Of a stretch of DNA of 64,000 bases, positions 1 through 64,000 are shown piece after piece. Position 1 is the first letter of the stretch; every line of letters starts with the position of its first letter. The notes beneath the pieces were generated by a model that saw only the letters and a list, made by a program, of their open reading frames with translations, was not told the DNA's origin and did no database searches. Position numbers and translations under genes: made by a program. Location: assembly GCA_964648725.1 (NCBI GenBank), contig CAZYOE010000001.1, positions 7,424 to 71,423 on the forward strand, read 5' to 3'. The stretch comes from an uncultured Pseudobdellovibrionaceae bacterium. GTDB lineage: Bacteria; Bdellovibrionota; Bdellovibrionia; Bdellovibrionales; Bdellovibrionaceae.

Positions 1-1
1 T

Positions 2-3000
2 ATGCAGAGCCAGAATCTAAACTCAGAAAATTCCGAATTTATCAACACAATGGTAAAAGCCGGAGCTGGTGCAGGAAAAACTTATGGATTGATCCATAAA
101 ATTGTGGATCTCGTGGGCGAGTACCAACATAAAAACCCAGGGACACTCCCGCGCTTTGTGGTCACCACCTTTACAAGAAAGGCCACGCAAGAAGTCCGAG
201 AGAGATTACTGTCTAAAGCTCTTGAGCTGAGAAAAAAAGATCCGGCCTTTGGTGAACTCTTTTTGAAGTTTTTGAAGAGTTCTGGTCATTTAATGGTTTC
301 AACAATTCACGGGGTCCTCAATCAATTCTTACGGCAACATGGCAGCTCCATCGGCCTCGATCCTGACTTCAAAGTTGTGGCCGAAGCAGAGTCCCTACTG
401 ACCACAATTCTCCACGAGTTATTAACAAATGACCCTGAAGTGATGGACATGGTCAAAAAATTTGGCTGGCGGCGACTAAAGATTTTTCTGCTGGAACACC
501 ATTGTGCCTCGATCTTAAATCCAAACATTAAGCCGCTTCCCGCTCCCATCTTTATTGCACATTGGAAGGGTTTGTTTGAGAGTATCCGACAAAATGTCGC
601 GGAACTTAAACCGCAAATCGAAACAATGCTGACCAAGTCAAAAAGTGAAGCCCTCAGAAAGTTTGGTGCAAGCCTGAGCGAACTTCAAAATTTACTAAGT
701 AGAAAAGATGACGAAGTCTGGATCACCTTAGAACAAATAAAATTCGTTTATCAGGCTATGCCCAAGAGTCTTGGAGCCATGACCAATTGGGATGACTCTG
801 CCAAAGAGCTTCGTAAACAAATTACTGAGAATCTCAAAGAACTCACCGAAGATCCTTGGACAGACCAGAAACGTTTTGAGGTGCATATCCAAGATCAAGA
901 CACTCTAGCCAACCTTGGCCACCGCTTTTCACAAATCTGGCTAAAACGAAAAATTGAAATGGCGGAATTAGAACTTGAAGATTTGGAGTTGCTTTCACTT
1001 TATATATTGCGAACCTTTCCTGAACAAACCAAAGCTTTTTCTGAAACTTGGAACTATTGGTTTATTGATGAATACCAAGATACAAGCCCCATTCAGGTGG
1101 AAATTTTGAATCATCTTATCGGAGCTTGTCCTCACTATGTGGTGGGTGATCCGCAACAATCAATTTACTTTTTCAGAGGTGCACGCAGTAAAGTTTTTCA
1201 TGAAAAACTCAGTAGATTCGCAGAAGGCGGCGCTAAAATTGAAGTCAAAAAAATCAATCGCCGTTCACTCACTCCCACGCTTTGTTTAATTAATGACCTT
1301 ATGGATACAGTTAATCCTCATCAGTTTACGGCGATGGATTCGCTCGAGGAGAGAAAGACAGATGCATTACTCGTTGGCCACTTTTATTTAGTACCGGAAG
1401 ACGAAACACTCCATCTTACCGGCATTGTGAGTGTTCTGAAAAACCTGCTAGAATCTGGCATACAGCCCAACTCCATTGCTCTTCTTTGCCGCGAGAATGC
1501 TGAGCTTCAAAAATTATTTAATGAACTACAAGCCGCCGGACTGCCCGCCCAGATTTCTTCCCAAGGACGCTTTTTAGCCGACCGTCAGGTTCGAGATGCT
1601 CTGGCCCTTTGGCATTTTTTAGTTAATCCCTTTAATGACACCAATCTTATTGAAGTTTTACGGACGACTGCCTTTAAAGTGTCTGATGATCTATTATTAG
1701 AAACAGCGCAACGTTCAACCTTTCCCCTCTGGAATGAATTCCGGCACCTCAACGAACCCTCTATTCAAAAGCTGCTAATGGGATTAGAGAAGCTCAATAC
1801 TCTCGGTCACATTGAAGCCTGGCAAGACCTAATATTGAATTCGTCGATGTTTAGTGAATGTTCTCAGAGTGACCCTAGCGGACGAAGGGAAGGAAATCTG
1901 TGGAAACTTATCACTCACATCAATGAGCAGTCGCGCCAAGGAATGTTAAACTACTCGGACCCAATGGAGATGGCTCTGCAAACCGATAGTAACAACGAAA
2001 ATGAAGCGCGATCTATTCGTGAGTCAAATCAGATTCAACTTATGACGATACACGACTCCAAAGGCCTAGACTTCGATCATGTGTTTTTGCCAATCTTAAA
2101 CCACACACGAAAAAAAGATGGCGCTGAATTTTGGACCACCGACCTAGAAAATCAACATTGGACAACATCAATGATTGATCCAAACACCCGCGAGACCGGA
2201 TCAAGCTACCACGCTCAATCAGTAGCCGATGAAGTTCACAACCTTTTAAGTGAGGAGTCGGAACGTCTATTTTATGTGGCGGTAACACGGACCCGAAAAG
2301 GACTTTACTTTTTCCCACCCAATGAAAGCCAACAGGTATCAGCTTCAGGATGGGCTCGCCATCTTCAAGACTTTCTCGCAAGAGGAGTCGGTCAATTTAT
2401 GAGCGAACAAGGCACCTATGAGTTTGTCATAAAAGATATAGAATCGGTATCTCAATCGAATTTGGCGACTACAACGAATATTATCAACTATCCCGAGCCA
2501 AAAGTGCTTACGGTCAAACCAGATACGAAGATTGAATCAAAATCAATTACCGCTCTTTTAAAGGAGGATGCCACCTTATCTTCAGCCGGTGCACCAAAAA
2601 ATAAAATTGAAGTCACCTTTATTGAGAGAGGAATTAAAACTCATCGACAGTTTGAAAGCTATTGCAGCTCTAAGGGGACCTCTGAAATTCCAGAAGAAAT
2701 AAAGTCATTTGTTGAAACTTCAAAAATTCCACTTCAGGATCTTCTTTCCTCGGGATTTCCTGAATGGACTTTTCAGGTTCAAACCCCAACAGCTATCGTG
2801 GAAGGGCAAATTGACCTTTGGGGACGCGATCGAAACGGACAGGTTTGGATAGTTGATTACAAAACCGGTTCTGCTGACTTTCAAGAAAAGGCCTTTAGCC
2901 AAATGCGTCTCTATGCGTGGGCATTACGTAAAACAAAACAAGTCCACCCTAACGAGATTGTACAACTAGCCGTCTGCTATCCACTTTCCAATCAAATCTT

Positions 3001-3046
3001 TATGCGCGAAATTTCCCCCGATGAGCTAAATCAAGTGAAATTATAA
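2..3046 (+). CDS. UvrD/AddA-family ATP-dependent helicase with C-terminal PD-(D/E)XK (RecB-type) nuclease domain
   Basis: 1014-aa ORF. Helicase motifs: Walker A GAGAGKTYG, FIDEYQDT, VGDPQQSIYFFRGA, TIHDSKGLDFDHVF, FYVAVTRTRKGLYF. C-terminal nuclease motif GQIDLWGRD...VWIVDYKTG. The ATG at 2-4 may be the true start. Confidence 0.85.
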   Translation: MQSQNLNSENSEFINTMVKAGAGAGKTYGLIHKIVDLVGEYQHKNPGTLPRFVVTTFTRKATQEVRERLLSKALELRKKDPAFGELFLKFLKSSGHLMVSTIHGVLNQFLRQHGSSIGLDPDFKVVAEAESLLTTILHELLTNDPEVMDMVKKFGWRRLKIFLLEHHCASILNPNIKPLPAPIFIAHWKGLFESIRQNVAELKPQIETMLTKSKSEALRKFGASLSELQNLLSRKDDEVWITLEQIKFVYQAMPKSLGAMTNWDDSAKELRKQITENLKELTEDPWTDQKRFEVHIQDQDTLANLGHRFSQIWLKRKIEMAELELEDLELLSLYILRTFPEQTKAFSETWNYWFIDEYQDTSPIQVEILNHLIGACPHYVVGDPQQSIYFFRGARSKVFHEKLSRFAEGGAKIEVKKINRRSLTPTLCLINDLMDTVNPHQFTAMDSLEERKTDALLVGHFYLVPEDETLHLTGIVSVLKNLLESGIQPNSIALLCRENAELQKLFNELQAAGLPAQISSQGRFLADRQVRDALALWHFLVNPFNDTNLIEVLRTTAFKVSDDLLLETAQRSTFPLWNEFRHLNEPSIQKLLMGLEKLNTLGHIEAWQDLILNSSMFSECSQSDPSGRREGNLWKLITHINEQSRQGMLNYSDPMEMALQTDSNNENEARSIRESNQIQLMTIHDSKGLDFDHVFLPILNHTRKKDGAEFWTTDLENQHWTTSMIDPNTRETGSSYHAQSVADEVHNLLSEESERLFYVAVTRTRKGLYFFPPNESQQVSASGWARHLQDFLARGVGQFMSEQGTYEFVIKDIESVSQSNLATTTNIINYPEPKVLTVKPDTKIESKSITALLKEDATLSSAGAPKNKIEVTFIERGIKTHRQFESYCSSKGTSEIPEEIKSFVETSKIPLQDLLSSGFPEWTFQVQTPTAIVEGQIDLWGRDRNGQVWIVDYKTGSADFQEKAFSQMRLYAWALRKTKQVHPNEIVQLAVCYPLSNQIFMREISPDELNQVKL

Positions 3047-3148
3047 AATGACCGAACGACGAGTGTTCCTAGAACTTCATTTGGCTGACTTTTTTTGGGG
3101 ATTTGCCTTTGTGGCCGTTCGCAACACCACCGGCTATGCAATCTTACT

Positions 3149-4507
3149 TTATGCGGCATTTGCCTTGAGGAGAGCTTTGTTGCGACCAGATCGTTTCGCC
3201 TCATATAGTGCTTGATCCGCAGTTCCAATTAACTCCGTCGGGGTTCTACCATGCAAAGGAAAGATGCTAAGACCGATACTAGCGGTGATTCGAAGAGGGT
3301 GATCGATTCCAGGAACAGCAATAGCCAGAGCCTCAATGGTTTGTCGGAGTCTTTCGCCAATCGAGAGAATATTTGATTCATCAATATCAGGAAGAATAAG
3401 TGCAAATTCTTCACCCCCATATCGTGCGGGGACATCCGTGGAACGGCAGAAGTTCTTTAAACAAAGAGACGCTGCTTTCAATACTATATCGCCAACAAGA
3501 TGACCATAAGTATCATTCACCTTCTTGAAATGATCGATATCCAAAAGTAAAAGCCCCAATGTTTTCTTTCGTTCACCATGCTCACGTAATTCATTCTCTA
3601 GTCGAACCTTGAAGTAACGATGATTATAAAGGTCTGTCATTTCATCCGTCATGGCCTTTTTAAATAACTCACGGTTATCCATAGAAAAGCTCAACGGCTC
3701 ACAAATCGTTTCAAGCAAGTTTTCATCCTCGTATGAAAAATCAATTCTCTTTGCAAAGACAAAGAACTTCTGTCGATCTGAATCATCGAGGTATCTGAAA
3801 CTCAGCCAGGTATAACCGCCAAGTTGCTGATGGGACAACTCATTGGCCAACAGTTGGGGTTTCACTAGCTCCGAAAGATCTCTGATTTCTTTTTGATTAA
3901 GCTCACCATTATCAGAGTAAGCAAATAAAATTGGAGATGCATTGATAGTTTCTTGCCGCAAATACATGGCGAAATCAATCTTCAGTATTCCGGCCAAGTG
4001 AGCAAACAAATTACGCAGCATCACCAATGGATCATCGAATGTCGTTGTTCTCTCGAGGACATCCCGAATGAGGGAGATCTGAAAGAGATGTTGATCCAAT
4101 GCTTTAATAGTTTCTTCTTTTTTCAAAAGTTCCTCATGATATTTGCGATTAAGCACGTCTTCTAAAGAAACATCTTTTAAATAAACAAGCACACGAACAA
4201 ACCCATCCAGATCACGAATGCTTTTCCAAGTGATTTGCATTCTTCCTTCGCGGGTCTTAGTCTTAAACTGAGCTTCTCGGACCGGAGACTCCAGGAGTGC
4301 CTTGGTACCGGATTTTACGCGATCCCAATCAAACTCCTCGATATGTACTAACTCAAATATTTTCTTTTTTCGAATTCCCGCAAGAGAGGTTTCTTCAACA
4401 AGGTTAGCGAAACTCGGATTAAAATACACGGGCTGAAGCTCTTCATTGAGAATGCAGATAGCATCCACGAAGTTTTCAAAAATGTCTGGCTTCAACTCGA
4501 ATTTCAC
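3149..4507 (-). CDS. Diguanylate cyclase: PAS/GAF-like N-terminus + GGDEF domain
   Basis: 452-aa ORF with GTG start behind an AAGGTGG SD. DIDHFKKVNDTYGH; active-site GGEEF preceded by an I-site RSTD (RxxD, 5 aa upstream). Confidence 0.85.
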   Translation of the reverse strand: MKFELKPDIFENFVDAICILNEELQPVYFNPSFANLVEETSLAGIRKKKIFELVHIEEFDWDRVKSGTKALLESPVREAQFKTKTREGRMQITWKSIRDLDGFVRVLVYLKDVSLEDVLNRKYHEELLKKEETIKALDQHLFQISLIRDVLERTTTFDDPLVMLRNLFAHLAGILKIDFAMYLRQETINASPILFAYSDNGELNQKEIRDLSELVKPQLLANELSHQQLGGYTWLSFRYLDDSDRQKFFVFAKRIDFSYEDENLLETICEPLSFSMDNRELFKKAMTDEMTDLYNHRYFKVRLENELREHGERKKTLGLLLLDIDHFKKVNDTYGHLVGDIVLKAASLCLKNFCRSTDVPARYGGEEFALILPDIDESNILSIGERLRQTIEALAIAVPGIDHPLRITASIGLSIFPLHGRTPTELIGTADQALYEAKRSGRNKALLKANAA

Positions 4508-4649
4508 CTACAAACCACCTTATGATACAAACTCTACATCGGAAATTTTGGAAACTTCTTAATACTTCCGAAAGAAATCTAGACTCACTTTTCCAGCTTT
4601 TAGTCTATCGTTTTTTTCTAGGTGGATTCTTTTGAAAAATGGCCAAATT

Positions 4650-4693
4650 CAAGGCGGCAAGGAGAAGGGCTAGGAGCTAAATGGAAATGGTAT
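4650..4693. repeat. Short copy of an intergenic repeat shared with 46321..46450
   Basis: caaggcggcaaggagaagg (4650-4668) is identical to 46321-46339, and ctaaatggaaatggtat (4677-4693) to 46434-46450. The ~86-nt GC-rich insert and the left arm of the long copy are absent here. Confidence 0.7.
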
Positions 4694-4775
4694 GAATTGA
4701 GGATAACAATCAACAAGAATTAGCAAGCGAGACGGAAGCGACCAAAGGCCTCGATCGGAATTTCAATCTTCGAGA

Positions 4776-6560
4776 TCAGCTGACTGAACTTTGCGGGCCA
4801 GCACCAGAAGCTCCGTTGTTGTACCAGTCAACCATGATTGGATTGAGCTCACGCACATATGGAACAACTATTTCAAATATTGTACCTTGGCCAAATACCG
4901 ACTTCACTGAAATCGTTCCGCCCATGCTCTTTATGGTTTTCAGCACCGCCGTCATTCCAATGCCACGTCCGAAAGAAACTGTTGCAGTATCGCGAGTTGA
5001 AAATCCCTGATCAAAAATATGGCTAATAACTTGTTCATCGGATTCAGTCGAGGTGTCGATGCCTTTTTCGGAAAGGCGGCTTCTAATCGCCGAAGGATCA
5101 ATTCCGCGCCCATCATCGCTAATGGTAATTTGTAACATTTGAGTTTTATCTCGGAAGTTTTCCAATATTTCCAAATTAACCACAACTTTACCTCTCAACT
5201 CTTTGTGAATAGCCTGACGTTCTTCAGTGGATTCTATTCCGTGGTCCAAAATATTATTGAAAATATGAACCAATTGCTCAAAGAGACCAGTATAGAATTC
5301 GGGGATCACCCGTATTTTGCGAGAGTCGAGAACTCTAAAGTCTATATTCTTATCCTGAATCAAAGATTGGGAGTATACATTGGCTTCAATAGGCGCAAAC
5401 AAGCTTGCAAAAGGAACGGCTACTATTTCGTCAACATAGTACTTCAAAAGGTCAGTTAGACCCATCTTCAAAAGTTCCGAACAAAACTTATAAATATTGT
5501 TAGTAGGAATCTCTTTCATCACCGCGGGCTTATTGTCAAAAGTGAATATACGACGATGCTTTTGCAGGAATTCCTCTAAAGATTCATGCAGTTCCTGACC
5601 AAGCAAGTGAATGAGGGTTTCGCTCTCCTGCAAATTGGTATTCATTTTACAGAACATTAAAATTTTGTCTTCGGTTTGGTGAATTTTATACCCTAATGAA
5701 TACATTGAAAGAGTATTTAAGCCGCCCTTCAAAGTATGCAGCTCACGAGTCAAAGAATTAAACTGCTCCTGCCAGTCACTTGGGTTAAATGCCCAAGACT
5801 TCATGGAATCCGCAATTTCTCGAGTCATCTGAATCATTCGAACAAAGTTCGGCTTATTGTTAAGATACTTAATGACCATATCTGTAAACAGCTTTTGTTC
5901 ACCAAGTTTTCGTTCAGCCTCTGTTCTTTCCGAGACATCGATCAGTATAACAACAACTTCAACGATTTTACCATCTTCAATATTTCTAATCGGTTTGAAC
6001 TTAATTTCTATTCTCCGCTGCCCCTCTGAATTATTGAGTTGCTTAGGCGCTAAATCGATTAAGTCTTCAAAGGGAATTACTTCCCTAAACACCATACTAA
6101 GCCACTCATCAAATGAATCGCGATCCTCAGCAGAAATTTGTAAGATCTCCGCCAAGTGCTCACCAACAGGCTCTCGCCCAAGGAAGTTTTTGGCAGCGAG
6201 GGAAACAATCTGGCCACAGATTCCTTCATGGTCAATAACAAGGAAGCCTTCATCAAGGCTATTAACCATCGCAGTTATAGCCTGGTTGATGTGGCGAAAC
6301 TTTTCATTCGCCTCATAAAGTTCTTTTGTTGAAACTTCTAAACTTCGGTTCGCCAATTCCAGCATTGTCACGTTCTGTGAATACGAGTTGTCGATGCTGT
6401 CAAGAAAGTGACCAAACACACTAAACCGCTCAAGCCAAGTCTCAACATCAGCGATAGGTTGACCAGCTTTGATTTGCTCACTCAACTTAAGTATTTCGGA
6501 TTCAAAGTCCTCTGAACTAAGAGTTTTCTTGATCTGTCGTAGAAGTTTTTTGCTTCTCAT
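4776..6560 (-). CDS. CheA-type histidine kinase core with PAS and HPt domains, lacking a CheW-like (P5) domain
   Basis: 594-aa ORF. PAS-like segment (LDEGFLVIDHEG...), HPt motif ELHTLKGG, CheA-like N box NNILDHGIE, DDGRGID, GFSTRD...GRGIGMTAV. The ORF ends directly after the ATPase domain. Confidence 0.75.
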   Translation of the reverse strand: MRSKKLLRQIKKTLSSEDFESEILKLSEQIKAGQPIADVETWLERFSVFGHFLDSIDNSYSQNVTMLELANRSLEVSTKELYEANEKFRHINQAITAMVNSLDEGFLVIDHEGICGQIVSLAAKNFLGREPVGEHLAEILQISAEDRDSFDEWLSMVFREVIPFEDLIDLAPKQLNNSEGQRRIEIKFKPIRNIEDGKIVEVVVILIDVSERTEAERKLGEQKLFTDMVIKYLNNKPNFVRMIQMTREIADSMKSWAFNPSDWQEQFNSLTRELHTLKGGLNTLSMYSLGYKIHQTEDKILMFCKMNTNLQESETLIHLLGQELHESLEEFLQKHRRIFTFDNKPAVMKEIPTNNIYKFCSELLKMGLTDLLKYYVDEIVAVPFASLFAPIEANVYSQSLIQDKNIDFRVLDSRKIRVIPEFYTGLFEQLVHIFNNILDHGIESTEERQAIHKELRGKVVVNLEILENFRDKTQMLQITISDDGRGIDPSAIRSRLSEKGIDTSTESDEQVISHIFDQGFSTRDTATVSFGRGIGMTAVLKTIKSMGGTISVKSVFGQGTIFEIVVPYVRELNPIMVDWYNNGASGAGPQSSVS

Positions 6561-6565
6561 TAGCG

Positions 6566-7714
6566 TTAATCACTCTCTGCAAAATAGCTTACTGTCATTG
6601 TTTGATTATGAAGTTTACAATCAGAAACAAAACCAAAAGGGCAAATCTCGCCGTAGGAATAAAATCCAGTCACTGTACCCTGCTGCATTACAGACTGAAC
6701 GGCATCAACTTCTTCTTCGATGTCATCCGCCATTACAAGTTTTCGACCAACGCAGCTAACGAGAATTGCAAATGCATCGTCAGGCTTGCGGTCACCCATA
6801 GCACTAAGGGCCCATTGAGCTGCGCCTGAAGCACCATTCACCAAATTTGCAGTCTTGGCGCTCATCAAACGAACGGTGCTGTTTTCAGGCATATCACCGG
6901 CAAAAGTGAGAGATCCTTCTTTTTCATCAACAGCTAAAATAGTTCGAATCAACCCAGTTTGGTCCCCGTTTTCTTTAAGAATTGCGAAAGGGAAAAGTAG
7001 CCCTGAAGCAGGAAGCCCTTTTGCATGATCACCAAGATATTTTTTATAAAGAGCAAGAGCTGGTTCTCCATCTAAAGTAAAAAGTACGTTTCCTTTAGAC
7101 TTAGTCACACGGCGAACTGGTCCGAACGGTTCCCAGCCTCCCATCGAGCCAAAGCCAATCCTCAACGCATTTCCATAAAATGCAATTCCTGCTGTAATAT
7201 TGGCGCCAACTTTTTCATTGCAAACAACATAAGTTCTTTGAAAGGCACCAGCATCACCAGCGAGTCCGCCCGTAATAACGGTGTCATTATTTACATTTTC
7301 TTTCATACCAGCAATAAGATCACTACCGTTGACATTTACACCTTGCGAGAGCACAAAAATTCCGTTCAAACCTTCTTTTTTAAACTTGCTCGTCAAAGTT
7401 TTTCCTGAATTTCTAGAGTCCTCTAGGCCTTTGATTTCGCACCAAGCTGCTTTCAAATTAGGTCGCTTCAAGTTTACACCAGTTATAATCAAACGATGAT
7501 CATAAACACCATCATTTGAAATTTCACCAGCGGTTGAACAGCCAATCACTTCTGCATTTGGAAAAATTGATTTAACACGAGCACCCAAATCTCCAGTTTC
7601 GAAATACGAAGGATGTCCAAATACCGTAACCCAATTCGGTTGCAATGCTTGAACTTTGGCAAGATCTGCCGCTGAAAAGTCCTTTTTCGTCAATGTGACT
7701 TGGCACGTTTTCAT
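6566..7714 (-). CDS. FIST-domain sensory protein
   Basis: 382-aa ORF with FIST_N-like GCSTAGEI and FIST_C-like GFYSYGEICP motifs. 5-nt gap to the kinase gene. Confidence 0.7.
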   Translation of the reverse strand: MKTCQVTLTKKDFSAADLAKVQALQPNWVTVFGHPSYFETGDLGARVKSIFPNAEVIGCSTAGEISNDGVYDHRLIITGVNLKRPNLKAAWCEIKGLEDSRNSGKTLTSKFKKEGLNGIFVLSQGVNVNGSDLIAGMKENVNNDTVITGGLAGDAGAFQRTYVVCNEKVGANITAGIAFYGNALRIGFGSMGGWEPFGPVRRVTKSKGNVLFTLDGEPALALYKKYLGDHAKGLPASGLLFPFAILKENGDQTGLIRTILAVDEKEGSLTFAGDMPENSTVRLMSAKTANLVNGASGAAQWALSAMGDRKPDDAFAILVSCVGRKLVMADDIEEEVDAVQSVMQQGTVTGFYSYGEICPFGFVSDCKLHNQTMTVSYFAESD

Positions 7715-7732
7715 TAATTCCTCCCTGGAAAG

Positions 7733-8242
7733 TTATTGCCGATGAAGAACTAATTCGATTATGGCCTGCTCACCATCTAGATCATATTTCATGATTAGCT
7801 TTTGACCACTCAGAGCACTCACAACTGAATGATTGTCTCCGATGATCACCACGGGTAAGCACATTTGATAATGGTAACCTTGTAGATTCAAATCTTCTTT
7901 CGCAATACCATGAATAACATTTGCGAGTTCTGCAACTCCGCCAATGACTCGATTATCTAGCACAGATAGTTCTTCGCCGTAAATTCGGCTTAGGAGCCTC
8001 AAGATTGATTCTTGCCTGAATCGGATGGCCAAAGTTCCTTCAACCGATTCTTGAATAAAAGCAATGATCCCAGAAATTTCATAACGATCGCTCAGTGCCC
8101 TATCGCACTTTTCTGAGTGCTGCAGAACAGGTGTGAATCCCATGAACGAACTGAACGTCTCGACGACAGCCTTATCTATGATCTTCACCATAGTCTCATC
8201 AAAAGTCAGATGGGGTTCGTTTAACTTTAGTGCAGCACTCAT
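7733..8242 (-). CDS. CheX-like (CheC/CheX family) putative CheY-P phosphatase
   Basis: 169 aa. Size and the pattern VETFSSFMG...GGVAELANVIHGIAKE...LPVVIIG resemble CheX. Sits between the CheY-like and FIST genes. Confidence 0.55.
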   Translation of the reverse strand: MSAALKLNEPHLTFDETMVKIIDKAVVETFSSFMGFTPVLQHSEKCDRALSDRYEISGIIAFIQESVEGTLAIRFRQESILRLLSRIYGEELSVLDNRVIGGVAELANVIHGIAKEDLNLQGYHYQMCLPVVIIGDNHSVVSALSGQKLIMKYDLDGEQAIIELVLHRQ

Positions 8243-8264
8243 TGTCTATCCTCGTATTCCAAGG

Positions 8265-8669
8265 TTAAGCAGCGCTAGTAGAAGTTAATATTCTTTCAAT
8301 TTTACTAGCCAACTGCCGTGGAGAAAACGGCTTTATCACGTAATCAGACACCCCTGCTTTTAACGCGGTCACAACGCTCTTTTGCTCACGTTCAGCAGTT
8401 ATCATAATGAAAGGAAGGCTCTTCAAATTGGCATCAGCCTTACATTTTTGAACAACTTCAATTCCAGTCATCTTAGGCATGTTCCAGTCCAAGAAAACTA
8501 AATCAAAGGGCTGACCAGACTCCTTAGCCTTCGATATTTTTTCGAAAGCATCGAGACCATCAACTGCTTCAGTCAAATCAGTATAACCTAATTGCTTCAA
8601 AGCCTGCTTAAGTAGGGAACGAATCATTTCAAAGTCGTCTACTAATAGGATTCTAAGTTGCTTACTCAT
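8265..8669 (-). CDS. CheY-like single-domain response regulator
   Basis: 134 aa. ILLVDD, acceptor context LVFLDWNMPKMTG, ITAE, KPF. First gene of the operon. Confidence 0.9.
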   Translation of the reverse strand: MSKQLRILLVDDFEMIRSLLKQALKQLGYTDLTEAVDGLDAFEKISKAKESGQPFDLVFLDWNMPKMTGIEVVQKCKADANLKSLPFIMITAEREQKSVVTALKAGVSDYVIKPFSPRQLASKIERILTSTSAA

Positions 8670-9006
8670 TTATCCTCCATCCTCTCGAGACATAGTTCAT
8701 TGCGCTAAATAAAAATTATCATATTCCTTCACTACTCACAGGGCTAATTTTAAAATCCCTACTAAGTGCCAGGCTTGCTTTGATTCAAATTGGCAAAGCA
8801 AGCCCTCAGTCCAGACATCGGCATACGACGTGCAAAACTAAACAATATGGCGAAAAAAAATTTCCTTCAGATCAATAGAGAATTCTTCAAATTGTCAATT
8901 TCTGACCGTTTGTAGAGATTTTAGTCAGTTAGATTGGAGAATCTGGCCTTTTTGTACCAATTAAGGGCGGCATTAAGAATGCATTATAAACAATTGGAGG
9001 AAATCA

Positions 9007-10026
9007 ATGAAATCACTGTACCTATCAACATTTTTTATTTTCATCAGTTTTAGTGCCAACACCGGATTAGCAAAAGTAAGCAGTGAATTTACCAAAACGA
9101 CACTCGGACGAAAGTCCAGCCAAATCACCAAGCCACAGTCCAAAAAACGAAGGAAACTCTACTTGAACTTTTCTGGTGCGACGTCTAGTGCCGAAGGCGA
9201 AGAACAAGCTCAAACCACGGATAGTTCTGATGGTAACACTAGTAGAGTAGTGCATGGAGATTCGAAGATATCAGCTCCACCAGAAAATAAAATTGGATTT
9301 ACAAATCAAATACAAGTTGGCTACAGTAATTCCGCTTACCGCTATGCCGGTGAAAACTACCCTTCAAAAAGCTTCGATTTTGCTTTAGCTCCAACTTTTG
9401 AAACAACCTGCTTTGGAATTAAGTGTATTTATTTGACTAAAATCGTCGGCGGTCTTGATCTCAACAACAAAAATAAAAATGAATTAGCTATGATCCAGTT
9501 TGGTCTTAAATTCCCCGGAGATCCTTGGGGTGGCTATCTGGCACCGGCCTATTCCTTACTTGGTTACTTACCCGCCACCCCAAAAGAGATCAACGATGAG
9601 CACATGATGTATGGCGCGGGCGGTGCTTTCGGTTTAGCTACGACCCCTGAACTTATGGGTACTGAGTTTGTGGTATTTACTGGGTCGTTGAGCTTCAGAA
9701 AAAACATTCACGAAGAACCGCTAGTGGCTCAAACTGACTGGACCTCTCGCCAGGCCATCATCACGGACCTTAACTTTACAAAGACGTTTGGAGCCACTCT
9801 TGTCTTTGGCCATATCTACAGTATTGGCTATGATAAAACCGAAATAGAGATCACCGAACTCATTCAGGGATTACGATGGCAAACCACGGACTGGCTTGAG
9901 CTTAGTGTCTCCCATAGTAATACTGGACCAATGTTTAAGGGTGAAGGCACTCAGCTAAATACTGACGTGATTAGTATTGATAACTCGGTTGTTTCGTTTG
10001 GTGTTGGGATCACAAACAGTTTTTAA
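9007..10026 (+). CDS. Secreted / outer-membrane protein, unknown function
   Basis: 339 aa. SD TGGAGGA upstream. Signal peptide MKSLYLSTFFIFISFSANTGLA. Ends ...GITNSF (C-terminal Phe, beta-barrel-like). Confidence 0.5.
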   Translation: MKSLYLSTFFIFISFSANTGLAKVSSEFTKTTLGRKSSQITKPQSKKRRKLYLNFSGATSSAEGEEQAQTTDSSDGNTSRVVHGDSKISAPPENKIGFTNQIQVGYSNSAYRYAGENYPSKSFDFALAPTFETTCFGIKCIYLTKIVGGLDLNNKNKNELAMIQFGLKFPGDPWGGYLAPAYSLLGYLPATPKEINDEHMMYGAGGAFGLATTPELMGTEFVVFTGSLSFRKNIHEEPLVAQTDWTSRQAIITDLNFTKTFGATLVFGHIYSIGYDKTEIEITELIQGLRWQTTDWLELSVSHSNTGPMFKGEGTQLNTDVISIDNSVVSFGVGITNSF

Positions 10027-10144
10027 TGCGTCAAAAAATATAATCCCAATTTGGAACAATTTACTCTCTTTTATTGGGTGAATCGCTTATTGTGGTTATC
10101 CTATTACCGATGGCTATTTATCCAAAATAGGGGGCAACGCGCTT

Positions 10145-10561
10145 ATGAAACAATTGTTTTCAATCACCTTGGTTTTTCTCTTTTCCCTGATGACTTTCGC
10201 CGAAACAGATCAGGCCGTCGATAACTCACTTAAAGACACCAAAGATCTATTAAAAGATAAAACCCAAAGAGAGGCTGTCTTTAAAAAGGACGCCAAAGCT
10301 AAAGCGGCTGATGATACCGTTCAAAACCTCACTGGAGGAGATGCAGCTCAAACACAGCAGGTTTACGACATTTCAGCGGATGCATTTGCTGCGATCATGC
10401 AAAGCGTTGGTAACGACCCTAATAAAGCAATGGAACTTCTGCAAAAAGCCCAAGGTAATCCCGAAGCTTTTTATAATAGTTTACCCAATGACGTACGAAT
10501 AAAAATTCGCGGCGTTGCCAGTGAGATCGAAAAAAAGGGTGCAGCAAAGAGTAAACCCTAG
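10145..10561 (+). CDS. Small secreted protein, unknown function
   Basis: 138 aa; signal peptide MKQLFSITLVFLFSLMTFA; AGGGGG SD. Confidence 0.5.
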   Translation: MKQLFSITLVFLFSLMTFAETDQAVDNSLKDTKDLLKDKTQREAVFKKDAKAKAADDTVQNLTGGDAAQTQQVYDISADAFAAIMQSVGNDPNKAMELLQKAQGNPEAFYNSLPNDVRIKIRGVASEIEKKGAAKSKP

Positions 10562-10571
10562 GCTCTAAAGT

Positions 10572-11180
10572 TCAGAGTTCTGTGCATTTTAAATCCTTTA
10601 TTCCAACGAGCAATCCACGGGCCCACTCAACAAGTTTATTGTTAGCGATCCCACAGAGCACTGTTGGAAAATCACAAGACGTTTGTTTTTCACCTAAATT
10701 GATTCTTATAGAGTCTTCGAAAATCAGTATCCCATATGGTAGAGTGTATTTTGAGCCACAATAGATATGCGATGGCGAGGCTTCAATATTCGGTGATTCA
10801 CAAATTTGAGCTTCCCGCAAAATCAACTTAAGCGCATCAATCAATTCTCTGGTGAGACAGTGTTGAATGTCTTCAATTGGCTTTTCTAAATAATCCAGCG
10901 CAACAAGGTCCCATTTCTTGAGATCGATCTTATAATAATAGGGATTTTTCTCTCTGAGTCGCTTTTGTTCCATGACCACGTTATTGCGGGCATTCAATAA
11001 AAAAAGATAGTGAGCTGAACCCGGTGACCTCAACGAAACCCGGAAAGGCAATTCATTTTGTTGTAATTCAGAACTGGCAACAATAACTGCCGGATTTGGC
11101 TCAATGAACTCGTTTCTTGAGATTTGAAAAACCAATAAAAATATTCCTAGTACATAAATACCTAAGATTTTTTTTTGCAT
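10572..11180 (-). CDS. Membrane-anchored hypothetical protein
   Basis: 202 aa with an N-terminal hydrophobic anchor (ILGIYVLGIFLLVF). Codons 2-4 form an A9 run. Confidence 0.45.
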   Translation of the reverse strand: MQKKILGIYVLGIFLLVFQISRNEFIEPNPAVIVASSELQQNELPFRVSLRSPGSAHYLFLLNARNNVVMEQKRLREKNPYYYKIDLKKWDLVALDYLEKPIEDIQHCLTRELIDALKLILREAQICESPNIEASPSHIYCGSKYTLPYGILIFEDSIRINLGEKQTSCDFPTVLCGIANNKLVEWARGLLVGIKDLKCTEL

Positions 11181-11337
11181 ACGAAAGTCCTAAACTCACT
11201 TCACCAAATATACCGTTCACTTTCAGAGTCTGAGTAAAGATCTGAGAAAGCAAGTTCAATACGGGCGCCCTGACTAATTTGTTTTTCCACTTTCGCAGCC
11301 CCTGCATTTAGTACTATGACCATTGGCGGGAGGGACT

Positions 11338-11727
11338 ATGATTATTCGTAAACTTAATAAATTTATTTTACTATTCTCGATCACTTTAGCTTCTGCTGCA
11401 TTAGGCCACGGAGATGGAGAGGAATCTCGGATTGCCATTGAGCCCAGCATCAATACTTCAACTCAGGCAGGATTGATCACTTACCAGTTTGAACCTGTTG
11501 ATACCAAATTAAGAACGGTTGTCGGGCCTGATGACCTGAATATCCTTCATGAAAAGCCAATTCACATTTTTATCTTTGATACTTCTCTACAGAATACCAA
11601 CATGGGGAATGATAGCCATTTGATGATCCATGTAACTTTTCCAGCCAAAGGGGAATATCGACTATGGATTCAATTTCAAGATCGGGGTGAGCTAAAAACT
11701 GTTCCCCTATCTTTAAAAATAGATTAA
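11338..11727 (+). CDS. Small secreted protein, possibly metal-binding
   Basis: ATG at 11338 behind GGGAGGG (the ORF track starts at TTG 11323). Signal peptide, then HGDGEE. C-terminal ...FPAKGEYRLWIQFQDRGELKTVPL resembles periplasmic metal-handling beta-sandwich proteins (weak recollection). Confidence 0.45.
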   Translation: MIIRKLNKFILLFSITLASAALGHGDGEESRIAIEPSINTSTQAGLITYQFEPVDTKLRTVVGPDDLNILHEKPIHIFIFDTSLQNTNMGNDSHLMIHVTFPAKGEYRLWIQFQDRGELKTVPLSLKID

Positions 11728-11780
11728 GTGATATTAGTTTCTTTTTTAATTAGCAACGAAACTTAAAAATTGGAGTAAAC

Positions 11781-12371
11781 ATGAAGTCTTTATTTAACTC
11801 TGTTCTAACTGTTTCTTTGGCGCTTTTTGCCTTTCAAGCAAAAGCTGAAGTTGTCTCAGCGGTAAAGGCAGCTGAATTGGCTTGCCATCGGGTTGATCGC
11901 TTGGTCGTTCTTAAAAAAATCGACAAAACTTATTTATCTAAATTTCAGAGATTAGTACTTACTGAACTAGCGGCTGGCCACCCATCAGGCGGAAAATTTT
12001 CAATAACCGCTTATCAAACCGCTCCAACTTCAGGAGTCGCTCTTAGCCTAACTATGGTACTCGACGAAACTGGAAAAGTTCTTAGTCACCAACTCAATGA
12101 AGGTGGTACTGCTGGACCCAATGTTGCTTGGTCAGGAAAAGACCCCGTCTCTCTAGCTGAAGCAGGCTTGCACTATGTTTTGGAAGAACAAGCGAAAAAT
12201 GAACAATTACGCCCGTTCGCTGGTGATTTTCAGTCACTGCTTTTGACTCAAAAAGTAGTTAATGGCTCCACCGTTGCTGAATTACTCATGAAATCAAGAA
12301 CCACTACTGCTAAATTAGTGTTAACTCTTGATCTCAATGGAAAATTACTCAACAGGCAAGTTATTCCGTAA
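11781..12371 (+). CDS. Secreted hypothetical protein
   Basis: 196 aa; signal peptide MKSLFNSVLTVSLALFAFQAKA; GGAG SD. Confidence 0.5.
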   Translation: MKSLFNSVLTVSLALFAFQAKAEVVSAVKAAELACHRVDRLVVLKKIDKTYLSKFQRLVLTELAAGHPSGGKFSITAYQTAPTSGVALSLTMVLDETGKVLSHQLNEGGTAGPNVAWSGKDPVSLAEAGLHYVLEEQAKNEQLRPFAGDFQSLLLTQKVVNGSTVAELLMKSRTTTAKLVLTLDLNGKLLNRQVIP

Positions 12372-12380
12372 GGGTTATTT

Positions 12381-13163
12381 ATGAAGTTGGATCGGGGTTT
12401 GATTTTATTAGCAGTATTGGCGCTCCAAATAATTGTAGGCTGTAACTACACTAAATTTAAAAATTCAGACTCCGACTTTCATAATACTGGTGTTCTCACC
12501 AAAGCCGAAAGAGATGCCATCGGCTTTCAAACAGTATTTCGTGATATTATTGACCCCTATTGTTTGTCTTGCCACCGTAGTGGCAGATTTCCCCTCAATA
12601 ATTACGCCGAGACCTACTCAATCGTTGGAGAAATTCGCAATACTGTTTTTGTTCTTGGCAGTATGCCAAAGGGAAAATTCCTTCCCGCTCGGGAGAGAAG
12701 TATATTGCTGGCATGGCTGGATGCTGGGGCTCCTGAAGCTGGAAAGTCCCCCCCCCAACCTGAGCCAGAGATCCCCCCATTACAACCAACATTTTCTTCG
12801 ATTCGCGATCGTATTTTCAAAGTTCGATGTGGAGACTGTCATGAACCAACTAGCAGAGAATGCCAAGACCTCGTTAATTTAACTGATGAAGACCATCATG
12901 ATGACGAACATGAACACAGTCATAATAAGGGCGCCTGTAAGCTTGAGCTTAGCATCTTCAATGAATTGTTGAATGGCGATGAAGAAACCCGAAAAGAATT
13001 AGTGATTCCGGGTAACCCTGATGAAAGCCAACTAATAATTTCAATTGAAAGAACTGACGGTAAAGATCAAATGCCTCCACCCGAGCAGGGCTATAGCCCT
13101 CTCTCGCCGGAGGAAATTAAAGCGATCAGAGATTGGATCTCTGGGGGTGCTTTAAATAACTAG
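12381..13163 (+). CDS. Lipoprotein with two CxxCH motifs (Planctomycete-cytochrome-c/PSCyt1-like repeats)
   Basis: 260 aa; lipobox IIVGC. CLSCH and CGDCH are each followed by ...MP...L(S/P)..E...(L/I)..W(L/I)..GA. His/Asp-rich linker DEDHHDDEHEHSH. Contains a C9 run at 12748-12756. Confidence 0.6.
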   Translation: MKLDRGLILLAVLALQIIVGCNYTKFKNSDSDFHNTGVLTKAERDAIGFQTVFRDIIDPYCLSCHRSGRFPLNNYAETYSIVGEIRNTVFVLGSMPKGKFLPARERSILLAWLDAGAPEAGKSPPQPEPEIPPLQPTFSSIRDRIFKVRCGDCHEPTSRECQDLVNLTDEDHHDDEHEHSHNKGACKLELSIFNELLNGDEETRKELVIPGNPDESQLIISIERTDGKDQMPPPEQGYSPLSPEEIKAIRDWISGGALNN

Positions 13164-13221
13164 ACTCTGCTGAAATAGAGTCATGGTTTCGGGAATTTCA
13201 TTGTCTTTGAGTGGGGTCAAA

Positions 13222-14310
13222 ATGAAGTTTTTATTTAGTAGTTCTATATTCGTGCTTTTAATATTTTGTATTACTCCACATTTTAGTTTCGCTTTTTCCG
13301 AAACGGCTCGTCATGGCTACTTGAGCTGCTCAACCTGCCATTATAGTACTAGTGGCCGCGGACTTTTAACTCCTTATGGAAAGACGCTTTCCAATGAGCT
13401 TTATAGCTACTGGAAAACTGAAAACGAAAACGAGTCACTCGAATCGGAAACTCCTTGGTGGCGAGTTGGTGGCCAAGCTCGACTCCTTCAGTTTGTTCAA
13501 GATTCTAAAAGTATTCAAAAGGCTCGTTTTTTCCCCATGCAAGCAGAGGTTGAAGGTGCTATCGACAAAGAAGCTTGGGCTGTCGTGGCGAGTGCGGGGG
13601 CCTGGCGATCAATTGATTCAGCAGATAAAAGCTTAGAAGCTTATTCTCGAAATCACTATCTACTCCTAAGACCCAGCGAAAATTGGGCCATCCGGTATGG
13701 ACATTTCAGGATCAGTCATGGATTGGGGCTTCCCGATCATACAACTCTCACAAACCAGGGGTTAGGCTGGACTCATTCCCACGAAACGTACAACCTAGAG
13801 CTGAGTTACCTCGACGAAAATAACGTTATCCAAGGGACTTGGATTACTCCTTCCGAGTTACTAGTTACCGAAGAAATGATTCACGGAGGGTCCATTAATA
13901 TTCAGCGCCTTTTGTTTTCTAACAGCAAGGTTGGTTTCAATGTCTCTCGTTTTGTTAAAGCTGGTATTTCCGAATCGCAGGTGAATCTACACACCGTTGT
14001 TAATCTTACCGAAGCTTCGTTTGTACAAGCAGAACTGGCACAACGAACCATCTTGAGCACTCCACAAATTAATCAACAAGCATTGTTTGCTCGCTATTCC
14101 TATCAACTCCCTTTTGGCGTTCGCCCACTGCTTCAAGTAGAGTCGGCGGTTCTCAATAAGTCCTCTAACCTCAAAGCAGAGCACTATTATGTAGGATCGG
14201 AGTGGTTTCCGATGCAAAACTTTGATTTGTTGGTATTACTCGGTCAGGAATCTCAGACAGGCATTGAAAACAATCGAGTATTCACTGCCGTTGGACACTT
14301 TTATTATTGA
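13222..14310 (+). CDS. Putative outer-membrane beta-barrel protein with N-terminal CxxCH motif
   Basis: ATG at 13222 (the ORF track starts at 13183). Signal peptide MKFLFSSSIFVLLIFCITPHFSFA, then HGYLSCSTCHYS. Alternating-strand character; ends ...AVGHFYY (aromatic C-terminus). Confidence 0.5.
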   Translation: MKFLFSSSIFVLLIFCITPHFSFAFSETARHGYLSCSTCHYSTSGRGLLTPYGKTLSNELYSYWKTENENESLESETPWWRVGGQARLLQFVQDSKSIQKARFFPMQAEVEGAIDKEAWAVVASAGAWRSIDSADKSLEAYSRNHYLLLRPSENWAIRYGHFRISHGLGLPDHTTLTNQGLGWTHSHETYNLELSYLDENNVIQGTWITPSELLVTEEMIHGGSINIQRLLFSNSKVGFNVSRFVKAGISESQVNLHTVVNLTEASFVQAELAQRTILSTPQINQQALFARYSYQLPFGVRPLLQVESAVLNKSSNLKAEHYYVGSEWFPMQNFDLLVLLGQESQTGIENNRVFTAVGHFYY

Positions 14311-15185
14311 GAACTCTTGCGTTTTGCCAGGGGATGATGACTTTCAAGCGTTCGAGCGAGTTGATCGGTGCTAAGGTGCATGTACTTTTCAGTTGATGTT
14401 AAAGACGAGTGACCCATCAGTTCTTGCAAGGTGCGGAGGTTAATCCCTGCTGATACAAGATGGGTCGCATAACTGTGCCGAAGAGCATGAGGATGAAGCG
14501 GGGCTCTAAGCCCTGATTCCTTGCCGAGTTTTCTCACCCAAGAGTATGCAATTCTCTCGCTTAGGGGTAGATGCCCCCAAATGTAATCTCCAAACTTAGG
14601 CAAAGCTCTGATAGCCGTTCCAACTTTATCGGGCATTGCTACCCATCGTTCCTTTGAACCCTTACCTAGGATACATATTTCCGATGTGCTCAGCCGTGTT
14701 CGATCCCATCGCAGGTGGCAAGCTTCAGAAACCCGTAAGCCTCCCCCGTACAATAGGTATATGAGTGCTGTATAGAAGTTCTTCTTGGGATCATTAGCAT
14801 CAATGGCCTTGAGATATTCGAATAAGTGCAGAACCTCATCGACAGAAAGGTAATGAGGGATTTTTCGGGGTACCTTTGGCGCCTCTATTCGTTCGTTTAG
14901 TGGCGTGTTAATGACTTTGTTGCGAAAAAGCCAATCAAGAAAGGCCTTTATCGTCGCTGCCTTTCGCTGCCGAGAAGCCAACTGAAGCCCACCCCAATTA
15001 ATTTGTGCTTCTTTAATTTGATGTAATAGTTCAGCTTCGTTTGGAAGTGGTAAATCTAAGGACCCTTCAAAAGCCTGTTCGAGATCTTTTTTATAAGCTT
15101 TTAGGGTGTGAGGACTTGCCTGCCCAATTTCGTCCATTTCTTTCAAGAACCGCGCGAAAATTGTCGTTTTAGCCTCTAAACTCAT
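14304..15185 (-). CDS. Tyrosine recombinase, XerC/XerD-like
   Basis: N-terminal SAM-like FLKEM...SPHTLKAYKKDLEQAF. Catalytic GLRVSE, HALRHSYATHL, GHSSLTSTEKYMH. Start uncertain: the ORF track extends to a TTG at 15227. Confidence 0.8.
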   Translation of the reverse strand: MSLEAKTTIFARFLKEMDEIGQASPHTLKAYKKDLEQAFEGSLDLPLPNEAELLHQIKEAQINWGGLQLASRQRKAATIKAFLDWLFRNKVINTPLNERIEAPKVPRKIPHYLSVDEVLHLFEYLKAIDANDPKKNFYTALIYLLYGGGLRVSEACHLRWDRTRLSTSEICILGKGSKERWVAMPDKVGTAIRALPKFGDYIWGHLPLSERIAYSWVRKLGKESGLRAPLHPHALRHSYATHLVSAGINLRTLQELMGHSSLTSTEKYMHLSTDQLARTLESHHPLAKRKSSQ

Positions 15186-15377
15186 CTTATTTAGGCTACA
15201 CTGTTGAAAAACCTTTATACAGTGCAAAATTTTTCTTGAAGTTTTTCTCTACCTTGATATGTTCACGACCGACGATGCAGTGCGTTTAGTACTTAGCGTC
15301 ATGGAGTGAAACTACATTAATAAATGATGCTGAGTCCAGGGATTTGGGACGGATAGCTGAATGAAAGGCAGATACTT

Positions 15378-16457
15378 ATGTCAACAACTCCTCCAAACCC
15401 ATCCCCAGTCTTACCAGGCTCTCAAAACCCGTACCAATCGTATTGGAATCCGAGTCAAAGCCAGAGAGTGATCGAGCCGAAGACGATGGTGTTTGCATCA
15501 GATATGATGACCAATCTTATGAAGATGGTTGAGAAGGTATCTAGCTCTAGTGCTTCAGTTCTAGTTCTTGGCGAATCAGGAACTGGCAAAGAGCTACTCG
15601 CTCACGCTATCCATGATCGCAGCACTCGTCGCAACAAACCTTTTGTCGCCATTAACTGCGGAGCTCTTCAGGAAGCCCTTCTCGAAAGTGAATTGTTTGG
15701 CCATGAAAAAGGATCATTTACTGGCGCCTATAACCGCAAAATTGGTTTGGCAGAAATGGCCAATGGTGGGACTCTCTTTCTTGATGAAATCGGCGAGTTG
15801 ACTCCTGGAATTCAAGCTAAGCTCCTTCGCTTTCTTCAAGAGGGCGAGCTTTACCGCGTAGGTGGTAAAGAGCCGATCATGGTTGATGTTCGCATTATCA
15901 GTGCTACCAACCGTAATATTGAAAAAGATGTTGCCGGTGGAAAATTCAGAGAAGACTTGTACTACCGAATCAATACTATCGTTCTTCGTACACCAGCTCT
16001 TCGCCAACGTCGTGAAGATATTCCTGTGTTAGTGAATCACTTCCTAAATCATGGGTCACAAGCTTTTCTAGGTCGCGGTCGTCAAGTACATGACGAAGCA
16101 ATGAAAATCCTCAGTGACTATGACTGGCCAGGAAACATCCGCGAGCTTCAGAATATTTGTGAAAGATTGCAGATTCTCTGCGATGGCCACATGATTATGC
16201 CAAATGATCTCCCTGAGCATATCCGAGCTCCTCAACAAAGATTACTTTTAACTGAGTACGATCCAAAGCTCACACTTTATGAATTGGAAAAACGCTATAT
16301 CTTAAAAGCTCTTCTCCATTTCCATGGCAATAAAACGCAAGCGGCGAATGCTTTAGGAATCACGATCAAGACTCTCTATAATAAACTGCACGAGTACGGA
16401 GAGTTCGACAAATTTGCCGTTTACCCAAGAGAGGGTAGAGACGGCGAAAAAGTTTAA
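15378..16457 (+). CDS. Sigma-54-dependent transcriptional activator (AAA+ + Fis-type HTH) without receiver or sensor domain
   Basis: 359 aa. GESGTGKE, ESELFGHEKGSFTGA (GAFTGA-type loop), C-terminal HTH NKTQAANALGITIKTLYNKL. Only a ~45-aa P/S/Q-rich N-terminus precedes the AAA+ core. Confidence 0.85.
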   Translation: MSTTPPNPSPVLPGSQNPYQSYWNPSQSQRVIEPKTMVFASDMMTNLMKMVEKVSSSSASVLVLGESGTGKELLAHAIHDRSTRRNKPFVAINCGALQEALLESELFGHEKGSFTGAYNRKIGLAEMANGGTLFLDEIGELTPGIQAKLLRFLQEGELYRVGGKEPIMVDVRIISATNRNIEKDVAGGKFREDLYYRINTIVLRTPALRQRREDIPVLVNHFLNHGSQAFLGRGRQVHDEAMKILSDYDWPGNIRELQNICERLQILCDGHMIMPNDLPEHIRAPQQRLLLTEYDPKLTLYELEKRYILKALLHFHGNKTQAANALGITIKTLYNKLHEYGEFDKFAVYPREGRDGEKV

Positions 16458-16482
16458 TTCACTCTAAAAGGCGTACTTTCTC

Positions 16483-16518
16483 AATTTGTTCCTGTGCTTC
16501 TTTTCACAGGGACAAATT
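16483..16518. terminator. Hairpin between convergent genes (possible bidirectional terminator)
   Basis: aatttgttcctgtg / cacagggacaaatt pair 13 of 14 around an 8-nt loop. No clear U-tract on either strand. Confidence 0.4.
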
Positions 16519-16541
16519 CGCGCTAAAGCACTCTCCTTTTT

Positions 16542-17846
16542 TTAAATATGAACTCCAGGCTCGTTAGAATGAGACTTTGCTTCAGCAAGCAACTCTTCGG
16601 CTTTACCACCCAGCCAAAAAGCATTAATCACCCAGACCAATGCAATCGCACTTGATAGAAATGAAAAACCAGTTAATCCAAGCCCCACCTTTTGAAAGCC
16701 CGCAAACAAACTTGCCGAAGAAACATCGCCAGTTCGATATACCAGAGTATCTATCACATTTTTTGCCCGGTATTTTTGTTCCGCCGGTAAAACATTAAAG
16801 AGAGTTTCACGCGTAGGTTTAGCCACCGAATATTCACCGGCCCGTCTGAGGATTGCGAAGGCCAATAGGATTTGTATACTCTGGCTAAATCCCAAGAGCA
16901 AGAATCCGGCGATTGAGAGTATCGGCAAAACCAAAAGACCAATCCGCCGCCCATATTTTCCGATAATTCTACTAAATAAAAAAAACTGACTCAAGAGAGA
17001 GAGGAAATTTACGGCCAAATCCAATTGCGCGAGAATTTTTGTACGCTGAGTTGGATCTTGGTAGACTTGCGGAAACAGATCGGTCGACATGCCATAAAGA
17101 AATGTGGATAAAATCGTATAAAAAAACAGATAAACGCAGATTCCCAGAAGATATCGTGACTTTATAATATCACCAAGACCGGAAAAAATGGAACCACCAA
17201 AGCCATGGGATGACTCAATCTTCGATACTTGCTCGCCGACTTGATTAGAACTCTCTCTTCGAAGCAGCTGCACGGAAAGAATGGCCAAAGTGAGAAACCC
17301 ACAAGAAACCAAAACAAGGTACTTAGCCCCTATAACATCCACCATCAGGGCTGTAATAAGAGGGCCCGCCAAAGCACCCAGCGTCCCACCCGCGCTGATA
17401 AAACCATTAATGCGACTCGACTGCTCGGTGGTAAAAATGTCGGCCATAAAGCTCCAAAAAACTGAAATTACAAAGAGGCTATATACGCTGACCCAAACAA
17501 AAAAACTTTTGGCCACCCACTCTGACTGTACCCCTTGACTATTAAACATCAGATAAAACAGGAAAAGAGTAGCACCGAAAAAAACATATACTCGTGGCAA
17601 GACGGCGCCTCGGGGGAAGTTTTTGGTAATCCACCCAAACACCGGAACTAAAATCATCATAACAACAAAGACACTAAAGAAATTCTCTTGGAGACTTTTG
17701 GAGCCAAGTTGCATAGACATTTCATCCCGAATGGGACGCAAAACATAATAGGAGGCCAGCAAACAAAAAAAGTAGGTAAAGGAAATTAAAACAGCATGTA
17801 GTTCTTCGTCTTTGATTTTAAAAAACTTCCAAGCTAGTTCCTTCAT
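16542..17846 (-). CDS. MFS-type transporter with Tlc/Npt (ATP:ADP antiporter family)-like N-terminus
   Basis: 434 aa, about 11-12 hydrophobic segments. N-terminal FTYFFCLLASYYVLRPIRDEM resembles the signature start of TLC-family carriers. Subfamily uncertain. Confidence 0.65.
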   Translation of the reverse strand: MKELAWKFFKIKDEELHAVLISFTYFFCLLASYYVLRPIRDEMSMQLGSKSLQENFFSVFVVMMILVPVFGWITKNFPRGAVLPRVYVFFGATLFLFYLMFNSQGVQSEWVAKSFFVWVSVYSLFVISVFWSFMADIFTTEQSSRINGFISAGGTLGALAGPLITALMVDVIGAKYLVLVSCGFLTLAILSVQLLRRESSNQVGEQVSKIESSHGFGGSIFSGLGDIIKSRYLLGICVYLFFYTILSTFLYGMSTDLFPQVYQDPTQRTKILAQLDLAVNFLSLLSQFFLFSRIIGKYGRRIGLLVLPILSIAGFLLLGFSQSIQILLAFAILRRAGEYSVAKPTRETLFNVLPAEQKYRAKNVIDTLVYRTGDVSSASLFAGFQKVGLGLTGFSFLSSAIALVWVINAFWLGGKAEELLAEAKSHSNEPGVHI

Positions 17847-17848
17847 TT

Positions 17849-18023
17849 CGCCTCTCCTCTTTTATGTAGATTCTGCTGAAAAAGAGCAAAATTCGAGGCG
17901 TCCGAGCTTCAAATCGAATGAGGCGTAGTTAATCTACGTTGAGTTCGGTTTGAAGTGAAGGCAACGATGAAGTTAGCCTTTTTCAGCAGAATCTATGTAG
18001 CCTACAAAAATTAAGGAGAGGCG
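17849..18023. repeat. ~175-nt nested imperfect palindrome in the transporter leader; includes its SD
   Basis: Outer arms cgcctctcct (17849-17858) / aggagaggcg (18014-18023). Perfect 18-nt arms tagattctgctgaaaaag (17867-17884) / ctttttcagcagaatcta (17978-17995). Inner cttcaaatcgaa / ttcggtttgaag and cgtag-ttaat-ctacg stems. Confidence 0.6.
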
Positions 18024-18067
18024 TCGAGAAGGTTTAAAAAATTCGGTCGTTTTTAATTAAGGACTCA

Positions 18068-18913
18068 TTACTGCCAAAGATTTTTATGGTCTCTTGCGTA
18101 ATCTTCCAAGGTTATCGGAGAACGCCCCAATAGGTCATTCACTGAGTTCTCCACTCGCGCACTGTATCCTTCGCGCAAGAAACCAAAAATCATCAGCAAA
18201 AATTCCACATAATCACTTGGCAACCCGGCTGTTAAGAGACCTTGCCTTAAAGCTTCAGGAGCAATTTCTTGATATGTGATCTTCCGACCAGTGGCCTTCG
18301 AAAGAGCCACTGCCACGTCATCATGACTATGGGGTTTTGCCCCCGTCAGATCAAAGGCTCTATTATTATAGTCAGAGGTCGTTAATAATTTTGCGGCAAC
18401 CGCAGAAATGTCTCGTGTATCGACAAAGCTCACCAAAGCATTCCCTGCAGGCAAAAGTATTTTGCCATGATCTTTGATTCCCTGAATCCAAAATGTGTGG
18501 AAGTTTTGGAAAAACCAATTCGGGCGAATAATGTTATAGATGAGCCCTGATTTTTCGAATTCGACCTCAGCTCGACGAAATGGTGATTCCTCATTAGCAT
18601 TGGCACCCATCGCCGTCATAAGTACCACTTTTTGTACATGACTCTTGATGGATTGTTGAATCAGTTTAGATAAAATTCTGTACTGATCCGCATAGCCCGG
18701 AGGCGATATCAGGAATGCTTTATCGACCCCCTCGAAGGCTTGCTCTAATCCTGCGCCCGTACTTAAATCCGCCTGAACCATGTCACTTTCAGTAGCTTTT
18801 ATCGGTTTGCTCGTCGTTCCTCTAACCGCGATACCACTTGATTTGAGAATTCTCATTAATTCTGTTCCCACAGTTCCCGTGGCACCAATCACTAAAGTCT
18901 TTTTGTTTTTCAT
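18068..18913 (-). CDS. NmrA-family / atypical SDR NAD(P)-binding protein
   Basis: ATG at 18913 behind an AGGAG SD (the ORF track starts at 18955). KKTLVIGATGTVGTEL Rossmann motif. Divergent from the LysR gene. Confidence 0.8.
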   Translation of the reverse strand: MKNKKTLVIGATGTVGTELMRILKSSGIAVRGTTSKPIKATESDMVQADLSTGAGLEQAFEGVDKAFLISPPGYADQYRILSKLIQQSIKSHVQKVVLMTAMGANANEESPFRRAEVEFEKSGLIYNIIRPNWFFQNFHTFWIQGIKDHGKILLPAGNALVSFVDTRDISAVAAKLLTTSDYNNRAFDLTGAKPHSHDDVAVALSKATGRKITYQEIAPEALRQGLLTAGLPSDYVEFLLMIFGFLREGYSARVENSVNDLLGRSPITLEDYARDHKNLWQ

Positions 18914-18969
18914 AGATTTGATCTCCTGTTCTGAAATCATTATCGCCGAAAACACAGTCGTTGATTAGA

Positions 18970-19005
18970 TGCATAAATTGCACTATAATGTTTCTTTAAA
19001 GAAAC
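18970..19005. promoter_or_regulatory. Putative LysR operator/promoter region
   Basis: T-N11-A box TGCATAAATTGCA (18970-18982), TATAAT (18984-18989) and a perfect 16-nt palindrome gtttctttaaagaaac (18990-19005) immediately before the lysR-type ATG. Confidence 0.35.
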
Positions 19006-19006
19006 A

Positions 19007-19921
19007 ATGGAATTGAGGCTTAAATTGGAACTGGAAAGCATTCGCTACTTTATTAAGGTTATCGAGCAAAAAAGCTTTAATAAAGCCGCTCAAATATTGA
19101 ATGTACCCAAATCGAATATCAGTAAGTCCATTTCAAGACTGGAAAATCAACTTAGTACCAAGCTAATTCAACGAACCACACGTAATTTAACGCTCACGCC
19201 TGCGGGGCAGCATCTCTTTGCTCAGTGTCAGTCGGCCATATATCAACTAGAGTCGGCAAATCAAACGCTATTAGGTTCTGACAAAGTCCTCGCGGGACCC
19301 GTTCGATTAACGGCGCCCGAAGATTTAGGAGCTTTTGTGATTGCTCCAGCCATTGCTGATTTAACCAAGGCGCACTCAAAAATTACTTTTGAGCTCAATT
19401 ATACGGACCAAGTAATTGACCTCGTCAAAGATGGTTATGACCTTGCCGTTCGAATTGGCCAACTCAATCAGAGTCGATTTAAAGCTAAAAAGGTTGGAGA
19501 AATAAATCTCATTATGGTGGCCTCTCCTACCTATTTGAGGAAAACAAAACGAATTCATCACCCGAAAGAACTGGTGGATCATGAATGTATTAGCTTTCGG
19601 GCACGCTCGCTTTCGCAACAATGGACTTTGCGTTCACAGAATTCAAAGCTGAACATTGCCGTAAAGAGCAGGGTTACTAGCAATCAAATGACGAGCCTCC
19701 TTCAAATTGTTCAAAACGATGTTGGTGTGGCACTTATTCCAGCCTACCTTTGCCAAAACCGAATAAAGGAAGGTAGCCTCATTCAGGTTTTGCCAAATTG
19801 GACCAGCCATGGCATGCCAGTTTACCTGATTTCACCAAACCCAACGGCCCTTTCTGCGCGAATCAAATTAACCAGCGACCACTTGGCCGAGCGACTCAAG
19901 GATGCGCTCGCATTCACCTGA
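19007..19921 (+). CDS. LysR-family transcriptional regulator
   Basis: 304 aa. N-terminal wHTH FNKAAQILNVPKSNISKSISRLE plus a LysR substrate-binding region. Confidence 0.9.
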   Translation: MELRLKLELESIRYFIKVIEQKSFNKAAQILNVPKSNISKSISRLENQLSTKLIQRTTRNLTLTPAGQHLFAQCQSAIYQLESANQTLLGSDKVLAGPVRLTAPEDLGAFVIAPAIADLTKAHSKITFELNYTDQVIDLVKDGYDLAVRIGQLNQSRFKAKKVGEINLIMVASPTYLRKTKRIHHPKELVDHECISFRARSLSQQWTLRSQNSKLNIAVKSRVTSNQMTSLLQIVQNDVGVALIPAYLCQNRIKEGSLIQVLPNWTSHGMPVYLISPNPTALSARIKLTSDHLAERLKDALAFT

Positions 19922-20663
19922 GTCTTAAAAAAAACAGCCCAGTAATCATAATGCCACCTGCTAGCCAAAAAGAAACTCCAAGATTCAACAATAACGGACC
20001 CCTGGGATCGTCACGCAAAAGCTCCATTATGATTCGATTTAATCCATGGCCAATAAGCCATAGACCAAAAAGTTGGCCCGATCTAAGGAGATGTCCTTTT
20101 CGTTTTTCAAAAGCGATCAATATACAAAAAACAATAAACTCACCAATAGAGGCAAAAATCTGAGTGGGGTAACGAGCAATAGTTTCCCCGGATTGTTCCA
20201 AATGATGAAAGTGAACTCCAAAAAAAGACTCCGTGGGTTTGCCATAACAGCAGCCTTGGAAGAAACAGGCCCAGCGCCCCAAAGAATAACCTAGTGCAAG
20301 TATCGGAGCGAATAGGTCAAGCCAAGGCAAAACAGGGTGACCAGCGCGACGAATCCAAACTAAGCCAACTGCAACGGCCCCGAAGAGTCCTGGCAAAATG
20401 ACATAGCCTCCCTCCCACAGCCGAAAAATATGGGATGGATTCTCAAAATAAAACTCTGGGAATTCATAAAACACATGAAACATCCGAGCACTCAATAGGC
20501 CTGCAATGGAAGAGATAATCCCAATATCAAGAGCAAGCCTAACTGGAAAACCCAGTTTTTGACTGCGATGCTTTAACCAAAAAAGCATCAGGCAAAAATC
20601 CAAGCTGATGGTAACGAAATAAGTCGAAAATGACCAAGATCCGATATGAAGTTCTGGGTGCAT
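19914..20663 (-). CDS. lgt: Prolipoprotein diacylglyceryl transferase
   Basis: 249 aa polytopic protein. LWEGG, GRWACFFQGCCYGKP, YPTQIFAS motifs. Confidence 0.9.
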   Translation of the reverse strand: MHPELHIGSWSFSTYFVTISLDFCLMLFWLKHRSQKLGFPVRLALDIGIISSIAGLLSARMFHVFYEFPEFYFENPSHIFRLWEGGYVILPGLFGAVAVGLVWIRRAGHPVLPWLDLFAPILALGYSLGRWACFFQGCCYGKPTESFFGVHFHHLEQSGETIARYPTQIFASIGEFIVFCILIAFEKRKGHLLRSGQLFGLWLIGHGLNRIIMELLRDDPRGPLLLNLGVSFWLAGGIMITGLFFLRLR

Positions 20664-20676
20664 CTCCTATGAACCT

Positions 20677-21231
20677 TTAAACACTAGTGGGGGCAGAATT
20701 CGTAGCCGTCTTCTTTTCAAACCACATTAATGCAATGAGAACCATCACACCTAGTACAATAGCACTATCTGCGACGTTGAACGCCGGCCAACTATACTTT
20801 TCATAGAGATGAAAGTCCAAAAAGTCGATAACATAACGAAAACGAATACGATCAATATAATTCCCGATGGCTCCACCAAAAATGCTGCTTAACGCAAAAA
20901 TTTGCCAACGATCTTTATCCGATACGCCTCTTAAAATCGCGAGAATGATGATCATTGCAATCGGTGGGATTAAGAGAAAAAATATTTCACGAAACTCAGG
21001 ATGGCTCTCAGCTAAAAAACCAAAGGCGGCGCCTGGGTTTCGAACATAGGTAATGTTAAAGAAGTTTTGAATCACCGTGATTGATTCACCTAATTGAAAG
21101 CGCGTGTGAATATAAAGCTTGGTTACTTGATCCAAAGCTACTGCAAACGTTGACCAAGCGATCAGAAAAACATATTTAAACTTCATGATGAATCCCCAAT
21201 ATACAATGAAAAACTCTATGAAGTTTAGCAT
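20677..21231 (-). CDS. lspA: Lipoprotein signal peptidase (signal peptidase II)
   Basis: DQVTK, NPGAAFGF, GGAIGNYIDR, FNVADSAI motifs. An internal ATG at 21186 is an alternative start. Confidence 0.9.
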   Translation of the reverse strand: MLNFIEFFIVYWGFIMKFKYVFLIAWSTFAVALDQVTKLYIHTRFQLGESITVIQNFFNITYVRNPGAAFGFLAESHPEFREIFFLLIPPIAMIIILAILRGVSDKDRWQIFALSSIFGGAIGNYIDRIRFRYVIDFLDFHLYEKYSWPAFNVADSAIVLGVMVLIALMWFEKKTATNSAPTSV

Positions 21232-21271
21232 CTAGTGAGGTCATCACACAATAATCTATTTTTCTTATCGG

Positions 21272-21925
21272 TTAAAATTGCGAACGCATCTTCTGATAAC
21301 CCATCGCAATTAACAAACGAACCGCTTCGGTTTCAGAACTCAAATTAAAATGGTTTTTAACTTCCTGAATCATTGTCCAGCTGCGCGCATCCAATACACT
21401 CCGCAAATCCTGCCCCTGAGGGACATTAACCATAGCATTAAAGAGTGGTAACCCAGGGTCTGGAGCTAATGAGGCAATGCTAGGAACTGGTGGTGTGGCT
21501 ATTGCTCCAATTGGCATTTGAGGCATCAAAGGGCCTGCAGGGGTTTGCGTTTGGGGGACTGAAAATGCAGAAGTCTGACTCGATGGCGGCGCGGAAGGAG
21601 GGACCGTTAATGAAGACGTGGCTGATGACGCTGCTGTATATGGACTTCGATCCGCAACTGCGGCGGTTGCAGAACTCTTGGCGCCCAGTTGACTCTCATC
21701 AAACTCACCCATCATTGACGCGAGGTTTTTTAGCTCAGTCTTAAAGCCTTGAAGATTTGTTCGACTGAGATAATTCTCACCATGCATTTGGGCTTTTGAG
21801 TAGAGCGCCACAAGAACATCCGGTGACTTTGCCAACTCCTGGACGTGAGGGGGCTGAGACCGTAACCAATTATAGGCCTGAATCAGAGTCTCTTTTGTGT
21901 AAGCCTGAGGTGGCAAATGCATCAT
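21272..21925 (-). CDS. Hypothetical protein with a P/S/T/A-rich central linker
   Basis: 217 aa. Two small ordered ends separated by ~90 aa of low complexity (SSATSSLTVPPSAPPSSQTS...). Confidence 0.45.
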   Translation of the reverse strand: MMHLPPQAYTKETLIQAYNWLRSQPPHVQELAKSPDVLVALYSKAQMHGENYLSRTNLQGFKTELKNLASMMGEFDESQLGAKSSATAAVADRSPYTAASSATSSLTVPPSAPPSSQTSAFSVPQTQTPAGPLMPQMPIGAIATPPVPSIASLAPDPGLPLFNAMVNVPQGQDLRSVLDARSWTMIQEVKNHFNLSSETEAVRLLIAMGYQKMRSQF

Positions 21926-22051
21926 CTGAATTATTCTTAGTCAAAGTTTAGGATTAGTGTGAACTGAAGGGTTTTAACGCTCGCCACAAAGAACGGCAAC
22001 TAAAACCCCTAATTGAACCTTAAATCCTCTGGAAACGGTGCTCCAAGCGGA

Positions 22052-23557
22052 TTACAAAGTATAGTCTTTTGCATTTATACCGTATTTTTCGATTTTCCTT
22101 AATAAAGTTTTTTTAGGAATATTTGCATGAAGTGCTGTCTGATTAATACGCCCACGAAATGCCTTTAAAGCCCTGATAATAAAGTCCTTTTCAAAAGCTT
22201 CCTTCTGCATATTAAAATCAAAGGTTGGATCAGAAACAGAGGCACCGGCTGGATGCTCAAAATCCTCCTCGGCATCATCACCCAAATCCATTTCCAAACC
22301 TAATTGTGCAGTCGGTGCTAATGCAAACGCCACTGGAGTTTCAGTATTGGCAAGAACCTCCTGCCAATCTTTAAGAGTGATCCCCACTGCCTGAAGTACA
22401 AACTCTGGTAAGGACGCTAGAGTAATCTGATCGGAATTCTCCATTACAAAGGCGTGTTCAATCACGTTTTCAAGTTCACGAATATTTCCCGGCCAATCAT
22501 AGCGAATCAAAACCTGCATCGATGCAGGATCAACACCAGTGACTTTTTTGCTATGAACTTGGTTGAACTTGCGAACAAACAAATTGATCATGGTGGGTAT
22601 ATCGTCTCTGCGCTCGCTCAACTGAGGGAGAAATATAGGAATAACATTTAAACGATAAAATAAATCCTCTCTAAACGTTCCTTGCTTAATCATGTCTTCG
22701 AGGGGTCTGTTTGTCGCAGCGATGATTCTCACGTTGGTTTGAATTTCCCGCAATGATCCCACGGGAGTAAAAACTTTTTCTTGTAAAACTCGGAGCAACT
22801 TGACTTGCATGTGCAAGGGCAAATCACCCACTTCATCTAAAAAGAGGGTTCCTCCCTCGGCAAATTGAAATTTGCCGATTTTGCGTTGATCGGCTCCAGT
22901 AAAAGACCCTTTTTCATGACCAAAAAATTCTGATTCAAATAAGTTTTCCGGAACGGCAGAGCAATTAACTGCTACAAATTTTTCATCTTTGCGAGCCGAA
23001 TTGAAGTGAATGGCTCTTGCCACCACCTCTTTACCTGTTCCTGAGGCTCCTCGAATCAAAACTGGAGTATCTACTTTAGATACGCGTTCGATAATACTGA
23101 ACACCTTCTGCATTTGTGCAGTATTCCCGATAATTTTACGACCTTGCTCCATTAAAACGGGTGCCGACACCGCAACATTAGAGATTAATCGATGGGCCTC
23201 AATAGCTTTTTCTAAAACTTGAATGAGGTCATCACCACTGACGGGCTTTGCCAAATAGTTATAGGCACCATCTTTGACTGCTTGCACAGCATTATCAATC
23301 GTTGCAAAAGCGGTCATAATTAAAACGATAGTCTCAGGGTTAAGGGCTTTAATTTGTTTGAGTGCTTCAAGACCTGAAAGGCGTGGCATATCGACATCAA
23401 GGATGACAACGTCGAAAGACTGCCTTTTTACTTTTTCCAAGGCATCAATGCCGTCAAAAGCTTCTTCAACTTCGTACTTTTGAGTGCTTAAAAGCACACC
23501 TTTTAAGGCAGTTCTTAGGCCTTGATCATCATCAACAACCAGCACTCTGAGCGCCAT
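22052..23557 (-). CDS. NtrC-family sigma-54-dependent response regulator (REC + AAA+ + HTH)
   Basis: ATG at 23557 behind a GGGAGGA SD (the ORF track starts at GTG 23575). REC VLVVDDD...ILDVDMPRLSG...KP. GASGTGKE, ESEFFGHEKGSFTGA. C-terminal HTH after a long acidic linker. Confidence 0.9.
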   Translation of the reverse strand: MALRVLVVDDDQGLRTALKGVLLSTQKYEVEEAFDGIDALEKVKRQSFDVVILDVDMPRLSGLEALKQIKALNPETIVLIMTAFATIDNAVQAVKDGAYNYLAKPVSGDDLIQVLEKAIEAHRLISNVAVSAPVLMEQGRKIIGNTAQMQKVFSIIERVSKVDTPVLIRGASGTGKEVVARAIHFNSARKDEKFVAVNCSAVPENLFESEFFGHEKGSFTGADQRKIGKFQFAEGGTLFLDEVGDLPLHMQVKLLRVLQEKVFTPVGSLREIQTNVRIIAATNRPLEDMIKQGTFREDLFYRLNVIPIFLPQLSERRDDIPTMINLFVRKFNQVHSKKVTGVDPASMQVLIRYDWPGNIRELENVIEHAFVMENSDQITLASLPEFVLQAVGITLKDWQEVLANTETPVAFALAPTAQLGLEMDLGDDAEEDFEHPAGASVSDPTFDFNMQKEAFEKDFIIRALKAFRGRINQTALHANIPKKTLLRKIEKYGINAKDYTL

Positions 23558-24330
23558 AGTTCCTCCCGGCCACACTTAACCTTGCCAATTTACGTCCCGT
23601 GCCAGTCATAACTCATTGTATTAAAATAACAAGTATAAAAATCTTTGAGGGCGCTCAAAAAAAATCTAATGACTTTTACTATTCATTAGTAATTTTAACA
23701 ATTTAAAGAGGCGGTTTTCACCCTCAATTGTGACGACTTTCCCAAGGAGCTGTCAATTCAGTTTGGAATGGCATTGCCCGTTGTTCCTTGCCGGGTCTCC
23801 GAAGGGTCTCCGAATTATAGAAGGTGACTCAATTTGTTAGGACCTAGGTCGAATATTGTTTTAGAAAGAAAAAAGTCCATCAAACAAGACCTTTCGCATA
23901 AGCTTTAATTACCAGAAAAAACTCGCGGAGGTACAAGGATGGACTTCTCTAATCTCATCACTATTGCTCTAGACGATTAGGAATTCCAAAGCGGAAAGTA
24001 TGGCTTTCCAGAGGCCCTCAAAAGCCGGTCACAAAGAGCTTTCGAGTGACTTGAATGGGGCGTTTTCAACAATTTGCTGCTAAACAAGGATTATGTTTCA
24101 GCGGACGGGCGTGAAAATGGACTATTCAAAATCCTCCAAAGATGCGGTTATTTAAACTCAAAATACATTGATACAACTGGATTGTTTTGGGGACCAAATA
24201 ACAAGTTGGCACAAAGTACCCCCTTCTAATAAACGGAGAGGGCTTGCTCTTTCTGATTTGCAGGGCCCTTTCGTCAAAGACTTCGACACTCCCCAGTAGC
24301 ATTAAACAGCTTTTGTTTGCCCCGCGACCC

Positions 24331-24346
24331 TGGCATGAATGTCGCA
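24331..24346 (+). promoter_or_regulatory. Sigma-54 (-24/-12) type promoter
   Basis: TGGCAT-gaatg-TCGCA: GG and GC are separated by exactly 10 nt (consensus TGGCAC-N5-TTGCA). Lies ~40 nt upstream of the SD/ATG at 24384. Confidence 0.55.
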
Positions 24347-24383
24347 TAAAGAAAACTACACGATGATGAAAGGGAGAAAACAA

Positions 24384-24860
24384 ATGAATTCCGCAAAATC
24401 CTATTGGATAGCTTCATTATTAACAGTTTGTCTTTTTGCAAGCGGTTGCGCTACAGATATCAGTTCAAATTCTTACTCTGACGCCCACGTAGGAGAGGCC
24501 GCCCGCAGCTACCGTGGAGTAGTGGTTAAAGTTCGTACCGTAAAAGTCGGACCAGATCAGCTAGAGAAAAGTAAAGCGGGAACGATGGTTGGTGGAGCTT
24601 CAGGTGCTGCGATCGGCAGTCAATTTGGATCTGGAACCGGAAAGTTAATTATGACCGGTGTCGGAGCCGTGGCTGGAGCTATCGGCGGAGCCTATGCAGA
24701 AAAATCGATGAAAAGTCAAAATGCCTTAGAAATCACAATTGAACTGAAAAATGGCGATATGCGAACAGTTGTTCAAGGAGCTGATGTTAATTTCTCAACA
24801 GGCGAAGCCATAATGCTTATGACTTATAAAAAAGGCAGATCAAAAATCGTTAAACTTTAA
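24384..24860 (+). CDS. Glycine-zipper outer-membrane lipoprotein (SlyB / 17-kDa antigen-like)
   Basis: ATG at 24384 behind an AAGGGAG SD (the ORF track ATG at 24339 lies inside the promoter). Lipobox LFASGC. Gly-zipper GGASGAAIGSQFGSGTGK...GVGAVAGAIGGAYA. Confidence 0.75.
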   Translation: MNSAKSYWIASLLTVCLFASGCATDISSNSYSDAHVGEAARSYRGVVVKVRTVKVGPDQLEKSKAGTMVGGASGAAIGSQFGSGTGKLIMTGVGAVAGAIGGAYAEKSMKSQNALEITIELKNGDMRTVVQGADVNFSTGEAIMLMTYKKGRSKIVKL

Positions 24861-24917
24861 AACTTAGTAGTTTTTAACTTACATTCGAGAAAAAAATTCT
24901 GGCACAGTGTAAATTTA

Positions 24918-26783
24918 TTAGTTGGTTAATGGGAGCTCAATCGTAAAGGTTGAGCCCTTGTTTTCCTCACTTGATGCTGTCAACGTTCCGTTGTGCAACT
25001 CAACAAAGTACCTCGATAAGTATAAGCCCAAGCCTGATCCCTTAACCTCTGAATTCTTAGCCTTTCTGCTTCTGAAAAATTTCATAAATAAACGCGGCAA
25101 CTCATCGTCTGGAATTCCAATTCCTTGATCCTTCACCTGAATAAAAACCTTATTATCTTTTTCTTCTGTTTTCACCGTGATCTGCGCTTCCGTCGGACTG
25201 TACTTGATAGCATTTTCCACGAGATTTAAAATTACTTGGCGAATCAAATCAGGATCGATTTTCATGCTGAACAGAGGTTCAAGCTCTTTAATAACTTTTA
25301 TCTTTTTCTCTTTCGCTAAATAGTCTGTTTTCTGCAGAACCTCTTCAATTAAAGTATTCACGTCTTTGCTCTTCAAATTGAGTTGCACGCCTTCCGTTTC
25401 CAAACGGCTAAAGTTAAGAATCGAACTAATAAAATTCAGCAAATCCTCTGTGGAGCTCTGAATCGATTTAACCGCCTGCCGTTGGTCATCACTCAGTGCG
25501 TTTTTATCGCGAAGAACAATTTCAATCATCCCTTGAATTCTGGCCAAGGGTGTTTTCAGATCATGCGACATCATTCCAATGAAGTTGTTTTTGAGTTCTT
25601 CAACCTGTGTAAGCAATTTATTTTTTTGATAAAGCTCCCAACTTCGCCGATTTTCCATAATGAGGCGATAGGGAATCAAAAAATAATAGGCCACAAAAAC
25701 CCCAAGCAATGGATGAGCCATATTAATCCAATACCCAAATGGCCAAAATGCGATGAAGGAACTGGTTGCAAAAACTAATAGTGTGATCCCTAGAACGGTC
25801 ATTCCTTTGATCGGCTTCATCGCCAAAACAACTTCAAGTGACAAAATTACCAAGAGCATTACGATCAAAAAATTGATCCAGCGAGGTATCGCTTTTACCC
25901 CTGAGTTACGAATGAGTGAGTTTAACATATTAGCATGGGCCTCAACAGCAGTCATCGCTGTAACCTGCCGCGAATATGGAGTTTTAATATACTCATGAGT
26001 GCTTTGCCCAAGATCCGTTCCCACAAAAATAATCTTGTTGTTGAATCGGCCTTTGGTAAATTTGGAGCCCACTATGTCAATAAAACTTGTTTTAGGAAAA
26101 GTGCCGGCAGGAGCCATGTCTATATAGGCCTGCTCGCTATCATAAAAATCAAAACGACCTCGTATATTATGGGGCAAGGCACGCTCAGGAATAACTTGGC
26201 TAGCTAAATACGGATGGAACAAAATATTGCCTTGATACGTTAGCATCATTCGTCTGGTCACACCATCCTGAGCTAAAATCTTCGAATCCGAAGTAATCGG
26301 ACCCGACAAAACACGAATTTCCCTGAGTGGGCCAGGCAAATCAAACTTACCAACCTCACCGCGCATCGCAAGCTCATCGGTGACAAAATAAAATCCCGGC
26401 AACGAGAGGGCAAGTTCGGCAAAAACTTTGCGTTCAGAATCTTTACCGACTAGATCTTTTGGGTTAAGCAGGTAAACGACCACTTTGGGGTTTTCATTTT
26501 TCAATTGAGTTAAAAACCGAATATGTTGTTGAAGAGTGGGTATGCCTGGAGCGGTCTGAACTGTAACAGGATCTATAATAACTGTCTCGATCAGCTTACT
26601 CGCCAAAGGAGCAGGCCTAATCATAGTCCGTAAGTCATAAAGATAAGATTCAAAGTAATCAAGAGGCAGTAAGAGAACAACGACCGAAATAATTGCCGCC
26701 AAAATCCATCGTAATAGCCTAAAGGAAGTTCTTTTATTCAGTTTTTTAATAAGTAGATTCGCACTTCCTTGCGACTTTCGCAC
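24918..26783 (-). CDS. CHASE2-domain sensor histidine kinase
   Basis: 621 aa. N-terminal TM, ~270-aa extracytoplasmic domain, three clustered TMs, H box MSHDLKTPL, N/G boxes (NLVENAIKYS, DQGIGI, GSGLGL). Confidence 0.85.
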   Translation of the reverse strand: MRKSQGSANLLIKKLNKRTSFRLLRWILAAIISVVVLLLPLDYFESYLYDLRTMIRPAPLASKLIETVIIDPVTVQTAPGIPTLQQHIRFLTQLKNENPKVVVYLLNPKDLVGKDSERKVFAELALSLPGFYFVTDELAMRGEVGKFDLPGPLREIRVLSGPITSDSKILAQDGVTRRMMLTYQGNILFHPYLASQVIPERALPHNIRGRFDFYDSEQAYIDMAPAGTFPKTSFIDIVGSKFTKGRFNNKIIFVGTDLGQSTHEYIKTPYSRQVTAMTAVEAHANMLNSLIRNSGVKAIPRWINFLIVMLLVILSLEVVLAMKPIKGMTVLGITLLVFATSSFIAFWPFGYWINMAHPLLGVFVAYYFLIPYRLIMENRRSWELYQKNKLLTQVEELKNNFIGMMSHDLKTPLARIQGMIEIVLRDKNALSDDQRQAVKSIQSSTEDLLNFISSILNFSRLETEGVQLNLKSKDVNTLIEEVLQKTDYLAKEKKIKVIKELEPLFSMKIDPDLIRQVILNLVENAIKYSPTEAQITVKTEEKDNKVFIQVKDQGIGIPDDELPRLFMKFFRSRKAKNSEVKGSGLGLYLSRYFVELHNGTLTASSEENKGSTFTIELPLTN

Positions 26784-26824
26784 ACGGCCTCCCTCTTCAA
26801 TTAAAACTGAAGATATACGGAGGT

Positions 26825-26983
26825 TTAGTCCCGATCAATAATATTTCCTGTGGGGACACATCCATGACCTTCTGTCATAAGAATAGAGCTTTTAACTCCC
26901 TTGGATTTTTTGTCCTTAATCTTGCTTTCGAAACTGTTTTTAGACTCAATTGATTTCGGCTTACATAGCTTAATGTGTTTCAT
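26825..26983 (-). CDS. 52-aa Lys-rich small peptide; candidate precursor peptide for the upstream radical SAM enzyme
   Basis: AGGAGG-N7-ATG (ATG at 26983), 14 nt before the rSAM stop codon. Sequence: MKHIKLCKPKSIESKNSFESKIKDKKSKGVKSSILMTEGHGCVPTGNIIDRD. The ORF-track start at 27007 has no SD. Confidence 0.55.
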   Translation of the reverse strand: MKHIKLCKPKSIESKNSFESKIKDKKSKGVKSSILMTEGHGCVPTGNIIDRD

Positions 26984-28262
26984 CGGAAGACCTCCTATAT
27001 TTTTCATAATACATCAGTGAAGTAAGGATCAAGCTTTGGGTTCGATCACAGAAAATTGGATCAACCTTTAAGCTGCTCCCTGAACTTTTTTTGTGGGTAT
27101 AATTACATCCACCACCACAAAGATATTTAGCCCAGCATGTTCGGCAGAGATTTTTTTCATTTTGGGGAGCTCGATATTCTGCTAACTTTTCAACTTGAAT
27201 CTCGTTACCTGAATTAAGTTTTAAAGTTTTTTCATTTATATCCCAAGGGCATGCATAAAGATCCCCTTTTGCGTCCATTGAAAGCAAAGACTTACCGGAG
27301 CCACAAAAGTTCTCCAAGCGCAGCTGTTCATCAAGACGCTGAAATAGCCCGTCAAAGATTCTGATCTTGCGAAGCTCATCCTCCCCGCCAATTTTATCGG
27401 CGTACTCAGCAACGGCATGCATCCCTCGACTAAAGTCCTGACTCGCATGTGCATCAAAATCGGTGTGAGAATAGTTTAATTCGTAGAAGTCAAAGTCCCA
27501 CTTGAGGAAGTATTTATAGGCATCTACCACTGCCACGTGGTCTTTGTGGAAAACCGCCGCCAATCCTACGCTCGGTAGACGGTTCTTAATTTCACGAATA
27601 CAATGAAGACCCTTTTCCAATTCAACGCTTGAACCCTGCCCGCCTTTTTGAGGACGAAAATGATCTTGAACTTCGGGCGGACCATCTACACTGACCGTTA
27701 CCGCCATTCGATATTCCAAAAGTAGCTGGAGGACATTATTATCAGACAATCGGGTTCCATTAGTGACTACCGCAAACCGCAAGGCCACTTCCGCTTTTTC
27801 TGCAAATTCTTTGGCTCGCTCAGCTATTACTCTGATGATCTCAGGGTACAATAAAGGCTCACCCCCTAAGAAATTGATCTGAAATCTCTCACCGGGAAGG
27901 CATCTTGACACTAACCACCCTAGTTGTGGCAAAGCCATATTAAGATCAATTTTTACAATTGGAGCCCCATATGAGCCATCCCCACCTGCTGCGCAATAAG
28001 CACACCTTAAATTACAAAGCTGCGTTGAATTTATGGTAAGTGTCTTAACTTTTTGCTCATTAGATGATTTCCGCACACTTGTATTTATTGAATCAGACCA
28101 AGCCTTTAACTCAGAAAGTTCCTCACCTGGCTCACCTTTTTTTAAGGCTCCCCATAACTCTTCACTCAACTGAGCTACTTCAAGGTTTTCATTATGAAAA
28201 CCCATAATTTCTCCTGAAGAAAGTTTAAAGATGCTTATTTTTTCAAACTGTACTGGTGTCAT
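26970..28262 (-). CDS. Radical SAM / SPASM-domain enzyme (peptide-maturase-like, anSME superfamily)
   Basis: 430 aa. CNLRCAYC at residues 83-90, GGEPLLYP. SPASM cysteines CGSGK...GDLYACPW, CRTCWAKYLCGGGC, ...IFC. ~75-aa N-terminal extension before the SAM cluster. Confidence 0.85.
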   Translation of the reverse strand: MTPVQFEKISIFKLSSGEIMGFHNENLEVAQLSEELWGALKKGEPGEELSELKAWSDSINTSVRKSSNEQKVKTLTINSTQLCNLRCAYCAAGGDGSYGAPIVKIDLNMALPQLGWLVSRCLPGERFQINFLGGEPLLYPEIIRVIAERAKEFAEKAEVALRFAVVTNGTRLSDNNVLQLLLEYRMAVTVSVDGPPEVQDHFRPQKGGQGSSVELEKGLHCIREIKNRLPSVGLAAVFHKDHVAVVDAYKYFLKWDFDFYELNYSHTDFDAHASQDFSRGMHAVAEYADKIGGEDELRKIRIFDGLFQRLDEQLRLENFCGSGKSLLSMDAKGDLYACPWDINEKTLKLNSGNEIQVEKLAEYRAPQNEKNLCRTCWAKYLCGGGCNYTHKKSSGSSLKVDPIFCDRTQSLILTSLMYYEKYRRSSDETH

Positions 28263-28315
28263 TTCGGCTTCCCATGGTCCAAAACAGGACTAACCTCAAG
28301 GACTACTGCAAATTA

Positions 28316-28331
28316 AATGCCTCGTCTTTGG
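28316..28331 (-). promoter_or_regulatory. Candidate sigma-54 (-24/-12) promoter of the rSAM operon
   Basis: The minus strand reads AGGCAT-ttaat-TTGCA. GG-N10-GC spacing is exact and the -12 TTGCA is perfect. ~45 nt upstream of the rSAM ATG (28262). Confidence 0.45.
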
Positions 28332-28369
28332 ACCCAAAAAGTTTATTTCAATGGACGCATTAGAATGCG

Positions 28370-29368
28370 GTGGTGGATTCTATATCTATGAGCTTAAGAA
28401 TTGATTTTTGGGGAGTCAGAGGATCACTTCCTTTTGCACTAAGCCCCGTGGATTTAGCTAATGATTTTCGCGCCTACATGGTTCGCTTCTTTGAGCAAGG
28501 CTATGTGGGCACGCAGGATATTGATCGCTATCTTCAGACAATCGGCACAGCTACCCTTGGTGGTTATGGGACAGCAACAACATGTGTGCAGGCGACTTCA
28601 GATAACGAATCCATAATTATTGATGCAGGAACCGGGCTCAAACTACTTGGGGATCGATTATTAGAGGGGCCAGCAGGCCAAGGTGATGCAAGTATTCATC
28701 TTTTTCTGAGTCACTTTCATTGGGACCATTTGATCGGACTTCCTTACTTTGCTCCAGCTTTCATTGAAGGAAATGAAATTAATATTTATGCAGTTCAAAA
28801 TAATGTTGAACAACTTATTAGAGATTATCTTAGGCACCCATTGGTAGAACGAGACCTCGACTCTTGGGGAAGCCGAGTCAACTTTCATGTGCTGCCACCG
28901 AGATCTGCCTTAACTCTAGGTGATATGTCGGTGACTCCCTATATGATGGATCATCCGGACTCCTGTTGGGGTTTTAGGATTTCCAGCGGTGGAAAAAATT
29001 ACGCCCACTGTGCGGATACTGAAGCGACAAGAGTGACTCATCATAGTTTAGGCGAAGATTTACCCATGTATCAAAACGTTGATTTGATGTATTTTGATGC
29101 CCAATATACATTGGGTGAATTGGCAGACAGAATAAACTGGGGCCATAGCGCGGCTCAAATCGGACTAGATTTAGCCTTCAAAGAAAAAATTAAACACGTT
29201 TTATTTTCTCATCACGACCCAATCTCAACATCCAGTACAATCAACATGTTGGTCCGACAAACTGAAGAGTATTACCGTTGGAAACTCGAACAAGCCGGGA
29301 AGCAAAACATTATTTTACCTCCCGTGGAATGGAGCTTTGTCTACGAAGGACAAAGCGTCTATCTTTAA
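28370..29368 (+). CDS. MBL-fold metallo-hydrolase
   Basis: 332 aa. HFHWDH (HxHxDH) motif, later ...GHS and HHD. Possible ATG start at 28388. Divergent from the rSAM operon. Confidence 0.8.
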   Translation: MVDSISMSLRIDFWGVRGSLPFALSPVDLANDFRAYMVRFFEQGYVGTQDIDRYLQTIGTATLGGYGTATTCVQATSDNESIIIDAGTGLKLLGDRLLEGPAGQGDASIHLFLSHFHWDHLIGLPYFAPAFIEGNEINIYAVQNNVEQLIRDYLRHPLVERDLDSWGSRVNFHVLPPRSALTLGDMSVTPYMMDHPDSCWGFRISSGGKNYAHCADTEATRVTHHSLGEDLPMYQNVDLMYFDAQYTLGELADRINWGHSAAQIGLDLAFKEKIKHVLFSHHDPISTSSTINMLVRQTEEYYRWKLEQAGKQNIILPPVEWSFVYEGQSVYL

Positions 29369-29757
29369 TTGACTTTAGTTTTAATTTTATAAGTTCCTTC
29401 AGAGTGACACATTTGGCCTTCTGAACCCTGCTGAGAGCATTCAACTTTACCGCAATCAATAGCAATCACTTTACTATCTTGGTTCATTTCTTTGATTTCT
29501 TTTTTCCATTGATTACAAGCCTGCTTCCAACTAGCTCTTGCTTCTTTTACTAGTACATTTGGTTCTCCTTCAACCTGTCCTGTTCCATCAACGATCTCAT
29601 ATAGTTTTTCACACTTAGTGGCAGTAGCCCCTTTTTTAATTGATATCGTTGTATCTTCACTCATTGGAATTTCTGTGACCGACGTTTTTTGCGCCCAACC
29701 ACTGCACACTGCAAATACAACGACTGTTGCCGTAAAAATTGATTTTAACCAAAACAT
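29365..29757 (-). CDS. Small secreted Cys-containing protein
   Basis: ATG at 29757 behind a GGAGG SD. Signal peptide MFWLKSIFTATVVVFAVCSGWA. Five further Cys residues in the mature part (after the signal peptide). Confidence 0.5.
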   Translation of the reverse strand: MFWLKSIFTATVVVFAVCSGWAQKTSVTEIPMSEDTTISIKKGATATKCEKLYEIVDGTGQVEGEPNVLVKEARASWKQACNQWKKEIKEMNQDSKVIAIDCGKVECSQQGSEGQMCHSEGTYKIKTKVN

Positions 29758-29779
29758 TATTACCTCCAAATTATTTATA

Positions 29780-32095
29780 CTATTTCTTAAACACCAAATT
29801 AATTTCGTCCGGTTCGTGATCTGCCTTCACAGACCAAAACCCTTTTGCCTTTAAATCATAGATAGGAATTGTCCTTATATTTACTTCATCCGTCCACGGA
29901 AAATCTCTGACTTGATCAAATTTTGTGGCCTCCTGCATGAATGATAACCATGCAGGTAGTGATCCACTGGCTCCAGTCAGACCACTCGGGGTATTGTCAT
30001 CATAACCCGTCCAAACAATCGATAACAAATCCGGCGTAAACCCGACAAACCAGGAATCGTGGTAATCATTTGTCGTTCCCGTTTTGCCAGCGACGATTTT
30101 ATCATATCCCGACGAACTTATTTTTTTTGCCGTTCCAGAGATAACTGTTTGCTTCAACATTCCAATCAACATCTGGGTTGCCACTGAAGATATTTTATTT
30201 TCTTCCATTCTGGAGTTCGCAGACCAAACCGGCTTTCCCTCTGGATCTTCAACATAATCTAAAAATGTTAGCTCCAAATAATTTCCGAAACGGGCAATCG
30301 TCATATAAGCTTGCAGGAGTTCCAATGGGTTTAACTCAAAGGCCCCAAGACTGAGCGACGGAACTGGCTTCAACTCAGAACGAATGCCAAGAACCCGCGC
30401 CGTATCTATGATTGAATCTAAGCCTATATTAAGTGCCAACTGCGCGGTCGCTAAGTTGAGGCTTTCTTTGAGTGCAAAATACATAGGAACTGTTCCATAA
30501 AAAGTATGGTCATAATTTTCAGGGGACCACTTTTGTCGCCCGTATTTATGGGTGAATGGTTCATCCCTTAGTTCATAAATAGGATTTATTTCTTCATTAT
30601 CCGATGCCAACGCCGTCAGAAAGACGACCGGCTTGAAAGTTGACCCCACCTGGCGTTTAGAAGTCAGAATTCGATTAAATTGAGTCTTTTTAAATGAACG
30701 TCCACCCACCAGAGCTCGAATCCCCCCCGTGGCAATGTCGACCGAAACTAGCGCACTTTCGAGATTTATGTTTTTCTTAGCTTTAACCTTTTTGACGACG
30801 GGATGCTGACTTTCAATTTCGTTCAGACTTTTAACAATGGATGTTTGAGCGGCTTCCTGCAACCGCAAATCCATCGTTGTAAATAGCTTGTACCCCCCCA
30901 ACTCCTCGATTCCTAACTTACTAACCTGCTCCACGGCGGCCTGTAAAAAATAAGGCAAGGTGGAGTAGAGGTCTGCGTTTTCATTTTTAGGAAGTGCTTC
31001 TTCCTCCGCTCGTGTTTTTTCTTCCGAGCTTATAAACTTTTGTTCCTCCATTTTTTGAAGTACAAGCGATCTTCGCGTTTTTGCCTTCGCTGGGTTAGTA
31101 AATGGATTATATTGCCCTGGACTATTTACTATGGCTGCCAATAAGCTGCATTGAGCTAAGGATAAATCAGAGACCGATTTTTGAAAGTAAAAGCGGGAAG
31201 CCGCCCCATAACCCCGAACTTGATAAGGTCCCTGCTGGCCCATATAAATAATATTTAGATAGGTCTCCAGGATTAGATCCTTGTCGAAGTGGCTCTCAAT
31301 CAGCAATGCCATGATAAACTCAAGCGCCTTTCGCTTGAGTGTTTTTTCAGGAGTGAGGAAATAATTTTTAATCAGTTGTTGCGTTAGTGTACTGCCCCCT
31401 TGGGCCTTTCTTCCTTTGAGAAGATTAACGACAACCGCTCTCAGAATACCCAGAGGACTGACTCCTTTGTGCTCCAAAAACTTAGCGTCTTCGATAGCAA
31501 TAATGGCATTTAAGCAAGCCACTGGAAAATCGGGCAAGGTGTGTTCATCACGCAAAATAGGCTCACCTCCAAGATATTGTGCAATAACCTGAGGCAAAAC
31601 CACAAATTGATCAGAGGCCTCTGAGGGTTCACCTTTAAATATTCCCTTAATATGCAATGAAGCATCTAGCCAGAGCGTTTCAACCCATGGCTCCTTAAAC
31701 AAAGGGTGTGCCCCTTTGTCCCAAAAAACCCGTAAACACAAATCAGTTTCAGCAATTTCATTTCCGGTGACTAAGAAGCTAATGCAGCTGGGCCCTTGGT
31801 AAATGGAAAAATCTCCAGCAAACAACCGTTGTTCCCCAGACCGCATCCGGAGCTGTTTATTAAGAACGTCTTTTATCTCATCAAGAGGAAATAAATCTCC
31901 AGTTTTCCAAGTCGCCGCCCGAGAGTAAAAAATAGTAGGTTGAATCATTTGCTTCTGCTGCATTTTAGAAAGCATTTCTTGATCAACCTTATAAACAAAA
32001 ACGCTACCAGCTATGATGGTTAGCGTCACTAGACCCAAAAAGCCCATAGCAAAAAGAATGAGAAAACCTTCTTTATTTTTTAGGTTCTTTAGCAT
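29780..32095 (-). CDS. Class A penicillin-binding protein (transglycosylase + transpeptidase, PBP1A-type)
   Basis: 771 aa. GT51 motifs EDAKFLEHKGVS, GGSTLTQQL, RKALE. TPase motifs STFKP, SLN, KTGTT. Confidence 0.9.
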   Translation of the reverse strand: MLKNLKNKEGFLILFAMGFLGLVTLTIIAGSVFVYKVDQEMLSKMQQKQMIQPTIFYSRAATWKTGDLFPLDEIKDVLNKQLRMRSGEQRLFAGDFSIYQGPSCISFLVTGNEIAETDLCLRVFWDKGAHPLFKEPWVETLWLDASLHIKGIFKGEPSEASDQFVVLPQVIAQYLGGEPILRDEHTLPDFPVACLNAIIAIEDAKFLEHKGVSPLGILRAVVVNLLKGRKAQGGSTLTQQLIKNYFLTPEKTLKRKALEFIMALLIESHFDKDLILETYLNIIYMGQQGPYQVRGYGAASRFYFQKSVSDLSLAQCSLLAAIVNSPGQYNPFTNPAKAKTRRSLVLQKMEEQKFISSEEKTRAEEEALPKNENADLYSTLPYFLQAAVEQVSKLGIEELGGYKLFTTMDLRLQEAAQTSIVKSLNEIESQHPVVKKVKAKKNINLESALVSVDIATGGIRALVGGRSFKKTQFNRILTSKRQVGSTFKPVVFLTALASDNEEINPIYELRDEPFTHKYGRQKWSPENYDHTFYGTVPMYFALKESLNLATAQLALNIGLDSIIDTARVLGIRSELKPVPSLSLGAFELNPLELLQAYMTIARFGNYLELTFLDYVEDPEGKPVWSANSRMEENKISSVATQMLIGMLKQTVISGTAKKISSSGYDKIVAGKTGTTNDYHDSWFVGFTPDLLSIVWTGYDDNTPSGLTGASGSLPAWLSFMQEATKFDQVRDFPWTDEVNIRTIPIYDLKAKGFWSVKADHEPDEINLVFKK

Positions 32096-32122
32096 GTTCT
32101 GATTCCAATTTGACTCATAGCC

Positions 32123-32151
32123 TTGACATTAGAAAGATACCCTCGTTTAGT
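32123..32151 (+). promoter_or_regulatory. Putative sigma-70 promoter of the DUF507-GroES operon
   Basis: TTGACA (32123-32128), N17, TTTAGT (32146-32151). ~45 nt upstream of the ATG at 32199. Confidence 0.35.
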
Positions 32152-32198
32152 CAAAGCCTAATCTAAAGTGAGTCCTCCCTAAGACGACAAGGAGTTTT

Positions 32199-32477
32199 AT
32201 GAAGCTTTCGCCCAACCAACTTCAGAGTATAGTGGAACGAGTGTTCAAACACTGGAAGCAAAAAAATATTGCTACCTTCAAAGAAGATGAAAAGAAAGTG
32301 CTTCAACGGGGAATCGAGCTGCTTAAAGAAGAACTTCAAAAAGAAGCCGCTCTCGATAAAGAAGTTTCAATGAAGCTGGATGAACTTGAAAAATCCAACC
32401 CGGGAGAATTTCAACGCCATAAGATGTTTCAAATGATGAAAGTAAAATTAGCCAAAGAACGAAAGGTGGTCCTATGA
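32199..32477 (+). CDS. DUF507-like small protein (paralog 1)
   Basis: 92 aa, charged and helical. Same layout as the next ORF; stop/start overlap ATGA. Confidence 0.55.
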   Translation: MKLSPNQLQSIVERVFKHWKQKNIATFKEDEKKVLQRGIELLKEELQKEAALDKEVSMKLDELEKSNPGEFQRHKMFQMMKVKLAKERKVVL

Positions 32478-32749
32478 TTCTTTCCGAAGAGAGACAGCTC
32501 CATTTTGCTCGATTACTTACCGATGAACTTTGGAATGATGACCTTGTGGATTACTCCGATGATGACATCGCCTTAAGAGTCGCTCGGCAAGCGATCGTCG
32601 AATTTGTGAAAGAGGATCTTGATATTGATCAAAAAGCGAGAGAAAAGGTAGCCAGCTTAAAACGACATGTGGTAGAGGGCAGTTCCGAATGGGAAATTCT
32701 TTACAGAAAATACTACGAAGAGGAGAGAAATCGTCGTGGCACAAACTAA
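32474..32749 (+). CDS. DUF507-family protein (paralog 2)
   Basis: 91 aa. C-terminal VEGSSEWEILYRKYYEEERNRRG matches my recollection of the DUF507 signature EGS.EW..LY.KY.EEE. Confidence 0.6.
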   Translation: MILSEERQLHFARLLTDELWNDDLVDYSDDDIALRVARQAIVEFVKEDLDIDQKAREKVASLKRHVVEGSSEWEILYRKYYEEERNRRGTN

Positions 32750-33341
32750 AAAAGCAAAAGTTAAAGCAAAGGCTAAACCAGCTAAAAAGGCTTCAAAAAA
32801 AGCAGTTCCAGTAAAAAAGACTGTCAAAGCAAAGCCTAAAGCTGTGGCGGCTAAGCCGACCAAAAAAACCGCTGCTGTTAAAAAAACAGCAAGACCTAAA
32901 GCAGCAAAAGCTCCCATTAAAAAACGAGTCGTTACGAAATCAGCTGCTAAGAAAGCTACAATTAAAAAATCAGCGACACCTAAAGCTGCAGTTAGCAAGC
33001 CATCCAAGACTACAAAGATTGCTAAACCATCCAGCCCAAAAGGAAAGACTTGGTTACAACCTCTTGATGATCGTATTTTGGTTGAAGTCGCTGAGCAGGA
33101 TCAAGTCAGCCCAGGTGGAATTGTATTGATTGATTCTTCAACTCAACCAGACAACGTACAAGGTTTTGTTGTTGCAGTAGGACGTGGTCATCAGAATAAA
33201 AAAGGCCGCATTCGCCCTATCGAGCTAAAAGCAGGAGATAAAATCATTTTTTCGAAATACGCAGGTGACAAGGTCTCCCAAGATGGTGTTAATTTTGTAA
33301 TTATTCGAGAAACAGAGGTCTTAGGATTTGCCTCTAATTAG
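32736..33341 (+). CDS. groES: Co-chaperonin GroES (Cpn10) with ~105-aa Lys/Ala/Pro-rich histone-H1-like N-terminal extension
   Basis: GTG start behind GAGGAGAG, overlapping the previous stop. Residues ~108-201 (LQPLDDRILVEV...SPGGIVL...VVAVGRG...LKAGDKIIFSKYAG...) align along E. coli GroES. The N-terminus is KKA/KPK repeats. Confidence 0.8.
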   Translation: MAQTKKAKVKAKAKPAKKASKKAVPVKKTVKAKPKAVAAKPTKKTAAVKKTARPKAAKAPIKKRVVTKSAAKKATIKKSATPKAAVSKPSKTTKIAKPSSPKGKTWLQPLDDRILVEVAEQDQVSPGGIVLIDSSTQPDNVQGFVVAVGRGHQNKKGRIRPIELKAGDKIIFSKYAGDKVSQDGVNFVIIRETEVLGFASN

Positions 33342-33394
33342 TTTACGATATTGACGAAGAGATTTTTGATCTGAAGTGCCGGGGAGGGTACATC

Positions 33395-34816
33395 ATGCTT
33401 AAGCGTCCATTTGTGTTTTTTTCTGCTTTTACTCTGTTGCTTCAACAAGCAGCTTTTGCGATCTCTTTAGATTGGAGTGGCAATTATCGCTTCGAATATG
33501 TGGAGATCGATAAAACAGAAATGACTTCTGGAAGCCGCAAAGGGTACCTTCTCAACAATCTCGTATTAATGCCACATATTATCCCCAGCGATGGTTTTGA
33601 AGTAATCAGCAAGATTCATCTGACTGAAAATGCCGATTCCCGTTACACGAACTCCCAAATGGGTATGGTTTGGGGAAACTCTGCTAATCCCGGCCCATCA
33701 ACATACACTGATAATTCAAATGTGTTTGCACAAAGCCGTCCAAAAACCGGTCTTGCAGTCAGCCAACTTTACTTGAAAGTTGACCAAGAGTGGGGCTCAC
33801 TCATTGTTGGTCGTGCGCCTATGCAATTTGGTCTTGGCATCACACACAATGCCGGAACTGATCCATTCAGTCACTGGTATGACACTCGCGATATCCTTGC
33901 TTACAAGATGCACGTTGGAAACTTGTTTATTATGCCATCGCTCAGCAAACAATATGCTGATGACTTTCAGTTAGGTAATGAGATTACCAACCAGTCTCTT
34001 CACTTTGAATATAAGAATCACGACACTGGTGACTGGCTTGGTTTGTTCTATGAAACAAGCAAGGGCAATTCTACCGCTAACGACACCCCCCTTGCTCCGC
34101 TCAATGGAACTGCCGTTAATGGTACCTTCAATCTTAACTCTTATAATATTATTCTGGGCAAAGATTTTACCGACTTCAATTTCAGAGTGGAAGGTGGTTT
34201 TCAATCAGGCTCAACAGGAATTGTTGACTCTGCCGGTAAGGACATCCGTATTAACAGCTATGCAGTTGTGACTGAGTTTAATGTCCTACCTGGTGAAAGC
34301 AAGAATCGTTGGAATATTAAGGCAGGTTCAGTCAGCGGAGATAACCCAGACTCTGAAGATTTTGAAGGCTATTTGCTGGATCGAAACTACGACGTGGCAT
34401 TTCTCCTCTTTAACCACTCGATGGGGCAAAACGCCGATATTTTTAAAACTAAACTTGGCCACAACCCCACAGCCACAAGTCATCGCGATAGCTTGGATGA
34501 TGAATACATTAGCAATGTTTTGTTCGTTGCGCCACAGTGGACACGACAACTTGCAGATCGTTGGAATATGAGAAATACTTTAGCGGTTGCACGACTGAAC
34601 AACTCACGCATGAAAGTAGGTGCGGGAGTTGAAAGTATTGAAAGCAATGTTGGCTTTGAGTGGGACCTCGGTTTCAGCTATAAGGCTAACGATAATTTAG
34701 AGTGGAAGTTTGACTCTGGAATTTTAGTTCCCGGCAGTGCCTTTAAAATGGGTACAGCTGATTTAAAGACTTCTACTGTTATTGGAATAGGTACTTCGGC
34801 CGCCATCACCTTTTAA
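33395..34816 (+). CDS. Putative outer-membrane beta-barrel (porin-like) protein
   Basis: 473 aa. Signal peptide ...LLQQAAFA; alternating strands; ends ...TSAAITF. Confidence 0.55.
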   Translation: MLKRPFVFFSAFTLLLQQAAFAISLDWSGNYRFEYVEIDKTEMTSGSRKGYLLNNLVLMPHIIPSDGFEVISKIHLTENADSRYTNSQMGMVWGNSANPGPSTYTDNSNVFAQSRPKTGLAVSQLYLKVDQEWGSLIVGRAPMQFGLGITHNAGTDPFSHWYDTRDILAYKMHVGNLFIMPSLSKQYADDFQLGNEITNQSLHFEYKNHDTGDWLGLFYETSKGNSTANDTPLAPLNGTAVNGTFNLNSYNIILGKDFTDFNFRVEGGFQSGSTGIVDSAGKDIRINSYAVVTEFNVLPGESKNRWNIKAGSVSGDNPDSEDFEGYLLDRNYDVAFLLFNHSMGQNADIFKTKLGHNPTATSHRDSLDDEYISNVLFVAPQWTRQLADRWNMRNTLAVARLNNSRMKVGAGVESIESNVGFEWDLGFSYKANDNLEWKFDSGILVPGSAFKMGTADLKTSTVIGIGTSAAITF

Positions 34817-34834
34817 TGACATAGTATTGGCACC

Positions 34835-35620
34835 ATGATGTTCATCTTTGATTACACCTTGATTACATCTTGTTTGGCGGCCGTCTTTTTTTCATCCCTA
34901 TCACTGGCAAAGATTGATCCATTCACCTTTGCCTTCGATTGCGCTAAGCAGACTAAACTTTGCGCTTATGGAAGAATCCCAAAAGGGCGTTTTGCTAGGC
35001 TTCTTGATTCAGAAGGTACTTGTAAAGTTACTGCAAGTGAACAATTTATGTTTATGAACGAAGGCGAAAGCTTTGCCGCAACCCGTCTCATCGAAAAGAC
35101 AAAGTGCCCATTAGCCGTCAGCCCGAGCATTCTTTATCTCGACCCTGCTTATAAAGATTCTGAGTTTTTCAAACTAACCTCACTTGTAGATCAAAAAGCA
35201 AAAGGCAAACTTCTTCAACTTATTAAAGCTCAGGGACTTATTAAGAAGTCTGTCAATGACAAAGATCAGTCAGGCCCCAACGTTCCGGCCCTTGTCTTGA
35301 CCAATCTCGAAAATAGCAACCCTACTATCTCGCAAATCAATCATGATCTATGGAAGGACGTTAATTTTATCTCAGTAGTTAATTCCGCAACCAAAAGAGG
35401 TTTTCTTCTTGCCGCCATAGGTGATAAGACCAGAATTCTGACGGGAGCTTGCGGCTACCCAACTTCAGCACAATTTTTTCGGATTAATAATAAAGCATTT
35501 CTACGGGTTAAAAACGCTTGGTGTGAAAGTGATGATAGTGACGAACAGATTTATCAACTGAAGGACCAACAATTTGAGTTAGTCTATTCAAACGATGACC
35601 TTCCTTCCATCGAAGATTAA
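34835..35620 (+). CDS. Secreted hypothetical protein
   Basis: 261 aa; N-terminal hydrophobic signal-like segment; several Cys. Confidence 0.45.
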   Translation: MMFIFDYTLITSCLAAVFFSSLSLAKIDPFTFAFDCAKQTKLCAYGRIPKGRFARLLDSEGTCKVTASEQFMFMNEGESFAATRLIEKTKCPLAVSPSILYLDPAYKDSEFFKLTSLVDQKAKGKLLQLIKAQGLIKKSVNDKDQSGPNVPALVLTNLENSNPTISQINHDLWKDVNFISVVNSATKRGFLLAAIGDKTRILTGACGYPTSAQFFRINNKAFLRVKNAWCESDDSDEQIYQLKDQQFELVYSNDDLPSIED

Positions 35621-35638
35621 GCTCTTTTTCCACCAAAC

Positions 35639-36367
35639 CTACTCTGTGATCGGTCTGAAAAACAAAATATAGTCATGAAGACCAAACTGCTCGACAATCC
35701 CCAAGCGAACCCCTTTTTTAAGAGGTTTCGTCCAGAACATTGATTTCTTGCGAACCACGCATCCTAACGGACTTTCCCCCGTATAATCAGCACCCTCTGC
35801 TGTACAGGGAAGTCGATTAATAGACGGCTCCGCCGGCGTTTGCCCCAACGGCACTATCGTGATGGACAGCATTCGACCATCATCGGGGTTTAACTTTAAA
35901 CGCTGTACAGGGTTATCTTTAATCAATTGTGAGGAATAAATGTGAGGAACTATGATCGCTACCCTTTTATCTTTATAATCTCCACTACTCCATCTGACTT
36001 TTAACTCGCTTTCAAAGGCTTTGAGGTCTATAGCCTGTTCGTTTAATCCCAATGGTTCTTTATGGCCAAGTCCTTTTTCAATAAGTACTTCATCGAACTT
36101 CCAACCTGGTTCATTAATTGACTTCAAAAACTTTTGCCAAATTTCAATATGCGCAGGCTCTTCAGGATCTACTCCTAGAAATACGAATGAATGATCTTTC
36201 AACTCCTGCCGAAGTCTCATTGCAACAGAATCTGCAATTTCCTGACTGCTTGAAAACTCGCTTAGCTTAATTTTGGTCACAGGCTTGCCTTGAATACCAA
36301 GTTGGATTACCCAAACTAGGGCGACTAAAGTAACTAAGCCGACAAATACACCATACACATATTTCAT
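35639..36367 (-). CDS. Membrane-anchored hypothetical protein
   Basis: 242 aa; N-terminal TM (VFVGLVTLVALVWVIQL). Confidence 0.45.
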   Translation of the reverse strand: MKYVYGVFVGLVTLVALVWVIQLGIQGKPVTKIKLSEFSSSQEIADSVAMRLRQELKDHSFVFLGVDPEEPAHIEIWQKFLKSINEPGWKFDEVLIEKGLGHKEPLGLNEQAIDLKAFESELKVRWSSGDYKDKRVAIIVPHIYSSQLIKDNPVQRLKLNPDDGRMLSITIVPLGQTPAEPSINRLPCTAEGADYTGESPLGCVVRKKSMFWTKPLKKGVRLGIVEQFGLHDYILFFRPITE

Positions 36368-36483
36368 AGAGGGCTGGTTTCCGCCTTTAAAGGGCAGGTG
36401 TCAAGCGACGCCGTTACGAATAAATCCCCTAGACTTTTTATCCAACTCCACTTAAAAACAGCCCAAACAAAGGACTTGATCCC

Positions 36484-37224
36484 ATGAGACAGGTACCAAA
36501 AATGACCTTCTTGATTATTGGCAATGGTCGTACAGCCCGACATATGGCCTACTACCTTAGCTCACTTGGCCATACCATTAGTCAGTGGCATTACAAGACT
36601 AACAATAAAGAAGACCTCCCTCGTTTCTACTCTCAATCAGACCGCGTCCTTTTATTGATTAAAGACTCTGCCATTGAAAGTTTTTTGAATGAGTTCTCTT
36701 TCTTAAGAACCACAAAAACAATTCACTTTTCGGGAGCTTTAGTAGTCAGCGGCATACAAAATATTCACCCACTTATTAGCTTCAATATGGACCTTTTTGA
36801 GCCCGATTTTTATCCGAAAATTCCATTTGCCATTTTCGAGGAGAGCAATACAAATTTAGATTCACTGGTGCCGGGTTTATCGAATCCAACACTTTATATA
36901 CCTAAAGAAATGAAGCCACTTTATCATGGTCTCTGTGTTGCAAGTGGAAATTTCATGGTACTTTTGTGGCAACTCGTAGGTGAACAATTTCAGAAACAGT
37001 TTTCAGCAAATCCGGATTTGTTAATTCCTTACTTAGACAGCATTACGAATAACTTAAAGACAAACTGGGCCCAGGCCCTTACCGGCCCTATTGCGCGCAA
37101 AGACGAGTCAACTCTCCTCAAAAACTATCAAGCCTTATCTTCGACCCCTTTGAAAGAGATTTTCGAAGCCCATGTCCGATTAGCATGGCCAGAATTCGCG
37201 GATCAACATTTTAACTTTTTATAA
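36484..37224 (+). CDS. Rossmann + DUF2520 protein; probable PanG-type ketopantoate reductase
   Basis: N-terminal FLIIGNGRTARHMA dinucleotide fold. C-terminal ...YHGLCVASGNF...ALTGPIARKDESTL... DUF2520-like. First gene of the pan/coa operon. Start may be the ATG at 36502. Confidence 0.6.
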   Translation: MRQVPKMTFLIIGNGRTARHMAYYLSSLGHTISQWHYKTNNKEDLPRFYSQSDRVLLLIKDSAIESFLNEFSFLRTTKTIHFSGALVVSGIQNIHPLISFNMDLFEPDFYPKIPFAIFEESNTNLDSLVPGLSNPTLYIPKEMKPLYHGLCVASGNFMVLLWQLVGEQFQKQFSANPDLLIPYLDSITNNLKTNWAQALTGPIARKDESTLLKNYQALSSTPLKEIFEAHVRLAWPEFADQHFNFL

Positions 37225-37239
37225 AGGACTTTTATTTAT

Positions 37240-38046
37240 ATGAGCCAAATCAAAATTAAATCCGTACTCGATTTTGAATGCAAAAAGCAAGCTGGCCAAA
37301 AAATCACAATGTTGACGTGTTATGATTCTTGGTCTGCAAAACTACTTGATCAATCCAAGGTGGATGCTCTCTTGATTGGCGATAGCGTTGCGATGGTTCA
37401 ACATGGTCATAAAACCACGATCCCTGCCACAACCAATTTGATGGCACTTCATTGCCAAGCAGTAGCCCGAAGTGCTCCTAATCAGTTCTTAGTCGGAGAT
37501 CTTCCCTTCATGAGCTATCGAAAATCTTTTGCGAGCGGAGTTAAGTCCGCTGAAACCTTAATGCGTACAGGAGTTCATTCCGTAAAACTTGAAGGGGCCG
37601 AAGGCAATACCGACCTCATTAAACATCTTGTTCAATCGGGAATTCCAGTCATGGGCCACATTGGACTGACCCCTCAAGCCATTTATCAGATGGGCGGATT
37701 CCGCGTTCAAGGCAAGAGTCCTGAAGCAGCAGAACACCTAAAACGACAAGCTTTAGCACTAGAAGATGCGGGATGCTTTTCAGTAGTACTGGAGTGTGTT
37801 CCTTCACAGTTAGCGGAAGCTATTTCTAAATCACTCCACATTCCAACTATTGGTATCGGTGCCGGCGCTGGCACTGACGGACAAATTCTTGTACTTCACG
37901 ATATGCTGGGAGTTAATTTAGAATTCCGACCTAAATTCGTGCGCACCTTTTTACAAGGCGCTGAATTGATCAACCAAGCCATCAATGATTATGTTACGGA
38001 AGTTGAAGAGGGAACCTTCCCCAATGAAAAAGAGTCTTACTCATGA
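37240..38046 (+). CDS. panB: 3-methyl-2-oxobutanoate hydroxymethyltransferase
   Basis: 268 aa. KITMLTCYD, LIGDS, DLPF, VKLEG, GHIGLTPQ, IGIGAG motifs. Confidence 0.92.
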   Translation: MSQIKIKSVLDFECKKQAGQKITMLTCYDSWSAKLLDQSKVDALLIGDSVAMVQHGHKTTIPATTNLMALHCQAVARSAPNQFLVGDLPFMSYRKSFASGVKSAETLMRTGVHSVKLEGAEGNTDLIKHLVQSGIPVMGHIGLTPQAIYQMGGFRVQGKSPEAAEHLKRQALALEDAGCFSVVLECVPSQLAEAISKSLHIPTIGIGAGAGTDGQILVLHDMLGVNLEFRPKFVRTFLQGAELINQAINDYVTEVEEGTFPNEKESYS

Positions 38047-38798
38047 TTAAAATTCTTACTTCTAATGAAGAACTTCAATGCTACCGAAAGTCCCTTCGAG
38101 GAACCGTCGGTTTTGTACCAACCATGGGAGCACTCCATGCGGGGCATGGGTCATTACTGCAACAGGCGCGCACCCAATGCGACCATGTGATTCTCAGCAT
38201 TTTTGTAAACCCCACCCAATTTAATGATCCCAAAGATCTTGATAAATATCCCCGGACCTTTGAGGCCGATAAAGCACTCGCTGAATCTGAGCGAGTGGAT
38301 GCCATCTACTATCCGCAAGTTTCCTCGCTCTATCCCGATGACTATCGCTACGAAGTACGTGAAAAAAAATGGAGCGGCCATTTTTGCGGCGCCCATCGAT
38401 CTGGCCACTTTGAAGGTGTGCTAACGATAGTACTAAAGTTATTCAATTTAGTGCAACCACACTTGGCTTTTTTTGGCGAAAAGGACTATCAGCAACTCAC
38501 CCTTATTCAGGGAATGGTTTCTGCGTTCTTTTTGCCACTTAAAATAGTGCCCGTTCCAACAATGAGAGAGGCCGACGGTTTAGCCATGAGTTCCCGAAAT
38601 GTTCGTTTAACACCTGAAGAGCGAGCCAAAGCCCCATTGTTTTATCAAATTTTGACTTCGGCACCGAGTGCAGAAGCAGCAAAACTTTTACTCGAAGAAA
38701 AAGGCTTCAAGGTTGACTATGTCCAAGATTGGAATGGTCGCCGCTTGGGAGCTTTACATTTGGGAGCTGTGAGGTTGATTGATAATGTCCAACTCTGA
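38043..38798 (+). CDS. panC: Pantoate--beta-alanine ligase
   Basis: 251 aa. VPTMGALHAGH, SIFVNPTQF, FGEKDYQQ, SSRN motifs. ATGA overlap with panB. Confidence 0.92.
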   Translation: MIKILTSNEELQCYRKSLRGTVGFVPTMGALHAGHGSLLQQARTQCDHVILSIFVNPTQFNDPKDLDKYPRTFEADKALAESERVDAIYYPQVSSLYPDDYRYEVREKKWSGHFCGAHRSGHFEGVLTIVLKLFNLVQPHLAFFGEKDYQQLTLIQGMVSAFFLPLKIVPVPTMREADGLAMSSRNVRLTPEERAKAPLFYQILTSAPSAEAAKLLLEEKGFKVDYVQDWNGRRLGALHLGAVRLIDNVQL

Positions 38799-40080
38799 TT
38801 CCTTTTCAAAAAATATTCTGTTTCTGATGAGTGGATCTATTGCTGCTTATAAGGCGTGTTTTGCGGTGTCGCAATTAGTGCAGCAAGGCCACGTCATTCA
38901 AGTTGTAACTACTCCACAGGCTCTGCAATTTATAGGACCTGCCACACTCGAAGGACTCACCGGTCGCCCCATACTCGCAGATACATTTGCTCCCACCCAT
39001 GCTATGGCACATATTCATTTAGCGCGATGGGCCGACTGCATTATTTTGTGTCCAGCCACCGCCAATACGTTGAATAAAATGAGTCAGGGTATTGCGGACG
39101 ATCTTGTTACCAATCTTTTTTTAGCACACGACTTTACTAAACCATTTTTAGTGGCTCCAGCCATGAATACCGCCATGTACAAACACCCCACAACGCAAGC
39201 GTCTCTCGCGCGGCTTTCACAAATGGGAGTTAAGGTTTTAGAGACGGGCGCCGGCACTCTGGCCTGTGGTGAAATGGGATCTGGGCGTTTGCTTGAACCC
39301 GATCAACTGTTAAAAATCATTTCCGACGAATTGCACCAATTGCCCCAAAAGGATCGCTCGCAAGCCTCTGATCGATGCTCAGAAGTGATTCAACCGAGAA
39401 TCCTTATCACCAGTGGCGGTACCCAAGAACCTATCGATTCAATGCGCGTTCTTTCCAATTTGAGTTCTGGGCAAACCGGGGCCTTTTTGGCGGAGTCATT
39501 GTTCGATCAAGGATTTGATGTTCATTATCTGGGGGCAACTTCCAGCGTAAAACCTCAAAGACCTTGTTCTTTATACTCGTTTACAACCTTTAATGACTTG
39601 AATCAGCAACTCCAAAACCTATTAAAAAATAATATTTATTTAGGTGTGATTCATGCCGCCGCCGTTAGCGATTTCCACGTGTCCAAAATCCTTTCGGGAA
39701 ACAGTGAAGTGCTTTCGGGTGGGGGGAAGTTACCTTCCAGCAGAAAACTAGTTATTGAATTAGAACCCAATTTTAAAATCCTACCAAAGTTAAAGGGATA
39801 TGCTGAGCCGAATGAACCGAAAGTGGTGGGTTTCAAATATACAGCGACCGATAAGGCCGAGGATCGTCAAAATGCGGTTAATAAACTTTTTGCCGACGGC
39901 GGTGTGGATGCCGTTATTCATAACGATCATGCCGATATTGATAAGTCCAAGGGATTGCACTCGTTTACTTTTCATAGCTCAACGGAAAAGATACCGTTAC
40001 CCCATCGACTTGCTTTAGCAGAGCGTCTCGGAGATTTTTTTAGAACTTCATTCAACACTAATTGTGAGGAAATTTTATGA
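38779..40080 (+). CDS. coaBC: Bifunctional phosphopantothenoylcysteine decarboxylase / phosphopantothenate-cysteine ligase
   Basis: 433 aa. N-terminal flavoprotein MSGSIAAYK...PAMN, C-terminal ligase half ([11 protein letters not shown]...SSG..G). Confidence 0.9.
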
Positions 40081-40862
40081 TTTTAGCTCTGGATGTGGGT
40101 AACAGCCAGATTTTTGGCGGCGTTGTAGACCAGAACAAGATCATCTTGAGATTCCGTAAGACCTCTAAAACCGGAGCGTCCTCGGATGAGTTTGGTCTTT
40201 TTCTAAGGTCGGTCCTTCGTGAAAACGATATCGATCCAAATCAAATCAAAGAGATTTCCTTGTGCTCAGTTGTGCCTGATGTCGTCTATTCTTTGAGAGG
40301 AGCTTGCCGAAAATATTTTGATGTGACTCCGTTTTTTCTACAGCCTGGTGTAAAAACTGGTCTCAAGATTAAATACCGAAACCCCATCGAAGTTGGTGCC
40401 GACAGAATAGCGAATGCTATTGCAGGTATTCACCTTTATCCGGATCGCCCAATAGTGATCGTTGACCTTGGCACCGCAACCACTTTTTGTGCTATCAACA
40501 AAGAGAAGGATTACCTCGGAGGTGTGATCATTGCTGGGCTTCGTTTGTCGATGGAGGCCCTTGAGGCAAAGACAGCGAAGTTGCCTTCTGTCGAAATTTT
40601 GCCAATGAATGAGACCCTCGGCCGCTCCACCACTGAATCACTTCAATCGGGTCTTTACTATGGCCATATCGGGCAGATTAAAGAAATTACACAACGATTG
40701 ACCAAGGAATGTTTCCCAAATGAAAAACCCTTTGTCATTGGAACGGGTGGATTTGCAGGTCTATTTGAAAAGGAAAAACTTTTCGATGTAATTCATCCAG
40801 ATCTTGTTCTTACTGGCTTAATTCAAGCACTAAAGTTGAATCCGCAAGGAGCTGAAAAATGA
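40077..40862 (+). CDS. coaX: Type III pantothenate kinase
   Basis: 261 aa. [20 protein letters not shown] motifs. ATGA overlap. Confidence 0.9.
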
Positions 40863-41218
40863 ATGTTGAAATGTTAAAATGTAAAATCCATCGTGCCACT
40901 GTCACTGATGCTGACTTGAATTACGAAGGATCAATTTCGATCTGTCCAAAGCTGATTAAAGCGAGTGGACTCCTGCTGAATGAAAAAGTTGATATTTACA
41001 ACTGTAATAATGGTGCCCGTTTTTCAACCTATGTGATCGAAGGCAAGAAGGGCGAAATTTGCTTGAACGGAGCTGCCGCTCGCCATGCGCATAACGGTGA
41101 TATTGTCATCATCGTGAGCTATTGCAATATGCCCATCGAAAAAGCGCGCAAACACGTCCCTTCCGTTGTTTTTGTTGACGGCAAGAACCGTCTCAAAACC
41201 GTAAAGAGCAAAGGCTAA
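40859..41218 (+). CDS. panD: Aspartate 1-decarboxylase
   Basis: 119 aa. [24 protein letters not shown] (self-cleavage G-S site). Confidence 0.92.
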
Positions 41219-41349
41219 GCGATTCCAGAAGGCTATCCTGAAAATCTAGGAAACGGCAGCCCACAATAAATTTTCATCAATAATGGCACTTTACTCTCCC
41301 CTCGCATTTGTTTTTGTTGTACCACAAAGTTCAGTCGAGGGGGTTGCCG

Positions 41350-43023
41350 TTGAAATTTCTATTTGGATTTTATTTGCTTTGTTGTAGTTCCACTGCGTTG
41401 AGTTTTTGGTTTGAAACCAGTGATATTAGTATCGATCACACTCGGGGGGCCTTCGCCTGGAAAATTACCAAAGATCACTGGGCCCCTGAAGATGAGGCTG
41501 GATTTTCGCGCTTTGTGACCCGCATGGGTGAAGCGGTTGAAAAAAATCTATGCCGAACACCCGCAGACTGTTTGAGATCCAAAGCAAACCCCTATCATAA
41601 CACAGACCCTGAAGATTTCAGCTTCTATGCAGATTGTGCCGATTGGACTTACCTTTTGCGCGCCTACTACGCATGGAAAAACAATTTGCCCTTTGCTCTC
41701 ACCACCATGGCCGCAAATCCCGTGAGTGGTAACGCTAGCTTCGATCTTCGCTACACTCCCTACGGAAATGTTGTGCATGAACGTGTGGATTTCGTGGCTA
41801 ACTTTTGGGGATATCCTTCTGCTAAACACATTTTAAACGTAGTTATTCCGAAAGTGATTTCGACTGCCAACTTAAGAACTAATGCGGGCACCACGAACGA
41901 AACTCTGCTCAGTGACTTTTACCCAGTAGCCATTAATAAAAACAGTATTCGCCCTGGCACCACGATTTATGATCCCTTTGGGCACGTCGTTGTGGTTTAT
42001 AAGGTGAGTACCGATGGCCGAATTTATTTTGTGGATGCCCACACCGATAACACTCTCACAACTGGAGTTTTCAATGAAAAGTATGCTCGCGCAAATCCTC
42101 TTGTTGGAGGTGGTTTTAAAAACTGGCGTCCCATTCGGCTTATTGATTACTCAACTGATTTGGGCGGGTATTTTAGTGGCGGACGAATCATTGCAACTCC
42201 CAATGCTCAGTTAGCCGATTTCTCCCAGGAACAATATTTTGGCAATCAAAGTAATCCTGAAAAAAATTGGGAAAAGGCCATTTTCAAAATTCGCAGTCAC
42301 ACCGTTTCTTTTTATGACTATGTTCAAGCGCAACTGAACTCCGGTGTTCTTTATGTGGCTCCGATGAATGAAATGCAAGACCGCCTCCACGAGATCTGCC
42401 AACTCTTAGAGTCGCGAGTGCAATCGGTTGAGTCAGCAAGACAAAATAAAATTTTCCTAAAGGATCATCCCTCAACTTTGCCTTACAACATTTATGTTTC
42501 TGAGGGTGAATGGGAAACCTATAGCAGCCCTTCGCGGGATACTTTGATTCGTATTTTATTTTCAGCTCTATTGAATAAATCTAAATATTGGGTCGAACTC
42601 TGGAAAAACAAAAACCCAATTCTCCATTATAGCGGGCAAAACTTAGCGGAAGATCTTATTAAAATTTATAAAGACAAATCAGCAATCTGTAGTTTGGTTT
42701 ATAAAAATAGTGCCGGGGCCTTTGTAAGAGTTGATCTTGAAACCCTTCGTTCCAGATTACACAATCTGTCCTTTGATCCCTATCATTGCCCTGAGTTGCG
42801 ATGGGGCGCTTCATTAAGTTCCAGCGAAGGGCAATCTTGTCAGACGAATTCGAATAAAAACTACTGGTATTCTCAGGAACAGTTTCTGCGCAATCAGATT
42901 GATAGACGCTTTGATGTGCGCATGAACTACCGAGCCGAAGACTTATCGAAACTTCGTCCTGGTGTTGGAACTGCTAATCCTCCAGAAACGGATTTAGTTG
43001 GTTTTTTAAATAGTGTTCATTAA
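41350..43023 (+). CDS. Large secreted hypothetical protein with a papain-like Cys...His arrangement (tentative)
   Basis: TTG at 41350 behind a GAGGGGG SD (the ORF track starts at TTG 41308). Signal peptide KFLFGFYLLCCSSTALS. ...FYADCADWTYLLRAYYAW... and ...IRPGTTIYDPFGHVVVVYKV..GRIYFVDAH... recall NlpC/P60-type layouts. Confidence 0.5.
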   Translation: MKFLFGFYLLCCSSTALSFWFETSDISIDHTRGAFAWKITKDHWAPEDEAGFSRFVTRMGEAVEKNLCRTPADCLRSKANPYHNTDPEDFSFYADCADWTYLLRAYYAWKNNLPFALTTMAANPVSGNASFDLRYTPYGNVVHERVDFVANFWGYPSAKHILNVVIPKVISTANLRTNAGTTNETLLSDFYPVAINKNSIRPGTTIYDPFGHVVVVYKVSTDGRIYFVDAHTDNTLTTGVFNEKYARANPLVGGGFKNWRPIRLIDYSTDLGGYFSGGRIIATPNAQLADFSQEQYFGNQSNPEKNWEKAIFKIRSHTVSFYDYVQAQLNSGVLYVAPMNEMQDRLHEICQLLESRVQSVESARQNKIFLKDHPSTLPYNIYVSEGEWETYSSPSRDTLIRILFSALLNKSKYWVELWKNKNPILHYSGQNLAEDLIKIYKDKSAICSLVYKNSAGAFVRVDLETLRSRLHNLSFDPYHCPELRWGASLSSSEGQSCQTNSNKNYWYSQEQFLRNQIDRRFDVRMNYRAEDLSKLRPGVGTANPPETDLVGFLNSVH

Positions 43024-43041
43024 TCCTAAATTGAGGCAGGC

Positions 43042-43239
43042 GTGAGTCATTGCAGAATCAAAATTATTTTTTGTATTTTTTTTGTCTTCCCCTGGGTTTC
43101 AGAGGCGCGCTTTACCAGCGACTTTAAATGGTGCTCTGCCACTGCCGCGCACCAAGTCGAGGGCAATAACAAAGATAGTGATTGGTGGCACTTTGAAAAG
43201 ACACCTGGGAACATTAAAATAACGACCACTCGGGCCTAG
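43042..43239 (+). pseudogene. N-terminal remnant of a GH1 beta-glucosidase
   Basis: The 65-aa ORF contains F.SDFKWCSATAAHQVEGNNKDSDWWHF, matching the GH1 N-terminal signature F.WG.ATA.YQ.EG. The remaining ~400 aa are absent. Confidence 0.6.
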
Positions 43240-43353
43240 CTACTAAACTATTTTTAGTTTTATTTCCCTGACATTTCTTAATCAAACCCTGATTTTACTT
43301 TTTCAGGCCCCTACTTCAAGGTGAGCAGAAGATCTGCAGCCGAGGGGGGCCTC

Positions 43354-44472
43354 ATGAAAATGTTTTTAGATGTTTCCAACCTATCACATGAACAACTCAC
43401 TGGCATTGGGGTTTATACCAAGAATCTTCATGCCCAATTAAGAAATCTTGGTACGTCGAGACTCTACCCCGTTTGTTCAATGAGTCGATGGCACCAAAGA
43501 AAGTGCATCGAAAATCATATTTCGGCCCCTGTGAATAGTTCTTTTTTGGTACCTCACCTTCCCAGTGAAGTTAAATTATTGCATGTGCCTGACCATCGAG
43601 TCTCGCTTATTAATGCAGATATTCGCGTGCAGACCATTCATGATTTGAATCCACTCGAAGAGGCTGACTACTCCGAAAAGAAATTCAAACGCACCTTCAA
43701 GAGGCGTTTTAATGAGATTCTCAACAACCCAAAACTAGACCAAGTTGTTACGGTCTCCTATTTTTCAAAATCGCGAATCTTAGATTTCTATCCGCACTTG
43801 CGGGGACGGGTGAAAGTGATCCATTTGGGGTCAAATCATCTTCCGCTAGCTTCCTCCAGCCAGCGCCCCTGGCCTTGGCCCTACATTCTGTTTACCGGAA
43901 CGTTGGAGTTGAGAAAAAACGTTATTGGTCTTTTAAAATCTTTTGAAAAGCTCGCTCCCAAATTTGCCCAGCACCGTTTAGTCCTTATCGGTAAAGAGGG
44001 ATATGGATCTGATAAAATACTTAAGGCCATTGAAGACCACCCCTTTAAAGACAGAATTGTCTGGAAAAAATTTGTCTCTCCCCAAGTGCTAGCTTGTGCT
44101 TACAAATACGCCGAAGTCTTTGTATACCCTTCTATATATGAAGGTTTTGGCCTACCGATTGTAGAGGCGATGCGGTACCGTTGCCCGGTTGTTTGCAGCA
44201 ATATCCCAAGCTTGGTGGAAGTGGGTGATGAGGCCATTCATACCTTTGATCCCCACGACACTTATGACATGACGAATTCCATCGACCATATTCTCCTGAA
44301 TCCAAAGGCCCGTTACTTACTCAAGAGCCTCGCTGACTATCAATCGCAAAAGTACAGTTGGGAGGTCACCGCGCGAAAAACTTGGGATACCTACCTCGAA
44401 CTATTACGGATACGTTTGCGCGAAAATCTCCCCAGCAATCATTGGAACTTATTGACGCATCTTGAGTTTTAA
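43354..44472 (+). CDS. GT4-family glycosyltransferase
   Basis: ATG at 43354 behind a GAGGGGGG SD. C-terminal EGFGLPIVEAM motif. Confidence 0.85.
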   Translation: MKMFLDVSNLSHEQLTGIGVYTKNLHAQLRNLGTSRLYPVCSMSRWHQRKCIENHISAPVNSSFLVPHLPSEVKLLHVPDHRVSLINADIRVQTIHDLNPLEEADYSEKKFKRTFKRRFNEILNNPKLDQVVTVSYFSKSRILDFYPHLRGRVKVIHLGSNHLPLASSSQRPWPWPYILFTGTLELRKNVIGLLKSFEKLAPKFAQHRLVLIGKEGYGSDKILKAIEDHPFKDRIVWKKFVSPQVLACAYKYAEVFVYPSIYEGFGLPIVEAMRYRCPVVCSNIPSLVEVGDEAIHTFDPHDTYDMTNSIDHILLNPKARYLLKSLADYQSQKYSWEVTARKTWDTYLELLRIRLRENLPSNHWNLLTHLEF

Positions 44473-44489
44473 AAGATTTTAAACATTTT

Positions 44490-45563
44490 TTATTTGCTAC
44501 GGTTTGAGTACCAGGTTTGGTGCGCACTTTGAAGTAAGCGTTTTTTATTTACGCCCTTTATTTGCGTCCACTTCTCTGGGTTTAAAATGAGTCGAAGCAA
44601 TAAATCGAACAAAAGTTGGTGACGCCGAAAGGCTCGATGCCGGCGATGAGGTAGAATTGGATCAAAAATCCCACCTGGACGAAAAACTTGACTGGGATTT
44701 TTTCTTACCCACGTCCAAGAGCCCATTTCCAAACAGAGAGGGATAAATGTTGAAGTGCACTTTTTGCAGTGCTCATCATAAATATAATCCCACAAATCTC
44801 CATGAGTGACGTAATTAACGGCTTGTGGTTCCACCTTATAAACGTGATAAGGATAAGTTTTATCGAGAGTCTCTTTAATTGCCATCATTTCCGCAAGATG
44901 ACCAAACGGCTCCAGGGTTTTTGCATAGGGAAACCAAAGCTGATCCTTAAAACCAAAGCCAGAATGCACATCAAGGCTGACGGCCGCCTTGCTTTCGCTG
45001 ATTTCCTCAGAGATATGCGTGATGAGTGCTTTGGCTTCAGGCTCTAATGGTGCCCCTGTTTCGCCTCGATACCATGGGAGAATGGAACCAATCCTATGAC
45101 CACTCAACAATGGAACGGTTTTACCCCTAGCCTCGACAGGAGCATTCCGCATCAAATCAATGCCATTGGCATTCGATCTCCGGCTCAGAGCCATTCCCCA
45201 GGGATTGAGCAAGGGAATAAAAATAACACGCATATTTTTGAGAGCCGCTTTAATGTATCCGTCCCACTGAGCTAATTCATTAAAGCTAAACAGCAAAGCC
45301 TTAACGACCTGAGTACCAATTCGCTCTAGGCCATGCACGCCGCCGACGAGAATTAAAGTGGGTTTTCTGACATCGTCTGAACCGTAACAGAATTTATAAA
45401 TTGGGAGATCACTGACCGCTAAATTGGAAAAGTTTAATTTCTCTGGAAGCGTCACCATTTCCATTGTTTCAACTCTTCCAATACATCTACTTGCAATGAA
45501 TCTTTCAATATCTCGAAGCTCTGGTAGATTTTTTTCGATTAGCTGTGCTTTATCCACGATCAA
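44490..45563 (-). CDS. M14-like zinc carboxypeptidase / DUF2817-type protein
   Basis: 357 aa. GGVHGLERIG (HxxE zinc ligands) and VSLDVHSGFG (third His). TTG/GTG start uncertain. Confidence 0.65.
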   Translation of the reverse strand: MIVDKAQLIEKNLPELRDIERFIASRCIGRVETMEMVTLPEKLNFSNLAVSDLPIYKFCYGSDDVRKPTLILVGGVHGLERIGTQVVKALLFSFNELAQWDGYIKAALKNMRVIFIPLLNPWGMALSRRSNANGIDLMRNAPVEARGKTVPLLSGHRIGSILPWYRGETGAPLEPEAKALITHISEEISESKAAVSLDVHSGFGFKDQLWFPYAKTLEPFGHLAEMMAIKETLDKTYPYHVYKVEPQAVNYVTHGDLWDYIYDEHCKKCTSTFIPLCLEMGSWTWVRKNPSQVFRPGGIFDPILPHRRHRAFRRHQLLFDLLLRLILNPEKWTQIKGVNKKRLLQSAHQTWYSNRSK

Positions 45564-45640
45564 CCGCCTTTTCCCAAAATCGATCGATGAATAATTAATT
45601 TACCACTCAAGAAAATTTCTGTCTAGCGCCTCAAAACGTC

Positions 45641-46274
45641 CATTGGGAATCAAGACTTAGTCGTTTATAGTAAGTCGGCGAACTCCCCCTGCGATATTCT
45701 GAATCATACTTGGAGAGTGCCATTTGCCAAAAACTAGTCACTTTATACTGAACACTGAGCTGTTGGCCCATCGAATCGGTTTCACCTTTGGCTAGATCTG
45801 CATCGGTGAAAGCTGCAACAACAGCATCAGCCTCAGCGCGACCCTGCCCATAGAGGAAGGAATAGGGCCCATTTGCTAAGGAAAAACCGCACCAGCCACC
45901 TTGATTTTATGTTTGAGTTGATTCGAATCAATCCATCCAGTGTTTGAACTAGATTTGTTGACGAAAATACCGATGCCATCAAGACCAATAACATGAGGAA
46001 CAATTGTTACTCCTTGAGCCGTCGCTTGCTGGAGAACTTCGGGTTTTCTTTCGCGGGACATTGGCGCAATCCCTTGTTCCCCGGCAGCAATAGCTTTTTC
46101 ACCATTTCCACTTCCGCCGCCGGCATAAGAAATTTGCTGTTCCAAACCACCTGCGATAATCGCATCGGTCATAACTCCGGCCAATGTATCTGAGCCAGAA
46201 AAAACGTGTTTTGCCTGAGATTTTGCACCCAAGCCCGAAATAATGATTAGGCTTAAAAATGATTTTCTTAACAT
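45641..46274 (-). pseudogene. Disrupted PstS-family (PBP-like_2) substrate-binding protein gene
   Basis: Intact SD+ATG and 132 aa (signal peptide, SGSDTLAG..., GGGSGNGEKA, SRE...) end at a stop. A further ~90 stop-free codons continue in another frame (GPYSFLYGQGRAEADAVVAAF...), and the total is much shorter than typical family members. Confidence 0.55.
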
Positions 46275-46294
46275 GCGAACTCCTTTGTTTGGTT

Positions 46295-46450
46295 ATACCA
46301 TTTCCAGTTAGAAAGTAGACCAAGGCGGCAAGGAGAAGGCGCGGAGCCTTACTCCCTGTAAGGCGCACACGAGGCGGGGTTTCCCCTCTGTGAAGGGGTG
46401 CCTCGGACGACGCAGCCAACGATGGGCTACGAACTAAATGGAAATGGTAT
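46295..46450. repeat. 156-nt structured element with 17-nt terminal inverted repeats and a GC-rich core (long copy of the 4650..4693 repeat)
   Basis: ataccatttccagttag (46295-46311) / ctaaatggaaatggtat (46434-46450) pair 16 of 17. Further pairing gtagacc/gggctac and ggcggc/gcagcc. Internal hairpins gccttac-tccct-gtaaggc and cgaggc[gggg ttt cccc tctgtga agggg t]gcctcg. Confidence 0.65.
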
Positions 46451-46485
46451 TACTAGGGAAGTAACAACCAGAAGGGCAGAGGTCA

Positions 46486-46502
46486 TGTTAAGCTTCTGTT
46501 AA
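46486..46502 (-). promoter_or_regulatory. Direct-repeat box D (TTAACA-gaagc-TTAACA)
   Basis: Minus-strand hexamers with 11-bp periodicity, between the sixA stop and the repeat element / PstS-like remnant. No good -10 at the 21-nt distance seen at boxes A-C. Confidence 0.45.
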
Positions 46503-46526
46503 AAAGTTGGCTGTGTTTCTCAAAAC

Positions 46527-47033
46527 CTATTTAACCCCGATAGACTTGGGCGTTAAGGCCCAGTTCAAAGTACCAGATTCCGGTCGAATGGAATCTTCAA
46601 CTGAAATCGAAAGGCAGCCGCCTTTTTTAATTTTGATTTTGCTTTGATAAATTCCAAATAACAGCCAACTCGCGAATATGCTTAGATGAGGTTCATGGCC
46701 AACGACGATGATTTTTTTGGTTTTCTTCTTTAAATGCTCTTTGCACCATTTAGCAAATTCATTGGGATTTGCGAGAGGGGTCAATGCCAAGGAGCTGACG
46801 ATTTCAGTTTTTGGAAAATGGACCGCGAGAAGTTTAGTTGTTTGCTTCGCTCGAACCAAGGGTGAAGTTATGATGACGTCAGCTTCCCCAATGAGGGATT
46901 TTAATGCAGTGGCAATTTTTTTAAATCTCCTTATTCCCAACTCTGACAATGGACGCTGACTATCGTTGGAATTTTGAAGCTTAAATTCTTCTCGATCCAT
47001 TGCGATGGCGTGACGTATAATAAATATTTCCAC
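46527..47033 (-). CDS. sixA: Phosphohistidine phosphatase SixA-like (histidine phosphatase superfamily)
   Basis: 168 aa. IFIIRHAIA (RH catalytic motif), RPLSELG, ITSPLVRAKQT, VGHEP. Confidence 0.75.
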   Translation of the reverse strand: MEIFIIRHAIAMDREEFKLQNSNDSQRPLSELGIRRFKKIATALKSLIGEADVIITSPLVRAKQTTKLLAVHFPKTEIVSSLALTPLANPNEFAKWCKEHLKKKTKKIIVVGHEPHLSIFASWLLFGIYQSKIKIKKGGCLSISVEDSIRPESGTLNWALTPKSIGVK

Positions 47034-47049
47034 AGCTGGCGAATTTCCT

Positions 47050-47817
47050 TTATATGAGTGAACTTACAGTATGGAGTCGCGATGGAGAAGCTAAAACCGC
47101 TTTGAGGCGAAGATCATTATCCAGAGATTGTCCGCCATAGTACGCGAAGGAGAGATCTTGATTTCTTACCGCGCGCAAAATAGATCCTTCCGAACATTTT
47201 GCATGAAGCAGGGTTTTCCAAGAGCGCATCTGCTTTTTATGGTGAAGGTCACTGTTCGCTAACATTGGGAGTCCACTATTAAAGACTTCATCAAATAACT
47301 GCGCACCGCTTGCGACTTCCCATGCATCCATTAAACCAGTTAGTTCGTCTCGCTCCTTCCAGAGTTGCAAAGTCGGTATATAGGTTGGATCCATGGTGAA
47401 AACGGGATGAGCGGCTACTGTAATAGCGCCCTGCCGTCTAATCGCCTGTAGTACATCCAATATACTCTGATCGGGATCAACCCACTGTCTGACTCCAATT
47501 CCTAGGATATGGGCTGACCGTAGAGAGCGAAATGCATTTTTAGTGATTTCTATTCCAGGCAAAACGAGCATTTTATACTGTTTCCAGGCACGGTATGCCT
47601 GTAACTCAATCTCAGCGATGTACTCCGCGAATCGAGGCTTTGATAACGAACAGTTGAGCCAATGCGCCGCCAATCCAATGACTGAACTCGTCTCGCAAAC
47701 ATGATCTGTAATCGCTATAACTTTGAAATTCCGTGCACCAAAGAAATCGACAATCTCAGCGATTGAATGCTTACCATCGCTCCAATGACTGTGAATATGC
47801 AAATCACAAAGGAGCAC
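47050..47817 (-). CDS. PHP-domain metal-dependent phosphoesterase
   Basis: GTG at 47817 behind GAGGAGG-N5 (the ORF track extends to 47958, overlapping the upstream gene). CDLHIHSHWSDG motif, later ...ITDH and ...NSDLH. Confidence 0.75.
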   Translation of the reverse strand: MLLCDLHIHSHWSDGKHSIAEIVDFFGARNFKVIAITDHVCETSSVIGLAAHWLNCSLSKPRFAEYIAEIELQAYRAWKQYKMLVLPGIEITKNAFRSLRSAHILGIGVRQWVDPDQSILDVLQAIRRQGAITVAAHPVFTMDPTYIPTLQLWKERDELTGLMDAWEVASGAQLFDEVFNSGLPMLANSDLHHKKQMRSWKTLLHAKCSEGSILRAVRNQDLSFAYYGGQSLDNDLRLKAVLASPSRLHTVSSLI

Positions 47818-48547
47818 TAAGACCTCCTCTTGGAAAATTTCGAACCACTGATAACGGCCTAGCATGCCGCAATCCACTCTTCCCGAGATAGCCCAACAAT
47901 AATGAAAACGTATTCGTTGTATGATAGATAATAGGCTCGCTCCAGATCTGCAAACCACACTGTAAGAGCTGACTTAGTTTATGAGGGAGAAAATTCCTTT
48001 CAACCAACGTGCCCATCGACTGACTATTTTCTCTCGCTTCTAATCGTTTCTCATAACGTTCGCAATAAATGAATGAGGACTGAAAAGGACTTTGTTTTAT
48101 TTGCTCTTTCAGCATTTCTGTAGTTTCAGACTTATCAATATAGTTAACAACTAAAGCATCACTTCCGAGCATACTCATGATTTCAAGAGTTGCACTCTTA
48201 ATTGCTTGCTTGAATCCAAGTCTGTTCCAAGCCGTATCTGCGATTTCGAATTCAACAACTTCAAGACAGGACAGATCCATTCGTTCAATGGGAAAAGTGT
48301 CAAAGCGTTGACTCGCTATTAACTCACTACCCACCGTCGAAGCCTGAAACTTAATAAAACCCAGAATGGAGTTCAGTTTCTTCTCCACAATAAAAACAGA
48401 GTTTGCTTCGGCGTTCTTGTGAATCGAACTGATATCCAAATTATAGATGTTCCGAAATGGTCGGAGTTGCCTCAAGTTTTGGACTGACACCACCTCAAGA
48501 TCATTCACGGCAATTTTAATTTCAAATTTTTCCCAGAGTCTTCTCAC
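47804..48547 (-). CDS. Hypothetical protein (first gene of the hyp-PHP-SixA operon)
   Basis: 247 aa. GTG start behind an AGGTGA SD. No motif recognised. 14-nt overlap with the PHP gene. Confidence 0.45.
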   Translation of the reverse strand: MRRLWEKFEIKIAVNDLEVVSVQNLRQLRPFRNIYNLDISSIHKNAEANSVFIVEKKLNSILGFIKFQASTVGSELIASQRFDTFPIERMDLSCLEVVEFEIADTAWNRLGFKQAIKSATLEIMSMLGSDALVVNYIDKSETTEMLKEQIKQSPFQSSFIYCERYEKRLEARENSQSMGTLVERNFLPHKLSQLLQCGLQIWSEPIIYHTTNTFSLLLGYLGKSGLRHARPLSVVRNFPRGGLSAPL

Positions 48548-48595
48548 AACATCACCTAATTTACAGACTTACTTTCTTTATAATCCACACACTCT

Positions 48596-48639
48596 ATTTT
48601 ATACAAAATTACAGCAATTGCAGGTTAAGCTTCGGTTAA
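48596..48639 (-). promoter_or_regulatory. Direct-repeat box B + -10 (TTAACC-gaagc-TTAACC-N21-TAAAAT)
   Basis: Hexamers at 48634-48639 and 48623-48628 (minus strand), -10 at 48596-48601. ~50 nt upstream of GTG 48547. Overlaps the stop codon of the acyltransferase gene. Confidence 0.5.
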
Positions 48640-49356
48640 GACAGTTTTTGGATTGATAATTTTTTTAGTGACTGGACGAGCCTTCAAATCGTTACACCAG
48701 GACCGACAATACTCAAGTTCAGGATGAACATCCCGAACCAAAATTGGTTCATGCAACTCAACCTGAGCACTAATGTTTTTTTGTTTTCCCATTTTATAGA
48801 GATGATAGGGAAAGAAATCCTGATCAATATAAGCCACCTCACGTAGTTGTGAATAACTAATTCGAACTGGCAGAATCGGAATGACCAGATTTTTTGCGAT
48901 TTCAAAAACCCCTTTTCGCCAATATTTTTCGTCTCCAATGGTTGTCGTTCCCGCGGGAAACACGACGATTTTTTTCTTGTTCATCACCAATTCATGTTCT
49001 ATTTCCCGTCGTGCCTGATGATGTGACGACTTTGACCCTCGGGTTACGAATACCGTCTCAATTTTCTTTGCAGCCTTACCGAATAAAGGCCAGCTTGCAA
49101 TTTCCACTTTCGAAACAAAGCAGCAGTTTTCAATAGTCGCCATTAATAAGGGGATGTCCATATAACTAATATGATTAGCAACGTAAATGGCGGGACCGCT
49201 AATGGCAGGCAACGGGCTGACAGCAACCTGAAAATTTAAAATCGATAACACCTCGCGAGCCCAGGCTTTCCTTACTTGAGGACTAATTATTGAACTGATT
49301 TCGTTTTCCTTTAGATATTTTTTGGTTAACATTAACGACTGAACCGCTTTGATCAT
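48625..49356 (-). CDS. Lysophospholipid (PlsC-family) acyltransferase, OlsA-like
   Basis: 243 aa. HX4D motif NHISYMD, FPAGTTT motif. No SD in front of the ATG. Confidence 0.8.
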   Translation of the reverse strand: MIKAVQSLMLTKKYLKENEISSIISPQVRKAWAREVLSILNFQVAVSPLPAISGPAIYVANHISYMDIPLLMATIENCCFVSKVEIASWPLFGKAAKKIETVFVTRGSKSSHHQARREIEHELVMNKKKIVVFPAGTTTIGDEKYWRKGVFEIAKNLVIPILPVRISYSQLREVAYIDQDFFPYHLYKMGKQKNISAQVELHEPILVRDVHPELEYCRSWCNDLKARPVTKKIINPKTVLTEA

Positions 49357-49363
49357 AAAAACG

Positions 49364-49407
49364 ATAATAGCGCCATTTCAAAAAAATCTTCGTTAAGGTT
49401 CTGTTAA
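49364..49407 (-). promoter_or_regulatory. Direct-repeat box A + -10 (TTAACA-gaacc-TTAACG-N21-TATTAT-N7-ATG)
   Basis: Hexamers at 49402-49407 and 49391-49396 (minus strand), -10 at 49364-49369. The ATG of the acyltransferase is at 49356. Confidence 0.5.
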
Positions 49408-49449
49408 GGTTGTATGCGCGCGCGAAGTCTCTCTTCTTGATTTGTCAAA

Positions 49450-49491
49450 TTAACCAAAAGCTAACACGACAAAGATGTTTTTATTTATAAT
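49450..49491 (+). promoter_or_regulatory. Direct-repeat box E + -10 (TTAACC-aaaag-CTAACA-N19-TATAAT)
   Basis: Plus-strand hexamers at 49450-49455 and 49461-49466. Perfect TATAAT at 49486-49491, 10 nt before the ATG at 49502. Confidence 0.45.
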
Positions 49492-49501
49492 ACTAAACAT
49501 A

Positions 49502-50437
49502 ATGTATTTATCTTCATTTAATTTTTTAGGTATAGGCACACAACAGGGACAACGCCAATTAGGCTTGGTTGATTCTGCAGAAATCGCATTAAGACTAATG
49601 CCAAATCATTGGCCTATGGCTGAAAAACGAATCCTTACTGATTATGGAGAAGCGCAGGTCATTCATCGCACCGAAGACTTTTCTCAGCTTAGCTGGGCTA
49701 TTTATTTGAAGGCTCGGCAGCAGATCCGCAAAAACCTGCGCCAAGGACAACTCCAGTTAAACTGGGGTGGTGACCATAGCGTTGGACTTTCTTCAGTTGC
49801 GGCATTTACCTCGTTTTACTCTAATGGTTATGTGCTTTGGATAGATGCTCATGCTGATTTAAACACACCGGAATCAAGTCCAACCGGTAACTTTCATGGA
49901 ATGCCACTTTCGATCTTGTTGGGCATTGGTGAAGAACCAACAGAGATGGAACTTCCGTTTTGGAAGGTTCTTGATCCTCGTCGTTTAATCTATTTTGGGC
50001 TTCGGGATCTCGACCCCTATGAAAAATACTTAATTCAGAAACTAGGGATCACTGCTTACTCGTGCGAAGACCTAAACAACGCTGATTTCATGAATTGCGT
50101 GAATGCCATAAAACTTAAGATCGCACATCGCCCCCACCATATCAGTTTTGACATCGATTCGGTTGACCCAGTTATTGCTCCTTCCACTGGAGTTTCCAGT
50201 TGCAATGGTCTGAATCCAATTCAGCTCGAGCTGCTAGCCCAGCAATTTGGGACCCAAAACAATATAAAATCGATGGATGTTGTAGAAATCAATCCATCCA
50301 TTGGCAGCACAAGTGACGTCCAAAATACTTATAACGTCGCCTTCAACTTTTTAGATCAACTTTTTAATTTCACGAGGGGGAGTATTTATGATGCAAATCA
50401 TTCAACAATTAAAAACGAATTACAAGTTCCATTCTAA
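49502..50437 (+). CDS. Arginase (ureohydrolase family)
   Basis: GGDHSVG, WIDAHADLNTPESSPTGNFHGMPL and SFDIDSVDP motifs, as in RocF-type arginases. The ORF-track start at 49475 lies between box E and its -10, so the ATG at 49502 is preferred. Confidence 0.8.
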   Translation: MYLSSFNFLGIGTQQGQRQLGLVDSAEIALRLMPNHWPMAEKRILTDYGEAQVIHRTEDFSQLSWAIYLKARQQIRKNLRQGQLQLNWGGDHSVGLSSVAAFTSFYSNGYVLWIDAHADLNTPESSPTGNFHGMPLSILLGIGEEPTEMELPFWKVLDPRRLIYFGLRDLDPYEKYLIQKLGITAYSCEDLNNADFMNCVNAIKLKIAHRPHHISFDIDSVDPVIAPSTGVSSCNGLNPIQLELLAQQFGTQNNIKSMDVVEINPSIGSTSDVQNTYNVAFNFLDQLFNFTRGSIYDANHSTIKNELQVPF

Positions 50438-51230
50438 AGGAGTCTTTCGGTTCAACCCTAAAATTCATTTTCAGTTTGCAATGGGCCCATATTTAGTAAA
50501 AACAGCTGAAAATCGAAATGAGCTCATTGAGTGTTTCAAATTAAGAGATGAAGTCTTTAATAAAGAATTCCGTGGCCTCACTAATACTGAATTTGATTTT
50601 GATCAGTTCGACTCTATTTGTGATCATATCATTATTGTTCACCATCAAACGCAAACTCTGGTCGGAACTTATCGACTTAATTCATCCCTTCATTCTAAGT
50701 CTTTTTATACTGAGCAAGAGTTTGAGATCAAAAATCTTAACTATCTTAAAGGACCGATTTTAGAATTAGGAAGAGCCTGTATTAGAAAAGAGCACCGCAA
50801 GGGAACTGTCATGAATCTGCTCTGGAGGGGGGTTGCCGAATATATGAATCACTCCCACTCCCAAACTCTATTTGGCTGCTCTAGTGTAAAAATCACCGAC
50901 GCCAGGGATGCAGCGTTAGTCTATCAGTATCTTAAAACTAAAGGGCACCTTGATTTGAGATATTTAGCTAAACCGCAACCAGCCTACGAAATGGACGGGT
51001 TTGCAATTTGGCATGATTATATTCAACAGGATTTTTCAGAAGCCCTTGCCACCGAAGCGGAACAATTATTACCTCCCCTGCTTAAATCTTATTTCAAAAT
51101 TGGCGCCAAGGTGATTGCGGAACCTGCTTTCGACGAAGAGTTCAACTGTGTCGATTTTCTCACGCTACTACATCGGGACCGGCTTTCGAAGACAGCTGAA
51201 AAGAAATACGGATTGGAAATACCCGCCTAA
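50388..51230 (+). CDS. GNAT-type N-acyltransferase, OlsB-like (lyso-ornithine-lipid synthase family)
   Basis: GGGGGAG SD. LRDEVFNKEF..., D.FD..CDHIIIVH, VGTYRL and ELGRACIRKEHR layout typical of the Acetyltransf_5/OlsB family. Overlaps the arginase 3' end by 50 nt. Confidence 0.65.
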   Translation: MMQIIQQLKTNYKFHSKGVFRFNPKIHFQFAMGPYLVKTAENRNELIECFKLRDEVFNKEFRGLTNTEFDFDQFDSICDHIIIVHHQTQTLVGTYRLNSSLHSKSFYTEQEFEIKNLNYLKGPILELGRACIRKEHRKGTVMNLLWRGVAEYMNHSHSQTLFGCSSVKITDARDAALVYQYLKTKGHLDLRYLAKPQPAYEMDGFAIWHDYIQQDFSEALATEAEQLLPPLLKSYFKIGAKVIAEPAFDEEFNCVDFLTLLHRDRLSKTAEKKYGLEIPA

Positions 51231-51237
51231 TATTGTA

Positions 51238-51939
51238 CTAACTCTCTGGGGTGAATCGGTAGCCGACACCCCTCACCGTCCAGATGGATTCACTCCACGG
51301 TGCCAATTTCTTTCGTAATGAAAATAAATGCGTGTCAACGGTTCTCCCAATGACATTGACATCGGCACCTTGAATCAATGAAAGTATTTTCTCTCTGGTC
51401 AACACCACATTGGGATTTGCTAAAAGGGCACATAATAATCGAAACTCGGTGTTCGTTAAATCAACGGGTTGACCTTCTAGAAGCACCTGCATTTTTTGCT
51501 GACTCACCCAAAGCGTTCCAAAGTGAAAGTGATCCTCTGGCGGTTCATTATGCTGCTGCAATCTGCGAAGCAAAGCCGATATCCTGGAAACGAGTACTCT
51601 TGAATCGAAAGGTTTAGTGACATAGTCATCAGCACCCAGATCAAGTCCATGAACAATATCTTCAGGGTCGGCTTTGGCGGTGACCATGAGAATCGGCGGG
51701 CAATGACTTTTCAAGGCCTTTCGCAAATAAACCAAAAGATCTATCCCACTCTCGTCAGGCAACATCCAATCCAAGACAATGAGATCATAACTTTCCGTCG
51801 CCAAACAGCTTCGGGCCATCTCGCTACTTTCCGCTGAGCGCAAAGTATACCCCTGTCGTAACAGCACCAGCGAAATAAGCTCCCGGATTTCACGTTCATC
51901 TTCAACAATCAATATTTTATATTTCGTCAAGTTTTCCAC
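51238..51939 (-). CDS. OmpR/PhoB-family response regulator (PhoB-like), no adjacent kinase
   Basis: 233 aa, GTG start. ILIVEDE, LIVLDWMLPDESGI, GADDYVTKPF. Winged helix TEFRLL...RTVDTHLFSLRKKL...VRGVGYRF. Confidence 0.9.
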   Translation of the reverse strand: MENLTKYKILIVEDEREIRELISLVLLRQGYTLRSAESSEMARSCLATESYDLIVLDWMLPDESGIDLLVYLRKALKSHCPPILMVTAKADPEDIVHGLDLGADDYVTKPFDSRVLVSRISALLRRLQQHNEPPEDHFHFGTLWVSQQKMQVLLEGQPVDLTNTEFRLLCALLANPNVVLTREKILSLIQGADVNVIGRTVDTHLFSLRKKLAPWSESIWTVRGVGYRFTPES

Positions 51940-51945
51940 TGGCCT

Positions 51946-51989
51946 AATATACTCCTCGTGGACAACATTGACTGTTAAGTTACGGTTAA
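51946..51989 (-). promoter_or_regulatory. Direct-repeat box C + -10 (TTAACC-gtaac-TTAACA-N21-TATATT-N6-GTG)
   Basis: Hexamers at 51984-51989 and 51973-51978 (minus strand), -10 at 51946-51951. The GTG of the regulator is at 51939. Confidence 0.5.
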
Positions 51990-52004
51990 AAATAAAACTT
52001 CAAT

Positions 52005-52532
52005 CTACAAGTCCCAAGATACAACCAAATTGGGACCTTGCGGACCAGGAGTAATTCCAATCTTTGGCACCGCCTTGTTACTATTTAATTCTTCGAGACG
52101 TCGATTTATAGAGATGGGAGTGTACCATAAGTCGATGGCCTCCCAAATTCTAAGCCCAACAAACAGCCAGACCGCGCCGATTTGACTACTATCACTACGG
52201 CATCGGGAACCTAACGAAAATGCACAGTCTGAAAACATACCTACCATGGCGGTGGTTGCCAACAACTCCCCCGTTAAAAAGATATAGCCTTTTTCTGTGA
52301 ACCTCGATTGTATGGCATGACCGATACCAAAGCCCATCCCTGCACCCAAAACTCCCCCAGCAATATATGCGGGCATCGATGTCCTTCCAATATCTTGGAT
52401 CATTTCGTCTTCGATTTGGATCTGCGTCTTACCTTCAGAGCCGCCGTTGGCATTGAGTTCTTCTGCCTTTAGATTATTGGTCATAAACAAAGACAATAAA
52501 AAGACAGATAAATAAATACCATTTTTTACCAT
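52005..52532 (-). CDS. Secreted/membrane hypothetical protein with a Gly-zipper-like segment
   Basis: 175 aa; signal peptide; AGGVLGAGMGFGIGHA. Confidence 0.45.
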   Translation of the reverse strand: MVKNGIYLSVFLLSLFMTNNLKAEELNANGGSEGKTQIQIEDEMIQDIGRTSMPAYIAGGVLGAGMGFGIGHAIQSRFTEKGYIFLTGELLATTAMVGMFSDCAFSLGSRCRSDSSQIGAVWLFVGLRIWEAIDLWYTPISINRRLEELNSNKAVPKIGITPGPQGPNLVVSWDL

Positions 52533-53299
52533 CGAACCCCCAAAACTGCTCCAAAACCAAAAGTAGTCTGTGTTCCACTAAAGCCTGCGTCCGGCTGCTG
52601 AGTCACAGCCACTTCAAAGCGGTTAAAACATCCAGACACACCAATCATTCGACAGACCCTCTGTTGTTCAAACCCACCAAGGAGCTGAAGCCCTGAATGG
52701 GATTCTGAAAAGCGGGATAACTCTATATTGGTCTGATTCTGGTGAACTACCGTCACCAAGATTCTTTGAGAATAAGTCAGAGAGGCATAAACTAAACGGT
52801 CTTTATCAAGTAAATAGCCGAGATTTATGGTTTTAGACAAAGCACTGTAATCGCCTCGAGCCCATTGAGAAACCGTTGAGTCGTACGACTCAGTGGTATA
52901 CTCATAGCTCCTGCCTAAAACCAAAGAAAAGACCCACTTATCAAAATCCCAAACTCGAGATAAGTCCCAGAGCCAAAAACAACGATTGTTTGAACAACCA
53001 ACATCCAATGATTTGAACAGTCCCAAGGAAACCGTTTCATGAATGCGTCCCACCGAGGTCACATTACCTTCAGTATCTTTTTGAGGGGGATTCACTAAAG
53101 CATCAGAATAAACATGAATTCGATCATGGCTACTCATCCCTGCGGCAGCTGAAACACCGAAACTTTTTTCCTGACTACGAACACCCATCATGGCGACGGT
53201 GGGTAAAGTCATCACAGAGTCTCTGACCTCTAGGAGCTTACATCCCGATATTAAGAGCAAAAAGAGAATTAGAACAACAGAGCTTCCTCGACAAACCAC
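52526..53299 (-). CDS. Putative outer-membrane lipoprotein
   Basis: 257 aa. GTG start behind GAAGGGAGG. Lipobox LLISGC. Beta-rich; ends ...LGVRW. Confidence 0.5.
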   Translation of the reverse strand: MVCRGSSVVLILFLLLISGCKLLEVRDSVMTLPTVAMMGVRSQEKSFGVSAAAGMSSHDRIHVYSDALVNPPQKDTEGNVTSVGRIHETVSLGLFKSLDVGCSNNRCFWLWDLSRVWDFDKWVFSLVLGRSYEYTTESYDSTVSQWARGDYSALSKTINLGYLLDKDRLVYASLTYSQRILVTVVHQNQTNIELSRFSESHSGLQLLGGFEQQRVCRMIGVSGCFNRFEVAVTQQPDAGFSGTQTTFGFGAVLGVRW

Positions 53300-53412
53300 T
53301 GTGGCCTCCCTTCAATAGAAGACCAATCCCTCGAATAACTGTCACCCGAAAATGTTGACACATGGCCCTCAGGTCCATTAATTGAAAACTCTTATTACAG
53401 GGAGGCCTTACC

Positions 53413-53910
53413 GTGAACCTAAAAAAGTATATTCGTGAAATACCTGACTTTCCAAAACCGGGAATCCTCTTTCGTGATATTTCACCGCTGCTTGCCGATC
53501 CTTTAAAACTCGAGTTTATTGCAGAAGCTTTTGTAAAGGACATTAATTTAGAGAAGGTTGATTGCTTTGCTGGTATTGAGAGTCGCGGATTTATTTTAGC
53601 GATGCTCTTATCGGCCCATTTTAACAAAGGGTTCATCCCCATCAGAAAAGCAGGCAAACTTCCTCCTCCTGTTGTCGCTGAAGGGTATGCCCTGGAATAC
53701 GGTGAAGCCACCATTGAAATGCAACATGGAAACCAAAGAATTGTGATCATTGATGACGTATTAGCTACCGGGGGAACACTTCAAGCTGCAATTAATGTGG
53801 CACAAAGAGCCGGTTTCGAAGTTGTTGAAGTAGCGGTTCTCATTAACCTGAAGGCACTCAATACAATGACTTTTAAAGGTGCCCCGGTAAAAAATTTGAT
53901 CGAATACTAA
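53413..53910 (+). CDS. apt: Adenine phosphoribosyltransferase
   Basis: 165 aa, GTG start behind GGGAGG. IPDFPKPGILFRDISPLL; PRPP motif VIIDDVLATGGT. Confidence 0.92.
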   Translation: MNLKKYIREIPDFPKPGILFRDISPLLADPLKLEFIAEAFVKDINLEKVDCFAGIESRGFILAMLLSAHFNKGFIPIRKAGKLPPPVVAEGYALEYGEATIEMQHGNQRIVIIDDVLATGGTLQAAINVAQRAGFEVVEVAVLINLKALNTMTFKGAPVKNLIEY

Positions 53911-53932
53911 CAGTCTCTAGCTTCAATCAAAT

Positions 53933-55450
53933 TTATTTTTTATTGAAGTCGCGGCAAGCGATGTCATATTCATCCCACCAGTGTTTCAATCTATCAAGAT
54001 TAGTAATGCGTGGCTCATCTCCCGCTCCGGCCAAAGTCAAATACTCATGAAGTAATGGCCGGAAATAAGGATGGGCGCAGTTCTCAATCATTGCTTCTGC
54101 GCGCTTTGCTGGTGAGAGAATTTCGGTGTTCAAGACTAAGCCTTGTTCAGTCACAACACATTTAATGTCGTGTTCTGTGTGATCAATATGGCGTACATAA
54201 GGCATCACACAACTCACTACACGACCATCTTTTAACTCACGAATTGATGGAGTATGCACCATACTGATGTAAGCATTTCTTAAAAAGTCACCACTGCCCC
54301 CCAAACCATTAATGATCTTTGAACCATCAACGTGAGTCGAATTCGCATGCCCATAAATGTCCACTTCCACCGGAGTATTCATCGCAATCACAAACAAACG
54401 TGAAATGATTTCGGGAGAATTAGACAGCCAAGTTGGTCGCAAGATCACTTTATCACGACACTTATCCATCAATTTATAAAACTTCCCCCAAGACTCTTTG
54501 GAAAACGAGACGGCAGTGCATGACGCCACTTCAAATTTATCGTCATTTTCCACATAGCGAAGCATTCCATCTTGAAAAACTTCAGTCCAGAAACGAATGC
54601 GCTGAAATGGTGAATCGTAAAGTTCGCTCACAACCGCATTAGCAATATTGCCAACTCCCGATTGGATCGGCGGAATTTTGGGACCCCAGTTGTATTTTTT
54701 CTGACAATCTTGCAAAAAACCTACGACATTTTGAGCAATCTTTTTATCAATGGCCGAAGTGGACTTAAATCCAACTCCATGATCAGAAACTTTTGATTCA
54801 ACTATTGCAACTACTTTACTTAAATCAATGGGGACGTGAAACGACCCCACCCGATCTCCAACGTTGGTGACTGGCACCGGCCAGCCAACACGAGGATAAA
54901 CCCTTGGCTGTGTCATATCATGAAAGCCAGTATAGTCAGGGCCTGCGGTATTTATTTCGAGGATGATTTTTTTAGCTTTAGTGAGAGCTTCGCCAGAAAC
55001 CCCCACTGACGAAGTGAGAATGACTCCGCCATTTGACGTGATTCGTGAAGCTTCGACGACCGCAAAATCAATATCACCATAAAAGCCGTACATTAAGTTT
55101 CGCGCGAACTGCGACAAATGGATGTCATTAAACTCCATGGTTCGCGCCAGAATTCGTTTACGCGCTTCTGGCGAAGACATATAAGGAGCTCGTTTTGCAA
55201 CGAAGGGAGCAATTGGATCTTCAACTTCCTCTGACAATGAGGCACCACTCAATAAAGTTATTCGACGCTCTGGACAGTTTGCCGCAAAATAGCTTCCTAA
55301 AGCGGGAATGAAAACTTTGGGTTCACCAGATTTTGTAAAACCACTGATGGCCATGGTGGCGCCATCGGGAATCAACTTTACAGCCTCTTCAACAGGCATC
55401 AATTTTTTTAGTAATTCACGGCACTCTACGCGTTCTTCTAAGGTACTCAT
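53933..55450 (-). CDS. Acetyl-CoA hydrolase/transferase family enzyme (AarC/Cat1-type succinyl-CoA:acetate CoA-transferase-like)
   Basis: 505 aa. ...ISGFTKSGEPK..., QSGVGNIANAV, EVFQDGM, NGLGGSGDF motifs, collinear with AarC as I remember it. Confidence 0.8.
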   Translation of the reverse strand: MSTLEERVECRELLKKLMPVEEAVKLIPDGATMAISGFTKSGEPKVFIPALGSYFAANCPERRITLLSGASLSEEVEDPIAPFVAKRAPYMSSPEARKRILARTMEFNDIHLSQFARNLMYGFYGDIDFAVVEASRITSNGGVILTSSVGVSGEALTKAKKIILEINTAGPDYTGFHDMTQPRVYPRVGWPVPVTNVGDRVGSFHVPIDLSKVVAIVESKVSDHGVGFKSTSAIDKKIAQNVVGFLQDCQKKYNWGPKIPPIQSGVGNIANAVVSELYDSPFQRIRFWTEVFQDGMLRYVENDDKFEVASCTAVSFSKESWGKFYKLMDKCRDKVILRPTWLSNSPEIISRLFVIAMNTPVEVDIYGHANSTHVDGSKIINGLGGSGDFLRNAYISMVHTPSIRELKDGRVVSCVMPYVRHIDHTEHDIKCVVTEQGLVLNTEILSPAKRAEAMIENCAHPYFRPLLHEYLTLAGAGDEPRITNLDRLKHWWDEYDIACRDFNKK

Positions 55451-55698
55451 TTTTTGTCTCCAGACACCTGTTGGTTTAGGCGCTTAATACATGTCTGTCG
55501 AGAGGAACCTCGACAATCATTGAAATTGGGATATTTTTTCTGGTGTCTGACAGAGCCGCCGTCAGATCAATATCTCGATTGACAAATAACGGCGCCAAAA
55601 TGGGACTTTTACACTGGATTTTAAATATGTGCTGGATAGGAGTTCGAATACGGTTGCCGGCGCCCCCGAACTTTCTTCTGCAATGACGAAGGAATAGA

Positions 55699-56655
55699 TC
55701 ACTCTACAAAGTGGCAGGCTACAAAATGATTTTTATTTGTTTCCCGCAAAACTGGAGTCTCCGTCTTACAGCGATCTGCCGCCTTCGGGCATCGCCCCGC
55801 AAATCGACAGCCCGCTCCGAGATTTATTGGCGTAGGGATCTCTCCAAAAAGCTCTGTATGCTTACGCTCTTTTTCTTTAACAGGATCTGGTTCAGTATTA
55901 GAACCCACAAGCAATTGAGTATAAGGGTGTTGCGGCTCAAAAAAGACCTCGTCACTCACTCCCAATTCTACAATGGATCCCAAATACATTACAGCCATAC
56001 GGTTACTGACGTAACGAACCATTGAAAGATCATGGGCAATAAACAACAAAGTTAAACCAAATTGATTTTTAAGTTCAGCCAAAAGATTAATGATCTGAGC
56101 CTGAATTGATACGTCCAAAGCGGAAATCGGCTCATCACAAATGACAAACTTAGGCTCCATCGCTAAAGCCCGAGCAATACCGATTCTTTGTCTTTGTCCC
56201 CCCGAAAATTCGTGTGGGTATCTTGATGCATGATCCGCATTTAAGCCCACGCGCTCAAGCCAGACTTGCACTTTTTCAGTCACTTGCTCCTTCGTCCATA
56301 AATTTGCCAATCGAGGACCTTCGGCTATAATTTCACGAACAGTCATTCGAGGGTTTAATGACGAATAGGGATCCTGAAATATCATCTGTATTTCACGAGA
56401 CAACCGAACAAAATCTTGGGCCTTATAATCTGATGGCAGCGCCTCACCTTTATAGAGGACTTGACCACCAGTTTTTTCATAGAGTCCTGCCAGCGTTCGG
56501 CCGAGAGTGGATTTTCCACATCCGGACTCTCCAACTAATCCGAGGATCTCATTCGGATAGATTTCTAAATCAATACCGTCGACAGCATGAAGAGTTTTGT
56601 TTTTTCCAACGCTAAAGTGTTTTTTAAGTTTTCGAATTTCCAACAATGGAGTCAT
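55699..56655 (-). CDS. Oligopeptide/dipeptide ABC transporter ATP-binding protein (OppF-type)
   Basis: ATG at 56655 in an ATGA overlap with the upstream gene (the ORF track starts at 56694). [27 protein letters not shown]-terminal Cys-rich oligo_HPY tail. Confidence 0.9.
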   Translation of the reverse strand: MTPLLEIRKLKKHFSVGKNKTLHAVDGIDLEIYPNEILGLVGESGCGKSTLGRTLAGLYEKTGGQVLYKGEALPSDYKAQDFVRLSREIQMIFQDPYSSLNPRMTVREIIAEGPRLANLWTKEQVTEKVQVWLERVGLNADHASRYPHEFSGGQRQRIGIARALAMEPKFVICDEPISALDVSIQAQIINLLAELKNQFGLTLLFIAHDLSMVRYVSNRMAVMYLGSIVELGVSDEVFFEPQHPYTQLLVGSNTEPDPVKEKERKHTELFGEIPTPINLGAGCRFAGRCPKAADRCKTETPVLRETNKNHFVACHFVE

Positions 56656-57635
56656 AACTCTGCTCCCTTCGCTTGAGGGTGGTGCAACCAACATCGGCCC
56701 ATGTGAGTGTTATCATAAAACTCACGAGGACTAAGTTCGTTACAAATCTTCATCGCCTTCTTACAGCGAGCATAAAAGCCGCAACCCTTAGGAGGGGCAA
56801 ACAAATCCGGCGGCGCCCCTTCAATGGAAGTAAGCTGAACTCGATCGCGGGAGGGAGAGGGTAAGGCCTGCTTCAACCCTAGGGTGTAAGGATGACGACT
56901 GCGATAAAAAACTTCCTGCGCCGTTCCTTGTTCAACTACTTGGCCCGCATACATAACGGCCACATCATCGGCCATTCGAGCAACAACTCCGAGATCATGG
57001 GTAATGATTACTAAACCCATATTGTTTTTAATTTGGAGTTCCTTCAGCAAATTTAAAATCTGAGCTTGAATGGTAACATCAAGAGCTGTTGTTGGCTCGT
57101 CAGCAATCAGCAATTCAGGTTCACAAGCTATAGCCATGGCAATCATCACCCTTTGTCGCATACCACCTGAAAATTGAAACGGATAGTTGTGCACCCGATT
57201 TTTGGCTTCAGGAATATGAACATCTTCGAGGAGTTTTATGGCCCGCTTATGAGCGTCTTCCTTCGATAGACTGTTGTGGATCAGTAAAGTTTCCATAATC
57301 TGATCCCCAACAGTCATCGTTGGATTTAAGGAAGTCATAGGGTCCTGAAAGATCATACCAATATGCTTGCCCCGAATCTTATTGAGTTCGCTCACAGGCT
57401 GTCCAAGCATTTCAATATCATTAAAGCGAGCTGAACCGGCGACAATCCTACCAGGAGGACTTGGTATTAGTCCCAAAATAGATTGAACGGTCACCGACTT
57501 TCCACAGCCAGATTCGCCAACAATAGCGAGAGTTTTTCCCTTCTGAACGTCTAAATTCACTCCCCTAACCGCTTGAACGGTGCCGCCATAGGTTGAGAAT
57601 TCAACTTTGAGATCTCTAATCGACAATAATGACAT
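56652..57635 (-). CDS. Oligopeptide/dipeptide ABC transporter ATP-binding protein (OppD-type)
   Basis: 327 aa. [25 protein letters not shown]. Confidence 0.9.
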
Positions 57636-57647
57636 ATCAGATCCCTT

Positions 57648-59087
57648 CTACTCGTTAGATCGCAATTTAGGGTCAAGTGCATCTCGGAGACCATCTCCAA
57701 GAAGATTAAAAGACAACACCGTTAGGCTAATCACAACGGCTGGTGCAAAGAATTCATAGGGACGAGTGAGAAGGCTCTGAATGCCGTCATTACACATGCT
57801 TCCCCACGATGTTGCTGGCGCGGCCACGCCTAAACCAATAAAGGACAAAAATGCTTCAGTAAATATGGCTGTTGGAATTTGAAATGTCAGGGTCACTAAT
57901 ATAACTCCGATTAAGTTTGGTAGCATATGCCTCAGTATCAGGTAAATAGGTCTAGCTCCCATCATCCTTGCTGCTTGCACGAACTCACTATTGCGAAGTT
58001 GTAAGATTTGTCCGCGAACCAATCTTGCCGTGCCCGTCCAAGACAAAACCACCAAACTGATCAACAATGCGGTAATACCAGATTCACCAGGCCCAACATT
58101 CATGACAACCTTTAAGAGGATCATAAATAAAAGAAATGGTAATCCAGTGATCAAATCTGTGAAGCGCATCAGAACGGAATCGACAGCGCCACCAAAAAAT
58201 CCAGCCACTCCTCCTAATGCAATACCAAACAATACGGTCAGTAGGGACGCCAAGACTCCAATAAACAATGAGACTCGTCCTCCTGCCATTAAGCGCGCCA
58301 AAATATCTCTACCGAGCGAATCCGTGCCTAAGGGCGAAGGAGATAAGCGAACTTTGCTACCAACTTCAGATTTCACACCAAGTGCTTTTGCCGACTCGAC
58401 ATCGATGGCACTCATCACACTCACTTTAAGTGTGGCGGGAGCCTTGGATTCATCGCCATTTGCATCTTTAGCCACCAAGGCATAATAGTAGTCTCGAGCT
58501 TCCAGACTTTGGGTGTCTTCATAGCTCACCTGAGATCCTTGACTGATATCGCCCATAGGCACTCCAAGGCTATCTGCGCTTGGTGCTACTTCATTTCGAT
58601 AAAGTGAATACCCTTGGGCTCCGGGTAAATAATTCCACTTTAACACTACCCGTTGGGTTGTTGGCGCACCGACAACCGACAAACCTTCCACTTTTCCAAG
58701 TGGTGAATTCGCAGCCAAAGTGGCCATTTGATTAATCACCTCATCACTGACAATTTCCGGTTCAAAAACAGGAGCCTCACCAACAACGACTGCTGGTTGA
58801 CCTAGTGTGGGAGAGAGTGCGGGACTATTCAAATCCTGCTGGGCTGGATTTTTAGTCCATAAGAAGGGTCCCCCAAATGAAAAAACTATCAGCAAGTTTG
58901 CAAGGATAAATGCAAATAAGGATTGTTTGTTGCTGCGAAAGCGGCGAAAGGCATCTTGCCAATAGGAAAGGGAGGGCCTGACAACCATTGCTCCATTCCC
59001 CGCTTTAAAACTCTTTTGAAAATACTCTTCCGGGAATTCTAACTCTCTGCTAAACACTTTATTTTGTGTTCCCATTAATGCCTCCAT
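57648..59087 (-). CDS. Oligopeptide ABC transporter permease (OppC-type) with ~170-aa Fn3-like periplasmic insertion
   Basis: 479 aa versus ~300 typical. The OppC_N TM segment is followed by an insert (…VVLKWNYLPGAQGYSLYRNE…YYYALVAKDANGDES…), then the canonical PLGTDSLGRD and BPD_transp core. Confidence 0.85.
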   Translation of the reverse strand: MEALMGTQNKVFSRELEFPEEYFQKSFKAGNGAMVVRPSLSYWQDAFRRFRSNKQSLFAFILANLLIVFSFGGPFLWTKNPAQQDLNSPALSPTLGQPAVVVGEAPVFEPEIVSDEVINQMATLAANSPLGKVEGLSVVGAPTTQRVVLKWNYLPGAQGYSLYRNEVAPSADSLGVPMGDISQGSQVSYEDTQSLEARDYYYALVAKDANGDESKAPATLKVSVMSAIDVESAKALGVKSEVGSKVRLSPSPLGTDSLGRDILARLMAGGRVSLFIGVLASLLTVLFGIALGGVAGFFGGAVDSVLMRFTDLITGLPFLLFMILLKVVMNVGPGESGITALLISLVVLSWTGTARLVRGQILQLRNSEFVQAARMMGARPIYLILRHMLPNLIGVILVTLTFQIPTAIFTEAFLSFIGLGVAAPATSWGSMCNDGIQSLLTRPYEFFAPAVVISLTVLSFNLLGDGLRDALDPKLRSNE

Positions 59088-60025
59088 TAGGCCCCCGCTA
59101 TTCGAATTCTTGGATCAATGAATCCATAAATAATATCGACCACGATCACTACCAAAACGAGATAAGCCCCATAAAAAACGGTGAGTCCCATGATCACAGT
59201 GTAGTCGAGTTGTTGCACGGCTTGAACAAAATAACGTCCTAAACCTGGTATGGCGAAAACAATCTCCGCCACAAATCCACCCGTAGTGATGGCGGCAACC
59301 GCCGGCCCTAAAAAAGTAATGACGGGTAACACCGCGTTTCTTAATTGATGCTTTAAAAAGATCTGTAAGGTGGAGACGCCTTTAGCTTTAGCTGTTCTGA
59401 TATAATCTTGGTGAACCACTTCCAACATGGACGATCTCATTAACCGTGCCAGAAAGGCCATCGTGCCCAAGCCAAGAATGAGACCAGGCAAAATCATATG
59501 GGAAAAGGTTCCCCAACCCGCCACGGGCAGAACTTCAATGCCTGTGCGTTTTTTTATTTCCGCGATTAAAACCTGACCAAAAGCTGCAAATACAAAGCTC
59601 GGCACTGATACAAATAAAATTACCATTGACATGATCGATCGGTCCGCGAATTTGTTTCGCTTTAGAGCGGCGATCGCTCCGCCTACAATTCCTCCGATGG
59701 CCGCTGTCAAAATTGCCATGGCTCCTAAAATTGCAGACACCGGAAAGTGTTCGCGAATAATTTCATTCACCGTTCTGTTTTGTTGGGTAAAGGAGATGCC
59801 AAAATCTCCTTTGACCATATTTGCTAAAAAGGTTCCATACTGAACAAGGACGGACTTATCTAAACCATACTTTTCTTCAAGGTTCTTGCGCACCACTTCG
59901 TTGACCACTTTTCCCTTCATCAAAGGATCCCCAGGAACTGCGTGCATTCCAAAAAAAGTTATTGTGGCAATGGCAAAAACTGTTATCAATCCTACGACAA
60001 TCCGCTTTACAATGTACGATAGCAC
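59087..60025 (-). CDS. Oligopeptide ABC transporter permease (OppB-type)
   Basis: 312 aa, GTG start. MLSYIVKRI N-terminus; EAA-loop region ...DYIRTAKAKG. Confidence 0.9.
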   Translation of the reverse strand: MLSYIVKRIVVGLITVFAIATITFFGMHAVPGDPLMKGKVVNEVVRKNLEEKYGLDKSVLVQYGTFLANMVKGDFGISFTQQNRTVNEIIREHFPVSAILGAMAILTAAIGGIVGGAIAALKRNKFADRSIMSMVILFVSVPSFVFAAFGQVLIAEIKKRTGIEVLPVAGWGTFSHMILPGLILGLGTMAFLARLMRSSMLEVVHQDYIRTAKAKGVSTLQIFLKHQLRNAVLPVITFLGPAVAAITTGGFVAEIVFAIPGLGRYFVQAVQQLDYTVIMGLTVFYGAYLVLVVIVVDIIYGFIDPRIRIAGA

Positions 60026-60053
60026 GGAGCCCCCCCCCTTTTAAAGCCAAGTT

Positions 60054-61685
60054 CTATTCGACAATTTTGACCCCAGTGAGATCTAGATCAAGACCAACAG
60101 GATGACGAGCAACTCCCTGAACTTTATCCTTGTGAGTATACATTATTGTTCTTTCGTAAGTCGGGATGATTGGCAGTTCCTCTAGCAGGATCTTCTCCGC
60201 TGCAGCCATCTCTGCCATACGAACTTTTTGGTCGATGGTGCTCATGGCGTTGCGAACATGGGCATCGTAGTCTTTATTAGCCCACAATCCACGGTTATTT
60301 CCATTCCAGGAAGCAAATAAATCAACAAAGGTCAGCGCATCGGCATAATCAGGTCCCCATCCCGCGGCCACGATATCAAAATCACCGGAAGTCATTTTAG
60401 CGAGACGTTGCTTAAAGATCTGTCGATCGATTTTTACGTCAATACCTAAGGTCGTTTTAAGCAGACTTTGCATGTACTCAGACTCACGAATCGCATGTTC
60501 GGTGTCGTCAGTGAGCCAAACTAAACTAGGCGGCGTCTTCAGACCAAGCTCTTGCATAGCTTTAGCCATATATTCCTTAGCAGCGATGAGATTCGGTTTT
60601 GAAAGTGCGACTGGAAATTCTTTTCGGAAGTTCTGCTTTTCGCCTTTCATCCACGATGGCACTAGTCCAGTTCCAGGAGCCGTACCTGGGATACCGACCA
60701 CACGGCTTACAAACTCCGTTGGGTTAAAAACAGAGCGAATCGCTAACCTTAGGTTTTTGTTCGCAGTGTATCTTCCTTTTCTAAAGTTAAAGCTCCAATA
60801 AAATAGTGTACCATCAACAAATTTTTTCAGTTTAAAATTTTCACGTTGAGCATTGGCTAAGTTTTCTTTGCTGAGCTGTTGAATGATATCAATTTTTTGG
60901 GTTTTGAAGAGGTTAAAACGAGCATTTGCATCAGGAGTGATATAAGGAATGTCGATGACTTCAAGCTGAACCTTGGCTTGGTTCCAGTATTTGTCATTCT
61001 TTTCCATGCGAAGACTGGCTCCATGAACCCATTGTGTCAGTGCAAAAGGTCCATTAAATATCATATTATCAGGCCCGGAGGCATACTTGTCTTTTTTGCT
61101 GGTTACAAAATCTTCTCTCAGTGGGAAATAAGCTGCAAATGATGTCAAACCCAAAAAATAACCACAGGGTTTTTCAAAGGTCACTTCCAGAGTCTGAGGA
61201 TCTTTCGCTTCAACTCCCAATTTATTAATGGGTAACTTCCCTTGATTGATCAACTCTCCATTCTTAAGAGCATAAAGAATAAAGGCATATTCGCTAGCTG
61301 TTCTAGGATCTAGGGCCCGCTGCCAGGAATAAACAAAGTCTTGAGCCTGAACTGGCTTGCCATCACTCCAACGCGCTTCTTTGCGCAAATGAAAAGTGGC
61401 ACCCTTCTCAGTTAATTCCCATTTTTCGGCCACACCGGGGACTACATTTCCTTTCTCGTCATACCTCGTTAGTCCTTCCATCGTATGACCAATAACAAAG
61501 AAACTCTCGGTGTCTGTTGCTTTACTGGAATCTAAGTTTGGCGGCTCAGTGGTTAAGGCTAACGTAATGGTTTTTTTCGCACTAGCACTGGCCTTTGGGC
61601 CAACTAGGGTTAGAAGGCCTAATGCGGCAATTAGAGTCAATTTGACACCAGTTTTAAAAAGTACATCAGCGTTAATGCTTTTCAT
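60054..61685 (-). CDS. ABC transporter substrate-binding protein, family 5 (OppA-type)
   Basis: ATG at 61685 behind a GGGGGAG SD (the ORF track starts at 61763). Signal peptide ...LVGPKASA. SBP_bac_5-like length and pattern. Confidence 0.85.
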   Translation of the reverse strand: MKSINADVLFKTGVKLTLIAALGLLTLVGPKASASAKKTITLALTTEPPNLDSSKATDTESFFVIGHTMEGLTRYDEKGNVVPGVAEKWELTEKGATFHLRKEARWSDGKPVQAQDFVYSWQRALDPRTASEYAFILYALKNGELINQGKLPINKLGVEAKDPQTLEVTFEKPCGYFLGLTSFAAYFPLREDFVTSKKDKYASGPDNMIFNGPFALTQWVHGASLRMEKNDKYWNQAKVQLEVIDIPYITPDANARFNLFKTQKIDIIQQLSKENLANAQRENFKLKKFVDGTLFYWSFNFRKGRYTANKNLRLAIRSVFNPTEFVSRVVGIPGTAPGTGLVPSWMKGEKQNFRKEFPVALSKPNLIAAKEYMAKAMQELGLKTPPSLVWLTDDTEHAIRESEYMQSLLKTTLGIDVKIDRQIFKQRLAKMTSGDFDIVAAGWGPDYADALTFVDLFASWNGNNRGLWANKDYDAHVRNAMSTIDQKVRMAEMAAAEKILLEELPIIPTYERTIMYTHKDKVQGVARHPVGLDLDLTGVKIVE

Positions 61686-61969
61686 GAGTAAATCTCCCCC
61701 GGAATCTTGTCCTTTGACTAAAAAGTTAGTCGTCCCTAGGGGGATTTGCAATGAAGATGCCATAAACTTTAGAGCCGTTTTGACTCACGCCGATAAGCAA
61801 ATTTTATTGCTAACAAAATTTTTTTAACTGGCCAACACCATATTAGTTACAAATACATTTAAATTTCGAATCACTTTGACTTCCCCCCGAACGAAAAAAT
61901 CGCCTCTATTTGTTTCTTCCAATCTTATTGCCCCAACATCTTTAGGATATAAACCTTTGGGCAAAATTC

Positions 61970-62059
61970 CTAGACCACCGTACTATGAATGATTTTGACA
62001 CTTTGAAACCTCTCCCTCATTTTATTAGAGTTATTGATATAAACTATTTTTGTTTTCAT
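61970..62059 (-). CDS. Candidate 29-aa small ORF with a strong SD
   Basis: TAAGGAGG-N5-ATG at 62059. MKTKIVYINNSNKMRERFQSVKIIHSTVV, stop TAG at 61970-61972. ~285 nt upstream of the oppA-type ATG on the same strand. Below the ORF-track size cutoff. Confidence 0.3.
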   Translation of the reverse strand: MKTKIVYINNSNKMRERFQSVKIIHSTVV

Positions 62060-62218
62060 TTAAGCCTCCTTAAAGCATCAAATTTTTGCCCATGCTATAC
62101 CTCGATCTTAATTCCAGCTCTTGCAGTCAAGTGACTTTTAGCTAGAACTCGATATATCCCCATGAGTTGATTGAAAATATCATAATCATTTCTAATATAG
62201 AGGGAGGAGATCAATGGT

Positions 62219-63865
62219 TTGCACAATAGGCATATAGAACATTTAACCCTTCATATAGTGGTGCATTGGGCATTATTTTTTTGCTTTTTTCTAACACCAA
62301 TTCAATCTGCTTACGCACAGTCTGTACAAACGCAAAATACACGTCGCGCAGTCACTCTCGAGTGGCAAGCAATTGAGGGTGCAAGAAAATACGAACTCGA
62401 ATTGACTCCGATTAGAGATAGTGAACTCGTGAAAGATCGTTTAATCACTTTTAAAACCACAAAGACATTCTGGGATGGCTATATTGCTCCTGGACTATAT
62501 TCAATGCGATTGCGAAGCCTTGATTGGCGTGAAGTCCCTGGTGATTGGTCCGCTCCCGAAGAAGTCACCATTCGACACCAAAAAATCGGAAACTTCTCAC
62601 CTGCGCATCAAGTTATAATTAACGCAAGTCATAGCGACAAGGAGCAGATTAACTTTAGCTGGACGGGTTTTCCGGGCGCGCTCTCCTTTCAAATAAGTAT
62701 ATGGTCTAAAGATAAAACTTTTAATCGAACAGAAGAGACTTCTGAAACTGAGCTAAAGGTATCGCTTCCAGTTGCAAGTGAATATTCGTGGACTGTCCAC
62801 CCTATTAAAGTTAAGGGCGTTGAAAGTGACCCCAATGAAGAGATCGTAGACTTTACCATTATCGGAAGTGCTCTTGACAAAGTAGACCTCTCCAAGCCCG
62901 AAGATGAGTTCGTTCGCGACCTAAGTTGGAAGGTCGTCGAATTTGCAGACTCCTATGATGTACTCCTTGAGAGGCTGGAAAGTTCTGATCAATGGGTCAA
63001 TGTCGTCCAGGGGAACCAAAAAGCGCCTCAACTCAAGTTTCAGAAAAGTTGGCAAGGTGGAAACTATCGACTTTCTGTCATCGCCAAAGCGCCAAGAAGA
63101 ATCAACTCTCCCTTATCACGAATAGAGTTTAAAGTCCGAAATGGTAATCGGTCCCCCGAGGCCCAAGCCAGATATCACTTTGCCATAGCCAAGCGCCGAA
63201 CAAACAATTGGTTTATTTTGGCGAGCTATCTTATTACTGAAATGAATTATTCAGCAACGAATGTCGACTTAGGAAATATGCCGAAAGCGAAAGTTCTGGG
63301 TGGCACAGGTCGTCTCGGTATGGGATTTCTCAATGAAAAGCTCTCCTGGGGATTTCTGGGTATTGTTGATGACTCAGGATTTATTTTTAACGGCAAAGTA
63401 TACACTTTTCCTGGCTTAGAGGCTTTAGCTATTTACCGTGCGAGCATTCGATTAAATACTGAGACTCGCCTCTCTGCTGGACTCTATTACAAGGAAGTGC
63501 CAGAAATTTTGGGCAATTCTCGAACAAATAGTTTTGTGTTGAGCCAACTCAAGATGTATGGCCCTCAGATAGGACTTGAACATCTTATACAATTTGACGA
63601 AAAATTCGGGGCCCAAGCCAATGCAAGAGTCTATCTACCAACTGGGGGTACAACTCCTAATGGTAAAGCCATTATGCCCGCTCCAAGCTATCAATTTGGT
63701 ATTATGGGTTCCTACCGGTTTCGCAAAAATGCTTGGGGACACGCAGGTTATGCGTATCGTAAGGACGTTACTCGATACCAATCTAAGTTTTCATCGGGCA
63801 GCAATTATAATGAGGCATCAATCACTGGAAATTATCTTAATCTTTACTTAGAATGGGGAATCTAA
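62219..63865 (+). CDS. Outer-membrane protein: three Fn3-like N-terminal repeats + C-terminal beta-barrel-like region
   Basis: TTG start behind GAGGGAGGAG. Signal peptide ...PIQSAYA. Repeats VTLEWQAIEGARKYELEL, INFSWTGFPGALSFQISIW, LSWKVVEFADSYDVLLERL. Ends ...YLNLYLEWGI. Confidence 0.5.
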   Translation: MHNRHIEHLTLHIVVHWALFFCFFLTPIQSAYAQSVQTQNTRRAVTLEWQAIEGARKYELELTPIRDSELVKDRLITFKTTKTFWDGYIAPGLYSMRLRSLDWREVPGDWSAPEEVTIRHQKIGNFSPAHQVIINASHSDKEQINFSWTGFPGALSFQISIWSKDKTFNRTEETSETELKVSLPVASEYSWTVHPIKVKGVESDPNEEIVDFTIIGSALDKVDLSKPEDEFVRDLSWKVVEFADSYDVLLERLESSDQWVNVVQGNQKAPQLKFQKSWQGGNYRLSVIAKAPRRINSPLSRIEFKVRNGNRSPEAQARYHFAIAKRRTNNWFILASYLITEMNYSATNVDLGNMPKAKVLGGTGRLGMGFLNEKLSWGFLGIVDDSGFIFNGKVYTFPGLEALAIYRASIRLNTETRLSAGLYYKEVPEILGNSRTNSFVLSQLKMYGPQIGLEHLIQFDEKFGAQANARVYLPTGGTTPNGKAIMPAPSYQFGIMGSYRFRKNAWGHAGYAYRKDVTRYQSKFSSGSNYNEASITGNYLNLYLEWGI

Positions 63866-64000
63866 TCCCAGTCCTTCCCGAGATCTGATTTGTGTTACTC
63901 TTCGCTTTAAAATAACATTACTTTAATGTTTGTTTAGATATCTCATCAAATAAAAATTTGACGTCCTATCACTTAGTAATAGAGTTATGTCTATGAATTG

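Follow-up and report, generated by a model that had tools for sequence, protein, structure and literature searches.

The locus described here, in a 64,000-nt stretch of DNA from an uncultured Pseudobdellovibrionaceae bacterium (the window), is probably a self-activating sigma-54 two-component operon with a peptide cassette at its front, the peptide being primarily an output of the system. Five predicted genes were confirmed, encoding a radical SAM (rSAM)/SPASM maturase, a precursor peptide, a CHASE2 sensor histidine kinase (HK), a lipoprotein and an NtrC-type activator (Table 1). A preliminary description of this DNA had read the first three as one co-directional unit behind a sigma-54 element, with a REC-AAA+-HTH activator about 1.3 kb past the kinase gene. 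The gene positions hold, the element is conserved, and the activator gene lies 1.34 kb beyond the kinase gene. The peptide ORF shares 14 nt with the end of the rSAM gene and is separated from the kinase gene by 41 nt, and the likely start of the activator is the ATG at 23557 (MALRVLVVDD), downstream of the ORF start at 23575. A one-cysteine peptide and its maturase head a sigma-54 sensor operon in a predatory Bdellovibrio-type bacterium, and do so group-wide; our literature searches found no paper describing an rSAM-peptide-CHASE2 kinase-activator module.

Table 1. Features of the locus; positions are counted from the first letter of the window.
Feature	Position	Strand	Evidence
Radical SAM/SPASM peptide maturase, 430 aa	26970..28262	-	Profile matches; PDB 5WGG, E 4e-47; AF2 + Foldseek
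Precursor peptide, 52 aa, MKHIKLCKPK...GHGCVPTGNIIDRD	26825..26983	-	Homologous small ORF between rSAM and kinase genes in essentially all loci
CHASE2-HisKA-HATPase sensor histidine kinase, 621 aa	24918..26783	-	Domain matches
Glycine-zipper (SlyB/17-kDa-antigen type) lipoprotein, 158 aa	24384..24860	+	Domain match; lipobox
NtrC-type activator (REC, AAA+, lid, Fis-type HTH)	22052..23575	-	Domain matches; 60-82% identity to relatives' post-kinase gene
hyp217, conserved fifth gene, 217 aa, no assigned function	21272..21925	-	3' of activator in nearly all relatives
Predicted sigma-54 -24/-12 element AGGCATTTAATTTGCA upstream of rSAM gene	28307..28322	-	Counterpart in 68/77 orthologous loci
Predicted sigma-54 -24/-12 element TGGCATGAATGTCGCA upstream of lipoprotein gene	24331..24346	+	Counterparts in orthologs G040, G028
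Dispersed repeat copy, ~155 nt	23973..24128	.	>=40 copies in genome
Conserved element CTTGTTATTTTAATACAATGAGTTATGAC upstream of activator gene	23605..23633	-	Kept in four same-genus genomes

The order rSAM/SPASM, short peptide, CHASE2 kinase, NtrC-type activator is near-invariant across about 100 Bdellovibrionales loci. The genes, with or without a following hyp217, point the same way in 19 of 20 relatives, as they do in nearly all of another 80 loci, and even in two rearranged same-genus genomes (G002, G003) the four still lie within 6-7 kb. Synteny of five genes had been proposed as a check; these four are kept together, but the lipoprotein gene is not found at the relatives' loci. The suggested pairing of kinase and activator is strongly backed, as their genes are adjacent in nearly all of the approximately 100 relatives, with gaps mostly of 0-150 nt. 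The kinase has a first transmembrane segment, a periplasmic CHASE2 domain (~45-300), further transmembrane segments, HisKA and HATPase_c, and the regulator combines REC, AAA+ and HTH, as expected of an NtrC-type pair; an H-box (SHDLKTP) in the former and a GSFTGA loop in the latter were recognised by reading the sequence. The hyp217 gene follows the activator gene in nearly all relatives, whether or not rSAM is present. Its AF2 model consists of two helical domains and a disordered linker, and gave no fold match.

The regulatory genes also occur without the peptide. The HK-activator-hyp217 backbone is widespread in the class Bdellovibrionia (the kinase ortholog is single-copy in 118 of 151 genomes), whereas the maturase-peptide cassette is found in Bdellovibrionaceae/Pseudobdellovibrionaceae and some neighbouring families, between promoter and kinase gene. 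The backbone is intact in 35 sampled loci lacking rSAM. In 21 of them (~60%) the 450 nt before the kinase gene contain a sigma-54 element, usually near -90, and ~40% have no recognisable one; most of the 35 show the promoter immediately ahead of the kinase gene, and no small ORF.

According to the reading we favor, the phosphorylated activator would open the sigma-54 promoter upstream of the maturase gene, and the operon would probably activate its own promoter in this way. Modified peptide would then be co-produced with additional sensor and, in most relatives, additional activator. The case for this activator acting on the rSAM promoter, and not one of some 20 other enhancer-binding proteins (EBPs), is built on adjacency and conservation. 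In the window the operon is split after the kinase gene by ~1.3 kb holding the lipoprotein gene with its own putative sigma-54 promoter and dispersed repeats, and transcription of the split-off activator probably starts at its own conserved, sigma-70-like promoter. The candidate is CTTGTTATTTTAATACAATGAGTTATGAC, probably a sigma-70-type promoter (TTGTTA-N16-TATGAC), which is kept in four same-genus genomes, including one (G001) with the activator gene directly after the kinase gene. Such a promoter would explain why the genus tolerates rearrangement of the activator gene.

The peptide would be made in a prey-associated phase. In B. bacteriovorus HD100, where the orthologs Bd3357, Bd3359 and Bd3360 were assigned via exact-sequence clusters, predation, unlike host-independent growth, up-regulates Bd3359 and Bd3360 (PMC2797640). 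A TMT proteome gives log2 +1.96 for Bd3360 and log2 +0.86 for Bd3359 at 3 h, and a maximum at 2 h for Bd3357; by 7 h Bd3360 and Bd3357 have fallen under their starting level while Bd3359 remains above it, and the change in the maturase is much smaller than that in the activator (PMC12546842).

The role of the peptide bears on the earlier suggestion of autoinduction, in which the modified peptide, once exported, would bind the periplasmic CHASE2 domain as its ligand, and kinase, activator and promoter would form a self-amplifying pheromone circuit. We consider this unlikely, but it deserves a hearing. Peptide, maturase, sensor and regulator are kept in one unit, also after rearrangements, and the peptide gene is promoter-proximal, like those of agr/com-type operons. 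Some of the rSAM-less genomes (f10) still have, in the stretch from promoter to kinase gene, a small conserved ORF rich in Lys, MEFKSKI[KR]K...ISTSP..F. Moreover, the CHASE2 domain is extracytoplasmic and our literature searches found no CHASE2 ligand, so that the peptide could be the first, should this reading be true. However, the neighborhoods of the ~100 loci share no conserved exporter, peptidase or signal sequence, in agreement with the preliminary description, which had seen no exporter or protease nearby. Nor do sensor and peptide strictly co-occur: since the kinase-activator operon persists in 35 loci without maturase or peptide, the sensor appears to be independent of the peptide. 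With ~60% of these loci still carrying a sigma-54 element, the peptide is more likely an output than an obligate signal. There is a small chance that peptide released during growth within prey is the natural CHASE2 ligand and a self-amplifying signal; if it were, Bdellovibrio-type predators would time or coordinate their predatory cycle via a peptide signal.

A second proposal had been that the lipoprotein is another output of the circuit. The gene does have its own element, TGGCAT-N5-TCGCA, as had been reported, 38 nt before the ATG at 24384 and overlapping the mechanical ORF start at 24339. Its product has a lipobox (...LFASGC) and a glycine-zipper match (PF05433, 27.2 bits against a cut-off of 24.2). 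The gene is convergent with the kinase gene. None of the relatives examined has it at this locus, and the four same-genus genomes gave no match, so membership in the circuit was not borne out. The two orthologs found, in another family (G040, G028), are 63-64% identical, stand in unrelated neighborhoods and carry sigma-54 elements of their own (TGGTCTGGTTCTTGCT, TGGTCCCGTTCTTGCT) at the corresponding position. Beside the gene lies one copy of a repeat present at least 40 times in the genome at 87-97% identity and at least 15 times in a second genome (G004); this copy falls within a 0.8-kb non-coding stretch that arrived with or after the lipoprotein insertion. Because relatives lack the gene at this locus, its orthologs bring their own element, and dispersed repeats adjoin it, we read the lipoprotein gene as a recent lineage-specific insert outside the predicted circuit.

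It could be argued instead that the activator genuinely controls the lipoprotein gene as part of its regulon, and that the gene's landing between the kinase and activator genes was selected. The well-placed element is conserved in the orthologs, both ortholog holders also have an orthologous kinase-activator pair, and a TTTGG-N2-3-CCAAA palindrome occurs beside the rSAM element and again 130 nt upstream of the lipoprotein element. The palindrome upstream of the lipoprotein element, however, falls within a repeat that recurs nearly unchanged on two other contigs. Of the 56 sites of the palindrome in the genome, only 4 are close to a sigma-54 element, and the motif enriched at rSAM promoters was not found upstream of the lipoprotein gene. 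The genome has 21 strong Sigma54_activat matches (~21 EBP genes), any of which could drive it. Together with the distribution of the gene, this makes selected regulon membership improbable, and recent insertion remains our reading.

The maturase consists of an N-terminal RRE-like domain, a CxxxCxxC motif at C83/C87/C90 and a SPASM region with seven cysteines (C320, C338, C373, C376, C382, C386 and C405); all of these cysteines are conserved without exception in 44 sequences. Of the solved structures, CteB comes nearest both by sequence (PDB 5WGG, E 4e-47) and by fold: Foldseek aligns the AF2 model (pLDDT 92) with CteB at a TM of 0.80 along its entire length, N-terminal domain included, and in that domain strands 4-32 and helices 34-57 precede the core. 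Scores nevertheless stay below the curated cut-offs for SCIFF (TIGR03974, 115 vs 425 bits), PapB (NF047865, 159 vs 340), nif11-type (TIGR04064, 167 vs 519) and QhpD (TIGR03906, 118 vs 453) maturases; the enzyme is a relative, not a member, of these equivalogs. A short precursor gene is conserved beside the maturase gene, as for RRE-type maturases, with leader binding predicted. The 52-aa precursor had no match among Pfam and NCBIfam models. It belongs to a genuine family: a leader K-H-I-K-[KL]-x-K-P, family-wide K-H-I-K-K-x-K-P, is followed by a core with a Cys and then x-Pro. Precursors measure 27-61 aa, and among 56 of them the leader motif was present in 50, a single Cys in 52 and Pro at +2 in 51, with C-x-P or C-P-E cores across the family. 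The RRE-like domain presumably binds this leader, and the CteB-like maturase probably forms a thioether, most likely linking the single C-terminal Cys to a nearby residue.

Other chemistry, such as conversion of the Cys in a C-x-P-x-(R) core to formylglycine as by anSME, is quite unlikely, and we hold it just as doubtful that the product would serve inside the cell, as a cofactor or reactive peptide, and not be secreted. The cores C-I-P-V-R and C-L-P-I-R of Bdellovibrio fit the sulfatase signature C-x-P-x-R, anSME is a clear relative in structure (TM 0.66) and sequence (E 4e-20), and no exporter is present, nor is one known from PQQ and mycofactocin clusters. However, Arg occupies +4 in only 6 of the 56 precursors, Gly being commonest there, and one subgroup has C-P-E. 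The anSME model gives 69 bits against a cut-off of 349, which leaves the maturase outside that family, and is outscored by the CteB, PapB, nif11-type and QhpD-type models. Finally, the maturase carries the N-terminal domain with its predicted leader-binding role, which also lowers the anSME TM over query length.

For the promoters, we asked for a GG and a GC 10 nt apart as part of TGGCAC-N5-TTGCW, lying shortly before a gene on its coding strand. The rSAM element, AGGCAT-N5-TTGCA, has this spacing, with its GC ~45 nt before the ATG at 28262; the sequence had been correctly recognised but placed 9 nt off, at 28316-28331. Both it and the lipoprotein element have two mismatches. Matches of this quality are not rare when taken alone: the window holds seven sites with at most two mismatches, close to what the rate across the genome would give (640 in 10.8 Mb, both strands). 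Both elements, however, stand on the correct strand with a start codon 35-60 nt downstream, where ~0.006 are expected per 100 nt. Allowing up to three mismatches, 68 of 77 loci had the GG/GC core within 300 nt upstream of rSAM, compared with 7% of random 300-nt windows; allowing up to two, 39 of 77 had it, compared with 1.5%. The core is also present in 10 of 10 rSAM-bearing loci of other families and alignable in same-genus genomes; three lineages have TG for GG in the -24 element. The gaps between activator and hyp217 genes, scanned as a negative control, had the core in 2 of 36, and hyp217 has no sigma-54 element of its own. The genome encodes RpoN (458 bits vs cut-off 277). Because of placement and conservation, the elements are more than chance, and the rSAM element is a conserved predicted sigma-54 promoter. 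That both are fortuitous and the genes use ordinary promoters is highly improbable, for although the site count is as predicted and both depart from consensus (A for T at -26; TCGCA for TTGCA), 88% of loci keep the rSAM element in the corresponding place with spacers that have diverged, against 7% of controls, the lipoprotein orthologs keep theirs, and an activator gene lies within the same unit. Two sequences are over-represented upstream of rSAM genes, an IHF-like TAAGTAnnTGAAAT box and a CCTTTTGCACC motif; a candidate upstream motif was present in only 22 of 51 de-duplicated loci, and in the window falls within the neighboring MBL-fold gene.

Several known systems share parts of this design. 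The agr/com operons likewise unite peptide, modifying enzyme, histidine kinase and response regulator in one autoregulated unit. However, they encode processing and export (AgrB, ComAB), none of which was found here, and their kinase strictly needs the peptide, whereas the kinase orthologs here persist without it. In the streptide system the peptide is an output and is not known to be the signal; the Rgg regulator binds a pheromone taken up from outside, and a transporter is encoded in the operon. Streptide was discovered through quorum-sensing work, and its expression needs Rgg (PMC8326336). The likeness lies in an operon for a radical-SAM-modified peptide whose expression depends on signal transduction; the difference is that Rgg is cytoplasmic, while the present operon encodes its regulator pair itself and has no transporter.

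As to the enzyme, SCIFF/thermocellin (CteA/CteB), PapB and QhpD share the RRE-radical SAM-SPASM build, but the maturase of this locus falls far under the curated cut-offs of the SCIFF, PapB, QhpD and nif11-type families. SCIFF is a minimal two-gene cassette of precursor and maturase that is not known to include a dedicated exporter or protease, and the pair here is equally minimal. The SCIFF precursor, in contrast, has six Cys, and the Bdellovibrionia precursor has one and a different leader; SCIFF belongs to Clostridia, whereas the present cassette belongs to Bdellovibrionia and is embedded in a sigma-54 two-component operon. For that operon the parallel is glnA-ntrB-ntrC (glnALG), with a sigma-54 promoter, a cargo gene, then kinase and NtrC-type activator under positive autoregulation. 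There the sensor is the cytoplasmic NtrB and the cargo glutamine synthetase, whereas here a membrane CHASE2 kinase follows a peptide-maturase pair. In glnALG a second, weak promoter supplies basal activator, and the candidate second promoter element before the activator gene here extends the likeness.

Gene order and promoter sequence across relatives indicate that the sigma-54-driven unit of maturase, peptide and kinase genes is real and is conserved together with its cognate activator, an NtrC-type enhancer-binding protein. The co-directional genes for the radical SAM/SPASM maturase (rSAM), the peptide and the CHASE2 histidine kinase that the preliminary description had reported, as well as the lipoprotein and activator genes, were all found in the window (see the table). 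The kinase opens with an N-terminal transmembrane segment, followed by CHASE2 (residues 31-315), more membrane segments, HisKA and HATPase_c. The AAA+ sigma-54 interaction domain of the activator has the GSFTGA loop, and genes for RpoN and about 21 enhancer-binding proteins are present in the source genome. The lipoprotein, of the glycine-zipper (SlyB-like) type, exceeds the family cut-off of PF05433, and no convincing gene lies in the 0.8 kb between its gene and that of the activator. An Rfam scan of positions 21000-29500 returned just two sub-threshold snoRNA-like matches, which we read as chance. Many relatives carry an MBL-fold hydrolase gene a few kb or less from the module, and in some it is co-directional and immediately upstream; a role of the enzyme in the peptide pathway is possible, with no indication for it.

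Features of the maturase-kinase-activator locus and its neighbours in the window
Feature	Position	Strand	Remark
hyp217 gene	21272-21925	-	conserved 3' of activator gene
Activator gene	23575 or, likelier, 23557..22052	-	REC, AAA+, lid, Fis-type HTH
Sigma-54 element TGGCATGAATGTCGCA	24331-24346	+	upstream of lipoprotein gene
Lipoprotein gene	24384..24860	+	lipobox FASGC and glycine zipper
Histidine kinase gene	26783..24918	-	starts 41 nt past peptide ORF
Precursor peptide ORF, 52 aa	26983..26825	-	14-nt overlap with rSAM stop
rSAM/SPASM gene, 430 aa	28262..26970	-	radical SAM and SPASM
Sigma-54 element AGGCATTTAATTTGCA	28307-28322	-	upstream of rSAM gene
MBL-fold hydrolase (Lactamase_B_2) gene	28370-29368	+	divergent from maturase gene

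The rSAM gene was searched for in 40 relatives; of the 24 genomes that represent other genera of the family, 22 have it. The 20 fetched loci display a tight co-directional order of rSAM gene, small ORF, CHASE2 kinase gene, activator gene and a gene for a protein of 150-260 aa (hyp217 in the window), and the same order recurs, wherever the contig reaches, in 80 further loci of named genomes, including Bdellovibrio spp. (B. bacteriovorus too) and Pseudobdellovibrionaceae. The layout is variable in the window's own genus: canonical in G001, with the activator gene divergent from the rSAM gene in G003, with activator and kinase genes on the opposite strand in G002, and with the activator gene split off by an insert in the window. 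In every one of these layouts the rSAM, peptide, kinase and activator genes lie within 6-7 kb of each other. Gene order across relatives thus lends strong comparative support to the pairing of kinase and activator, which had been put forward as inference. Synteny is kept for the rSAM, peptide, kinase and activator genes, but not for the lipoprotein gene, which is absent from all relatives' loci examined.

The -24/-12 element described for the rSAM gene is present in sequence, but its coordinates were 9 nt off and are corrected in the table; the lipoprotein gene's own element was found as proposed. Single matches are not rare, as seven sites with at most two mismatches to the sigma-54 consensus occur in the window, about the number predicted by the genome-wide rate, and the case for the elements therefore stands on position and conservation. 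An intact GG/GC core with no more than three mismatches lies in the 300 nt before the rSAM gene in 68 of 77 loci (39 of 77 at no more than two mismatches), compared to 7% and 1.5%, respectively, of 2000 windows of 300 nt drawn at random from the same loci. The activator-hyp217 intergenic gaps of these loci, used as a negative control, contained the element in just 2 of 36 cases. Moreover, the promoter spacers vary between genera, so that the conservation is more than inherited sequence identity. At -24, where GG is normally invariant, three lineages have TG (TTGCAT-N5-TTGCA). The promoter reads TTGCAT-N5-TTGCA or ATGCAC-N5-TTGCA at loci L040/L061 of same-genus genome G004, L029/L093, L082 and L039. 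Bdellovibrio loci carry an IHF-like box, TAAGTAnnTGAAAT, upstream of the sigma-54 element, in one case as a perfect YAANNNNTTGATW, and the CCTTTTGCACC motif is about five-fold enriched upstream of rSAM sigma-54 elements (22/51 versus 9%). By their arrangement, motif, box and element would constitute the classical layout of enhancer, bend and -24/-12 promoter. Tandem sigma-54-like elements with a 23-nt period were seen at two loci, as three copies (CGGAACGCCTGTTGC[CT]) approximately 360-270 nt upstream of the rSAM match in L155 (genome G162) and as two copies upstream of the maturase gene in L125. The best sigma-54 match of the window, TGGCATCTTCATTGCA at 61747-61762 (-) with one mismatch, overlaps the mechanical start of a 569-aa ORF (60054..61763, -), and this gene may consequently start further downstream.

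The preliminary description had treated the lipoprotein as a second output of the circuit. Our results argue against this, and the gene is best read as a lineage-specific insert with its own putative sigma-54 promoter. Beyond its absence from relatives' loci, the lipoprotein has no match in four same-genus genomes, and its sole close orthologs (63-64% identity) belong to another family, where ribonucleotide reductase or sugar-nucleotide genes adjoin them and no activator gene is close by. These orthologs keep a sigma-54 element (TGG-N9-TTGCT) some 40 nt ahead of the start codon, and the gene thus looks sigma-54-dependent itself and would have brought its promoter along. Since TGGCATGAATGTCGCA overlaps the mechanical ORF start at 24339, translation must begin at ATG 24384, behind AAGGGAG. 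Two repeats lie in the 0.8 kb between the lipoprotein and activator genes. A dispersed repeat of about 155 nt (23973-24128) has at least 40 copies of 87-97% identity in the source genome, many of them on short contigs, and G004 has at least 15 (76-82%); when folded, it was no more stable than shuffled sequence. A second repeat (24160-24225) contains TTTTGGGGACCAAA and TTGGCAC, and the source genome has near-identical copies of it on contigs C207 and C390. We rejected a misassembly at the repeats because both flanks are syntenic neighbours in relatives.

Several candidates for a site common to the rSAM and lipoprotein promoters were tried, and no activator site could be defined. A TTTGG-N2-3-CCAAA palindrome lies near both promoters; it was rejected because the lipoprotein-side copy belongs to a repeat that recurs almost unchanged on two other contigs, and because just 4 of 56 genomic sites are near a sigma-54 element. 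The palindrome GGTGTC-N-GACACC, near promoters of several other genera, is missing from the window's region, and the sole window copy of CCTTTTGCACC, at 28430, falls within the MBL-fold gene, with none upstream of the lipoprotein gene. The case of the lipoprotein is a warning against deriving a regulon from adjacency in one genome.

The activator gene probably has a sigma-70-type promoter of its own, as suggested by a 29-nt element upstream of it (CTTGTTATTTTAATACAATGAGTTATGAC, 23605-23633, -; TTGTTA-N16-TATGAC) that all four same-genus genomes retain irrespective of what precedes it, even in G001, where the activator gene directly follows the kinase gene. In a sigma-70 consensus scan of the region, sites were no more frequent than in shuffled sequence. 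Such a promoter would provide a basal supply of activator, and would explain the genus's tolerance of a moved or separated activator gene. The hyp217 gene follows the activator gene in nearly all relatives, including genomes without the maturase. The two ends of its product, NPLPPQAYTK...W at the N-terminus and NLSS..EALR.LI..G at the C-terminus, are strongly conserved and flank a disordered Pro/Ser/Gln-rich linker. Neither Pfam nor NCBIfam has a family for the protein, and PDB sequence and fold searches gave no match.

Among 151 genomes of the class, 118 carry the CHASE2 kinase as a single-copy ortholog. Kinase, activator and hyp217 genes are intact in 35 sampled loci that lack the rSAM gene and the peptide, and the widely shared unit is consequently the kinase-activator operon. 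In 21 of these 35 loci a sigma-54 element precedes the kinase gene by no more than 450 nt, mostly by about 90 nt. From this element in front of the operon we infer autoregulation, and the operon's own promoter would probably be the activator's first target. The peptide-maturase pair is a cassette between promoter and kinase gene in part of the class. Most rSAM-less loci have no small ORF between promoter and kinase gene; one maturase-less family has a different conserved small ORF there (MEFKSKI[KR]K...ISTSP..F), which in L147, L175 and L179 (genomes G033, G113 and G134) reads MEFKSKIKKEAVKKPKGMISTSPSEYF or MEFKSKIRKVASKKLTNMISTSPEDIF, follows the sigma-54 element and is preceded by a good ribosome-binding site. 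Autoinduction by the modified peptide, as initially suggested, is a minority hypothesis, because the kinase-activator operon persists in the loci that lack the cassette. On these grounds the sensor does not depend on the peptide, and the peptide as an output is favored over the peptide as an obligate signal, although it may still exert feedback.

The small ORF is present between rSAM and kinase genes in almost every locus, and in two copies in two loci. The 56 precursors (27-61 aa) share an N-terminal K-H-I-K-K-[VIL]-K-P, often from the initiator Met, and 52 contain exactly one Cys, 3-12 residues from the C-terminus; x-Pro follows the Cys in 51, and C-P-E replaces C-x-P in a subgroup from a neighbouring family. 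The peptide gave no match to any Pfam or NCBIfam model. The maturase displays CxxxCxxC and seven invariant SPASM cysteines, and falls far below the cut-off of all curated NCBIfam models, the best being nif11-type maturase, PapB, QhpD and SCIFF maturase. Its closest solved structure, by sequence (E 4e-47) and by fold, is CteB, the thermocellin (SCIFF) maturase: the AF2 model (pLDDT 92) aligns with it over the full length at TM 0.80, and the N-terminal strand/helix domain of the model matches the CteB leader-recognition domain. The anaerobic sulfatase-maturating enzyme anSME, without this domain, reaches TM 0.66. This closeness to CteB makes a Cys-donor thioether the most likely product. C-I-P-V-R cores suggest a sulfatase-like conversion of Cys to formylglycine instead, but with Arg at +4 in just 6 of 56 precursors this reaction is the less probable one.

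Exact-sequence clusters identify the B. bacteriovorus HD100 orthologs as Bd3357 (rSAM, annotated "heme biosynthesis"), Bd3359 (kinase) and Bd3360 (activator, "zraR"). Lambert et al. 2010 listed Bd3359 and Bd3360 among sensor-regulator genes up in predation and not in host-independent growth (PMC2797640). In a 2025 TMT proteome (PMC12546842; log2 relative to the starting "AP+Ec"), Bd3360 stood at +1.96 at 3 h and below the start by 6-7 h, Bd3359 at +0.86 at 3 h and still above the start at 7 h, and Bd3357 at about +0.27 at 2 h and -1.0 at 7 h. A comparative study of a small "predatory core genome" lists Bd3359 as well (PMC3526173). These three reports do not mention the peptide, a maturase function or sigma-54 wiring; the module's HD100 genes have no entry in the searched part of the Karunker 2013 supplement and are not mentioned in a 2025 preprint. 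No published description of the module was found in the literature on Bdellovibrio radical SAM/CHASE2, CHASE2 ligands or Bdellovibrio RpoN.

In conclusion, nearly all Bdellovibrionia possess the kinase-activator pair, predation induces its HD100 orthologs, and in most Bdellovibrio-type predators the operon opens with a previously undescribed modified-peptide cassette. The operon offers a concrete handle on a predation-stage regulatory switch, and the module is a candidate route to a CHASE2 ligand. Among known systems the nearest is that of CteB, and the peptide would represent a new precursor family for CteB-like enzymes.

Follow-up and report, generated by a model that had tools for sequence, protein, structure and literature searches.

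Does a radical SAM gene that overlaps a very small ORF encode, together with that ORF, an undescribed peptide maturation system, and if so, what would it make and under which control? The question is raised by a locus within a 64,000-nucleotide stretch of DNA from an uncultured Pseudobdellovibrionaceae bacterium (GCA_964648725.1 CAZYOE010000001.1:7424-71423; this whole stretch is here denoted the window). A reading made from the sequence alone had proposed that a radical SAM/SPASM maturase and a coupled 52-amino-acid peptide form a candidate undescribed RiPP pair. None of the checks that we ran went against this idea, and together they support it. The class to which the pair belongs is known (RiPP/radical SAM-SPASM); the family is new. 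The fuller reading that we favor, and consider fairly probable, is a RiPP cassette conserved across Bdellovibrionota, with a HIKK-led 52-aa precursor, a CteB-like thioether-forming maturase and sigma-54/two-component control.

The pair consists of the following elements:

26970..28262, - strand: radical SAM/SPASM peptide maturase gene, 430 aa (Pfam Radical_SAM; CteB-like architecture; subfamily without a name)
26825..26983, - strand: putative precursor peptide gene, 52 aa plus stop, MKHIKLCKPKSIESKNSFESKIKDKKSKGVKSSILMTEGHGCVPTGNIIDRD, conserved 3' of the enzyme gene
26991..26996, - strand: Shine-Dalgarno sequence AGGAGG, 7 nt ahead of the peptide ATG and within the 3' end of the enzyme gene

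The enzyme ORF, with CNLRCAYC at residues 83-90, was read directly from the sequence as it had been described. The claimed translational overlap is also present: the ATG of the 52-aa ORF is at 26983, AGGAGG precedes it by 7 nt, and the ORF shares the last 14 nt of the enzyme gene. ORF listing gave an alternative 60-aa version of the small ORF from an ATG at 27007; we favor the 52-aa start because the peptides of relatives open at or near M-K-H-I-K-K. Scanning the window in all six frames with a regular expression detected no second precursor copy.

We examined conservation of the small ORF beside orthologous enzymes, and found it at every locus examined, including B. bacteriovorus and down to 34% identity. 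In 21 of 21 loci (the window and 20 others; enzyme identity 34-65%), the ORF next to the enzyme gene on its 3' side encodes a homologue of the peptide, and since all loci apparently belong to one phylum, part of this synteny could be inherited gene order. In the window and at 19 related loci, the ORF that immediately follows the enzyme gene carries both family motifs (see below). B. bacteriovorus Tiberius shows the same arrangement, its peptide being Bdt_3279. At the B. bacteriovorus locus L002 the peptide ORF begins 9 nt past the enzyme stop codon, whereas in the window the two ORFs overlap, and at locus L013 the pair is present with a variant peptide core. The metagenome loci L024-L085, whose enzymes are 27-32% identical, represent other SPASM families and were left out of the family evidence; one member sampled from them scored 311 bits on the QhpD model and a second 339 bits on that of SCIFF, in each case short of the cut-off.

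The small ORF is genuinely coding. We collected at least 120 distinct family peptides, which have two motifs in common, with a variable linker of low complexity in between. When the codons of these motifs in the window are compared with those of three relatives, 28 synonymous differences stand against 5 non-synonymous ones; the ORF is under purifying selection. In the window peptide the motifs are as follows:

26957..26980, - strand: putative leader motif K-H-I-K-L-C-K-P (family consensus K-H-I-K-K-[IV]-K-P in the alignment of 120 peptides)
26849..26863, - strand: core G41-C42-V43-P44-T45, presumed modification site, with the invariant Cys and Pro

In the leader motif of the 120 peptides, Ile is found in 100%, Lys at +1 in 97%, Lys at +2 in 94% and Pro or Ala at +5 in 95%. 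The core Cys and the Pro at +2 are present in 120/120, within the consensus G-x-[GA]-C-[ILV]-P; position -1 is Gly or Ala, +1 is Ile, Leu or Val, +3 is mostly Val, Ile, Thr or Ser, and +4 is Gly, Arg or Asp. Adjacency in 21/21 loci, together with a HIKK motif and an invariant Cys and Pro in 120 peptides, is what is looked for in a RiPP precursor-maturase pair of any kind. The window peptide is hydrophilic, with a net charge of +6, and we found in it no signal peptide or membrane segment. It had not been recognized as one of the named precursor families, and this is borne out: 18 family peptides yielded no NCBIfam or Pfam match at E<=1, be it SCIFF, Nif11, mycofactocin, PqqA or another model.

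Two earlier statements about the core fared less well. The absence of the Arg of C-x-P-x-R is true of the window peptide, which like half of the family has Gly at +4, and does not hold family-wide, since C-x-P-x-[RK] closes 38 of the 120 peptides. Nor are the thioether acceptors that had been put forward, Thr, Asn and Asp near the core Cys, conserved across the family; no side-chain acceptor (Asp, Glu, Thr, Asn) near this Cys is conserved among the 120 peptides.

To place the enzyme, we compared its domains and cysteines with those of known maturases:

27993..28016, - strand: CX3CX2C motif of the radical SAM cluster (C83, C87, C90), read directly and invariant in 87 homologues
27048..27305, - strand: SPASM region with seven Cys (C320, C338, C373, C376, C382, C386, C405), spaced as in CteB
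28047..28262, - strand: N-terminal domain, approximately residues 1-72, candidate RRE-like leader-binding domain of four beta-strands and two or three helices

Membership of the radical SAM superfamily is clear from PF04055 (46.2 bits, cut-off 29.5) and from C83-x3-C87-x2-C90. The full SPASM cysteine pattern that had been noted is there, C320-x12-G-x4-C338, C373-x2-C376-x5-C382-x3-C386 and C405, and it is invariant in the 87 homologues. It conforms to C-x9-15-G-x4-C, gap, C-x2-C-x5-C-x3-C, gap, C, and the fold superposes on CteB and anSME. The Pfam SPASM model gave no match to the window enzyme at E<=0.01, and the assignment is based on the motif, on full-length NCBIfam alignments and on the fold.

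The N-terminal extension of about 75 residues is also real: the alignment with anSME does not start before query residue 80, which is matched to residue 12 of anSME. In the homologue alignment F22, H23, N26, L27, E28, A30, L52 and W55 of this domain are invariant or nearly so. The AF2 model of the enzyme has a pLDDT of 90, and its best Foldseek match is CteB (5WHY/5WGG; TM 0.79-0.81 over ~450 columns, the N-terminal domain included), with anSME second at TM 0.66. By sequence, too, the best PDB match is CteB (E 1e-26). When the N-terminal domain was folded and searched in isolation, the top Foldseek matches were RREs, namely TbiB1 (5V1U), the lasso B1 protein 6JX3 and CteB, at values that are not significant (E ~0.09-1, TM 0.41-0.48), and the enzyme has no PqqD match in Pfam. 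The superposition of the full-length model on CteB makes it plausible that the domain is an RRE-like leader binder.

The best NCBIfam matches of the window enzyme are peptide maturases, several of them known to form thioethers: nif11-rSAM TIGR04064 (167 bits, cut-off 519), PapB NF047865 (159, cut-off 340), QhpD TIGR03906 (118, cut-off 453), SCIFF TIGR03974 (115, cut-off 425) and CcpM TIGR04068 (98, cut-off 500). All of them rank above anSME TIGR03942 (68.6 bits, cut-off 349). As every curated cut-off is missed, the enzyme belongs to no named subfamily, and the members from B. bacteriovorus and Oligoflexia likewise score below the cut-off of every named model. The possibility, raised beforehand, that the enzyme belongs to a characterized family with a remotely encoded substrate was checked on the same models and did not materialize, with anSME, QhpD and all others below cut-off.

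By sequence and fold the window enzyme is most like the SCIFF ranthipeptide systems CteB/CteA and Tte1186/Tte1186a, sharing an N-terminal domain, a radical SAM barrel, a SPASM domain and a precursor gene adjacent to the enzyme gene. It differs in its distance from the SCIFF model (115 bits versus 425), in an identity to CteB of 18-19% in the structural alignment, and in an N-terminal domain ~25 residues shorter. The Bdellovibrio-type precursor is unrelated to SCIFF, having a single Cys where SCIFF has six, a HIKK leader rich in Lys, and no match to the SCIFF model; its hosts are aerobic predatory Bdellovibrionota, whereas those of SCIFF are Clostridia, and it is tied to a two-component system. 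For three family members PapB, the maturase of the freyrasin ranthipeptide PapA, is the top or second NCBIfam match, at 159-178 bits over nearly the whole model, still short of its cut-off of 340. PapB makes thioethers from Cys, and its auxiliary-cluster scheme is reported to be the same as that of CteB (PMC10177961). PapA has six C-x3-D repeats with the Asp beta-carbons as acceptors, whereas the window family has a single Cys and no conserved acidic acceptor. QhpD (QhpD/QhpC) is another thioether-forming SPASM enzyme with a significant match; it differs in that its cut-off is missed and that it acts on a subunit of a dehydrogenase, in which the links are Cys-Asp/Glu, and we saw no qhp genes near the cassette in the neighborhoods examined.

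The spacing of the seven SPASM cysteines (18; 3, 6, 4; 19) is identical to that of C344, C362, C400, C403, C409, C413 and C432 of CteB. In CteB, auxiliary cluster 1 (AC1) is held by C344, C362 and C413, and AC2 by C400, C403, C409 and C432; this scheme of a 3-Cys AC1 and a 4-Cys AC2 is described for CteB, PapB and Tte1186, with a Cys or Sec of the substrate contacting AC1, and Tte1186 provides a precedent for a single Cys cross-link (PMC10177961). The identical spacing therefore implies for the window enzyme a 3-Cys AC1 with an open site and a 4-Cys AC2, insofar as ligation can be read from sequence.

From these comparisons we infer the following scheme. The 52-aa product of 26825..26983 would be the precursor peptide, its N-terminal K-H-I-K-K-[IV]-K-P the recognition (leader) element docked by the small beta/alpha domain at the N-terminus of the enzyme, and G-x-[GA]-C-[ILV]-P near its C-terminus the core. 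The open iron site of AC1 in the enzyme would take up the thiolate of the invariant Cys. The enzyme would then abstract a hydrogen atom from a nearby residue, most likely at position +3, across the invariant Pro, and close a single small ring, a thioether of sactionine or ranthionine type. We favor a thioether at the invariant Cys because the closest structure is CteB and the cysteines are spaced as in CteB, with an open AC1 site. Since no acceptor near the Cys is conserved, the cross-link partner is a guess. The division into leader and core, the thioether and the acceptor residue are all putative.

Another radical reaction on the same peptide (a C-C or C-O cross-link, epimerization, desaturation, or modification of the backbone or Pro), in which the Cys would serve merely as an anchor to the auxiliary cluster, seems to us unlikely. 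SPASM maturases of similar fold do carry out many chemistries, and the NCBIfam matches include the cyclophane formers YhhB and FxsB as well as DynA and DarW; the enzyme is in no named family; and the Cys seen bound to the cluster in the crystal structure of CteB was a different one from that which cross-links (PMC10177961). However, aromatic residues make up ~1% of the family peptides, which excludes cyclophane, streptide and darobactin-type links, Cys and Pro are the only invariant core residues, and the closest characterized relatives of the enzyme all form thioethers.

The main rival to thioether formation keeps the same substrate and invokes anSME-like chemistry, by which the invariant Cys, in a C-x-P-x-(R/G/D) context, would become C-alpha-formylglycine and give an aldehyde-bearing peptide. 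anSME (TIGR03942; PDB 4K36-4K39) is a SPASM enzyme whose target Cys sits in C-x-P-x-R; our family has an invariant C-x-P, and the 38 of 120 peptides ending in C-x-P-x-[RK] carry the sulfatase motif to which formylglycine-generating enzymes respond. Moreover, anSME is a significant sequence match in addition to being the second structural match, and the family shows no conserved acceptor for a cross-link. We nevertheless judge this chemistry quite improbable. anSME, at 69 bits against 349, ranks under about ten thioether or cross-link maturase models, and half of the peptides have Gly at +4. The window enzyme carries 75 extra residues where anSME has no N-terminal domain, and the substrates of anSME are large sulfatases, as opposed to an adjacent peptide of 30-60 aa; no sulfatase gene was seen in the conserved neighborhood at the loci examined. 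In the alignment anSME has extra, cluster-ligating cysteines in the SPASM segment and the window enzyme one Cys fewer in the AC1 segment, where it appears to follow the 3-Cys scheme of CteB, PapB and Tte1186. The anSME auxiliary clusters, as Goldman et al. are said to have found in 2013, are fully Cys-ligated.

The cassette extends beyond the pair, on both sides:

24918..26783, - strand: CHASE2-domain sensor histidine kinase gene (Pfam CHASE2, HisKA, HATPase_c)
22052..23575, - strand: NtrC-family sigma-54-dependent response regulator gene (NCBIfam AtoC-, NtrC- and ZraR-like matches)
28307..28322, - strand: predicted sigma-54-type -24/-12 element, AGGCATTTAATTTGCA, 45 nt upstream of the enzyme ATG

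This family-wide context of kinase, sigma-54 regulator and promoter element goes beyond what the sequence-only reading had described. The kinase start codon lies 41 nt after the peptide stop, and the gap between the two genes (26783 to 26825) contains no terminator-like site. Next after the peptide gene comes a CHASE2 kinase gene, both in the Tiberius genome and in 17 of the 18 related loci whose sequence extends that far. Hydrophobic segments at approximately residues 22-46 and 295-350 of the kinase flank CHASE2, so that the domain is probably periplasmic. The regulator orthologues carry Pfam Response_reg, Sigma54_activat and HTH_8. In 11 related loci the regulator gene immediately follows that of the kinase; in the window a + strand gene (24339..24860) separates them.

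That the small ORF instead encodes a small conserved protein, or is a leader with a regulatory function in the kinase operon, with the enzyme modifying the kinase or a protein encoded elsewhere, is very unlikely. In favor of this view, the peptide gene adjoins the kinase gene directly upstream and its product could therefore act on the kinase, in the manner of the small proteins by which certain sensor kinases are modulated; the cassette encodes neither a leader protease nor an exporter at the loci examined; and the RRE matches of the isolated domain are not significant. Against it, the peptide is hydrophilic and without a membrane segment, has the classic precursor architecture of recognition motif, variable linker and short Cys core, and stays with the enzyme at L013 where kinase and regulator are absent. 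The enzymes most closely related to its partner are maturases that are dedicated to peptides and have their precursors encoded next to them.

As regards expression of the RiPP cassette, the window element fits GG-N10-GC, and TGGCAC-N5-TTGCA at 9 of 11 positions. Upstream of the enzyme gene, at a distance of 30-165 nt, an equivalent element that resembles TGGCAC-N5-TTGC[AT] occurs in ~18 of 24 loci, where ~2 would be expected by chance (~0.06 per 200 nt), and in the window, L003 and L006 it is the best-conserved upstream block. No sigma-70-like site was found near the window element on the same strand. The canonical -24/-12 element is absent from L001 and from the group of L017, L018 and L020. 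Judging from sequence and position, the element would be active as a promoter, from which the enzyme, peptide and CHASE2 kinase genes would be co-transcribed and which the cassette's own NtrC-type response regulator would turn on. Such a regulator-driven promoter would place production under two-component control, probably with positive feedback.

The modified peptide is possibly a signal. In agrBDCA and comQXPA, the gene of a modifying enzyme is followed by that of a short precursor peptide, and then come those of a membrane histidine kinase and a response regulator. The gene order of the cassette matches, and it may share with these systems an upstream promoter that its regulator could activate. 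The enzymes are unrelated, AgrB being a protease and ComQ a prenyltransferase, and so are the kinase types; in addition, the regulator is here a sigma-54 activator and the hosts are Gram-negative. By this analogy the peptide would be secreted or delivered to the periplasm and sensed by CHASE2, and the kinase would act through the sigma-54 regulator on the operon, as an agr/com-style autoinducing loop built on radical SAM chemistry and conserved in Gram-negative predatory Bdellovibrionota. We put this loop forward tentatively and regard it as doubtful.

Among predatory bacteria, Bdellovibrio bacteriovorus serves as the model, and it is also a candidate for use as a 'living antibiotic'. Our data show that this species and its relatives carry an often mis-called peptide gene, paired with a radical enzyme, alongside a sensor kinase and a sigma-54 activator. 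In the literature searched we found no report on a Bdellovibrio radical SAM/RiPP/CHASE2 cassette, the matches mentioning Bdellovibrio or Bdellovibrionota in passing. For the RiPP field, the locus adds a precursor family without an NCBIfam or Pfam model, defined by the HIKK leader together with one G-C-[ILV]-P core, and a maturase subfamily placed between CteB/PapB and anSME. As the substrate motif overlaps the formylglycine motif, the family offers a clean system in which to ask what decides between thioether formation and Cys oxidation in SPASM enzymes. If the peptide is the input of the kinase, the cassette would represent cell-cell signaling by peptide in a predator that is Gram-negative. 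CHASE2, for which our search of the literature, as far as it went, gave no report of a ligand, would then have one, and with it there would be a handle on this sensor domain. If the peptide is not a signal, the locus would still specify a conserved, regulated and modified peptide in predator physiology that should be genetically easy to test.

The genes neighboring the pair in the window encode the kinase and the regulator as well as an MBL-fold protein and a PBP. A PqqB-like role for the MBL-fold neighbor, by analogy with pqqA/B/E, was considered and rejected, since its weak NCBIfam matches are phosphodiesterases and RNase Z and since several loci have the MBL gene apart from the cassette. 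We also noticed that the peptide gene is mostly unannotated, being often missing or mis-called in genome annotations.

The sequence-only reading had proposed that a radical SAM/SPASM enzyme and a coupled 52-aa peptide form a candidate undescribed RiPP pair, and our analysis supported this interpretation overall. The radical SAM motif, the coupled ORF with the peptide sequence already reported and the full SPASM cysteine pattern were all present:

26970..28262, minus strand: enzyme gene, 430 aa, with CNLRCAYC at residues 83-90
ATG at 26983, minus strand: peptide ORF, 52 aa, overlapping the 3' end of the enzyme gene by 14 nt
26996..26991, minus strand: Shine-Dalgarno AGGAGG, 7-nt spacer before the peptide ATG
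Enzyme residues C320-x12-G-x4-C338; C373-x2-C376-x5-C382-x3-C386; C405: SPASM cysteines, all seven invariant in an alignment of 87 homologue sequences

Enzyme relatives were collected by protein search, look-ups of encoding contigs, and a single scan each of genomes and metagenomes. The protein search gave 946 matches at E<=1e-10, belonging, where named, to Bdellovibrio, Pseudobdellovibrionaceae or Oligoflexia. A short ORF follows the enzyme stop codon in all 20 distinct loci with 3' sequence (enzyme identity 34-65%), showing that the small ORF is kept beside orthologous enzymes down to the lowest identity. Examples are the peptides of B. bacteriovorus (MTKKTHIKKVKPLKPALPTPGIKGGPGTGNGEGCIPVR) and of L001, the 65%-identity relative (MKHIKLCKPKNLKTDSKANAAEQNKQPARNARVSTLASQGLGCVPTEMVIIDRD), and the C-terminal part of that of an Oligoflexia MAG (...GKQHIQKVTPVKTTVVSDPGGCRPTGT). 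Searching with a profile of 18 of these peptides gave 146 proteins at E<=10; the best 120 of these 146, which we examined, are 29-85 aa long and all unnamed or 'hypothetical', Bdt_3279 of strain Tiberius among them. In these 120 the leader motif is K-H-I-K-K-[IV]-K-P (Ile 100%, next Lys 97%, following Lys 94%, Pro or Ala five residues on 95%), and every peptide has one C-terminal Cys with Pro two residues later, the core motif being G-x-[GA]-C-[ILV]-P-[VITS]-[GRD]. Linkers of differing length, with K, S, T, G and P abundant, connect the two motifs. Codons of the motifs differ between the window and three relatives by 28 synonymous and 5 non-synonymous changes; the peptide ORF is therefore a protein-coding gene under purifying selection. 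Enzyme and peptide are very probably a true precursor-maturase pair.

The peptide gene is often missed by gene callers and its annotation is inconsistent. No gene is called at the site in B. bacteriovorus CP168967, a 61-aa opposite-strand ORF is called in its place in GCA_041178425.1, and it is a 'hypothetical protein' in Tiberius (Bdt_3279) and an Oligoflexia MAG. Two related loci have the peptide gene uncalled or replaced:

L002 (B. bacteriovorus), 6281..6434
L003, 6243..6428

Pfam detected only Radical_SAM and Fer4_12 in the enzyme. The NCBIfam scores of the window enzyme were 167 for nif11-rSAM (cut-off 519), 159 for PapB (340), 118 for QhpD (453), 115 for SCIFF (425) and 69 for anSME (349). 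Identification as anSME or QhpD was rejected on these scores, placing the enzyme in neither characterised family with a remote substrate. Since every curated cut-off was tested and none was reached, the cassette lies outside all named subfamilies; the B. bacteriovorus and Oligoflexia enzymes fall below every cut-off too, so the whole enzyme family is unnamed. Likewise, 18 family peptides had no NCBIfam or Pfam match at E<=1, in line with the claim that the peptide is outside named precursor families. The literature searched, with most subscription-journal work outside its scope, held nothing on this enzyme-peptide family; an earlier mention is possible, and generic genome-mining pipelines may already have labelled such loci 'ranthipeptide'. 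We rate the cassette as a new family within a known class. It is notable for being kept across the sampled Bdellovibrionota-type lineages, the model predator included, for a core motif intermediate between the substrates of thioether and formylglycine chemistry, and for the CHASE2 kinase and sigma-54 regulator to which it is constantly tied.

By sequence, the nearest solved structure is CteB, the SCIFF thioether synthase (E 1e-26), followed by anSME (3e-8). A confident AlphaFold model (pLDDT 90, pTM 0.89), computed from an alignment of 87 homologues, superposes best on CteB (TM 0.79-0.81 over ~450 columns, N-terminal domain included); anSME gave TM 0.66, with ChlB and TigE next. The N-terminal extension noted before the SAM cluster is real, since the alignment with anSME starts only at query residue 80. 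In the model, residues 4-57 form four short strands and two helices, with a third helix when the domain is folded alone; conservation is highest in G-F-H-x-x-N-L-E-V-A (strands 3 and 4) and at L52 and W55. The best Foldseek matches of the isolated domain are RREs, namely leader-bound TbiB1, 6JX3 (a lasso B1 protein) and the N-terminal part of CteB, at weak values (E 0.09-1, TM 0.41-0.48). The proposed RRE-like role is plausible and consistent with the conserved HIKK motif.

The cassette is predicted to work like a CteB/PapB-type ranthipeptide or sactipeptide system, without membership of a named subfamily. The leader motif would dock on the N-terminal domain, the invariant core Cys would ligate AC1, the 5'-deoxyadenosyl radical would take a hydrogen atom from a residue near the Cys, and a single thioether ring would close. 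Our best guess for the link is Cys(i)-to-(i+3), because position +3 is mostly V, I, T or S (~85% of the best 120 of 146 peptides) and the invariant Pro would force a turn. The Thr, Asn and Asp residues suggested earlier as acceptors were not borne out, no side-chain acceptor near the Cys being conserved in these 120. In CteB, PapB and Tte1186 three Cys ligate AC1 and four AC2, and the substrate residue, with SeCys in place of Cys, contacts AC1 (PMC10177961). The SPASM spacing of our enzyme (18; 3, 6, 4; 19) is the one found in CteB (C344, C362, C400, C403, C409, C413 and C432), whereas anSME has extra cysteines in the AC1 segment of the alignment; Goldman and colleagues reportedly found in 2013 that the anSME clusters are fully ligated. 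Mainly because of this CteB-type spacing and three-Cys AC1, a thioether is favoured over formylglycine at the core Cys, and we give it about an even chance. The less favoured formylglycine draws on the core: its likeness to C-x-P-x-R had been described as lacking the Arg, and while this likeness stands, one third of the best 120 of 146 peptides do end in the sulfatase-type C-x-P-x-[RK]. Further weak points of the proposed mechanism are that the cassette contains neither protease nor exporter and that the peptide, hydrophilic and with a net charge of +6, lacks a signal sequence.

The window clade alone has HIK[LIM]-C-K-P (26957..26980, minus strand) as its leader motif in place of HIKK-[IV]-K-P, family members P0122, P0124, P0139, P0150, P0177 and P0196 included. 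This variant adds another Cys, again within C-x-P, which may be either an additional site of modification or fortuitous. A divergent cassette, L013 (3314..4724), encodes an enzyme of 40% identity and then a variant peptide with HIKKVTP and the core S-A-C-P-S-M-I-T-L, where Cys and Pro directly adjoin; downstream of it lies a 186-aa pilin-like ORF, and neither kinase nor regulator.

Around the pair, the following regulatory features were found:

28322..28307: sigma-54-type -24/-12 element AGGCATTTAATTTGCA upstream of the enzyme gene, fitting TGGCAC-N5-TTGCA with correct GG-N10-GC spacing
24918..26783: CHASE2-domain histidine kinase gene, following the peptide gene after a 41-nt gap with no terminator
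24339..24860, plus strand: glycine-zipper (Rick_17kDa_Anti/YMGG-like) lipoprotein gene, inserted between kinase and regulator
23756..23727 and 23721..23692, minus strand: sigma-70-like sites ahead of the regulator
22052..23575: NtrC-type sigma-54-dependent response regulator, further on past the kinase

By tblastn, the order enzyme, peptide, CHASE2 kinase recurs in 17 of 18 related loci reaching far enough downstream, and the regulator follows in 11. Kinase and regulator genes are adjacent or overlapping (by 8 nt in strain Tiberius) in every locus other than the window; with the lipoprotein gene on the opposite strand between them, the window regulator therefore probably has its own promoter. 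Elements scoring at least 8/11 precede the enzyme gene by 30-165 nt in ~18 of 24 loci (background 0.057 per 200 nt), reaching 10/11 in B. bacteriovorus, L003 and the Oligoflexia locus L005, and form the best-conserved block of the aligned upstream regions. The region ahead of the window's enzyme gene showed no sigma-70-like site. The canonical element is absent from L001 and the L017/L018/L020 group. We infer that the enzyme, peptide and kinase genes, joined by the regulator gene in most genomes, form a sigma-54 operon that this regulator switches on; sigma-54/two-component control is somewhat better than an even bet. Inherited gene order contributes to the synteny, because all loci appear to be of one phylum. 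The agrBDCA and comQXPA systems have the same gene order, and the cassette layout is one of positive feedback, a resemblance rather than membership; that the peptide is the kinase's signal is unlikely.

In L001 (3880..3960) a ~30-nt insertion with repeated CCAAAG, between the conserved GCGAG and GCAT...TTTGCA block, disrupts the canonical -24/-12 spacing; this may reflect either a genuine change in the promoter or an error of MAG assembly. Other window 16-mers with 10 points on a modified -24/-12 score are TGGCATCTTCATTGCA (61762, minus strand), TGGCTCCACCGTTGCT (12263, plus strand) and, inside the kinase coding region, TGGCTCATCCATTGCT (25720, minus strand).

Beyond the enzyme gene lie:

28370..29368, plus strand: MBL-fold (Lactamase_B_2) gene, divergent from the enzyme gene
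29365..29769, minus strand: 134-aa protein, upstream, no family match
29780..32095, minus strand: class A penicillin-binding protein (Transgly + Transpeptidase), upstream

The MBL-fold and enzyme genes share a 107-nt intergenic region containing the sigma-54 element. The MBL-fold gene, whose product weakly matches phosphodiesterases and RNase Z in NCBIfam, is the direct divergent neighbour in L001, L006, L010, L017, L018, L020 and L021 and ~2 kb off in others. The genes for the 134-aa and penicillin-binding proteins are syntenic in L001 and L003, the latter gene also in L005, L009, L012, L013, L017, L018 and L020; their shared position is probably inherited rather than a sign that they belong to the cassette. 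Finally, many SPASM enzymes from soils and sediments, 27-32% identical, came up in the metagenome scan (L024-L085, for example L028 3680..5101 and L043 3713..5143); they fall below all NCBIfam cut-offs (for example 311 bits for QhpD, cut-off 453, and 339 bits for SCIFF, cut-off 425) and are further unnamed maturase families.

Follow-up and report, generated by a model that had tools for sequence, protein, structure and literature searches.

The window, the whole 64-kb stretch of DNA analysed here, carries a group of genes around an orphan response regulator of the OmpR/PhoB family, together with a truncated phosphate-binding-protein gene and an inserted repeat element. The features are as follows:

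51238-51939, minus strand: OmpR/PhoB-family response regulator, 233 aa (Pfam Response_reg and Trans_reg_C)
49502-51230, plus strand: arginase/OlsB-like operon of two genes
49502-50437, plus strand: arginase-family ureohydrolase (Pfam Arginase, 156 bits; NCBIfam arginase, 175 bits)
50388-51230, plus strand: OlsB-like N-acyltransferase (Pfam Acetyltransf_5, 94.6 bits; NCBIfam OlsB, 119 bits)
48625-49356, minus strand: OlsA-like lyso-lipid O-acyltransferase (Pfam Acyltransferase, 82.7 bits)
46527-48547, minus strand: hyp-PHP-SixA operon of three genes (Pfam, NCBIfam)
47804-48547, minus strand: lineage-restricted hypothetical protein, first gene of the hyp-PHP-SixA operon
47050-47958, minus strand: longest reading frame of a PHP-domain phosphoesterase, start probably near 47818
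46527-47033, minus strand: SixA, which passes its NCBIfam cut-off (82.7 vs 74.5 bits)
46292-46450, no strand assigned: inserted repeat element (~159 nt) whose GC-rich core is enclosed by 31-nt terminal inverted repeats
45876-46274, minus strand: truncated PstS-like gene, encoding a signal peptide and ~113 aa of the N-terminal lobe

For the OlsA-like gene the top specific NCBIfam hit is OlsA (77.6 bits), and the OlsA, OlsB and arginase scores all fall under the NCBIfam equivalog cut-offs. The arginase and OlsB-like pair is syntenic in four orthologous loci (L081, L084, L086 and L090), and the hyp-PHP-SixA gene order is likewise conserved in orthologous loci; the family of the hypothetical protein comprises 10 clusters among 1.84 billion representatives. 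The PstS-like gene scores 45 bits with the NCBIfam PstS family against a cut-off of 206.6, and its homology to relatives stops at 45954 (homologue alignment; tblastn and blastn against L093). The repeat element sits inside the leader of this gene, right beside one of the boxes described below (box D), and folds with z = -4.3; it has no match in Rfam and is missing from the same spot in L093. Further copies of the element exist and lack a box, and the element is outside the regulon.

A pattern search for exact TTAAC-N6-TTAAC returned four matches in the window, all on the minus strand (46487-46502, 48624-48639, 49392-49407 and 51974-51989), against a chance level of 0.21 per window; none of 100 shuffled windows reached four. 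The one-mismatch copy TTAACCAAAAGCTAAC at 49450-49465 on the plus strand completes a set of five boxes, although the one-mismatch pattern alone is not enriched in the window (11 matches vs 6.0 expected). With the scores of the weight matrix introduced below, the boxes are:

49391-49407, minus strand: box A, TTAACAgaaccTTAACG, upstream of the OlsA-like gene; exact match; 22.2 bits
48623-48639, minus strand: box B, TTAACCgaagcTTAACC, upstream of the hyp-PHP-SixA operon; exact match; 29.1 bits
51973-51989, minus strand: box C, TTAACCgtaacTTAACA, upstream of the regulator gene; exact match; 21.1 bits
46486-46502, minus strand: box D, TTAACAgaagcTTAACA, upstream of the truncated PstS-like gene; exact match; 28.2 bits
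49450-49466, plus strand: box E, TTAACCaaaagCTAACA, upstream of the arginase/OlsB-like operon; one mismatch; 21.5 bits

A preliminary description of the locus had reported these five boxes, and on rechecking their positions, strands and sequences, the spacer gaagc common to boxes B and D, the distances to the -10 elements and the surrounding gene calls (Pfam and NCBIfam profile searches) all proved correct. A 22-nt weight matrix trained on 19 sites from the window and its orthologues scored the five boxes at 21.1-29.1 bits and the next best site in the window at 15.7, a separation that is partly circular because the five window sites belong to the training set; dinucleotide shuffles gave 0.01 matches of at least 20 bits per window, against five real sites of at least 21 bits. 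Placement is also non-random: ~90% of the window is coding, yet all five boxes lie directly upstream of gene starts, box B overlapping the last codons of the olsA-like gene.

We compared the window with six orthologous loci, probably from Bdellovibrionota, whose regulators are 55-73% identical. Upstream of the regulator gene, the sole columns invariant in all six loci are TTAAC, TTAAC and TATA; across the orthologous loci, boxes and -10 elements are kept while the spacers drift. Box C is kept in L081, L084, L086, L088 and L089 and half-conserved in L090; box A is kept in L081, L088 and L090, the L084 and L086 copies being weak; box B is kept in L084, L086, L088 and L090; and box E, as TTAAC-N6-CTAACACGAC, is kept in L084, L086 and L090, with a weaker copy, AAACACGAC, in L081. 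Both boxes of the divergent olsA/arginase region are conserved among orthologous loci. An identical copy of box D occurs in L093, 3' of sixA and 5' of a PstS-like gene (86% identical); in relatives the boxes recur before the regulator, olsA, arginase, hyp-PHP and PstS-like genes. A PhoX gene adjoining olsB in L090 lacks a box.

Four of the boxes are followed at short distance by a -10 element:

51946-51951, minus strand: regulator promoter, TATATT; 21 nt from box C, 6 nt to GTG 51939
49364-49369, minus strand: olsA promoter, TATTAT; 21 nt from box A, 7 nt to ATG 49356
48596-48601, minus strand: hyp-PHP-SixA promoter, TAAAAT; 21 nt from box B, 48 nt to GTG 48547
49486-49491, plus strand: arginase promoter, TATAAT; 19 nt from box E, 10 nt to ATG 49502

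Downstream of box D, for which the preliminary description claimed no -10, we likewise found no convincing one. The arrangement of box, N21/22, -10, 6-8 nt and start codon is kept in the orthologues of the regulator and olsA genes: TATA and a gap of 6-7 nt to GTG or ATG are maintained before the regulator in six lineages, and the olsA gap measures 6-8 nt in L081, L088 and L090. Such short gaps between -10 and start codon suggest that the regulator and olsA mRNAs are leaderless, and perhaps the arginase mRNA too. The repeats had further been described as an OmpR/PhoB-type array with 11-bp periodicity replacing the -35. The direct-repeat architecture stood up, and a consensus promoter scan paired none of the box-linked -10 elements with a -35; the box itself, however, abuts the -35 position without covering it, at a box-to--10 distance of 21-22 bp.

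The best NCBIfam match of the regulator is PhoB (TIGR02154), at 210.6 bits under an equivalog cut-off of 296.2, compared with 146.3 bits for the PmrA family. In the alignment D57, T87 and K109, taken to be the receiver phospho-acceptor and switch residues, are invariant. The regulator and its orthologues group apart from canonical PhoB, as a sister clade that was monophyletic in 94 of 100 resamplings. Outside it, the closest homologues belong to canonical phoU-phoB-phoR loci; such a PhoB may therefore be present alongside the regulator and bind the same sites. The recognition helix RTVDTHLFSLRKKL is almost the same as that of canonical Bdellovibrio PhoB, RTIDTHVFGLRKKL, three positions differing between the canonical and orphan proteins. 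The regulator has no neighbouring histidine kinase gene in the window, nor do its orthologues at five of the six loci (at the sixth, L089, the neighbours are two PAS kinases, not phoR), and neither the window nor any orthologous locus links it to phoR, phoU or pst.

To relate the motif to phosphate genes, we ran the same matrix on PhoB loci of other phyla, 1.3 Mb in total. Two of the three top matches precede pst-type genes as tandem repeats, namely pstSCAB in L016 and a PstS-family gene in L001. At least four further lineages of the phylum have canonical ppk-sixA-ppx-phoU-phoB-phoR loci; two of these loci (L091 and L119) carry a strong box beside phoU, on the strand opposite to it. By this proxy, the expected link of the motif to phosphate genes was borne out, before pstSCAB and a PstS-family gene and beside phoU.

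Together, these data suggest, with a probability of roughly 60%, that the boxes are predicted sites of a PhoB-type activator that controls its own gene together with a local module for lipid remodelling and phosphate, a switch of a familiar bacterial kind. An OmpR/PhoB-family regulator, most likely the product of the gene at 51238-51939, would sit as a phosphorylated dimer head-to-tail on a pair of YTTAAC(A/C) half-sites spaced by 11 bp, positioned at about -50 to -34 and directly upstream of the would-be -35, and would recruit RNA polymerase to promoters with a good -10 and without a -35, presumably activating rather than repressing them. It would turn on its own gene, most likely through box C as the predicted autoregulation site, and a compact neighbouring module: the arginase, OlsB-like and OlsA-like genes, which may supply ornithine and then yield a phosphorus-free ornithine lipid; the hyp-PHP phosphoesterase-SixA operon as a second target group; and, as a further target, the now-decayed gene for a PstS-like phosphate-binding protein. 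The signal would most likely be phosphate limitation, relayed by a kinase encoded elsewhere, possibly canonical PhoR. The PhoB/PhoP-like regulon around an orphan regulator that had been proposed earlier is supported by box conservation, by the association of the motif with pst and phoU genes elsewhere and by the likeness of the boxes to known Pho boxes.

Several observations count against this reading: the sole pst gene of the module is a truncated remnant; the regulator falls under the PhoB cut-off, in its own clade and without phoR, phoU or pst linkage; box D lacks a clear -10; the L090 PhoX is boxless and the phoU boxes lie on the opposite strand; the box-to--10 distance is long; and OlsA, OlsB and arginase fall under their cut-offs. 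The sub-cut-off score of the regulator, its separate clade and its lack of an adjacent phoR-type kinase would also fit a diverged PhoB paralogue that remodels the envelope via ornithine lipid in the manner of PmrA/PhoP, in response to another stress, for instance pH, cations, antimicrobial peptides or a stage of a predatory life cycle. The PmrA box, YTTAAK-N5-YTTAAK, is also similar to the boxes, and the boxless PhoX points the same way. Ornithine lipid, moreover, is inducible by several stresses of which low phosphate is just one (PMC12971839). We consider a signal other than phosphate unlikely, since PhoB rather than PmrA is the best family match, the boxed PstS-like gene is kept in L093, the module includes SixA and a PHP phosphoesterase, and the same motif stands before pstSCAB and beside phoU elsewhere.

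A somewhat more doubtful alternative is that the boxes are Pho boxes of the ordinary kind whose main binding protein is a canonical PhoB with its gene elsewhere in the genome; the orphan regulator would then be just another target with different or redundant specificity. The canonical loci in other lineages of the phylum, the motif in two of them and the near-identical recognition helices favour it; against it, no canonical phoB has been shown in the same genome, and the regulator gene is preceded in six lineages by a fixed-spacing box (half-conserved in L090) that is co-inherited with the module, the usual signature of autoregulation. That the repeats are chance matches, alternative-sigma promoter elements or relics of the repeat element is close to refuted: TTAACA is one base off the -35 consensus TTGACA and a real repeat element adjoins box D, but 21-22 nt is too great a distance between a -35 element and its -10, two phased copies persist in relatives even as their spacers diverge, the other copies of the element lack a box, and the excess over shuffles is large.

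The autoregulated activator that we favour can be set beside several known systems. E. coli PhoB binds CTGTCAT-type 11-bp direct repeats that lie 10 bp upstream of the -10 and replace the -35; the window shares the two coding-strand direct repeats in 11-bp phase, the -10 without a -35, the receiver and winged-helix architecture and the proposed autoregulation of the regulator gene, whereas its half-site sequence differs, phoR is not adjacent and the box-to--10 distance, 21-22 bp vs ~10 bp, is one helical turn longer. The recognition helix of the window regulator has F-S where E. coli PhoB presumably has R200-R201. B. subtilis PhoP boxes are TT(A/T/C)ACA direct repeats spaced by ~5 bp, and TTAACA-N5-TTAACA fits both half-site and spacing exactly; PhoP core promoters typically have four repeats, and their regulator comes from a phoPR operon.

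The SphR Pho box of Synechocystis PCC 6803 consists of at least three tandem 8-bp repeats, CTTAACCT, with 3-bp linkers (PMC1906773). Read together with the adjoining bases, box B is CTTAACCG-aag-CTTAACCT, matching this consensus, linker and 11-bp phase, and both systems have a PhoB-family binding protein (a putative one here) and sites upstream of phosphate-related genes; the window differs in having two repeats, in belonging to another phylum, in its mainly lipid-gene targets and in a regulator without an adjacent kinase gene or pst linkage. In Proteobacteria, olsB and olsF are under established PhoB/Pho-box control, ornithine lipid taking the place of phospholipid when phosphate is scarce (PMC7814305, PMC12971839). 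The window likewise has a Pho-box-type site before ornithine-lipid synthesis genes, but here a dedicated orphan regulator gene lies within the lipid cluster, olsA and olsB are divergent with one box each, and an arginase-family gene is co-transcribed with olsB; in a text search of a 2026 ornithine-lipid review the word 'arginase' was absent. The canonical Bdellovibrionota ppk-sixA-ppx-hyp-phoU-phoB-phoR locus differs in that its box lies on the strand opposite to phoU and that the window regulator belongs to a sister clade without phoU or phoR neighbours, but it shares a 46-52% identical regulator with a nearly identical recognition helix, an associated SixA gene and the TTAACA/CTAACA direct repeat itself.

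Five direct-repeat boxes (A to E) lie among genes whose calls in the preliminary description were borne out by Pfam and NCBIfam. Genes and boxes are as follows, in window coordinates.

51973-51989, minus strand: box C, before the regulator gene
51238-51939, minus strand: OmpR/PhoB-family response regulator; best family PhoB TIGR02154, 210.6 bits, cut-off 296.2
50388-51230, plus strand: OlsB-like; Acetyltransf_5 domain, below the OlsB equivalog cut-off (118.9 vs 350)
49502-50437, plus strand: arginase family; Arginase domain, below the arginase equivalog cut-off
49450-49466, plus strand: box E, before the arginase and OlsB-like genes
49391-49407, minus strand: box A, before the OlsA-like gene
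48625-49356, minus strand: OlsA-like; Acyltransferase domain, below the OlsA equivalog cut-off (77.6 vs 300)
48623-48639, minus strand: box B, before the hypothetical-PHP-SixA genes
47804-48547, minus strand: hypothetical protein; no family
47050-47958, minus strand: PHP phosphoesterase; longest ORF, start probably near 47818
46527-47033, minus strand: SixA; above its cut-off
46486-46502, minus strand: box D, before the PstS fragment
45876-46274, minus strand: PstS fragment; 45 bits vs cut-off 206.6

The 64-kb window contains four exact matches to TTAAC-N6-TTAAC (46487-46502, 48624-48639, 49392-49407 and 51974-51989, all on the minus strand) against 0.21 matches expected from dinucleotide-preserving shuffles, none of 100 of which reaches four. 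With box E (49450-49465, plus strand) as a copy carrying one mismatch, the five boxes originally claimed are all there, and their quoted sequences, including the spacer gaagc common to B and D, proved correct on re-reading. Direct repeats in 11-bp phase are present in all five and are kept in orthologous loci. Allowing one mismatch, the bare pattern shows no enrichment in the window (11 observed vs 6.0 expected); for this reason a 22-nt weight matrix was derived from 19 sites of the window and orthologous loci. Boxes A to E score 21.1-29.1 bits and the next best window position 15.7, a separation that is partly circular because the five window sites are among the 19 used for training; shuffled windows hold 0.01 matches of at least 20 bits. 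Although the window is about 90% coding, every box stands immediately 5′ of a gene start and points toward that gene, just as had been described.

Compared with relatives, the boxes held up. Contigs carrying five of the closest regulator homologues (P0002, P0004, P0006, P0007 and P0009) have a common gene order: the regulator; olsB and arginase, divergent from olsA; then olsA, the hypothetical gene, PHP, SixA or a glycosyltransferase, and an M14 peptidase. Locus L090 is rearranged, with a PhoX gene directly after olsB, and in L089 (the locus of homologue P0008) the regulator adjoins two PAS kinases. Across six lineages, only TTAAC, TTAAC and TATA never vary upstream of the regulator, and all six keep the layout of box, unconserved 21-nt spacer, TATAnn, 6-7 nt and GTG or ATG; in a seventh, L090, spacing, -10 and the proximal half-site survive. 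In the window, L081, L088 and L090, olsA is preceded by the same layout, its -10 standing 6-8 nt before the ATG. Both boxes of the divergent olsA/arginase region are conserved, the arginase box extending to CTAACACGAC, and the box before hyp-PHP recurs in L084, L086, L088 and L090 with a leader of 35-58 nt. Box D has an identical copy in L093, where an 86%-identical PstS-like gene directly follows sixA. A weaker site (16.5 bits) precedes the glycosyltransferase gene of L084 (14935-14956, plus strand), and no box was detected in the 170 nt upstream of PhoX in L090 (10598-12199).

Boxes A, B and C are followed after 21 nt, and box E after 19 nt, by -10 elements that match at five or six of six positions, with the spacings first reported; box D has no convincing -10 following it. 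A consensus scan found no -35 partner for the box-linked -10 elements. If transcription starts 7 nt after the -10, a box would span about -50 to -34 and so abut the -35 position from upstream rather than replace it. Inspection by eye of the 21-nt spacers in the regulator promoters showed no third half-site in phase. The -10 hexamers stand 6-8 nt before the start codons of the regulator (a GTG; 51937-51951) and olsA (49354-49369), a distance kept across lineages, and 10 nt before that of arginase in the window (49486-49504); the same short arrangement recurs at the corresponding places in L081, L084, L086, L088, L089 and L090. Shine-Dalgarno sequences are absent at these three starts, whereas the PstS-like gene has a classic AAAGGAG. 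From the 6-8 nt gap, together with the absent Shine-Dalgarno, the regulator and olsA mRNAs are predicted to be leaderless, one of them beginning with GUG.

The regulator combines a receiver (Response_reg, 94.3 bits) with an OmpR/PhoB-type winged helix (Trans_reg_C, 71.9 bits), and D14, D57, T87 and K109, which we take to be the phospho-acceptor aspartate and switch residues, are invariant in its alignment. The label PhoB-like is apt, since PhoB is the best of 96 matching families, yet its score remains under the equivalog cut-off for PhoB proper. Assignment as a PmrA orthologue was rejected (146.3 bits against a cut-off of 330, well under the PhoB score). No kinase gene adjoins it in the window or in L081, L084, L086, L088 and L090; the three ORFs upstream of it are without family match, and more than 20 kb separate it from the window's two kinases. 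Neither the window nor the clade loci showed linkage to phoR, phoU or pstSCAB; homologues from outside the clade (P0010, P0051) sit within phoU-phoB-phoR. Elsewhere in the window (16542-17846, 22052-23575 and 24918-26783, all minus strand) are genes without a box, for an MFS protein with a weak match to TLC ATP/ADP transporters and for a sigma-54 response regulator near a CHASE2 histidine kinase.

The closest homologues (P0002-P0009) are 55-73% identical to the regulator (P0001), and the nine form one clade in 94 of 100 resamplings, sister to 51 other best hits that include canonical PhoBs. The next group, about 50% identical, has members named from Bdellovibrionia, Bdellovibrionota and Bdellovibrio bacteriovorus, which makes it probable that the window is from a Bdellovibrionota lineage. 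A contig scan with the whole regulator returned, among the matches listed, generic PhoB loci at 34-47% identity, and the loci recovered from metagenome contigs with a fragment of the DNA-binding domain specific to the clade were all more distant (56% identity at most) and for the most part canonical PhoB. The recognition helix reads RTVDTHLFSLRKKL in the window regulator, RTIDTHVFGLRKKL in canonical Bdellovibrio PhoB and RTVDVHIRRLRKAL in E. coli PhoB. Judging from these helices, the orphan and canonical Bdellovibrio PhoB probably read the same half-site.

The PhoB loci of other phyla from the first of these scans (L001-L080, 1.32 Mb) served as an unplanned control for the matrix, and six matches in them reached at least 14 bits. 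The top three comprise a site near a contig end (L003), a box about 75 nt 5′ of a PstS-family gene followed by pstB (L001), and, at L016 5433-5480 (plus strand), TTAACC-N5-CTAACG-N5-CTAACA-N5-CTAACA directly 5′ of pstS-pstC-pstA-pstB, all above their cut-offs. L016 is from the deltaproteobacterium NaphS2, and its four 11-bp-phased repeats directly follow an IS701-family transposase gene. Since these repeats stand at pstSCAB, the TTAAC/CTAAC type of Pho box appears widespread outside cyanobacteria. In the canonical Bdellovibrionota locus, ppk-sixA-ppx-hyp-phoU-phoB-phoR, a strong box separates hyp from phoU, namely CTAACAgaatcCTAACA in B. bacteriovorus (L091 9243-9264, minus strand; 20.4 bits) and TTAACAgagacTTAACA in L119 (9228-9249, minus strand; 22.0 bits). 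This TTAACA/CTAACA repeat closely follows the upstream gene, leaving about 100 nt to phoU, but is on the strand opposite to phoU, and could serve repression, a distal activator or an antisense transcript; the AT-richer canonical loci L099 and L102 have no strong box. Within the window, the only pst/pho site is box D at the truncated PstS gene, and extending the contig yielded no pst or pho genes in the roughly 1.5 kb gained on one side and nothing on the other. Tetranucleotide composition did not tie the canonical phoB contig L119 to the organism of the window (0.84 vs 0.89-0.94 for clade loci).

Protein and DNA homology of the PstS gene to its relatives stops at 45954, after about 113 residues, and its leader carries an insertion:

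46292-46450: dispersed repeat element, about 159 nt long; terminal inverted repeats of 31 nt flank a GC-rich core

The element folds at -73.6 kcal/mol (z = -4.3) and is absent at the same spot in L093. At gathering thresholds no Rfam family matched the window, and none matched the PstS leader even at E up to 1. A second copy, shortened by an internal deletion, is found at window 4650-4712, and related genomes have diverged ones (L087 1-30, L089 50-70, L088 about 10400-10500). We rejected a riboswitch as the explanation of the structured leader, which is an inserted repeat that looks like a MITE- or REP-type element of the lineage. The M14 carboxypeptidase gene (window 44490-45563, minus strand; L086 6409-7476; L081 17967-19034) follows PHP at 3-13 nt in relatives and therefore probably forms one operon with it there; in L084 the glycosyltransferase gene with its own weaker box is inserted between the two, and in the window SixA, box D, the repeat element and the PstS remnant stand between them.

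The names OlsB-like and OlsA-like reflect Pfam domains present in proteins that fall below the equivalog cut-offs, and ornithine lipid is their inferred product. The hypothetical gene between olsA and PHP encodes 247 aa. Its product is of a very narrow family, with 10 clusters among 1.84 billion representatives, and has no Pfam or NCBIfam match and no significant match in a PDB-sequence profile search; residues ~100-157 give a faint GNAT-like hint, and its AlphaFold model, built from only 3 sequences, is unusable (pLDDT 31).

Together, these data confirm the boxes and support the regulon reading of the preliminary description, with qualifications as to the -10 of box D, the -35 position and PhoB membership. 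Chance, a sigma-factor element or repeat debris is close to excluded as their origin, given the spacing, the conservation and the statistics. In the OmpR/PhoB mode, a phosphorylated regulator dimer would bind head-to-tail on the direct repeats and recruit RNA polymerase to a promoter without a -35, and the box 5′ of its own gene implies that the regulator activates its own expression. As a set the targets suit a module for lipid remodelling and phosphate: ornithine would come from arginase and be built into ornithine lipid by OlsB and OlsA, PHP would act as a phosphoesterase and PstS would be a decayed phosphate-binding protein; SixA, a phosphohistidine phosphatase, also accompanies ppk and ppx in canonical loci. 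The PmrA/BasR box, YTTAAK-N5-YTTAAK, is similar, and a signal other than phosphate is possible, consistent also with the regulator's separate clade and sub-threshold PhoB score, the lack of an adjoining kinase gene and a PhoX gene without a box. It is possible, too, that the boxes are bound mainly by a canonical PhoB encoded elsewhere, as the nearly identical recognition helices would allow. Control of ols genes by PhoB and Pho boxes is established in Proteobacteria (PMC7814305, PMC12971839).

A further-reaching reading, less likely than not at a probability of roughly 0.3, is that the Pho response has been split in a Bdellovibrionota lineage: canonical PhoB, PhoR and PhoU would serve uptake, and a duplicated orphan paralogue of nearly the same DNA specificity would sit inside, and drive, its own membrane-remodelling cassette while regulating itself. 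The cassette would comprise arginase for ornithine, OlsB, OlsA, the clade-restricted GNAT-like protein and the PHP phosphoesterase, several of the mRNAs being leaderless, and the paralogue would receive its phosphoryl group from PhoR, by cross-phosphorylation, or from another kinase, and be trimmed by the co-regulated SixA. If the orphan is such a paralogue, with sites common to canonical PhoB, this would be a tidy partitioning of a regulon after duplication. What is modestly new is the orphan sister-clade regulator inside its own lipid cassette, the apparent leaderless promoters, the arginase-olsB coupling, a hint to the source of the lipid head group in an organism of limited amino-acid synthesis, and the clade-restricted protein. 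Current understanding is not overturned; the known link between phosphate stress and phosphorus-free ornithine lipid would be extended beyond Proteobacteria proper, and an uncultivated group of probably predatory-type bacteria, for which the literature searched held no described Pho box, gains a clean conserved regulatory motif and promoter layout.

Set beside known systems, TTAACA-N5-TTAACA fits the B. subtilis PhoP half-site, TT(A/T/C)ACA. The E. coli Pho boxes, described as 10 bp upstream of the -10, are nearer to it, the distance here being about 11 bp, or one helical turn, longer. With its flanks, box B reads CTTAACCG-aag-CTTAACCT, the same 8-bp repeat and 3-bp linker as in the SphR Pho box of Synechocystis, which consists of 8-bp CTTAACCT repeats with 3-bp linkers (PMC1906773).
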